Origin: a bacterium
GTDB lineage: Bacteria; Arandabacterota; Arandabacteria; Arandabacterales; JALGWA01
Assembly: GCA_050125095.1 (NCBI GenBank)
Contig: JASFEA010000045.1
Location: 1 to 20,435, forward strand
Direction: 5' to 3'
DNA: 20,435 nucleotides
In this document: positions 1 to 20,435 of the stretch, in pieces
Layout of the letters: the number at the start of each line of letters is the position of its first letter
How positions within the stretch are numbered: position 1 is the stretch's first letter
Translations under genes and position numbers: made by a program
The notes under the pieces: model-generated
What the model saw: the letters and a program-made list of their open reading frames with translations, nothing else
The model's database searches: none
Told to the model about the DNA's origin: nothing

Positions 1-1
1 C

Positions 2-136
2 AAGCGCTGTCATGAAGCCATTCACGAGATGGGGGCTCCGCGGGTCTCCACGGTGATTAAGGTGGGGACGCGGACCGACCGGCCCCAGACCATGGACGAC
101 AAGGTCAAGAGCGTCCAGTCCAAGCTCGACAAGTAG
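2..136 (+). CDS. 3' end of MTH1187/YkoF-like (DUF77) thiamine-binding family protein, truncated by window edge
   Basis: Frame from position 2 reads KRCHEAIHEMGAPRVSTVIKVGTRTDRPQTMDDKVKSVQSKLDK*, with TAG at 134-136. This resembles the typical MTH1187-family C-terminus (family recognised from memory). Confidence 0.8.
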   Translation, partial: KRCHEAIHEMGAPRVSTVIKVGTRTDRPQTMDDKVKSVQSKLDK

Positions 137-308
137 GGGTCAGGTCTGAAAATGCACAAAAATGAGGGGTCAGGTCTTGAAATGCACAACGCTTTCAACG
201 CGGGAGCGAAGGTGGTTCCGCGGAGGCTTCGCGTTGTAAACAAGCCGCCGTTGGAATGGCCGGCAACCGGCCATAGGCTGGCCGATGTGCATTTCAAGAC
301 CTGACCCC
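136..308. repeat. REP/MITE-like element copy 1: two tandem forward repeats (136-159, 166-189), a structured ~96-nt interior, and an inverted repeat (286-308)
   Basis: GGGGTCAGGTCTTGAAATGCACA at 166-188 is the exact reverse complement of TGTGCATTTCAAGACCTGACCCC at 286-308. A variant copy lies 30 bp upstream at 136. Confidence 0.9.
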
Positions 309-312
309 ATCT

Positions 313-870
313 CTATCCCCTGATGAGGTCCGCGGCCTTGCGCATGGCCCAGACGGCGGCGGCCATTACGAGCGCTGCCGTGGTCCCCAGTATTATGACC
401 GGCTGGGATACCCTCTGGACAAATGAGGTCGATTCGGCGGAGGCGCTCATGCTGCCCGGGATGAGCCCGGCGAAAGCTCCGCCCAACCGCGAGAGCGGCC
501 CCCCCAGGAAGTCTCCCAGTACCTCCATCCCGGGGCCCATGACTCCCGCAACCTCGCTTCTGAATATAAACAGAACGATCGCGGCGGCGGCGAACACCAG
601 GGCCGGCACAAGCGGTTCCAGCTTCTCGGCGCGCCTCCGGGCTCGGTCTACTTCCATGGCGCGCGCCATTACTCGCTGGGTGAAGTCCGGCGACAGATCC
701 GAGGGCACCTCTTGGCTGAGAGCGCCTATGATCTTCTTCTGGAGCCTGTACTCGGCCCTGCAGCGGCCGCAGACGGCGAGATGCTCTTCGAGCTCGGCGA
801 ACCTGTCCGGGGGGAGCGAGCCGTCGAGTCTCTGGCTGATCCACACAATGTAGTCAGAGCACCTCATCAC
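313..870 (-). CDS. Zinc-finger (zf-HC2/ZAS) anti-sigma factor with transmembrane segments
   Basis: N-terminus MRC...ISQRLDGSL...LEEHLAVCGRC carries the HxxxCxxC motif. Hydrophobic helices follow. The start overlaps the stop of the ECF sigma gene (867-870). Confidence 0.9.
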   Translation of the reverse strand: MMRCSDYIVWISQRLDGSLPPDRFAELEEHLAVCGRCRAEYRLQKKIIGALSQEVPSDLSPDFTQRVMARAMEVDRARRRAEKLEPLVPALVFAAAAIVLFIFRSEVAGVMGPGMEVLGDFLGGPLSRLGGAFAGLIPGSMSASAESTSFVQRVSQPVIILGTTAALVMAAAVWAMRKAADLIRG

Positions 871-1508
871 GACTCACCTCCGTCGTCCCCGGCCCCCGTG
901 GCGAGGCCTCCTGTCAGGCCGGCGATATCGCCCTCGGCCAGAAGGAGGTCTCTGAGGCGCAGCCGGGCCCGGTGAATATGCGTCTTCACCGTCCCGAGGG
1001 GAATTCCCATGATATCTGCTATCTCTTCGTACTTGGCCTGTTCGAGGTAGAAAAGCGTGAGCACGGTGCGGTATTGGGGCGGCAATCTCTCCATGAGTGT
1101 CCGTATGCTTTGAGAGAGGTCCCGCTTCTCGATCTCGTCTTCAAGACCTTGACGGGCGTCTGGGAGGAGGCAATGAAGTTTTTCATCGCCCTCTTCTTCA
1201 ATAGAGAGATGCTCGCCCCTTCTACCTTTCTTCCTTATTTCCGACAGGCAAAGATTGTGAGCGATCTTGTAAACCCAAGTCTTGAAAGTGCTTCCCCCGC
1301 GAAAGCCGGGTATAGCCCTGTAGACCTTTATAAAGACCTCCTGGGTGAGGTCCTCGTCGTCGGGCCCTCCGACCATGCGCCTTACGAGCCGGTGAATCCT
1401 GTCCTTATAGCGGTCCACCAGCACGGTGAAGGCGGCGTGGTTGTCGCCCTGGCAGAGCACCACCAGCTGCTCGTCGCTGAGTTCCCTTAAGGGCCTGCTC
1501 TGGCTCAC
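867..1508 (-). CDS. ECF-family RNA polymerase sigma-70 factor (SigW/RpoE-like)
   Basis: Region 2 DLTQEVFIKVYRAIPGFRGGSTFKTWVYKIAHN and region 4 YEEIADIMGIPLGTVKTHIHRAR. Likely GTG start at 1508 with GGAG 6 nt upstream; the ORF-track start at 1628 is probably too long. Confidence 0.95.
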   Translation of the reverse strand: MSQSRPLRELSDEQLVVLCQGDNHAAFTVLVDRYKDRIHRLVRRMVGGPDDEDLTQEVFIKVYRAIPGFRGGSTFKTWVYKIAHNLCLSEIRKKGRRGEHLSIEEEGDEKLHCLLPDARQGLEDEIEKRDLSQSIRTLMERLPPQYRTVLTLFYLEQAKYEEIADIMGIPLGTVKTHIHRARLRLRDLLLAEGDIAGLTGGLATGAGDDGGES

Positions 1509-1655
1509 TTGCTGCTCCGATGAAGAGAGTGTACGGGCTCCTCGCGGCCGGGGCCAGCCCAGCCTCCCAAGGGAGAGCCTATCGGCCCCCAGCGACATTT
1601 GCAAGACTGCGGTTGAAGAACAAGCCAATTCGATTTCCTCCGTTCTATTAGACTA

Positions 1656-1682
1656 GACGCCCCATGCCCGGGCAATGTTTCA
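1656..1682 (-). promoter_or_regulatory. ECF-type promoter TGAAAC-N17-CGTC upstream of the sigma/anti-sigma operon (likely autoregulatory)
   Basis: Minus strand reads TGAAAC attgcccgggcatgggg CGTC. The same motif occurs on the plus strand at 1707-1733. Confidence 0.75.
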
Positions 1683-1706
1683 GGGCGAGAAGAAAATTCA
1701 CGGGGC

Positions 1707-1733
1707 TGAAACAAAACCCCGGGCTATGGCGTC
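1707..1733 (+). promoter_or_regulatory. ECF-type promoter TGAAAC-N17-CGTC upstream of the DUF6249-like gene
   Basis: Plus strand reads TGAAAC aaaaccccgggctatgg CGTC, ~80 nt before ATG 1813. Confidence 0.75.
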
Positions 1734-1812
1734 GGTGCAGGGTGGAAGGAGAAAGGGCCCCACAGACGGGCTTTAGACCGGAATCGAATAGAAAGAGGAG
1801 GAGGGAAGAGAA

Positions 1813-2205
1813 ATGCAATCGAGCATCAATCCTTTCTTGATTCCCATCGTGTTTCTCATAGGCGCCTTTGCCGTCGGTATCGTAGCCATGATACTCAATG
1901 GCAGGGCCAAGGAGCGCCGTCACAGGGAACGCATGTACCTGGCCGAGAAGGGGATGGATATACCGCCGGAGCTGTACGAGGTGCAGAAGCAGGAAGTCAA
2001 GGAGAACGGCTACAAGGGCGGGAGGATATGGCTTATTATCCTGGGCCTGCTATGCATATTCATAGGCCTCTCGGTGATGATAATGCTGTTCGCGCGCGGA
2101 GAGCCGCACGATGCCACCGGCGGGATCGTGCCCATCGGCATAGGTATAGCATTCCTGATATCCGAGAGAATAGTCCGGAGAATAGCCGAGAAAGAAAAGG
2201 AGTAG
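1813..2205 (+). CDS. Small membrane protein, DUF6249-like
   Basis: N-terminal TM helix, then a RHRERMYLAEKG motif, then two C-terminal TM helices. Purine-rich RBS (GAGGAGGAGGGAAGAG). Divergent from an ECF sigma. Confidence 0.8.
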   Translation: MQSSINPFLIPIVFLIGAFAVGIVAMILNGRAKERRHRERMYLAEKGMDIPPELYEVQKQEVKENGYKGGRIWLIILGLLCIFIGLSVMIMLFARGEPHDATGGIVPIGIGIAFLISERIVRRIAEKEKE

Positions 2206-2243
2206 CAGGGACCTGTTTTTGGTCAAGGGGAGCAGGTCTTCAG

Positions 2244-2273
2244 GGGCCGCCGCCCAGCGGCGGCCCTTTTTTT
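2244..2273 (+). terminator. Rho-independent terminator of 1813-2205
   Basis: GGGCCGCCGC-CCA-GCGGCGGCCC, a 10-bp perfect stem followed by T7. Confidence 0.9.
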
Positions 2274-2275
2274 GT

Positions 2276-2447
2276 GGGGTCAGGTCTTGAAATGCACAAT
2301 ACTCTAAGCACGGATGCGAAGGCATTCCGCCGGGGCTTCGTGTTGTAAAGAAGTCAACGGTGGAAGGCCGGGCAACCGGCCTTAGGCTGCCCAATATGCA
2401 TTTCAAGACCTGACCCCTAGTTTTTGTGCATTTCAAGACCTGACCCC
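2276..2447. repeat. REP/MITE-like element copy 2: forward repeat (2276-2299), homologous interior, two tandem inverted repeats (2395-2417, 2424-2447)
   Basis: Same 23-24-bp repeat as copy 1. Interior 2300-2394 aligns with 190-285 at roughly 75% identity (manual count). Confidence 0.9.
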
Positions 2448-2456
2448 AGAGTTTTT

Positions 2457-2485
2457 GGAATACGGCTTGAACGCATATTGTCTAA
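2457..2485 (+). promoter_or_regulatory. ECF-type promoter GGAATA-N17-GTCTAA upstream of the second sigma
   Basis: GGAATA cggcttgaacgcatatt GTCTAA. Identical boxes and spacing recur at 3965-3993. Confidence 0.75.
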
Positions 2486-2527
2486 GGAGTAGAAGGGAAG
2501 TGGTGGAAATCCTATACGGGAAGAGGC

Positions 2528-3079
2528 TTGGTTTTGACCGACCAAGAACTTATTGCAGCTGCCAGAGACGGTGATGACGGTGCTTTCAAGGAGCTTGTCG
2601 TGCGCTATGAGCCGGTGGTCGCCGCGACGGTTATAGGGATGCTGGGTAATTCCCCGGAGGCAGAGGACGTCGGCCAGGAGACCTTCATACGCTTCTACAG
2701 GGCGCTGGGCAGTTTCCGGGGCGACTCCAGCGTAAAGACTTATATAACCAGGATCGCCATGAACCAGGCCATAAACGAGATAAGGAAGAGGCAGCGCAGT
2801 CGCAGGGTCTTCTCCAGCACGCCGGCCGGAGAACTTCCTGACATACCGGACGATCGGCCGGCCCATGACGCCGGCCCCGACAGGGAACTAATAGAGCAGG
2901 CGATGCGGAAGCTGGACGATGACTTCCGCGCGGTTGTGGTGCTCAGGCTTATAGATGGATATTCGACCGCCGAAACGGCCGAGATCCTCGATATTCCGGT
3001 TGGAACAGTGCTTTCCAGATTGTCGCGGGCCCAGAAGAAGCTCAAGAGCTTGCTCAGGCCCGTAGCGGGGGAACTATGA
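2528..3079 (+). CDS. ECF-family RNA polymerase sigma-70 factor
   Basis: AEDVGQETFIRFYRALGSFRGDSSVKTYITRIAMN and YSTAETAEILDIPVGTVLSRLSRA. TTG start; exact start uncertain. Confidence 0.95.
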   Translation: MVLTDQELIAAARDGDDGAFKELVVRYEPVVAATVIGMLGNSPEAEDVGQETFIRFYRALGSFRGDSSVKTYITRIAMNQAINEIRKRQRSRRVFSSTPAGELPDIPDDRPAHDAGPDRELIEQAMRKLDDDFRAVVVLRLIDGYSTAETAEILDIPVGTVLSRLSRAQKKLKSLLRPVAGEL

Positions 3080-3516
3080 TGGAAGAACGAATACTCGAGC
3101 TGCTCTACAGGTCATTCGACGGAGAGCTCGGCCCGGGTGAGAAGGCCGAGCTGGATTCCGCGATTGCGGCCTCGCCGGAGCTCCGGCGCGAGCGGGACGA
3201 ACTCCTGGCCATGCGGGGGGCGATAGGGTCAAGCGCAGCGGAGTCTTTCGGACCGTTCTTCGCCGAGCGCGTGGTGAGGAGCATAGCTGAAGAGCGCCGG
3301 GAGGAGGGCGAAGGCGCGGGTTTCTTTGAATCGCTGCAATACGCGTTCCGCAGGGTCGCCCTGGTGGCGGCGGCGGTGGCAGCTCTCCTGCTCATATATA
3401 ACCTGAACCAGGGCAGCGGCGTTTCGGTGGCGGCGGCCTTCGGGGCGAAGGAGATCGCCGGTATTGAAGACGTCCTGACAGCCCCGGTTGAGGAGATGCT
3501 GGAGGAGCTCCTATGA
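3076..3516 (+). CDS. Putative single-TM anti-sigma factor (ZAS-like N-terminus lacking His/Cys ligands)
   Basis: LLYRSFDGELGPGEKAELDSAIAASPELRRE resembles an anti-sigma domain. One TM (VALVAAAVAALLLIY). ATGA overlap with the sigma gene. Confidence 0.75.
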   Translation: MMEERILELLYRSFDGELGPGEKAELDSAIAASPELRRERDELLAMRGAIGSSAAESFGPFFAERVVRSIAEERREEGEGAGFFESLQYAFRRVALVAAAVAALLLIYNLNQGSGVSVAAAFGAKEIAGIEDVLTAPVEEMLEELL

Positions 3517-3953
3517 AAACCAATACCAAGACGGCCCTCATAATTATCGGAACGCTCCTGATCGGTATAGTGATAGGAGCCCTGGGCAGCGGGCTTGTGG
3601 TTCACAAGTTCGCCACGAGAATGGCCGAGATGAGACATCGCGAGATATTCGTCGAGCGAATCGTGGAACTCATCGACCCGACGCCGGAACAGGAACCAAA
3701 GGTGCGGGACATTCTCACCAGGCATGCGGAGAAGTTCTCGGAGCTGGCCGAGGGCTTTCACGAAGACGCGTCGGCGCTTCTGGACTCGCTCAGGTCCGAG
3801 CTGGCCCCGGTGCTGACCGAAGAGCAGAAGGCGCGTCTCGAGGAGAGGCGTGAGAGATTCGGGAGAGTGTTCAAACATGGCGGTCGGCCCCGCGGCCACA
3901 AGCCCGGAGACAGGCCGCCGCCGCCCCCGCCCCCGGAGGACGATGGCAAATAG
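3513..3953 (+). CDS. Membrane-anchored periplasmic helical protein, Spy/CpxP-like (LTxxQ motif)
   Basis: N-terminal TM, PTPEQ and LTEEQKARLEE motifs, Pro-rich tail. ATGA overlap with the upstream gene. Confidence 0.7.
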   Translation: MKTNTKTALIIIGTLLIGIVIGALGSGLVVHKFATRMAEMRHREIFVERIVELIDPTPEQEPKVRDILTRHAEKFSELAEGFHEDASALLDSLRSELAPVLTEEQKARLEERRERFGRVFKHGGRPRGHKPGDRPPPPPPPEDDGK

Positions 3954-3964
3954 TGCGATTCCCG

Positions 3965-3993
3965 GGAATAAGAGGGGAACCTCTTCTGTCTAA
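3965..3993 (+). promoter_or_regulatory. Second GGAATA-N17-GTCTAA ECF promoter, upstream of 4044-4775
   Basis: GGAATA agaggggaacctcttct GTCTAA. Confidence 0.75.
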
Positions 3994-4043
3994 TGAAGTG
4001 AAAACGGAATATGCGACCTGATTGTCGAAAGGAGGTGAATGAA

Positions 4044-4775
4044 TTGAAGTCAAGGGTTGGAGTGATTCTTGTGACCCTGTTTGCAGTGACGGTGATAGCG
4101 GTGGCGATGGGACATGCAGACCGGGGTGACGGGCGCGGGCAAGGCCAGGGCCGTGGCCATGGGGGCTTCTTCGGTCAGATGACCGAAGAGCAGAGAGGTG
4201 CCTTGCACGAGAAGGTTGAGGAGATGAGAGAGGCCGGAGCCGACCGCGAAGAGATCCGGGAAGCAGTAAACGCGATGCTTGAAAGCTGGGGCATAGAAGT
4301 GCCTGAACGTCCCAGCCGGGAAGGTAGGGAAGGGCGGCGCGGCGAGCATATGCATCATCCTCCGTTTTTCGATCAGCTGACCGGGGAGCAGAAAGCCGAG
4401 CTTCGCGGCCTGATCGACGGAATGAGGGAGGCCGGGGCGTCGCGCGAGGATGTCCATGCCGCCGTGCGCGAGAAGCTCGAGGGCTGGGGCATAGAAGTGC
4501 CGGAGCGTCCCGGCCCGGGCGATTGCAGGGGGCACAGGAGCCAGATTTTCAAGCAGCTCACCGAGGAACAGCGCAAGGAGATACACGCCACGTTCCGCCA
4601 GATGCGGGAAGCTGAAGCCACAAGAGAAGAGATCCGCGCCGCCATTCGGGAGAAGCTCGAGAGTTACGGAGTGGAATTGCCCGACGGCGATGAAGGCGTG
4701 AAGACGCTGGACGCGCTTGAGGAAGGGAACAGAGAAAGCGCTACCTGGGGAAAAATCAAGAGTAAGTACCATTAG
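4044..4775 (+). CDS. Secreted protein with three helical (L/M)TxEQ repeats and a C-terminal TWGKIK tail
   Basis: TTG at 4044 follows AGGAGGTG. Signal peptide present. Three units like QLTEEQR..MREAGA.REEI..A..EKLE.(W/Y)G(I/V)E(V/L)P. Ends ATWGKIKSKYH. Confidence 0.8.
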   Translation: MKSRVGVILVTLFAVTVIAVAMGHADRGDGRGQGQGRGHGGFFGQMTEEQRGALHEKVEEMREAGADREEIREAVNAMLESWGIEVPERPSREGREGRRGEHMHHPPFFDQLTGEQKAELRGLIDGMREAGASREDVHAAVREKLEGWGIEVPERPGPGDCRGHRSQIFKQLTEEQRKEIHATFRQMREAEATREEIRAAIREKLESYGVELPDGDEGVKTLDALEEGNRESATWGKIKSKYH

Positions 4776-4870
4776 GACTCCCCATGTATGCGGCGCATCG
4801 GGATATGGGGCCCCATCCCCGATGCGACGGGCTCCGCCGGCTGGCGCCGGCGGAGTGGAGATTTGTCGGG

Positions 4871-5698
4871 ATGAGCAGGAAGTGGCCAGATGAACGGGCA
4901 GTTGTGGCGGGCCTGTTGTTTACGGTTTTTTTCCTCGCCGGATGCGACGAGCTCGAGCTTAAGAGCGCGTGGCGGGACCGCGAAATCGTGATAGACGGCG
5001 ATGCCACCGACTGGAGGGGGCTGACCACTTATGTGGAAGAAGGGAATATCGCTGTTGCTGTCGCCAATGACGCCGAGGACCTATTCATCTGCCTCCATTC
5101 GCCGACTCGTGAAATTGCCGGACAGATAGTAATGAGTGGTCTCACCGTGTGGTTCGATCCGGAGGGTGGTTTTGACAGGCGATTCGGAGTTCACTGTCCC
5201 GTGGGAGGCTATATGCCCAGGCGCGGAGGCCGGGAGACGATGGACCGCGACGAGATGAAAGATACCATTGATGGGATGGTAGACGAGGCGGCTAACCTGA
5301 TTGAGCTTCTGGGGCCCGACAACACTGTATACGGGACGTACGCGGCAGGTGACATCGAGGGGCTCGAGATCGCCCTCGGCTATGTGAGCGGGCGGATAAT
5401 CTATGAGCTCAGACTCCCCCTGGAGAGGACCGAAGAGAGGCCCTACGCTCTTGGCGTCAATTGGGAGAAGAAGGTAGGCATCGGGTTTCTCACGCCCGAG
5501 ATCGATATGGAAGCGATTGGGGAAGGGATGAGCGGGGAGATGGGTGAACGACCTCCTGGAGGCGGCGGTGGGCGTGGCGGCCCGGGCGGTGGCATGCCCG
5601 TTGGCCCCGGTGGTGGAGCGCCCCCCGGAATGAAGGGAGGCACGCCGGAGTTCATAGAGCTGTTATGCCGGGCCGAACTGGCTCTTCCATCAGAATAA
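4871..5698 (+). CDS. Hypothetical lipoprotein with Gly/Pro/Met-rich low-complexity C-terminal segment
   Basis: ATG 4871 (in frame with ORF 4784), lipobox FLAGC, IVIDGDATDW...ANDAEDLFICL beta-rich domain, GGGGGRGGPGGGMP tract. Confidence 0.75.
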   Translation: MSRKWPDERAVVAGLLFTVFFLAGCDELELKSAWRDREIVIDGDATDWRGLTTYVEEGNIAVAVANDAEDLFICLHSPTREIAGQIVMSGLTVWFDPEGGFDRRFGVHCPVGGYMPRRGGRETMDRDEMKDTIDGMVDEAANLIELLGPDNTVYGTYAAGDIEGLEIALGYVSGRIIYELRLPLERTEERPYALGVNWEKKVGIGFLTPEIDMEAIGEGMSGEMGERPPGGGGGRGGPGGGMPVGPGGGAPPGMKGGTPEFIELLCRAELALPSE

Positions 5699-5700
5699 AG

Positions 5701-5748
5701 CCGGCCGGGGCGTCGGTGCGCCGGCAGGCGCCGCGACGACCCGGGCGG
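5701..5748. terminator. GC-rich imperfect hairpin between convergent genes (possible bidirectional terminator)
   Basis: CCGGCCGGGGCGTCGGTGCGCC-GGCA-GGCGCCGCGACGACCCGGGCGG. No clear U tract. Confidence 0.45.
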
Positions 5749-5751
5749 TAT

Positions 5752-6927
5752 CTACTGATCGATCTTGAGAAGATAGGCCTCACAGGTTTTGTGTCCGAAT
5801 GACTCGGTTTCGCCCGCCACGACGCAGGCGCCGTCCATGGCCTGCATGATGGAATGGGCGATGTCCCTGCCCGGACCGCCGAATGTCTTGACCCAGGCGA
5901 CCTCACCGTCCGCCCGGACGCGCGCGACGTAGATGTCCTGTCCCCACTCCTCATATATATAGGTGTACCCGCCCACGACGAAATCGCCTTCCGGTGTCGG
6001 CCACACGGCCTGCGCCGTCTGCCTGCCTTCCCCGCCATAATTCCTCGCCCATTCGGTCTCGCCCGCGCCGTCCGTCCTCACAAGGTAGACGTCCATGCCG
6101 TGTTCGCTGAAGGACCTGGTCTCACCCGCCGCTATGAAGCCGCCGTCGGCGGTCTGGCGGACATCCCAGGGGACGTCCCAGTCTTCTCCGCCATAGGTTC
6201 TGGCCCAGAGGATTCCGCCGCCGGCGTCGGTTCTTATGAGATAGAAGTCCACCATGCCCCGGCCGAATGACTCGGTCGCCGCACCGATGATGTACCCGCC
6301 GCCGTCGATCTCGGCGACGGCCGTCGCGAAGTCGCCGTCTTCACCGCCATATGATCTGGCCCACTGCTGGTTCCCATCGGCGTCCGTTTTTACAAGATAG
6401 GCGTCATACGTCTCGCCGTTTCCGCCCATGGTGGCGCCCGCAAGCGCGTACCCGCCGTCCGAGGTCTGTATTACCGACTTGGCGAAGTCCATTTGAGTCT
6501 CGCCGTATGTATTGACCCATATCTCCCTGCCGTCGGCGTCGGTCTTGAGGAGATAAATGTCCCAGCTCCCGTCGCCCGGTGACTGGGTCTTGCCGGTGAT
6601 CACAAAGCCGCCGTCCGCCGTCTCGATTACGCTGCGGGCGATATCGTCCCCGTCTCCTCCGAAGGTCCGGATCCACAGGGTGTCGCCGGCCGAGTCCGTC
6701 CTTATTAGATAGACGTCCCAGGCGTCTCCTTCGCCGTCTCTGAACTTGCCCGCCATTACGAAGCCCCCGTCGGATGTGGGGTGGATCGAATAGGCATGGG
6801 CGATGCCGTCTTCTCCATATGTCTTTGTCCAGAGCGGGCCCGCCGACTGGGCGGGCAGGCTGGACGCTATGAAGGCCACCGCGACTGCGACTGCAACGGC
6901 AAAAGGAATGATCGTCCGGCGGGTCAT
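5752..6927 (-). CDS. Secreted ~7-bladed beta-propeller repeat protein (WxxT(Y/F)GG..D..TxDGG(F/Y) repeats)
   Basis: ATG 6927 after GAGGAGGG. Signal peptide, then about seven ~50-aa repeats ending D(I/V)YL(I/V)(R/K)TD. Confidence 0.85.
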   Translation of the reverse strand: MTRRTIIPFAVAVAVAVAFIASSLPAQSAGPLWTKTYGEDGIAHAYSIHPTSDGGFVMAGKFRDGEGDAWDVYLIRTDSAGDTLWIRTFGGDGDDIARSVIETADGGFVITGKTQSPGDGSWDIYLLKTDADGREIWVNTYGETQMDFAKSVIQTSDGGYALAGATMGGNGETYDAYLVKTDADGNQQWARSYGGEDGDFATAVAEIDGGGYIIGAATESFGRGMVDFYLIRTDAGGGILWARTYGGEDWDVPWDVRQTADGGFIAAGETRSFSEHGMDVYLVRTDGAGETEWARNYGGEGRQTAQAVWPTPEGDFVVGGYTYIYEEWGQDIYVARVRADGEVAWVKTFGGPGRDIAHSIMQAMDGACVVAGETESFGHKTCEAYLLKIDQ

Positions 6928-7014
6928 GATTCCCTCCTCAAGGCACCTTGTTCGAACGTGGACACATCCATGTGTCGGGCGACACCGTGACGGGTGCATT
7001 ACCCTCAGTCACCT

Positions 7015-7023
7015 ATAATATCA
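7015..7023 (-). promoter_or_regulatory. Extended -10 element TGaTATTAT for 5752-6927
   Basis: Minus strand reads ...gatTGATATTATagg, ~90 nt upstream of the start. Confidence 0.4.
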
Positions 7024-7068
7024 ATCGGCAACATGGCTGCCGAAGTGATGGAATTTCGCGTTTGCTTG

Positions 7069-7077
7069 TGCTATAAT
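7069..7077 (+). promoter_or_regulatory. Extended -10 element TGcTATAAT for the peptidase gene
   Basis: Perfect TGnTATAAT ~45 nt upstream of ATG 7123. Confidence 0.6.
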
Positions 7078-7122
7078 GAGTCGAATAGCAATGGATTGGA
7101 ATATCTAAGAACGGAGGGGATA

Positions 7123-10100
7123 ATGCGCACTCTGGCCAGATTGTCGGTTTTTGCGTTTGCTGCGGCGATATTGGCAGCCGCCCCGGTCCTGGCTTTCAAT
7201 ACCGCCCGGGATGCCACGCTCTGGGAGATCCCGAGACAAGGCGCTCCGTCCCAGCTGACCTGGGAATCGCGCCACGTCGAAGCGCCCGGTGTCCAGGCGC
7301 TGGGGGCCGCGGCGGCCCCGGCGGCTCTGGCGGCATTCGCCGAGAGCTACGGCGGCAACTGGCATTACCAGGTAAACACCGCCACGGGGACTTTCCACCA
7401 TGTCTATGGAAGCGGAATAAACATGTCCCGACCCGCTGACTCCGGGCAGGCCGCGGAAACCCTGGCAAGAGACTTCATAAGCAGGAATCAGGAACTTTTC
7501 GGCGTCGGCAATGAGGACCTTGTTGCAGTCAACAACGCTTCCGGGCCCGGCAAGCGCTCCGTCATTTTTCAGCAGACCTTCGGCGGCTTACCCGTCTGGG
7601 GCGGGCGCGCGCATCTTGTATTTACCGAGGCGGGCAGGCTCTTCGCCTTCGGGTCGGACGTATTTCCGGGCGTCGATATCTCGGTAAGCCCGGGAATATC
7701 GGAAGCCCTGGCGCTGGCAATCGCGAAGGACGACATCGGTTTCGTCGAGGGCGTCGACACGGTTGACCGCAACGAGCTCTGGGTCCTCCCCGTGGAAGTC
7801 GGCGAAGGCGGCCTCGAGTACCGCCTGGCCTACCGTTTCGACCTCAACATGACAGATCCGTTCGGCATCTGGGCGACCTGGGTGGATGCCGGCACCGGCG
7901 AGATACTCTGGCGCGAGAATCACATACGTTTCGCCGATTTTACGGGTAGCGTCGAAGGCGACGTCGAGTGGGACGGCTACTGCGACGGCTTCACGTACGA
8001 CTATCCGCTCCGCAATATGCGAATAAGCATCAGCGGGGTCGGCACATGCTATTCGGATGCGAACGGCGACTTCTCCATCTCGGGAACCGCCGGCTCCAGG
8101 ACCATAACCGCGGGGCTAAACGGCCACTGGGTGACGGTTGACGTTTACGGCGGCACAAACGCCAGCCATAGCGGCACCATCACTGACGGCACCCCGTATC
8201 TGATAGACTGGAACGAGAGCAACTCGCTACACAGCGAGCGTGACGTATTCGCCTATGTAAACAAGGAGCATGACTGGCTCAAGGACATGGACCCAGATTG
8301 GACCGGCGTTGACTACGAGATGCTGGCCACTGTAGAACGCACCGACCTCTACTGCCCGGGCAACGCGTGGTGGGACGGAAGCGGCATCAACCTCTGTGTG
8401 GAGAGCGCCAGTTACGGCAATACCGGCAGAATGGGCGACGTCGTCTATCACGAATACGGCCACGCCGTCACGGATTTCCTCTACGGGCCGAGCGACCCGC
8501 CGAGCGACATGCATGAGGGCAACTCCGATATCATCGCCAACTACCTCACGCGCGAGAGCATCATGGGCCTCGGCTATTATCTCAATAACTGCACAAGCGG
8601 CATACGCAACTCGGACAACACCATGACTTGGCCATGCACCGGCAGCGGTCACACATGCGGGCAGGTCATAGCCGGATTCCACTGGGACGCCTGGCAGGAA
8701 TTGCTGGCGGTATATTCGCAGGAATATGCCGACAGCGTGGCGCGCTACACCTGGCACTACGGAAGGAAGCTCGGGCTTCCCCAGTCACAGCCGGACCAGG
8801 TGTACTGGACCTTCGTAGCAGACGACAATGACGGCAACCTGGACAACGGGACGCCCCATTATCCCTACTTCTGCACGGCGGCCTCGAACCACGCCTTCCC
8901 GTGCCCTGAAATCACGGCGGGCGTGACAATAGTCCATACTCCGCTCGATAATACTCAAAACACGACCAGTCCATATGAAGTCGTGGCTGAAATAACGTCT
9001 AATGCCGGCTCGATCGTTCCGTCGAACTGCCGCGTGACTTACAGGATAGACGGCGGGTCCTTCGTCGACGCGACCATGGAGCCCACGGGTAATCCGGATG
9101 AATACGCGGCTGACATCCCTGCGCAGGCCGCCTGCACCGACGTCGAATATTACATCTACGCCGAGGACGACGCCTCCAACACCGCGACGCACCCGCCCAC
9201 GGCGCCGGCGGTTCTGCACGGTTTCGGCGTCGGCTATGACGACATCTTCGCCGACGACTTCGAAGCCGACCAGGGTTGGACGGCCGGTCTGCCGGGCGAC
9301 GACGCCTCGACCGGCATGTGGGACCGCTGCAATCCGCAGGAAACCACCGCACAGCCCGCAGATGACAACACGCCCGGCGCCAATTACAACGCGTACATAA
9401 CCGACTGCGCGGCGGGTTCGAGCCAGGGGTCCTATGACGTGGACGGCGGCAAGACAACACTTCAGTCCCCCGTGTTCGACCTGTCCGACCAGGCGGCGGT
9501 GCGGGCCATATACTACAGGTGGTATTCCAATGACACCGGCTCCGAGCCGGGCGTGGACGTCTGGGTGGTCCAGGTGACCGACGACGCGTGGGCGACCTAC
9601 GCCGAGCTCGAGAACACCAACGTGAGCAACCGGAACTGGACAAGAATGGAGTTCAGTCTCGGCGACTACATCGACCTCACCGACCAGGTGCAGTTCCGAT
9701 TCATCGCAAGCGACGAGGACGGCGGCTCCATAGTGGAAGCCGGGGTCGATGACTTTTCACTCATCGGCTGCTCCTCCCAGGCGGACACCACGGCCCCGTC
9801 GGTGACGGTCGTTGAGCCCAACGGCGGGGAGCTCTATGTGGGCGGCGACGACACGCCCTATCCGGTTGAGTGGACGGCGTCCGACGATGTCGGAGTAGTG
9901 GCGACCCACATACTGCTTTCGCAGGACGGCGGGTCGACCTATCCCGACACAATCGCGACCGGCGCTATTACATCGCCGTACGACTGGTTCGTGCCCGTTT
10001 ACTATGATTCCGAGACCTGCAGGGTGAAGGTCGTATGCGTTGACGCCGCGTCCAATGAAGGCAGCGACGAGTCTGATGCCGATTTCGAGATCAAGAGCCT

Positions 10101-10407
10101 GGCGGGTGTCGAGTCCGGAGAGTTGCCGGCTACGGTGGTGCTGATGCAGAACCGCCCGAGCCCCTTCGGGGGTTCGACCCTGATCGAATTCGGGCTGCCC
10201 CGGACAGCGGAAGTCTCGCTGGCCGTCTTCGACGTCTCGGGCCGCCGCGTCGCGACGCTCGCCGAGGGCTTGCACGAGGCCGGCTACCACCAGGTCACAT
10301 GGACGGCCTCCGGCACGGACGGGGCGAAGGTATCCCCGGGTGTTTATTTCTACAGGCTTGTTACAGGCTATAGCGTACTGACACGTAAAATGTTGGTCGT
10401 TCAATAG
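7123..10407 (+). CDS. Large secreted zinc metallopeptidase (M4/M36 thermolysin/fungalysin-like) with FTP/PepSY-like propeptide, accessory beta domains and FlgD-Ig/T9SS-A-like C-terminal domain
   Basis: ATG 7123 after GGAGGGG. Signal peptide; FQQTFGGLPVWG and WVDAGTGEILW propeptide motifs; NAWW; HEYGH (8449-8463); third ligand MHEGNSD. C-terminus QNRPSPF...VFDVSGRRVATL...GVYFYRL. Confidence 0.9.
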   Translation: MRTLARLSVFAFAAAILAAAPVLAFNTARDATLWEIPRQGAPSQLTWESRHVEAPGVQALGAAAAPAALAAFAESYGGNWHYQVNTATGTFHHVYGSGINMSRPADSGQAAETLARDFISRNQELFGVGNEDLVAVNNASGPGKRSVIFQQTFGGLPVWGGRAHLVFTEAGRLFAFGSDVFPGVDISVSPGISEALALAIAKDDIGFVEGVDTVDRNELWVLPVEVGEGGLEYRLAYRFDLNMTDPFGIWATWVDAGTGEILWRENHIRFADFTGSVEGDVEWDGYCDGFTYDYPLRNMRISISGVGTCYSDANGDFSISGTAGSRTITAGLNGHWVTVDVYGGTNASHSGTITDGTPYLIDWNESNSLHSERDVFAYVNKEHDWLKDMDPDWTGVDYEMLATVERTDLYCPGNAWWDGSGINLCVESASYGNTGRMGDVVYHEYGHAVTDFLYGPSDPPSDMHEGNSDIIANYLTRESIMGLGYYLNNCTSGIRNSDNTMTWPCTGSGHTCGQVIAGFHWDAWQELLAVYSQEYADSVARYTWHYGRKLGLPQSQPDQVYWTFVADDNDGNLDNGTPHYPYFCTAASNHAFPCPEITAGVTIVHTPLDNTQNTTSPYEVVAEITSNAGSIVPSNCRVTYRIDGGSFVDATMEPTGNPDEYAADIPAQAACTDVEYYIYAEDDASNTATHPPTAPAVLHGFGVGYDDIFADDFEADQGWTAGLPGDDASTGMWDRCNPQETTAQPADDNTPGANYNAYITDCAAGSSQGSYDVDGGKTTLQSPVFDLSDQAAVRAIYYRWYSNDTGSEPGVDVWVVQVTDDAWATYAELENTNVSNRNWTRMEFSLGDYIDLTDQVQFRFIASDEDGGSIVEAGVDDFSLIGCSSQADTTAPSVTVVEPNGGELYVGGDDTPYPVEWTASDDVGVVATHILLSQDGGSTYPDTIATGAITSPYDWFVPVYYDSETCRVKVVCVDAASNEGSDESDADFEIKSLAGVESGELPATVVLMQNRPSPFGGSTLIEFGLPRTAEVSLAVFDVSGRRVATLAEGLHEAGYHQVTWTASGTDGAKVSPGVYFYRLVTGYSVLTRKMLVVQ

Positions 10408-10448
10408 CAGCAATTGGGGGAAAATCCCCCGGTTACCGCAATTTGAGT

Positions 10449-10481
10449 GGAAGGGGTCAGGCTCCGGCCTGACCCTCTTCC
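10449..10481. terminator. Hairpin between convergent peptidase and tonB genes
   Basis: GGAAG-GGGTCAGGC-TCCG-GCCTGACCC-TCTTCC. A second hairpin GGGGGA-AAA-TCCCCC lies at 10416-10430. Confidence 0.6.
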
Positions 10482-10491
10482 TGTCGCCCCT

Positions 10492-11106
10492 TTAGTCGTT
10501 CAAGACGAATCTGAACCGAAGGCAGATTTTGGCTTTGACCGGCACGTCGCGCTGGTAGGCCGGCTCGAACCTGTGTTCGTATGCCGCGTCCAGCGATGCC
10601 TGGTTGAGTATGGGCGCGTCGGATGCGGCAATCTCCGCCGAGATGACTCTTCCCTCTTCATCGATGATTACCCACACCTGCACGCGCCCTTCCACACCGG
10701 CCTTGCGCGCGATATCCGGATACTCGGGCTTCACGGCCTCGATGAGCCTGGGCTCCCGGTCGAACGCGAAGAAGTCATCCGTCACGGGTGGCGGCGGGGG
10801 CGGGAGCGCCGGCATGTCGCTGAGATTGTCGAAGAGGTTCGGCGCTATGGTGTCGTCCTCGTCCGCGTCGTCCGAAGGCGCTATCTCCATGGGGCGCTCG
10901 GGCGGCTTCACCTCAGGTGGCAGCGGCGGGATCTCAAACACCGGTGGGACCGGCACCATCTTGAAGGCAGCTTGCCTGGGCTGGTAGATCCTGGGTACGT
11001 ACTCCGGCCAGAATGCGAAGGCCAGCGCGTGAATTATCACTGCCGTAAGCAATCCGATGCAGAGGAATTCCGTATGCCTGGCCTTGAGTGTGGCGTTGGC
11101 GGTCAT
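10492..11106 (-). CDS. tonB: Energy transducer TonB family protein
   Basis: N-terminal TM with His (AVIIHALAF), Pro-rich linker, TonB-C motif PEYPDIARKAGVEGRVQVWVIIDEEGRV...FEPA. Likely ATG 11106. Confidence 0.9.
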   Translation of the reverse strand: MTANATLKARHTEFLCIGLLTAVIIHALAFAFWPEYVPRIYQPRQAAFKMVPVPPVFEIPPLPPEVKPPERPMEIAPSDDADEDDTIAPNLFDNLSDMPALPPPPPPVTDDFFAFDREPRLIEAVKPEYPDIARKAGVEGRVQVWVIIDEEGRVISAEIAASDAPILNQASLDAAYEHRFEPAYQRDVPVKAKICLRFRFVLND

Positions 11107-11204
11107 TGTCCACACCCCCTCGGGACTATGTAAGGCCAAGGCAACTCATGTCTTCACTCAACTATACCCATAAGCACGCTCTTTGCGAAGATGAGAAGGG
11201 GGGG

Positions 11205-12866
11205 CTATCTTGGCTCAACGCGGTAAAGGGTGTTTCCCGCGTCGCAGGTTACGTAAATTATGCCCGACGGCCCGACGGCCACCCCGTTGAATATCCACGT
11301 AGGGTGGTCGGACTGCAGGCACGGAATGATGCCTTGCATGACGGTAATGACCTCGCCGGTTGCAGGGTCAATGCCGGATAGCCTGCCGGCATCGCTCTCG
11401 GCGACCAGAAGAAGGCCGCCCGGGCCCAGGGCCAGCCCTTCCGGATTGGCGAGATCGCGCGCCACGGGCTTCGGAGGCGAGAGGACGCGGCCGTCTTCCA
11501 CCACCTTGAGCACGGCTCCCATGACGGCGTCGCTCACCCAGAGATCGCCGTCCCGGGCCGCAAGCCCGGCGGGCGCCGCCAGGTCGGTGGCGAGCGTGTC
11601 CCTCTTTTCGGGATTGGAGTGGTCTATGACAATCAGGCTTCCCGATCCCCTGTCGGCAACGACTATGTCCTTTCCGAAACGTATGGCGTTAACGGGCTCG
11701 CCGAAGTCGAGATACTCCTCGATGACCTCTCCGTTCTCAGGATTCACGACCTGCACCACGCTACCGTGGAGCCATGACGTGAGTATTAGATTCTCGCCGT
11801 CCGCGCTCACCGTAAAGGGCAGCGTGATGCCGCCGGGGACGCCGATGCGATGGCGGTATGTGCCTGTCTCCTCGCCGGTGTCCGCGTCGAATTGCCTCAG
11901 CGTCCAGAAGTCGGCCACGAATACGGACTCTCCTTCCGGCCCGGGTAGAACTGCGACTCCCCCGGGCGCGATCATACCTCCACGGCAGCACGTCCAGGTG
12001 CTGCCGTCGGGCATGACCCTGTATACGATGCCGTCCTGGCCGTGGGACACGAAGAGCCGCCCCCTGGAGTCGCAAGCCAGGTTGTCGAGGCCCGGCATCA
12101 TCTCGGCGATCAACCTGGTACGGCCCGTCGAGATGTCCACGCTTGATACGCGCCCCTTCACCTTGTCGACAACATAGAGCGAGCCGTCGGGCGCGAATTT
12201 GACCGCGGCGGGTGCGGCGAACCCGCCCGCCACCGTATGGACATCTCCCGTCGAGACGTCGATGCGCGCCACTTCGCCCCTCTTCCAGATGGGTCCGTAT
12301 AGATAGCCATCGGGGCCCCAGTCCATGCCGTTCAGATATCCCAGGCCCTCTGCTATCAGGCGGGGCGGGGCGGACAGGTCCGGGTCGACTTCATACAGGG
12401 CGTCCGCCATGAATATGAGCGACACGAAAAGTCTGCCGTCGTCCGAGAAGGTGATGGAGTTGACTCCGGGTGCTATGTACTGGCCCGTTCTTTCGCCCTG
12501 AGGCGACACGCGTCCTATTTCGCCCGTCGAGAAAGACGTCCAGTAGAGCGACCCGTCGGGCCCGAAGGCAACATCGTCGGGCCCCTCGACCCTGTGGAGC
12601 TGGCCCACCGTGCTGATCATCTCGCCGGTCCCGGGGTCTATGACGGCGATCTCGTTTCCAAGCACGCTGGCGACGTGAAGCTGGTCCTCGGCGTCAAAGG
12701 CGAGACCGTTGGCGCCGTGAAATGGAGCCCCCTCGGCCAGTACGGATACTTCGAACTCCCCGGCTTGCCCGGCCCCTGATACCGCGGGAGAGAGCAGTAC
12801 AGCCGGAGAGAGCAGGGTCGCGCCCGTCAGGGCAAGGGTGATCAGAGAGATCGCTGGCCGCTGCAT
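11205..12866 (-). CDS. Secreted double beta-propeller protein (SMP-30/gluconolactonase/NHL-like)
   Basis: Signal peptide; repeated blades GANGLAFD, PDDVAFGPDGSLY, NGMDWGPDGYLY, PEGLALGPGG. RBS GAGGAGG. Confidence 0.85.
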   Translation of the reverse strand: MQRPAISLITLALTGATLLSPAVLLSPAVSGAGQAGEFEVSVLAEGAPFHGANGLAFDAEDQLHVASVLGNEIAVIDPGTGEMISTVGQLHRVEGPDDVAFGPDGSLYWTSFSTGEIGRVSPQGERTGQYIAPGVNSITFSDDGRLFVSLIFMADALYEVDPDLSAPPRLIAEGLGYLNGMDWGPDGYLYGPIWKRGEVARIDVSTGDVHTVAGGFAAPAAVKFAPDGSLYVVDKVKGRVSSVDISTGRTRLIAEMMPGLDNLACDSRGRLFVSHGQDGIVYRVMPDGSTWTCCRGGMIAPGGVAVLPGPEGESVFVADFWTLRQFDADTGEETGTYRHRIGVPGGITLPFTVSADGENLILTSWLHGSVVQVVNPENGEVIEEYLDFGEPVNAIRFGKDIVVADRGSGSLIVIDHSNPEKRDTLATDLAAPAGLAARDGDLWVSDAVMGAVLKVVEDGRVLSPPKPVARDLANPEGLALGPGGLLLVAESDAGRLSGIDPATGEVITVMQGIIPCLQSDHPTWIFNGVAVGPSGIIYVTCDAGNTLYRVEPR

Positions 12867-12891
12867 TCGTCTTCCTCCTCAGGTGACCCCT

Positions 12892-12920
12892 ATTGTTGAG
12901 CATAGAGGCCGCTTTGTCAA
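12892..12920 (-). promoter_or_regulatory. sigma70-type promoter TTGACA-N17-AACAAT for 11205-12866
   Basis: Minus strand reads TTGACA aagcggcctctatgctc AACAAT. Confidence 0.55.
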
Positions 12921-13005
12921 GGATACCCGCCCCCGCGCCCGCCTGTATGCACTTGACCCGCACCCTCCGGAGCACGAAAATGGTCTAAAGGTATAGGAGG
13001 TTCAT

Positions 13006-13935
13006 ATGGCGGGATTCATAGGAGATTTCGGACGCGCGCTTGCCGGCTATTTGCTGGACGTAGTGCCGGCAGTGGCCGTCGGCTTTCTCATAAGCGGCAT
13101 AGTGCATGAATTCCTGCCGTCGGACTGGATCGAGAGGAATATGGGCGGCAGGGGCTTGCGGGGTATACTGTATGCCACAGTGGTGGGAACCGTCGCGCCG
13201 GTCTGCTGCTGGGGGTCGCTTCCCATAGCCGTGAGCCTGCACAAGCGCGGCGCGTCGCTGGGCCCCGTGCTGGCTCTGCTGGTCGCCACACCGGCGACCT
13301 CGATAACCGCGCTCATAATGACGTGGCAATTCTTCGGCCCCCTGTTCGCCGCCTACCTCGCGGTTTCCGTAATTCTGATGGGCATAATCATAGGCCTGGT
13401 GGGCGATCTCCTCAGGGTTGTGCCCAGGGAAGTGGAGGAGGAGCCCGCCTGCCCCCATTGCTCGGGCGAGTCCTGCTGCGCCGATCACGGTCCGGCGACA
13501 TTCGGGACGAGGATCAAGTCGGTTCTCCACTATGCCTATGTCGAGATGCCGAGGGAAATAGGCGTCGAGCTCGTGATCGGAGTCGCACTGGCGGCTTTCG
13601 TGAGGGTAGTCACGCCCGTCGGGACGCTGATGAGGAATTACCTGGGTGGAGCGCGCGCCTACGTTTTCGCGGTCATCTTCGGCATCATAATGTATATGTG
13701 CGCCACCATGAGCGTTCCTCTGGTTGACGCATTCATCAGGCAGGGTTTTGCCGGTGGCGCGGGGATGACGCTGCTGCTCGTAGGCCCCGTCACCAGCTAT
13801 GGCACCGTCCTCGTGCTCCGCAAGGAATTCGGGCTGAAGGTGCTGCTGGTCTACCTGGGGCTGCTGGCGATTCTTGCCATACTGCTTGGCTATGTATACA
13901 CGCTGTTGCCTGGCTCTGTCCACGCCATGATTTAG
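13006..13935 (+). CDS. ArsP/DUF318-family permease with Cys/His-rich central linker
   Basis: Two homologous halves with PVCCWGSLP...LLVATP and YMCATMSVP...LLVGP. Linker CPHCSGESCCADH. RBS AGGAGG. Confidence 0.85.
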   Translation: MAGFIGDFGRALAGYLLDVVPAVAVGFLISGIVHEFLPSDWIERNMGGRGLRGILYATVVGTVAPVCCWGSLPIAVSLHKRGASLGPVLALLVATPATSITALIMTWQFFGPLFAAYLAVSVILMGIIIGLVGDLLRVVPREVEEEPACPHCSGESCCADHGPATFGTRIKSVLHYAYVEMPREIGVELVIGVALAAFVRVVTPVGTLMRNYLGGARAYVFAVIFGIIMYMCATMSVPLVDAFIRQGFAGGAGMTLLLVGPVTSYGTVLVLRKEFGLKVLLVYLGLLAILAILLGYVYTLLPGSVHAMI

Positions 13936-13952
13936 CCGGGAACCATGTCTGT

Positions 13953-14168
13953 TTGCCCGGCGCCCTTCCCTATGTGATGCCGAAAGTCGTGCCTGCCCTG
14001 TCGGAAAAGGTTGAACAGAGGATACAGATACCTGATTATAGGAAGGAGCAGATGCCGGTTCTCATGCCGAAGGTTATGGAGAACCTGATGCCCCATATGA
14101 TCGGAGAAGCGGTTCCTCTTGTAACGCGGCCGACGATCGACTACCTTCATGGGAAGAATCAAGATTGA
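13953..14168 (+). pseudogene. Probable gene remnant resembling the Met/Pro-rich C-terminal tail of some Fe-S (CCG/Hdr-like) oxidoreductases
   Basis: MPKVVP...IPDY.KEQMP.LMPKVMENLMPHMIG..VPLVT.P.IDYL is protein-like, but there is no clear RBS and only a TTG start. The family resemblance is from memory and unverified. Confidence 0.45.
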
Positions 14169-14232
14169 GGAAATGGGTTAAGCAAAAATGACCCCTGTAC
14201 AGGTTCCTCAACCACCGAACAGGAGGTGCAGA

Positions 14233-15552
14233 ATGAGAATTGCCTCGATAGCAAGGCTCGGCATGGCTGCTGCGCTCATCGCTGTTATGTGCGGCGCGGT
14301 CTTCGCGACGAACGGTTATTTCCCTCACGGCGTGGGCATGAGGGCCAAGGCCGTAGGCGGAGCCGGGGTGGCGTGGCCCCAGGACGCCATGGCCGGCGCC
14401 ACCAACCCGGCGGCCGCGGGATTCCTGGGCAATCATTTCGATGCCGGGCTGGATATCTTCAGGCCCAGCCGCGGGAGTGAAATCGGCGGGAACGACATGG
14501 GGGAGGACGAAAGCGCGGACGGCATGTATGACGCCAACGGCAAGAGCAACTTCTGGATCCCGGAGATCGGCTACAGCAATCAGTACCGCGATCATCTTGC
14601 CGTGGGATTCGCGCTGTTCAGCCCAGGCTGGATGAATACGAAATACGCGACTCCCATTCCGGTTCTCGGTGTGACAAACGCCGGCGTGGATTTGATGCAG
14701 CTGTCCCTGGTCCCCTATGTCTCCTACAGGGTGAAAGAGAATCACTGGCTCGGTTTCGGGCTCAATCTGGCATGGCAGACCTTCGAGGCGACAGGACTTG
14801 AGAATCTCGCCGATACGGTATGGACTTCCGACACGACCTACGTGGGCGTGCACTCCAGCGATCCCATGAGTGTCACCAATAACAGCCATGAGAGCTCGAT
14901 GGGCGTGGGGCTTTCAATTGGCTATATGGGCCGCGTGCATGAGATGGTCGACGTCGGGGCCGTATATCACAGCCGCACCTATATGGGGAGGTTCAAGAAG
15001 TACGCGGGCCTGCTCGCCGAGATGGGTGACTTCGACATGCCGCCTTCGATTGCCGGTGGCGTCACGGTAAGGGCAACCGAGAAGGCGACACTCGCTTTCG
15101 ACGTGCAGCACATATGGTACAGCGATATCAAGTCCGTCGGCAATCCGCTGCTCCCGAATCTCGAGGAGGCGCAGCTCGGCGAGGACGGCGGGGCCGGTTT
15201 CGGCTGGGAAGATGTCACGGCGTTCAAGTTCGGCCTGGCATATGACGCCACCGAAAAAGTGAAGCTGCTCGGCGGATTCAACTACGGAAAGCAGCCCGTT
15301 CCCGAGTCCGAAACCATGTTAAACATGCTCTCGCCGGGAGTGGTGGAGAGCCATCTCACCCTGGGCGCAACCATAAGGACCTGCACCGGGATCGAGGTAA
15401 CGCTCGCCTATATGCACGCCTTCCAAACCAGCGTTGACGGTTCGGGCTCGATCCCGGAGGGCGACATGGAAGACGGAGGCTTTGGGGGCGGCGAGTCCAG
15501 CATCAATATGAGTGCCAATTCATTCGGAATAGCCGTGGGCTGGGGCTTCTAG
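14233..15552 (+). CDS. FadL/OmpP1/TodX-family outer-membrane transporter for hydrophobic compounds
   Basis: ATG 14233 after AGGAGGT. Signal peptide; TNGYFPHGVG...GGAGVA.PQDA....NPA hatch motif; GFGWED; terminal Phe. Confidence 0.9.
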   Translation: MRIASIARLGMAAALIAVMCGAVFATNGYFPHGVGMRAKAVGGAGVAWPQDAMAGATNPAAAGFLGNHFDAGLDIFRPSRGSEIGGNDMGEDESADGMYDANGKSNFWIPEIGYSNQYRDHLAVGFALFSPGWMNTKYATPIPVLGVTNAGVDLMQLSLVPYVSYRVKENHWLGFGLNLAWQTFEATGLENLADTVWTSDTTYVGVHSSDPMSVTNNSHESSMGVGLSIGYMGRVHEMVDVGAVYHSRTYMGRFKKYAGLLAEMGDFDMPPSIAGGVTVRATEKATLAFDVQHIWYSDIKSVGNPLLPNLEEAQLGEDGGAGFGWEDVTAFKFGLAYDATEKVKLLGGFNYGKQPVPESETMLNMLSPGVVESHLTLGATIRTCTGIEVTLAYMHAFQTSVDGSGSIPEGDMEDGGFGGGESSINMSANSFGIAVGWGF

Positions 15553-15573
15553 TCCGGTCCGCCGCTTCAGATA

Positions 15574-15603
15574 GGAGGGGCGTCTTCTATAAGGCGTCCC
15601 TCC
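15574..15603. terminator. Hairpin after the FadL-like gene
   Basis: GGAGGGGCGTCTT-CTAT-AAGGCGTCCCTCC, a 13-bp stem with G-U pairs on the plus strand. Confidence 0.65.
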
Positions 15604-15655
15604 AGGCACTTCTTCCCCCCCCGGCGCTGCATTTGCCCCAATGCATCAGGCCCGT

Positions 15656-15993
15656 AAATAAGAAAGAGCCAGGGCGGGCTTAGGTGAGTTTACTTGACTT
15701 CGCTAAGCCGAGGAACACTTCGCAGCGCCGAAGGGAGTTCAGTCTGCGCACTCAGCGATTTTGCACGCGAAGGCTGTAACCACTCATCAAGAGGCTAATG
15801 CCAGCCCTGACTCAATATTCACTTTTTAAGCCCATTCGGGAGAAAGAACCGGGGCAGGAACAGCCGCTCTTAGAACCTGGAGAAACGGGAAACACGTTGT
15901 CCGGGTATAGAGATTATTCTCCCGGAGTGCTCCGAAACGGCCGTCCTTGCCATCACAGCTCGTCAACTCCCCGCGGTATCAACCGCGTTTTTC
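15656..15993 (-). ncRNA. Candidate structured non-coding RNA of unknown family (3' ~150 nt folds as a 6S-like rod)
   Basis: Lies downstream of a near-consensus sigma70 promoter. Nested stems use G-U pairs only on the minus strand. U-rich tail at 15656-15665. No convincing ORF. Confidence 0.5.
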
Positions 15994-15999
15994 AGGTGA

Positions 16000-16028
16000 A
16001 TTTTATCGCTAAAAACCACTCATGTCAA
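16000..16028 (-). promoter_or_regulatory. Near-consensus sigma70 promoter TTGACA-N17-TAAAAT
   Basis: Minus strand reads TTGACA tgagtggtttttagcga TAAAAT: 11/12 consensus with optimal spacing in a GC-rich genome. Confidence 0.75.
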
Positions 16029-16143
16029 CACAATTATGACTGAAACACGGGGTGCATATGAAATGCATTGAAATAGAGCGAGTTATAGGGCTTCGAAGGC
16101 CCGCAATCCGGTTGGAGTCCGGGTTTGAGGTAGGTTAAGGTGG

Positions 16144-17838
16144 CTATTTCTGCGAGGCCTTCTGGATCCTGGCCCACTGGTCGCGCAGTGTCACCGTCCG
16201 GTTGAACACGAGCCGCCCAGGCCCCGAGTCGATCGCGTCCATGCAGAAGTAGCCCATCCTCTCGAACTGGAAACGATCGCCCGGGCCCGCCGCCGCGAGG
16301 GCGGGCTCGACCTTGCAGGAGGTGAGTACTTCGAGGGAGTCATGCCGGATGTAGTCCTTGAAGTCCTTGCCCTCTTCGCCGGCCATTGGATTTTCCCTGG
16401 TAAACAGGCTCTCGTAAAGGCGGACCTCGGCGCCGACGGCGTGCTGCGCCGATACCCAGTGAAGCGTTGCCTTCACCTTGCGGCCGTCCGGCGCGTCGCC
16501 GCCGCGGGTCTCGGGGTCGTAAGTGCATCGGAGCTCGGTGACCTCGCCGGTGCTTTCGTGCTTAACGACGTCCACGCACTTTATGAAATAGGCGTAGCGC
16601 AGCCGCACCTCGCGCCCTGGAGCCAGCCGGTAGAACTTCTTGGGCGGCTCCTCCATGAAGTCCTCCCTCTCTATATAGAGAGTCCGTGAGAATGGGACTT
16701 TGCGTGTTCCCGCGGCGGGGTCTTCGGGATTATTGACGGCGTCCAGCTCCTCGGTTTCATCCTCGGGATAGTTTTCGATTACAATCTTGAGGGGCCGCAG
16801 TACGGCCATCACGCGGGGCGAGCGCCTGTTGAGATCCTCGCGCACGCAGTGCTCAAGCAGCTTGATATCCACGATGCTGTCGGCCTTGGCGATACCTATC
16901 CTGTCGAGGAAAGCCTTGATGGCCTCGGGCGTGTAACCGCGCCGCCTCATCGCCGAGAGCGTGGGCATGCGCGGGTCGTCCCAGGAGGCCACGTATCCCT
17001 CCTCCACCATCTGGCGGAGTCTTCTTTTGCTCATCACGGTGTAAGTCAGGTTGAGCCGGGCGAATTCGATTTGCTGCGGGTGATGGACATCGAGCTCGTC
17101 GAGGAACCAGTCATATAACGGCCTGTGATCCTCGAACTCCAGGCTGCAGAGCGAGTGCGTTATGCCCTCGATAGAGTCCGACAGGCAATGCGTGAAATCA
17201 TACATAGGGTAAATGCACCAGTCGTCACCCGTGCGGTGATGCGTGGCGTGAAGAATGCGGTAGATGACGGGGTCGCGCATGTTGATATTGGGCGCGGCCA
17301 TGTCTATCTTCGCCCTCAGCGTGCGGGAGCCGTCCGGGAACTCGCCCTTCCGCATGCGCTCGAACAGGTCCAGGTTCTCCTGGGCGGACCGCCCGCGGTA
17401 GGGGCTTTCCTTGCCCGGCTCGGTGAGCGTTCCGCGGTACTCGCGCATCTCTTCGGTGGAGAGGTCGCATACGTAGGCCCTGCCCTTCTTGATGAGCTCG
17501 ACCGCGTAGTCGTAGAGCTGCGGGAAGTAGTCCGAGGCGTAATAGAGTCTGTCGCCCCAGTCATAACCCATCCAGCGTATGTCCTCCTGGATGGCGTCGA
17601 CGTACTCGGTCTCTTCCTTCGTAGGGTTGGTATCGTCGAAGCGCAGGTTGCAGAGCCCCCCGAACTCCAGCGCAACGCCGAAGTCGAGGTGAAACGCCTT
17701 GGCATGGCCGATGTGAAGCCGCCCGTTGGGCTCGGGCGGGAAACGCGTATGCACCCTCCCGCCGTACTTGCCCGTCTCGTTATCATGTATGACCGTCGCG
17801 CGGATGAAGTCCACCCCGCGGGTATCTGGCCCGCTCAT
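16144..17838 (-). CDS. glnS: Glutamine--tRNA ligase
   Basis: [17 protein letters not shown] (HIGH motif), [45 protein letters not shown]. Confidence 0.97.
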
Positions 17839-17984
17839 GCGATAACTCCTTTGCCGGATATCCGGCCGATGGCTATCAGTGTTCTTAAGTTATAATAGGG
17901 CCTATCCCCCGCACATTGTCAACCACGCATTGGCTCGCGTGCGCCTTTATTGCAGCATCTCGGCGCTTCCGTTATATAGCGGTC

Positions 17985-18036
17985 GGGGTCAGGTCTGGGG
18001 TCAGTCAGGTCTGGGGTCAGGTCTCGAAATGCACAA
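17985..18036 (+). repeat. Stuttered cluster of the GGGGTCAGGTCT repeat (partial units followed by one near-full unit)
   Basis: GGGGTCAGGTCT-GGGGTCA-GTCAGGTCT-GGGGTCAGGTCTCGAAATGCACAA. Confidence 0.85.
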
Positions 18037-18232
18037 CCGCCGGGCCGGGGATGCTGCGGATTTATATAACTTCTGCTCCAATCCTGGTTCACGGGGGAGC
18101 CCGGGAGGGGACGCGTAGAGAGGGAGAAGGGACGCGCCTCAGCGCGCCCCCATTACCGACCCATGCGCCATTCTATGGCGCCGGGGGAACTGGCGCTGTT
18201 CTCTCCCTTCATCAAGCGCTTACTTCAGCAGC

Positions 18233-20435
18233 CTATTTCAAGAGCACAACCTTGGCGGTTGCACTGAACTCATCTGCCGCCATGCGGCAGAAGTAGATTC
18301 CTCTGGCCACTCTGTGGCCCGTGCTATCCGTTCCGTCCCAGACCGCCAGGTGCGTCCCCGCCTCCGCGTCCTCATCCACGAGAGTCTTCACAAGCCGCCC
18401 GTTCACATCGTAGACACTCAGCGACACATGAGACGCCGCCGGAAGGGCGTAACCTATAGTGGTGGTTGCCGAGAACGGGTTAGGGCGGATCGGACCCATG
18501 CCGATCTTCACGATCTCCTCTTTGTAGTCGTTGTCTTCGATGACAGCCACGGGGTCTCCCTCGTTGAACATGGCCTCGTTCAGATTGACCTTCGGCGACG
18601 CCACCGGTACGCCGGGAGCGAACCTCTTCTTATTGAATGTAAGGGTGGCGATTCTCCCGTTACCCGTGAAGCTGGTCGCGCTCGCCATGGCTATGAAGAT
18701 GCTGTCCGCGTTGGCCCGGTCCTCAATGGCCCAGCCGGACGCCAGCCCGCCCGCAACAGATGAAACATACTCGAGGGCGCCCGTATCGTAAAGAAGTCCG
18801 AGCTCGACTGAGAATATGTCTTCGGTTTCGCGGACGAAGACGGGTATCTTGACCGTCCCGGCGTCATGTCTCGGGTGCCCCAGCTTGATATAGGCCTGGA
18901 CGGGCGGGGCGAATGGCGCTATGCCGGGCGCCCCGGACACGTTGCCCTTGAGTACACCGATGTAGTCCACCCCGCCGTCGCAACCATATATGCAGCCGTC
19001 GCACGGGCTCGGGAACCATACCCACGGGTCGGGGCAGGGGAATGCCGGCAGCGCGCCCACAACGTACTGCAGCACCAGCGATGCGTCATATGCCGTTATG
19101 GAGTTGGTGCAGCTGACGTCGGCCGCTATCCTCTGCGGCGCCCAGGTCATGCATGTATGGAACATGCAATCATCGAGGTCGTCGAGACAGACTATGTGTT
19201 GGAGAATCAGAGATGCGTCGTAAGCAGTGATCAGCCTGCGCGGGACCTCACAGTTGTCCACGTCCACGCAGTACGAGTATACGCAGTCAGGGTCCCCGGG
19301 CGGCAGGCATTCGAAGACATAGGACCCCGCCGCGTCCGTATAGGCGCTGGCGATCGGGCCGTTACAGTCCCACAGGTTGATGCGCGCGCCCTCAATGGGG
19401 TGAGTGAGATAATATCCGCCGCAATCGTCGTAGTCGCAGTACCAGTTGTGAACATAGCCGTGCACCGTGCAGTGCTCGACGCAGACCCGGCCGTCCTCCC
19501 AGCATACCTGGAGGGGGTCCTCGGGGTCATAGAGGTTGACATGTTCGAACCAGATATCGCAGCACATGCACGGCTTGGCGTTGTCGCTCACGTGGAACTT
19601 GAGATAAAAGAGCACCCCGCCTCCGGCCAGGGGCCCGGCTCCGGCCGCGGCCACGCTTATGCAGTTCTCTCCGCACGGACCGCAAACCGGATCCGCCCAG
19701 CTGGAGTTCAACATTACCTCTCCGGGGTCGCAGAACTCGTACTGCAGGAGCCCGGCGGGCACGCCACACCAGCAGATTTCCATATCGAAGGCCATGATGC
19801 CCCAGCCGGTGACGTCCTGGATGTATATGGGGACGTACACGTTCTCGCCGGGGTCCACCATGATGTCGTCGGGTATGCCGATGTCTATTCCCTCACAGGG
19901 TTCGGCCACGTCCTTGTGCCACCACTGTGGCGTCTCGAGCTCGGTGACGCTTTCAAGAGCGCTCACTTTCTCGAAGGCCTCCTGCCAGGTCCACCCGGAG
20001 TCCATCAGGCCCCGCATGAAGGGACCGGCGAAGGCTCCGCCGTCATCGGCCGAGCCGTATGAGTACTCGCCCTCGTTGCTGGCCATGGCCTTATCGACGA
20101 AGGTCTTGCAGGGAATGCTGTCGGCCTCGTCCTTCTTGAAGCCGCCGCTGAAGCAGCAGTCGATGAGTTCGTATATGGAGTCGAGGCAGGCGTCCGAGAG
20201 CATCTTCTGCCAGCTGGCCCATTCGTCATCGAGAATGTCCCTGGTGTCGTTGGAGAGGGCAAGGTCTTCATCCCAGGCGAATGAGTCGTCCTTATCCCCG
20301 TCGCCGTTGAGGTCGACCCCTCCGTCATCGGCGTCTATGTCACCGTCACCGTCGCCGTCCGAACCCGCAAGCACCCAGCCCGTTCCGGTCTTCACCCAGA
20401 TCTCCTTGGTGCCGGCCGTGTTGCGGAGCTCCGTA
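18233..20435 (-). CDS. 5'-truncated large secreted protein: caspase-like (clan CD) peptidase C-terminal part, cohesin, carboxypeptidase-regulatory-like, dockerin-like, cohesin and FlgD-Ig/T9SS-A-like domains
   Basis: Frame is open to the window edge. LIDCCFSGGF; IPDDIMVDPGENVYVPIYIQD...GVLFYLKFHV; two ITAYDASL(I/V)LQ repeats; second cohesin-like VKIPVFV...LLYD...GRIATLTF; PNPFSATTTIGY...YDVNGRLVKTL...GIYFCRM. Confidence 0.85.
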   Translation of the reverse strand, partial: TELRNTAGTKEIWVKTGTGWVLAGSDGDGDGDIDADDGGVDLNGDGDKDDSFAWDEDLALSNDTRDILDDEWASWQKMLSDACLDSIYELIDCCFSGGFKKDEADSIPCKTFVDKAMASNEGEYSYGSADDGGAFAGPFMRGLMDSGWTWQEAFEKVSALESVTELETPQWWHKDVAEPCEGIDIGIPDDIMVDPGENVYVPIYIQDVTGWGIMAFDMEICWCGVPAGLLQYEFCDPGEVMLNSSWADPVCGPCGENCISVAAAGAGPLAGGGVLFYLKFHVSDNAKPCMCCDIWFEHVNLYDPEDPLQVCWEDGRVCVEHCTVHGYVHNWYCDYDDCGGYYLTHPIEGARINLWDCNGPIASAYTDAAGSYVFECLPPGDPDCVYSYCVDVDNCEVPRRLITAYDASLILQHIVCLDDLDDCMFHTCMTWAPQRIAADVSCTNSITAYDASLVLQYVVGALPAFPCPDPWVWFPSPCDGCIYGCDGGVDYIGVLKGNVSGAPGIAPFAPPVQAYIKLGHPRHDAGTVKIPVFVRETEDIFSVELGLLYDTGALEYVSSVAGGLASGWAIEDRANADSIFIAMASATSFTGNGRIATLTFNKKRFAPGVPVASPKVNLNEAMFNEGDPVAVIEDNDYKEEIVKIGMGPIRPNPFSATTTIGYALPAASHVSLSVYDVNGRLVKTLVDEDAEAGTHLAVWDGTDSTGHRVARGIYFCRMAADEFSATAKVVLLK

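What the first reader, a model, noticed from the sequence alone, without database searches (positions are those of the whole stretch)
166..2417. Twice-present ~142-bp inverted-repeat-bounded element whose interior conserves a pseudoknotted fold with compensatory changes
Seen: copies at 166-308 and 2276-2417 share near-identical 23-bp terminal inverted repeats, while their interiors are only ~75% identical (manual count), yet base pairing is kept. (a) Long hairpin TTCCGCGG-A-GGCTT...AAGCC-G-CCGTTGGAA in copy 1 versus TTCCGCCG-G-GGCTTC...GAAGTC-AA-CGGTGGAA in copy 2 (CGG/CCG swapped to CCG/CGG). (b) Its loop region CGCGTT versus CGTGTT pairs with upstream AACGCG versus AGCACG (G-C to A-T), giving an H-type pseudoknot. 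(c) Hairpin ATGGCCGG-CAA-CCGGCCAT versus AAGGCCGG-GCAA-CCGGCCTT (T-A to A-T, GNRA loop in copy 2). (d) Invariant blocks GCGAAGG, TGTAAA and TAGGCTG. G-U pairs and the GCAA loop favour the plus strand, and both copies follow the 3' end of a plus-strand gene. Inference: selection acts on a single-stranded structure, so this may be an undescribed structured RNA (ribozyme, ligand or protein binder) or an ssDNA recognition structure carried by a REPIN/MITE-like non-autonomous element.
Basis: partly seen in the sequence, partly recalled or inferred. Interest (0 to 1): 0.85.

Follow-up and report, generated by a model that had tools for sequence, protein, structure and literature searches.

The report
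Hairpin repeat of a tyrosine-transposase family
The two 142-base elements are copies of a small non-coding hairpin repeat whose ends match the inverted repeats beside a RAYT-like tyrosine transposase gene, so they are an ordinary kind of bacterial repeat DNA and not a new pseudoknotted RNA.

Summary
The two copies, their 23-nt inverted ends and the 75% interior identity are real, but "twice-present" is wrong. The 23-mer occurs about 213 times at 123 loci in this 3.35-Mb genome. The full element occurs at 14 loci, in both orientations.

The 23-mer starts GGGGTCAG. That fits the GGGGWSAS motif published for inverted repeats flanking TIRYT genes (RAYT-like HUH tyrosine transposases; Di Nocera 2013). 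I found that single-copy gene bracketed by each genome's own variant of the unit in three relatives, and with a unit on one side in a fourth. Its C-terminal 187 residues, followed by a unit, lie at a contig start in this genome.

The interior holds one robust feature, an 18-bp stem-loop. A sister species has a second version with the same geometry and four stem pairs changed on both sides. The pseudoknot shows no covariation, and the 3' hairpin is not family-wide. Conserved ends with a looser, hairpin-keeping spacer are already described for REPINs.

Copy 1 is absent from the same site in two sister species. Copy 2's site holds a different interior in each.

The scan met this family before on another piece of this genome (e1-1403563).

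Verdict: new member of a known kind, modest interest.

The parts
136..158 (+). Extra 23-nt unit (GGGGTCAGGTCTGAAAATGCACA), head to tail with the left end of copy 1 at a 30-nt period. It begins directly after the stop codon of the upstream gene.
   Evidence: This 30-nt unit is missing from a second assembly of the same locus (contig C251), so it is an indel polymorphism.
166..188 (+). Left terminal unit of copy 1
   Evidence: 0 mismatches. It starts GGGGTCAG, which fits GGGGWSAS (PMC3733652).
189..285 (+). Interior of copy 1. The type-A stem-loop is at about 211-261, with loop GCGTTGTAAA. It looks degraded relative to the family consensus.
   Evidence: A related strain's DNA contig reads the consensus base at three positions (198 G, 241 G, 251 G). 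The interior alone has fold z -0.74.
286..308 (-). Right terminal unit of copy 1
   Evidence: 0 mismatches.
2276..2298 (+). Left terminal unit of copy 2. It lies 8 nt after a terminator-like hairpin (2242-2268).
2299..2394 (+). Interior of copy 2. The type-A stem-loop is at 2321-2369: a 12-bp outer stem, a 1x2 internal loop, the 6-bp inner stem GGCTTC/GAAGTC and the loop GTGTTGTAAA.
   Evidence: z -3.0.
2395..2417 (-). Right terminal unit of copy 2
   Evidence: 1 mismatch.
2425..2447 (-). Extra unit, head to tail with the right end of copy 2 at a 30-nt period. It mirrors 136-158.
   Evidence: (pair I1, 51-nt arms, 92% complementary).
18013..18035 (+). Solitary unit. It is preceded at 17986-18012 by partial GGGGTCAGGTCT repeats.

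Best explanation
The 142-bp element is a non-autonomous, REPIN-like hairpin repeat. Two inverted copies of a 23-nt unit enclose a spacer that carries a conserved stem-loop. The unit is the terminal inverted repeat of a 'TIRtron', a single-copy gene for a TIRYT (a RAYT-like HUH tyrosine transposase) flanked by the same unit.

Shown:
- the unit is a genome-wide intergenic repeat;
- it brackets the transposase gene;
- its sequence variant changes from species to species together with the units beside that gene;
- copy 1 is an insertion relative to two sister species;
- the interior is a separable module.

Inferred:
- the transposase spreads or maintains the units by acting on single-stranded DNA, as its IS200/IS605 and RAYT relatives are held to do (abstracts; passages);
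- the fold that selection keeps is a one-strand DNA hairpin formed during that process, and the sequence-conserved inner stem and loop are a protein recognition site.
For: (1) Abundance and placement.
- There are 214 units at 123 loci: 49 single, 49 tandem pairs, 25 other arrangements.
- 189 of 214 units lie outside my crude gene calls, which cover 89.5% of the genome.

(2) The unit fits the published motif. TIRs flanking TIRYT genes share GGGGWSAS and occur as singles, dimers and clusters (PMC3733652, passages).

(3) The transposase gene sits next to the unit.
- One Y1_Tnp gene of about 290 aa is found in each of G001 and G002.
- Units bracket that gene in G002, G008 and G011. In G001 one unit lies 67 nt from its start.
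- Scores: Pfam Y1_Tnp 35-42 bits (cut-off 23); NCBIfam REP-associated tyrosine transposase 84 bits (cut-off 80); a weak C-terminal HTH_23 match. That domain layout is the one described for TnpA-REP subclass 2.1, equated with TIRYT (PMC6006769, passage).

(4) This genome has it too. Contig C201 starts inside the gene. Its 187 C-terminal residues are 66% identical to G002's, and a unit lies 16 nt after the stop. This explains the miss.

(5) Species-specific variants. Counts are G000 213, G001 129 (those listed carry the GAGCTC variant) and G002 184, with a reversed-pattern control of 0. Each variant matches the units beside that genome's gene.

(6) Mobility and modularity.
- Copy 1's site is empty in G001 and G002.
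- At two orthologous sites G002 has unit-B interior-unit where G000 has the two units joined with nothing between them.

(7) Conservation profile. Mean pairwise identity is 97% in the units outside their 4-nt core, 90% in the inner stem plus loop, 77% in the outer stems and 60-66% in the flanks.

(8) I saw no direct repeat at the ends of the 11 G002 copies printed (read by eye).

(9) The central stem-loop is kept. 90.6% of cells pair, and four pairs differ on both sides between types A and B.
Against: - No experiment or read evidence ties the transposase to movement of these units.
- The own-genome gene is seen only as a C-terminal part cut by a contig end, and its left flank is unseen.
- The 23-mer is not itself a palindrome, unlike classical REPs. 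98 of 123 loci hold singles or tandem pairs that cannot form the doublet hairpin.
- I did not find the A or B stem-loop next to the transposase gene in G002 (reading).
- Within type A, covariation does not exceed shuffles. The support for the hairpin therefore rests largely on one A-versus-B split.
- Palindrome arms can also co-evolve by intramolecular repair, without selection on a fold.
- An RNA role is not excluded. The RNA data were unstranded contigs that did not cover the elements.
Confidence: 0.8

Rival explanations
1. It is a structured non-coding RNA (ribozyme, or ligand or protein binder) with an H-type pseudoknot, transcribed from the plus strand of the element.
For: - G:T outnumbers A:C in stem cells, 44 to 15, and the plus strand folds better in 27 of 37 modules.
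- The loop and inner stem are conserved in sequence, at 90%.
- The proposed pseudoknot can pair in 85.4% of cells.
Against: - The pseudoknot has no pair changed on both sides, and 490 of 500 shuffles do as well. Three of its 5 pairs are G:U in most copies.
- Type B has a different loop, and I saw no matching upstream complement (reading).
- The 3' hairpin pairs in only 59.8% of cells.
- In same-direction gene contexts the element is sense at 2 loci and antisense at 5.
- Copy 2 follows a terminator-like hairpin.
- No Rfam family reaches threshold.
- A one-strand bias is equally expected for single-stranded DNA.
Confidence: 0.06
2. It is a host-serving intergenic element, as proposed for REP sequences: a binding site or hairpin kept because it stabilises mRNA ends, insulates or modulates nearby promoters, or binds a nucleoid protein. 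It would have spread in the past and now be maintained by host selection.
For: - Units are 97% conserved while the surrounding genes are only 72-83% identical between species.
- Of 10 informative orthologous sites, 9 hold units in both species. Four of these were checked by alignment and the rest by coordinates.
- Unit loci are enriched between convergent genes: 30 of 107, against 201 of 1248 intergenic gaps.
- A sigma-70-like promoter reads away from the unit within 90 nt at 28 of 143 outer edges, against 0.74% of random 90-mers.
Against: - About half the units match the consensus exactly, and they are homogeneous within each species yet differ between species. That looks like turnover or copying, not independent site conservation.
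- Copy 1 is a lineage-specific insertion.
- The promoter control was not matched to intergenic DNA.
- This reading does not exclude the transposase link. It may be an added layer.
Confidence: 0.12
3. It is a classical MITE, an internally deleted DDE-transposase insertion sequence mobilised in trans through its terminal inverted repeats.
For: It has 23-nt terminal inverted repeats and is about 140 bp long.
Against: - I saw no target-site duplication (reading).
- Units also occur singly and in head-to-tail pairs.
- The only gene found bracketed by the units is a Y1 HUH transposase.
- I ran no systematic search for DDE transposases.
Confidence: 0.02

Closest known systems
TIR repeat families of TIRtrons (TIRYT genes), Di Nocera, De Gregorio and Rocco 2013, BMC Genomics 14:522 (PMC3733652; passages read)
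   Same: - Single-copy RAYT-like Y1 transposase flanked by inverted repeats.
- The repeats begin with GGGGWSAS (here GGGGTCAG).
- The same repeats are dispersed as singles, dimers and clusters.
- The protein has a C-terminal helix-turn-helix extension, as in TnpA-REP subclass 2.1 (PMC6006769).
   Different: - The host is an uncultured lineage not among the species named in the passages I read.
- The doublet here encloses a conserved 50-nt stem-loop that comes in two interchangeable versions.
- I could not see the paper's figures or supplements, which may show similar composites.
REPINs with RAYT transposases, Pseudomonas fluorescens SBW25 (Bertels and Rainey 2011, PMC3116915; passages read)
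   Same: - Two inverted conserved repeats around a less conserved spacer.
- The whole folds as a long ssDNA hairpin.
- Compensatory changes in the spacer are common.
- A single-copy Y1 transposase is flanked by the repeats.
- The repeats lie outside genes.
   Different: - Each REP is itself a short palindrome; the 23-mer here is not.
- Here singles and head-to-tail pairs outnumber inverted doublets (98 against 25 of 123 loci).
- In SBW25, 93% of the 430 doublets are inverted pairs.
Composite repeats made of degenerate GTAG-1 REP units joined to unrelated stem-loop sequences in P. putida and P. fluorescens (PMC3733652, passage); also E. coli BIMEs (recalled, not read)
   Same: Mosaic build: transposase-linked end units combined with a separate stem-loop or inner motif.
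   Different: The end units and inner module have different sequences. No homology was tested.
IS200/IS605 elements and their gene-less derivatives (recalled; abstract of PMC6006769 seen in the listing)
   Same: A Y1 HUH transposase, single-stranded DNA substrates, recognition of hairpins, and no target duplication.
   Different: Those elements have subterminal hairpins and no terminal inverted repeats.

Membership tests
TIRtron / TIRYT-associated TIR repeat family | A Y1 (HUH) tyrosine transposase homologous to RAYT/TnpA-REP | tested here: met
   - Pfam Y1_Tnp scores 35-42 bits (cut-off 23) in 4 relatives.
- NCBIfam REP_Tyr_transpos scores 84 bits (cut-off 80) for G002.
- HYH and YVVLNP motifs are visible in the translations.
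- The own genome holds only residues matching 96-281 of G002's protein, at 66% identity.
TIRtron / TIRYT-associated TIR repeat family | The gene is flanked by terminal inverted repeats and not by palindromic REPs | tested here: met
   - G002 has units 55 nt before the start and 18 nt after the stop.
- G008 and G011 have units on both sides.
- G001 has a unit on one side only.
- In the own genome the 3' side is seen and the 5' side lies off the contig.
TIRtron / TIRYT-associated TIR repeat family | The TIR carries the GGGGWSAS motif | tested here: met
   GGGGTCAG is found in all five genomes. The motif is taken from PMC3733652.
TIRtron / TIRYT-associated TIR repeat family | The same TIR is dispersed in the genome as singles, dimers or groups | tested here: met
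   214 units at 123 loci.
TIRtron / TIRYT-associated TIR repeat family | C-terminal helix-turn-helix extension (TnpA-REP subclass 2.1) | tested here: inconclusive
   HTH_23 scores 21-21.7 bits in 3 of the 4 proteins, below the 24.6 cut-off. The fourth (G008) has only a weaker HTH_38 match.
REPIN | Two inverted repeats plus a spacer form a hairpin that is copied as a unit | tested here: met
   - Whole-element fold z is -8.6 and -8.1.
- 14 loci share the same interior.
- Copy 1 is a lineage-specific insertion.
REPIN | Each end repeat is a REP, that is, itself a short imperfect palindrome | tested here: not met
   By reading, the 23-mer has no internal inverted repeat.
REPIN | Mobilised by the associated transposase | not testable with these tools
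   Only association was shown.
Structured RNA family (Rfam) | Match to a curated covariance model | tested here: not met
   No match at gathering score in the window. In E-value mode the best hits are noise, far below the cut-offs.
Classical MITE of a DDE transposon | Fixed-length target-site duplication | tested here: not met
   I saw none at the 11 G002 copies printed or at copy 1's filled-versus-empty site. This is an inspection by eye, not a statistic.

The most novel reading that the evidence does not exclude
The interior stem-loop is a swappable cassette, and unit-bounded sites are re-used. Sister species hold type A, type B, an unrelated interior, or nothing between the same two end units at orthologous sites. 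The end units themselves have been replaced genome-wide by each species' own variant. This would mean the TIRYT (or a repair process it triggers) repeatedly rewrites existing sites in place instead of only seeding new ones. That would be a templated, site-conservative mode of repeat turnover. The conserved inner stem and loop (GGCTTC-loop-GAAGCC) would be its recognition hairpin.
Probability: 0.25. Interest if true: 0.6.

Novelty: new member of a known kind. Interest (0 to 1): 0.27.

Why it matters
It removes a tempting false lead: the conserved fold is a property of a transposase-linked DNA repeat, not a new ribozyme or riboswitch.

It also extends the little-studied TIRYT/TIRtron class. My search found only 3 items using the term in the library searched, 2 of them listed and one of those held in two versions. 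The extension is to an uncultured lineage with 129-213 units per genome.

The case is unusually clean for comparison. Three sister species have different unit variants. Orthologous sites are filled in different ways. There is one filled-versus-empty site. Such material could help test how RAYT-like enzymes keep their repeat populations homogeneous.

Tried and rejected
- **Rfam.** A scan at gathering score found nothing in the window, and an E-value scan of 100-2500 gave only noise.
- **First Y1_Tnp search of the own genome.** It found nothing. This was later explained by the gene being cut at a contig start.
- **RNAalifold on 12 copies.** The consensus was dominated by the end pairing, with a covariation term of +0.45. 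It was not useful for the interior.
- **One long hairpin with an outer stem.** Only 58.8% of cells paired, so I dropped it as a family feature.
- **Public sequencing runs.** RNA contigs of two metatranscriptomes covered parts of the neighbouring genes but not the elements. One 85-nt contig touched only unit sequence. This is no evidence either way on transcription. The many short 'joints' in the DNA runs have sides under 30 nt and are cross-matches of units from other loci.
- **Genome-contig scan for the stem-loop.** Only 3 of 120 loci carried units nearby, so it says nothing about distribution.
- **Metagenome-contig scan.** Only 2 of 9 matches were real, both type B.
- **Interior derived from the transposase gene's own flanks.** I saw no convincing similarity by eye. 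I ran no alignment.
- **The ECF sigma/anti-sigma genes as a composite transposon.** They lie between the two mirrored elements. I rejected this because the block is syntenic in G002 (81% identity) without copy 1.
Full report
**1. What is at the coordinates.**
The window is contig C45 of a 3.35-Mb, 268-contig, 60% G+C assembly that is 91% complete.

- The elements lie at 166-308 and 2276-2417.
- Their ends are the 23-mer GGGGTCAGGTCTTGAAATGCACA and its reverse complement. Copy 1 has 0 mismatches and copy 2 has 1.
- The interiors are 74/98 = 75.5% identical.
- The window holds 7 units, not 4. The extra ones are at 136-158, 2425-2447 and 18013-18035. None is expected by chance.

**2. It is a genome-wide repeat.**
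- With up to 4 mismatches the 23-mer occurs 214 times. With a degenerate pattern and 1 mismatch it occurs 213 times, and the reversed-pattern control gives 0.
- The units fall into 123 loci. There are 49 singles and 49 head-to-tail pairs, mostly at a 30-nt period. There are also 10 inverted pairs, 10 '++-', 3 '+++' and 2 '++--'.
- 189 of 214 units lie outside my crude ORF-based gene calls, which cover 89.5% of the genome. Most of the other 25 touch gene edges.
- A covariance model built from 12 copies finds 15 full-length elements in this genome (E 3e-22 or better) plus partial ones, on both strands.
- One of the 15 (contig C251) is a second assembly of the window's own copy 1 locus. It differs by 2 substitutions and by the loss of exactly one 30-nt unit. 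That leaves 14 loci.

**3. Structure tests.**
- *The stem-loop.* RNAfold predicts the same central stem-loop in 12 of the 13 copies folded. It has a 12-bp outer stem, a 1x2 internal loop, the 6-bp inner stem GGCTTC/GAAGCC and a 10-nt loop.
- *Type B.* The sister genome G002 has this type A and also a type B. Type B has the same geometry and inner stem. Its outer stem is different (GGCGGTCTCCCA/TGGGAGACTGCC) and its loop has 11 nt.
- *Pairing across both types.* I aligned 37 modules: 23 of type A and 14 of type B. I left out C251, the truncated C135 copy and two contig-end fragments of G002. In these, 90.6% of 648 cells pair, against 33-50% for slid partners. Five pairs change on both sides, and four of them split A from B.
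- *Within type A.* Over 22 sequences, pairing is 90.8% but covariation does not exceed shuffles. Support for selection on the fold therefore rests on few events.
- *The pseudoknot.* 85.4% of cells can pair, but no pair changes on both sides, and 490 of 500 shuffles do as well.
- *Other proposed stems.* The 3' hairpin pairs in 59.8% of cells. An alternative outer stem pairs in 58.8%.
- *Strand bias.* G:T fills 44 stem cells and A:C fills 15. The G:T states are shared by many copies, while A:C states are mostly singletons. The plus strand folds better in 27 of 37 modules with RNA parameters and in 32 of 37 with DNA parameters. The copies are kin, so this is only a hint.
- *Conservation by region.* Mean pairwise identity among 12 copies is 97% for units outside their 4-nt variable core, 90% for the inner stem plus loop, 77% for the outer stems and 60-66% for the flanks.
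- *Rfam.* No family matches.

**4. The link to a transposase.**
- *First miss and the lead.* My first Y1_Tnp search of the genome found nothing. I read passages of that paper.
- *What the papers say.* RAYT-like genes flanked by inverted repeats are called TIRYTs. Many of their repeats share GGGGWSAS and occur as singles, dimers or clusters (PMC3733652). A later survey equates them with TnpA-REP subclass 2.1, which has a C-terminal HTH (PMC6006769). GGGGTCAG fits the motif.
- *The gene in relatives.* Among 41 relatives searched, G001 and G002 (same genus) each have one Y1_Tnp match. The roughly 290-aa gene is bracketed by that genome's own unit variant in G002, G008 and G011. In G001 it has a unit on one side.
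- *Protein family scores.* Pfam Y1_Tnp gives 35-42 bits. NCBIfam 'REP-associated tyrosine transposase' gives 84 bits against a cut-off of 80. The HTH match is weak.
- *The gene in this genome.* Contig C201 begins inside the gene. It encodes 187 C-terminal residues, 66% identical to G002's. A unit lies 16 nt after the stop.
- *Variants per species.* The units listed for G001 carry a GAGCTC core, while G000 and G002 units carry GGTCTT. Each matches the units beside its own gene.

**5. Mobility and turnover.**
- *Copy 1.* Its site is empty in both G001 and G002. There the two convergent genes are separated by only about 19-30 nt.
- *Copy 2.* G002 has a type-B element in the same orientation at this site, cut by a contig start. 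G001 has a 198-nt element with its own unit variant and an unrelated interior next to the same gene.
- *Eleven G002 elements compared with this genome*. One had a match on one side only and is uninformative.
  - One site is empty here (C87).
  - One has type A where G002 has B (C244).
  - Two have the two units joined with nothing between them (C105, C128).
  - One has a tandem pair (C115).
  - The other five hold units, judged from coordinates only.
- *Flanking genes.* They are 72-83% identical between the two species.
- *Target duplication.* I saw none by eye.
- *A related strain.* Its DNA contigs in two runs keep both elements at these sites. At three positions in copy 1 they read the consensus base where the window does not.

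**6. Context.**
- Orientation relative to neighbouring genes is mixed. In same-direction contexts the element is sense at 2 loci and antisense at 5.
- Unit loci are enriched between convergent genes: 30 of 107, against 201 of 1248 gaps.
- A strict sigma-70-like promoter reads away from the unit within 90 nt at 28 of 143 outer edges, against 0.74% of 5000 random 90-mers. The control was not matched to intergenic DNA.
- Copy 2 follows a terminator-like hairpin.

**7. Comparison with what is known.**
[quoted passage not shown] It is also written that compensatory changes are common (PMC3116915).
- The term TIRYT appears in 3 items of the library searched, 2 listed, one of them held in two versions.
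- I therefore file this as a new member of the TIRtron/REPIN kind.
- Two things are not explained. One is why the inner stem and loop are conserved in sequence. The other is how orthologous sites come to hold different interiors and species-specific units. These make up the novel case.

Noticed in passing
window 136-165, compared with G000 contig C251:3019-3330: A second assembly of the same locus is identical but for 2 substitutions and the loss of exactly one 30-nt period (one unit plus its 7-nt spacer). Unit number is therefore polymorphic within the sampled population.
   Followed up: partly
Outer edges of unit loci genome-wide, e.g. G000 C40:7853, C30:20344, C172:1704: A TTGAC-N16-18-TAnnnT promoter-like site reads away from the unit, mostly 0-30 nt from its GGGG end, at 28 of 143 edges. 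Random 90-mers give 0.74%. There was no intergenic-matched control.
   Followed up: partly
window 136-2447: The two elements and their extra units form a mirrored pair (51-nt arms, 92% complementary). They bracket an ECF sigma factor/anti-sigma pair and a small membrane protein gene. The block is syntenic in G002 without copy 1, so it does not look like a composite transposon.
   Followed up: partly
L071 (G002:C26:24135-24381) and L072 (G002:C12:16950-17260): Fused elements in which a type-A and a type-B stem-loop lie side by side between one pair of end units. They are in the same orientation in one locus and opposite in the other.
   Followed up: no
L078 (G000:C21:15337-15698) and L077 (G000:C21:5037-5283): Tandem duplication of 'unit plus the first two thirds of the A interior', ending in a variant unit (GGGCTCAGG). 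Two such blocks lie about 10 kb apart in inverted orientation. One is followed by a short ATGTGAAATGCACA tandem array.
   Followed up: no
window 17986-18035; G000 C13:23839: Two or three tandem copies of only the first 12 nt of the unit (GGGGTCAGGTCT) sit directly before a full unit. Isolated GGGGTCA fragments are common just outside units.
   Followed up: no
L043, L048 (G008) and L106 (G008:C15): G008's dispersed inverted pairs (GGGGTCAGGTCTTGA...AGCG type) differ from the units beside the G008:C15 transposase gene (GGGGTCAGAGCTAAAAA type). G008 has three Y1_Tnp matches, so several repeat families may coexist there.
   Followed up: no

What the first reader, a model, noticed from the sequence alone, without database searches (positions are those of the whole stretch)
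15656..16028. Strong sigma70 promoter firing into a ~335-nt structured region with no convincing ORF: candidate novel ncRNA
Seen: TTGACA-N17-TAAAAT (16028-16000, minus) points toward the end of the convergent FadL gene, with no protein gene to serve. The 3' 148 nt (15813-15666) fold as a rod: GAGUCAGGGC/GCCCUGGCUC, GGCaUUAG/CUAAGCC, UGAGUggUUAC/GUAAACUCA, an asymmetric bubble, UCGCUGAG/CUUAGCGA and CGCAG/CUGCG, followed by UUUCUUAUUU. Mismatches resolve to G-U only on the minus strand. The 5' part has hairpins (CGCGGU-UGAU-ACCGCG; CCGGGAGA...UCUC..CCCGG) and can alternatively pair long-range with the 3' arm (UUGAC/GUCAA, GCUG/UAGC, GGCCG/CGGCU, GGAGCAC/GUGUUCC), suggesting two conformations. 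Inference: a divergent 6S-like RNA with a leader, or an undescribed large structured RNA. A 27-codon ORF (MARTAVSEH...) in the 5' part is an alternative explanation.
Basis: partly seen in the sequence, partly recalled or inferred. Interest (0 to 1): 0.75.

Follow-up and report, generated by a model that had tools for sequence, protein, structure and literature searches.

The report
New abundant structured RNA beside glnS
A roughly 335-base RNA gene with its own strong promoter lies just after the glutamine-tRNA ligase gene of an uncultured sediment and wetland bacterium; it matches no known RNA family, is kept in five related species and appears in an RNA library, but its job is still unknown.

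Summary
On the minus strand, a TTGACA-N17-TAAAAT promoter (16028-16000) is followed by about 335 nt with no convincing ORF, ending in a GC-rich stem and a U-rich tail (15656).

**Conservation.** The locus is syntenic (glnS, then the RNA, then a convergent FadL-type gene) in 5 of 5 species-level relatives.
- The 148-nt 3' domain has 134 of 148 positions invariant and is 93-100% identical. RNase P RNA is 93-96% identical in the same genus, 6S 86-90%, and glnS DNA 80-94%.
- The 5' domain is only 56-91% identical but keeps its helices: 9 pairs changed on both sides, against 4.2±1.6 in shuffles.

**Expression.** One metatranscriptome run holds a 305-nt contig (depth 21.9, 0 differences) lying entirely on 15671-15975.

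**Identity.** No Rfam family matches. Canonical 6S, RNase P, tmRNA and SRP RNAs lie elsewhere in the genome.
- The proposed 5'/3' alternative pairing is not conserved.
- The small ORF shows no codon periodicity.

**Distribution.** The RNA was found in only one genus: 3 of 18 genomes of the phylum, and 3 of 151 relatives.

**Verdict.** This is a real stand-alone ncRNA of a new, narrowly distributed family. Its mechanism is inferred only: most likely a trans-acting module that binds a protein or another macromolecule.

The parts
15656..15993 (-). Whole predicted RNA, about 335 nt, from the inferred start (G15993 or A15992, 7-8 nt after the -10 hexamer) to the end of the U-rich tail
   Evidence: Promoter and tail. 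Fold z -3.18. Conserved in 5 species. RNA-library contig lies inside it. The start and end are inferred, not mapped.
16000..16028 (-). Sigma-70-type promoter TTGACA-N17-TAAAAT
   Evidence: 11 of 12. The -35 hexamer is identical in 5 of 5 species. The -10 is TAAAAT, TAGAAT or TACAAT with the same 17-nt spacing.
16062..16072 (-). Conserved upstream element TTCAATGCATT (contains the palindrome AATGCATT), about -70 to -80 from the inferred start; possible regulator site
   Evidence: Identical in 4 of 5 species, with one change in G001, inside otherwise variable sequence. The 11-mer occurs once in the 3.35-Mb genome. A regulatory function is inferred only.
15972..15987 (-). 5'-terminal hairpin CGCGGU-UGAU-ACCGCG
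   Evidence: Present in the MFE fold. Two of its 6 pairs change on both sides in other species (G-C to A-U, U-A to C-G). On the plus strand the same hairpin plus TTTTT scores as terminator-like.
15838..15971 (-). 5' domain: a long irregular hairpin with conserved basal helices and a variable tip
   Evidence: Only 56-91% identical between species. Counted with the 5'-terminal hairpin, 88.2% of cells are paired and 9 pairs change on both sides, against 4.2±1.6 in shuffles (3 of 500 reach it) and 0-2 in slid controls.
15814..15837 (-). Linker that ends in the conserved A-rich stretch AAAAAGUGAAUA
   Evidence: Alignments A4 and A5. AAAA and UGAAUA are invariant; the base between them is G in 3 species and C in 2. 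Predicted unpaired.
15666..15813 (-). 3' domain, 148 nt: a 10-bp GC-rich closing stem around a multi-helix core
   Evidence: 134 of 148 positions invariant in 5 species. 92.6-100% pairwise identity. In the multi-branch fold 100% of cells are paired; 6 variable columns lie in pairs and keep them, and 8 lie in unpaired positions. No pair changes on both sides, so only the closing stem and the 3' hairpin have any comparative support.
15656..15665 (-). U-rich tail UUUCUUAUUU directly after the closing stem; inferred 3' end (termination or trimming)
   Evidence: A U-rich tail is kept in 5 of 5 species. The RNA-library contig stops at 15671. The simple terminator scan did not call it, because the 'loop' is a 128-nt domain.
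15671..15975 (.). Stretch covered by one metatranscriptome contig (run X10): 305 nt, depth 21.9, 0 differences, whole contig on the stretch
   Evidence: table 8, record 9. It spans both domains, so they occur on one molecule. Contigs give no strand and no true ends.
15870..15956 (-). Small ORF (28 codons from GTG, 27 from ATG) inside the 5' domain; probably not a gene
   Evidence: Open for 22-28 codons in 5 of 5 species, but with no codon periodicity (12, 14, 16 of 22 variable columns) and unrelated C-terminal halves. The GGAG that could serve as its ribosome-binding site and the first codons lie in conserved helices.

Best explanation
Window 15993 to 15656 (minus strand) is a stand-alone gene for a roughly 335-nt non-coding RNA of a family that is not in Rfam.

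Shown:
- A near-consensus sigma-70-type promoter is kept in 5 of 5 species.
- The RNA begins with a 5'-terminal hairpin.
- A 5' hairpin domain varies in sequence but keeps its pairs.
- An A-rich linker follows.
- A 148-nt 3' domain is conserved as strongly as RNase P RNA in this genus.
- A GC-rich closing stem with a U-rich tail ends the RNA.
- One RNA-library contig lies exactly inside these limits and spans both domains.

Inferred:
- The RNA is stable and abundant, with both ends protected by stems.
- It acts in trans.
- The nearly invariant 3' domain is a tightly folded multi-helix module that a protein or another macromolecule recognises (scaffold, decoy or catalytic ribonucleoprotein core).
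- The variable 5' hairpin mainly stabilises or presents that module.
- It is not the cell's 6S RNA, and it is not a cis-regulator of a downstream gene.

My odds: real RNA gene 0.9; new family 0.85; mechanism as stated about 0.4.
For: - Promoter: 11 of 12 and conserved. The same promoter type drives the organism's own 6S and tmRNA genes and is enriched genome-wide.
- Fold: z -3.18, 0 of 100 shuffles as good. The minus strand is 12.7 kcal/mol better than the plus strand.
- Synteny: glnS, then the RNA, then a convergent FadL-type gene, in 5 of 5 distinct species: window, G001, G002, L031, L034.
- 3' domain: 134 of 148 positions invariant and 92.6-100% identical. By comparison RNase P RNA is 93-96%, 6S 86-90% and glnS DNA 80-94% identical.
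- Substitutions in the 3' domain: all 14 variable columns either keep a pair (6) or lie in unpaired positions (8) of the multi-branch fold.
- 5' part (terminal hairpin plus 5' domain): 9 pairs change on both sides, against 4.2±1.6 in shuffles (3 of 500) and 0-2 when slid.
- Expression: in metatranscriptome run X10, a 305-nt contig at depth 21.9 lies with its whole length on 15671-15975 with 0 differences.
- No Rfam family matches.
- The housekeeping RNAs all lie elsewhere in the genome: 6S, RNase P, SRP, tmRNA.
- There is no same-strand gene downstream in any of the 5 loci.
- The small ORF shows no coding signal.
- Invariance over about 120 contiguous nt is more than a short antisense seed would need (inference).
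Against: - No partner is known, and nothing here shows binding.
- No pair in the 3' domain changes on both sides, so its fold rests on energy and on one-sided changes.
- Only one RNA run holds the RNA, and it is kept as contigs. These give no strand, no true ends and no level, and an RNA library can carry DNA.
- The family was found in only one genus: 3 of 18 genomes of the phylum and 3 of 151 relatives, plus 2 hits at chance level. That is an odd distribution for an RNA conserved like a housekeeping RNA.
- Two overlapping alternative folds, or long pairing with a target, could also produce near-total invariance.
- The closing stem plus U-rich tail is not a textbook terminator, and the scan did not call it.
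Confidence: 0.5

Rival explanations
1. A 6S-like or Ms1-like RNA: the 3' rod with an internal bubble mimics open promoter DNA and sequesters RNA polymerase, and the 5' part is a leader.
For: - It is an abundant RNA with a strong promoter.
- A rod with an asymmetric bubble can be drawn, and 97.4% of its cells pair.
- It shares an 11-mer, GGTTACAGCCT, with E. coli ssrS positions 152-162.
- Second 6S-type RNAs exist in some bacteria (recalled).
Against: - RF00013 gives no match even at E up to 10, against a gathering score of 46.4 bits.
- A canonical 6S of 75.5 bits lies on contig C69, and also in G001 and G002.
- The rod is 6-15 kcal/mol worse than the multi-branch fold.
- Substitutions in L031, L034 and G002 break 5 cells in 3 pairs of one rod helix.
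- 6S RNAs are conserved in shape more than in sequence (here 86-90%), unlike this 93-100% domain.
- The shared 11-mer extends no further, and the organism's own 6S lacks it.
Confidence: 0.08
2. A base-pairing regulatory RNA: conserved unpaired stretches (the A-rich linker and loops of the 3' domain) pair with mRNAs, perhaps those of envelope proteins such as the neighbouring FadL-type gene.
For: - The form is typical of such RNAs: own promoter, terminal stem with a U-rich tail, and a stand-alone gene beside an outer-membrane protein gene.
- The adjacency to the FadL-type gene is kept in 5 of 5 species.
Against: - At 335 nt, with about 120 contiguous invariant positions, it is far more than a seed needs.
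- Duplex energies with the mRNAs of the two neighbours are no better than about the best 1% of random genome windows, and none lies at a start codon.
- The best complementarity elsewhere in the genome is two 19-nt matches at E 0.63, one of them in the middle of a gene.
- No Hfq gene was found, though the genome is only 91% complete.
Confidence: 0.17
3. A sensing RNA with a conditional end: the 3' domain binds a ligand that stabilises the closing stem, so transcription stops at the U-rich tail. Without ligand, transcription runs on as antisense RNA into the convergent FadL-type transporter gene. This would resemble riboswitch-controlled antisense RNAs (recalled: AspocR in Listeria, the S-box antisense RNA of Clostridium acetobutylicum).
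For: - The convergent arrangement with the transporter gene is kept in 5 of 5 species. In G002 the transporter's stop codon touches the U-rich tail.
- The multi-helix junction has aptamer-like sequence invariance.
- The closing stem is followed directly by the U-rich tail.
Against: - I found no alternative pairing that would open the closing stem. Both candidate folds keep it.
- In the window and in G001 a further hairpin lies between the RNA and the transporter gene.
- The reading gives the 170-nt 5' domain no role.
- Known riboswitch classes are spread widely, whereas this one is in a single genus.
- No Rfam aptamer matches.
Confidence: 0.1
4. An mRNA, or dual-function RNA, for a 22-28-residue peptide that starts MMAR(K/T/N)A.
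For: - The frame is open in 5 of 5 species and the first codons are conserved.
- A GGAG lies 10 nt before the GTG.
Against: - There is no codon periodicity: 12, 14 and 16 of 22 variable columns at positions 1, 2 and 3.
- Lengths range from 22 to 28 codons and the C-terminal halves are unrelated.
- The conserved codons lie in helices that are conserved as RNA.
- The best-conserved part of the transcript lies after the stop codon.
Confidence: 0.04
5. Not an RNA gene: a conserved DNA element (terminators, protein-binding sites) between two convergent genes, with DNA carry-over explaining the contig in the RNA library.
For: - Contigs give no strand, and an RNA library can carry DNA.
- Hairpins at both ends look like terminators for either strand.
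Against: - One-sided changes give G-U pairs on the minus strand only, and the minus strand folds 12.7 kcal/mol better.
- The 5' domain shows compensatory changes.
- The promoter is conserved with the correct spacing.
- No known DNA site needs 148 nearly invariant bases (inference).
Confidence: 0.03

Closest known systems
6S RNA (Rfam RF00013, ssrS)
   Same: An abundant stand-alone RNA gene with a sigma-70-type promoter. Its ends pair in a long closing stem, and a rod with an internal bubble can be drawn.
   Different: There is no match to the 6S model. The genome has its own canonical 6S elsewhere. This RNA is twice as long, with an extra 5' domain. The rod is neither the best fold nor fully conserved. 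Sequence conservation is much higher than for 6S in the same genus.
Ms1 RNA of mycobacteria (about 300 nt, binds RNA polymerase core; recalled, not looked up here)
   Same: Similar size, abundance and lineage restriction. It is also unrelated to 6S in sequence.
   Different: No Rfam family matched at all. Polymerase binding cannot be tested with these tools. Ms1 belongs to Actinobacteria, whereas this organism encodes type IX secretion cargo.
Orphan large structured RNAs of unknown function with their own promoter and terminator (raiA motif RNA, OLE, ROOL, GOLLD; families in Rfam, properties recalled)
   Same: A stand-alone gene with a multi-helix fold, strongly conserved nucleotides and high expression, and no coding role.
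   Different: None of those models matches. Those classes span many genera or phyla, whereas this one was found in a single genus.
Riboswitch-containing non-coding or antisense RNAs (EutX/Rli55, AspocR; recalled)
   Same: A conserved aptamer-like domain next to a transcript end, with no ORF downstream and a convergent gene that read-through would cover.
   Different: No known aptamer matches and no anti-terminator was found. Here the conserved domain lies at the 3' end, after a long 5' hairpin.
CsrB/RsmZ-type sponges for CsrA
   Same: The size range fits, and the genome encodes two CsrA homologues.
   Different: There are only 3-5 GGA triplets per RNA, nearly all inside predicted helices, and none in the conserved 3' domain. 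Known sponges carry many GGA in loops (recalled).

Membership tests
6S RNA (RF00013) | Scores at or above the family's covariance-model cut-off (46.4 bits) | tested here: not met
   Not listed at gathering score, nor at E up to 10 on 701 nt or 351 nt, nor on the G001 copy. The same model finds the organism's real 6S at 75.5 bits.
6S RNA (RF00013) | A single long rod with a large central bubble, kept across species | tested here: not met
   The rod scores -41.5 to -50.1 kcal/mol, against -56.2 for a multi-branch fold. Five cells in 3 pairs of one rod helix are broken in G002, L031 and L034. The multi-branch fold keeps 100% of its cells paired. With only 5 sequences and no double-sided changes, this test is not final.
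6S RNA (RF00013) | Binds sigma-70 RNA polymerase and templates product RNA | not testable with these tools
   Needs a gel shift and a transcription assay.
CsrB/Rsm-type CsrA sponge | Many GGA motifs exposed in hairpin loops | tested here: not met
   There are 3-5 GGA per RNA in the 5 species. At most one per RNA has all three letters unpaired in the MFE fold. None lies in the 3' domain.
Cis-regulatory leader (riboswitch, T-box, attenuator) | A gene downstream on the same strand | tested here: not met
   The next gene is convergent in 5 of 5 loci. No riboswitch or T-box model matches.
Hfq-dependent small RNA | The organism encodes Hfq | tested here: inconclusive
   PF17209 was not found in G000, which is 91% complete. 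A U-rich tail after a terminal stem is present.
Small-protein gene | Codon-periodic substitution pattern and a conserved peptide | tested here: not met
   Variable columns number 12, 14 and 16 of 22 at codon positions 1, 2 and 3. Peptides are 22-28 residues with unrelated C-terminal halves.
Housekeeping RNAs (RNase P, tmRNA, SRP RNA) | Match to the family model, and absence of another copy in the genome | tested here: not met
   No match in the window. RNase P lies at C3 (305.6 bits), tmRNA at C225 (223.2 bits) and SRP RNA at C29 (79.2 bits). ARAGORN finds nothing in the window.
Mobile-element or phage RNA | Multiple copies, or presence in phage or plasmid records | tested here: not met
   Single copy in the genome. 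No match in phages or plasmids, and no exact match of a 20-mer in viral contigs. Fixed synteny in 5 species.

The most novel reading that the evidence does not exclude
The 148-nt 3' domain is a new functional RNA fold with a housekeeping-grade role in this lineage: the core of an undescribed ribonucleoprotein, a ribozyme, or a switch that alternates between the multi-branch and rod folds. Double constraint from two folds would explain why 134 of 148 positions cannot change. On this reading, an entire RNA class has gone unseen because it lives only in uncultured sediment bacteria.
Probability: 0.25. Interest if true: 0.8.

Novelty: new variant of a known kind. Interest (0 to 1): 0.55.

Why it matters
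Stand-alone structured RNAs that are conserved as strongly as RNase P RNA usually do something central: catalysis, control of polymerase or ribosome, or protein sorting. This one has no relative among 4227 Rfam families. It belongs to a phylum-level lineage with only 18 species genomes among those held for this search. It can be seen in an environmental RNA library. That makes it a concrete, testable new RNA: the gene limits, a promoter, two candidate folds and five natural variants are in hand for probing, binding and transcription assays. If it turns out to be an ordinary lineage-specific regulator, the value is smaller: one more validated ncRNA and a caution against calling rod-like folds 6S.

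Tried and rejected
- **Rfam.** Whole window at gathering score: 0 matches. E up to 10 on three stretches: only chance-level hits, the best being 6C at 19.1 bits against a cut-off of 47, U8 at 13.3 against 41, and sR30 at 11.2 against 38. The weak C/D-box hits reflect UGAUGA and CUGA strings. I could not build a convincing kink-turn from them by eye.
- **Hammerhead-like reading, by eye** (UUGAUGAG ... CGAA ... GUC, with the core recalled). Rejected: there is an extra U in the CUGAUGA box, the 15.1-16.1 pair would be G-C, and no hammerhead model matches.
- **T-box and tRNA-like readings.** No model match, and ARAGORN finds nothing.
- **Homologues outside the genus.**
  - blastn over 61 genomes found only a 23-nt chance match in G008.
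  - Model R1 over the order gave E 0.12-0.17 in two genomes, not next to glnS. Over the phylum it found nothing new. Over 151 relatives it gave two hits at E 0.01-0.02, about the number expected by chance.
  - nhmmer of the full alignment against glnS loci of the sister family found nothing.
  - R1 with filters off, next to the FadL-type orthologues of G011, G015 and G017, gave a best E of 0.28.
- **Paralogues in the own genome:** none.
- **Phages, plasmids, viral contigs:** nothing.
- **E. coli genomes by blastn:** no match. A direct comparison with ssrS gave one shared 11-mer and nothing more.
- **Antisense ORF on the plus strand (81 aa, 15798-16043).** The frame is open in 4 of 5 species, but in L031 the longest open stretch lies in another frame. 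Rejected.
- **Internal duplication of the two domains.** One 18-nt local match scores 21, against 15.5±2.0 in shuffles, and 6 of 300 shuffles reach it. Too weak to use.
- **Target pairing with neighbours.** Not above background.
- **Run X10, flanking 3.3 kb.** It has no exact cover on the flanks, only 6 short pieces of 35-63 nt with 3-8 differences and loose ends. A part without cover proves nothing about the neighbours' expression, so I do not count it.
- **Small shares of words in runs X5-X14.** Not used for habitat.
- **Papers.** Two full-text searches listed nothing on this RNA. I saw only the listings and the starts of the abstracts, and read no paper.
- **Earlier notes of this scan.** Nothing at or like this place.
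Full report
**What is there.**
Read on the minus strand, the 590-nt gap between glnS and a convergent outer-membrane gene holds the following, in order:
- a conserved 11-mer, TTCAATGCATT (16072-16062);
- TTGACA-N17-TAAAAT (16028-16000; 11 of 12);
- a 5' hairpin (15987-15972);
- a long hairpin domain (15971-15838);
- a linker ending in AAAAAGUGAAUA;
- a 148-nt domain closed by GAGUCAGGGC/GCCCUGGCUC (15813-15666);
- UUUCUUAUUU.

glnS is at 16144-17838 (864 bits to the GlnRS model). The outer-membrane gene is at 14188-15552 (FadL/TodX family, PF03349, E 1e-20).

Folding energies favour the minus strand. The 338-nt RNA folds at -126 kcal/mol (z -3.18; 0 of 100 shuffles as good). The plus strand folds at -113.3 kcal/mol (z -2.30).

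**Is the promoter meaningful in this organism?**
Sites with 11 or more of 12 matches number 118 in 3.35 Mb. There are 36 in the first Mb, against 0-2 in mononucleotide shuffles. The organism's own 6S gene has a 12 of 12 site and its tmRNA gene a 10 of 12 site. So this lineage uses consensus sigma-70-type promoters for its stable RNA genes, and this site ranks among the strongest.

**Known families.**
Rfam 15 (4227 models) gives nothing at gathering score on the whole window. At E up to 10 it gives only chance-level hits on the region and on the G001 copy. The genome carries a canonical 6S (C69, 75.5 bits), RNase P RNA (C3, 305.6 bits), SRP RNA (C29, 79.2 bits) and tmRNA (C225, 223.2 bits) elsewhere. 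ARAGORN finds nothing in the window. The RNA is therefore not a diverged copy of a housekeeping RNA that the genome would otherwise lack.

**Relatives.**
- blastn found the region in 2 of 2 other genomes of the genus, at 77-79% identity over about 380 nt.
- An exact 20-mer scan of metagenome contigs gave 4 loci. Two repeat the window and G002, and two are further species, L031 and L034.
- A second 20-mer scan of 185,579 species genomes gave 2 records.
- In all 5 distinct species the order is glnS, RNA, then the convergent FadL-type gene.
- A covariance model of the 3' domain (R1) found it in 3 of 16 genomes of the order, 3 of 18 of the phylum and 3 of 151 relatives.
- The extra hits have E 0.01-0.17 per genome, as expected by chance, and none lies beside glnS or a FadL-type orthologue.
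- Completeness of the 15 negative genomes of the phylum is 57-99%. So the RNA was not found in those searched, which is not proof of absence.
- The RNA is single-copy and absent from the phage, plasmid and viral collections.

**Pattern of conservation.**

| Sequence | Pairwise identity |
|---|---|
| 3' domain (148 nt) | 92.6-100% |
| 5' domain | 56-91% |
| glnS DNA | 80-94% |
| 6S RNA (three genus genomes) | 86-90% |
| RNase P RNA (three genus genomes) | 93-96% |

The 3' domain is thus conserved like RNase P RNA, and 134 of its 148 positions are invariant in five species. No synonymous-type variation is visible, which argues against a coding constraint.

**Structure.**
- *5' part (terminal hairpin plus 5' domain).* Of 255 cells, 88.2% are paired. 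Nine pairs change on both sides, against 4.2±1.6 in shuffles (3 of 500 reach nine), and slid controls give 0-2. With five related sequences this is good but not decisive support.
- *3' domain.* Neither model has a pair that changes on both sides.
- *The multi-branch fold.* 100% of its cells pair. The same substitutions fall in a 7-nt hairpin loop. Of the 14 variable columns, 6 lie in pairs and keep them through G-U or A-U, and 8 lie in unpaired positions.
- *Energies.* The rod scores -41.5 to -50.1 kcal/mol and the multi-branch fold -56.2.
- *What is supported.* I favour the multi-branch fold. Only the closing stem and the 3' hairpin have comparative support. The two folds share the closing stem, and both remain possible as alternates.
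The longest, GGAGCAC/GUGUUCC, loses 3-4 of 7 pairs in each of the other four species.

**Expression.**
- Of 16 runs listed, one is an RNA library (X10, a wetland metatranscriptome, kept as contigs). It holds 8% of the sampled words of a 3.6-kb stretch.
- Laid on that stretch, its only record without differences is a 305-nt contig of depth 21.9. The whole contig lies on 15671-15975, inside the predicted RNA, and spans both domains.
- No loose end is listed there for X10. DNA run X1 covers all 30 bins.
- Limits: contigs show neither strand, true ends nor level; an RNA library can hold DNA; this is a single study.
- I take it as fair evidence that a molecule with about the predicted limits is abundant enough to assemble. 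It is not proof of the start, the end or the strand. The lack of exact cover on the flanks is not counted.

**Coding alternatives.**
- *The small ORF* stays open for 22-28 codons in 5 of 5 species. Variable columns are spread 12, 14 and 16 of 22 over codon positions 1, 2 and 3, and the C-terminal halves are unrelated. Its conserved start lies in helices conserved as RNA.
- *The 81-codon antisense frame* is not kept in L031.

**Mechanism.**
- *Shown:* a stand-alone, conserved, structured transcript unit that is not any known family.
- *Inferred:*
  - Stability, because both ends are closed by stems.
  - Abundance, from the strong promoter and the assembled RNA contig.
  - Action in trans, because no same-strand gene follows in 5 of 5 loci.
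  - Recognition of the 3' domain by a protein or another macromolecule, because invariance over about 120 contiguous positions exceeds what a seed or a mere shape requires.
- *Against a CsrA sponge:* there are 3-5 GGA per RNA, nearly all in helices and none in the 3' domain, although two CsrA genes exist.
- *Against Hfq-type pairing:* no Hfq was found in the 91%-complete genome, and there is no complementarity above background.
- *A sensing RNA* whose closing stem is a conditional stop before the convergent transporter gene remains possible but unsupported.
- *The conserved, genome-unique TTCAATGCATT* about 70-80 nt upstream hints that transcription is regulated.

**Novelty and weight.**
I found no description of this RNA. 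Two full-text searches listed nothing relevant (listings and abstract starts only, no paper read). Earlier notes of this scan hold nothing at or like this place.

It is a new RNA family of a known general kind: an orphan, abundant, structured bacterial RNA. Two things are unusual. The conservation of its 3' domain is at RNase P level, and it is confined to one genus of an uncultured lineage. An earlier, unchecked note of this scan places that lineage near Candidatus Eisenbacteria.

Overall interest is moderate. It would be high if the 3' domain proved to be a new catalytic, sensing or ribonucleoprotein fold.

Noticed in passing
window 16062-16072 (minus strand): TTCAATGCATT, which contains the 8-bp palindrome AATGCATT, lies about 70-80 nt upstream of the inferred RNA start. 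It is identical in 4 of 5 species inside otherwise variable sequence, and it occurs once in the whole genome. It may be a binding site for a regulator of the RNA gene.
   Followed up: partly
window 15972-15993: Read on the plus strand, the RNA's 5' hairpin followed by TTTTT scores as an intrinsic terminator. It could stop read-through from the FadL-type gene after that transcript has crossed the RNA gene in antisense. The hairpin and the A run are kept in all five species.
   Followed up: no
L003 about 1885-1897 (G002): In G002 the stop codon of the convergent FadL-type gene lies inside the U-rich tail of the RNA, with no spacer and no separate terminator. The spacer is about 100 nt in the window and about 50-80 nt in G001, L031 and L034.
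   Followed up: no
window 15617-15624: A run of eight G on the minus strand (eight C on the plus strand) lies in the spacer between the RNA and the FadL-type gene. It is not conserved in the other species.
   Followed up: no
window 15771-15781 versus L060 335-345 (E. coli ssrS 152-162): An exact 11-mer, GGTTACAGCCT, is shared with E. coli 6S RNA. Nothing further aligns, and the organism's own 6S lacks it. Probably chance.
   Followed up: yes
window 15841-15858 versus 15662-15679 (minus strand): The 3' strands of the two domains resemble each other (15 of 18 identical: CCUGCCCCGGUUCUUUCU against CCCGCCCUGGCUCUUUCU). Six of 300 shuffles score as high. This is a weak hint of an old internal duplication.
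   Followed up: partly
window 18233-20395 (minus) and 6994-10407 (plus): Two large secreted proteins carry FlgD-Ig-like domains. The first also has a type IX secretion C-terminal sorting domain, and the second a fungalysin/thermolysin propeptide motif. The organism therefore belongs to a lineage that uses type IX secretion.
   Followed up: no
window 12985-13935: An ArsP/SO_0444-type permease gene (plus strand, 309 aa) is mirrored by an almost equally long open frame on the opposite strand (312 aa). This is probably a GC-rich artefact.
   Followed up: no
G000 C46:7360-7509 and C8:7377-7529: There are two CsrA homologues in the genome, but no Hfq was found (the genome is 91% complete). No CsrB-like sponge RNA is known for this lineage.
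   Followed up: no
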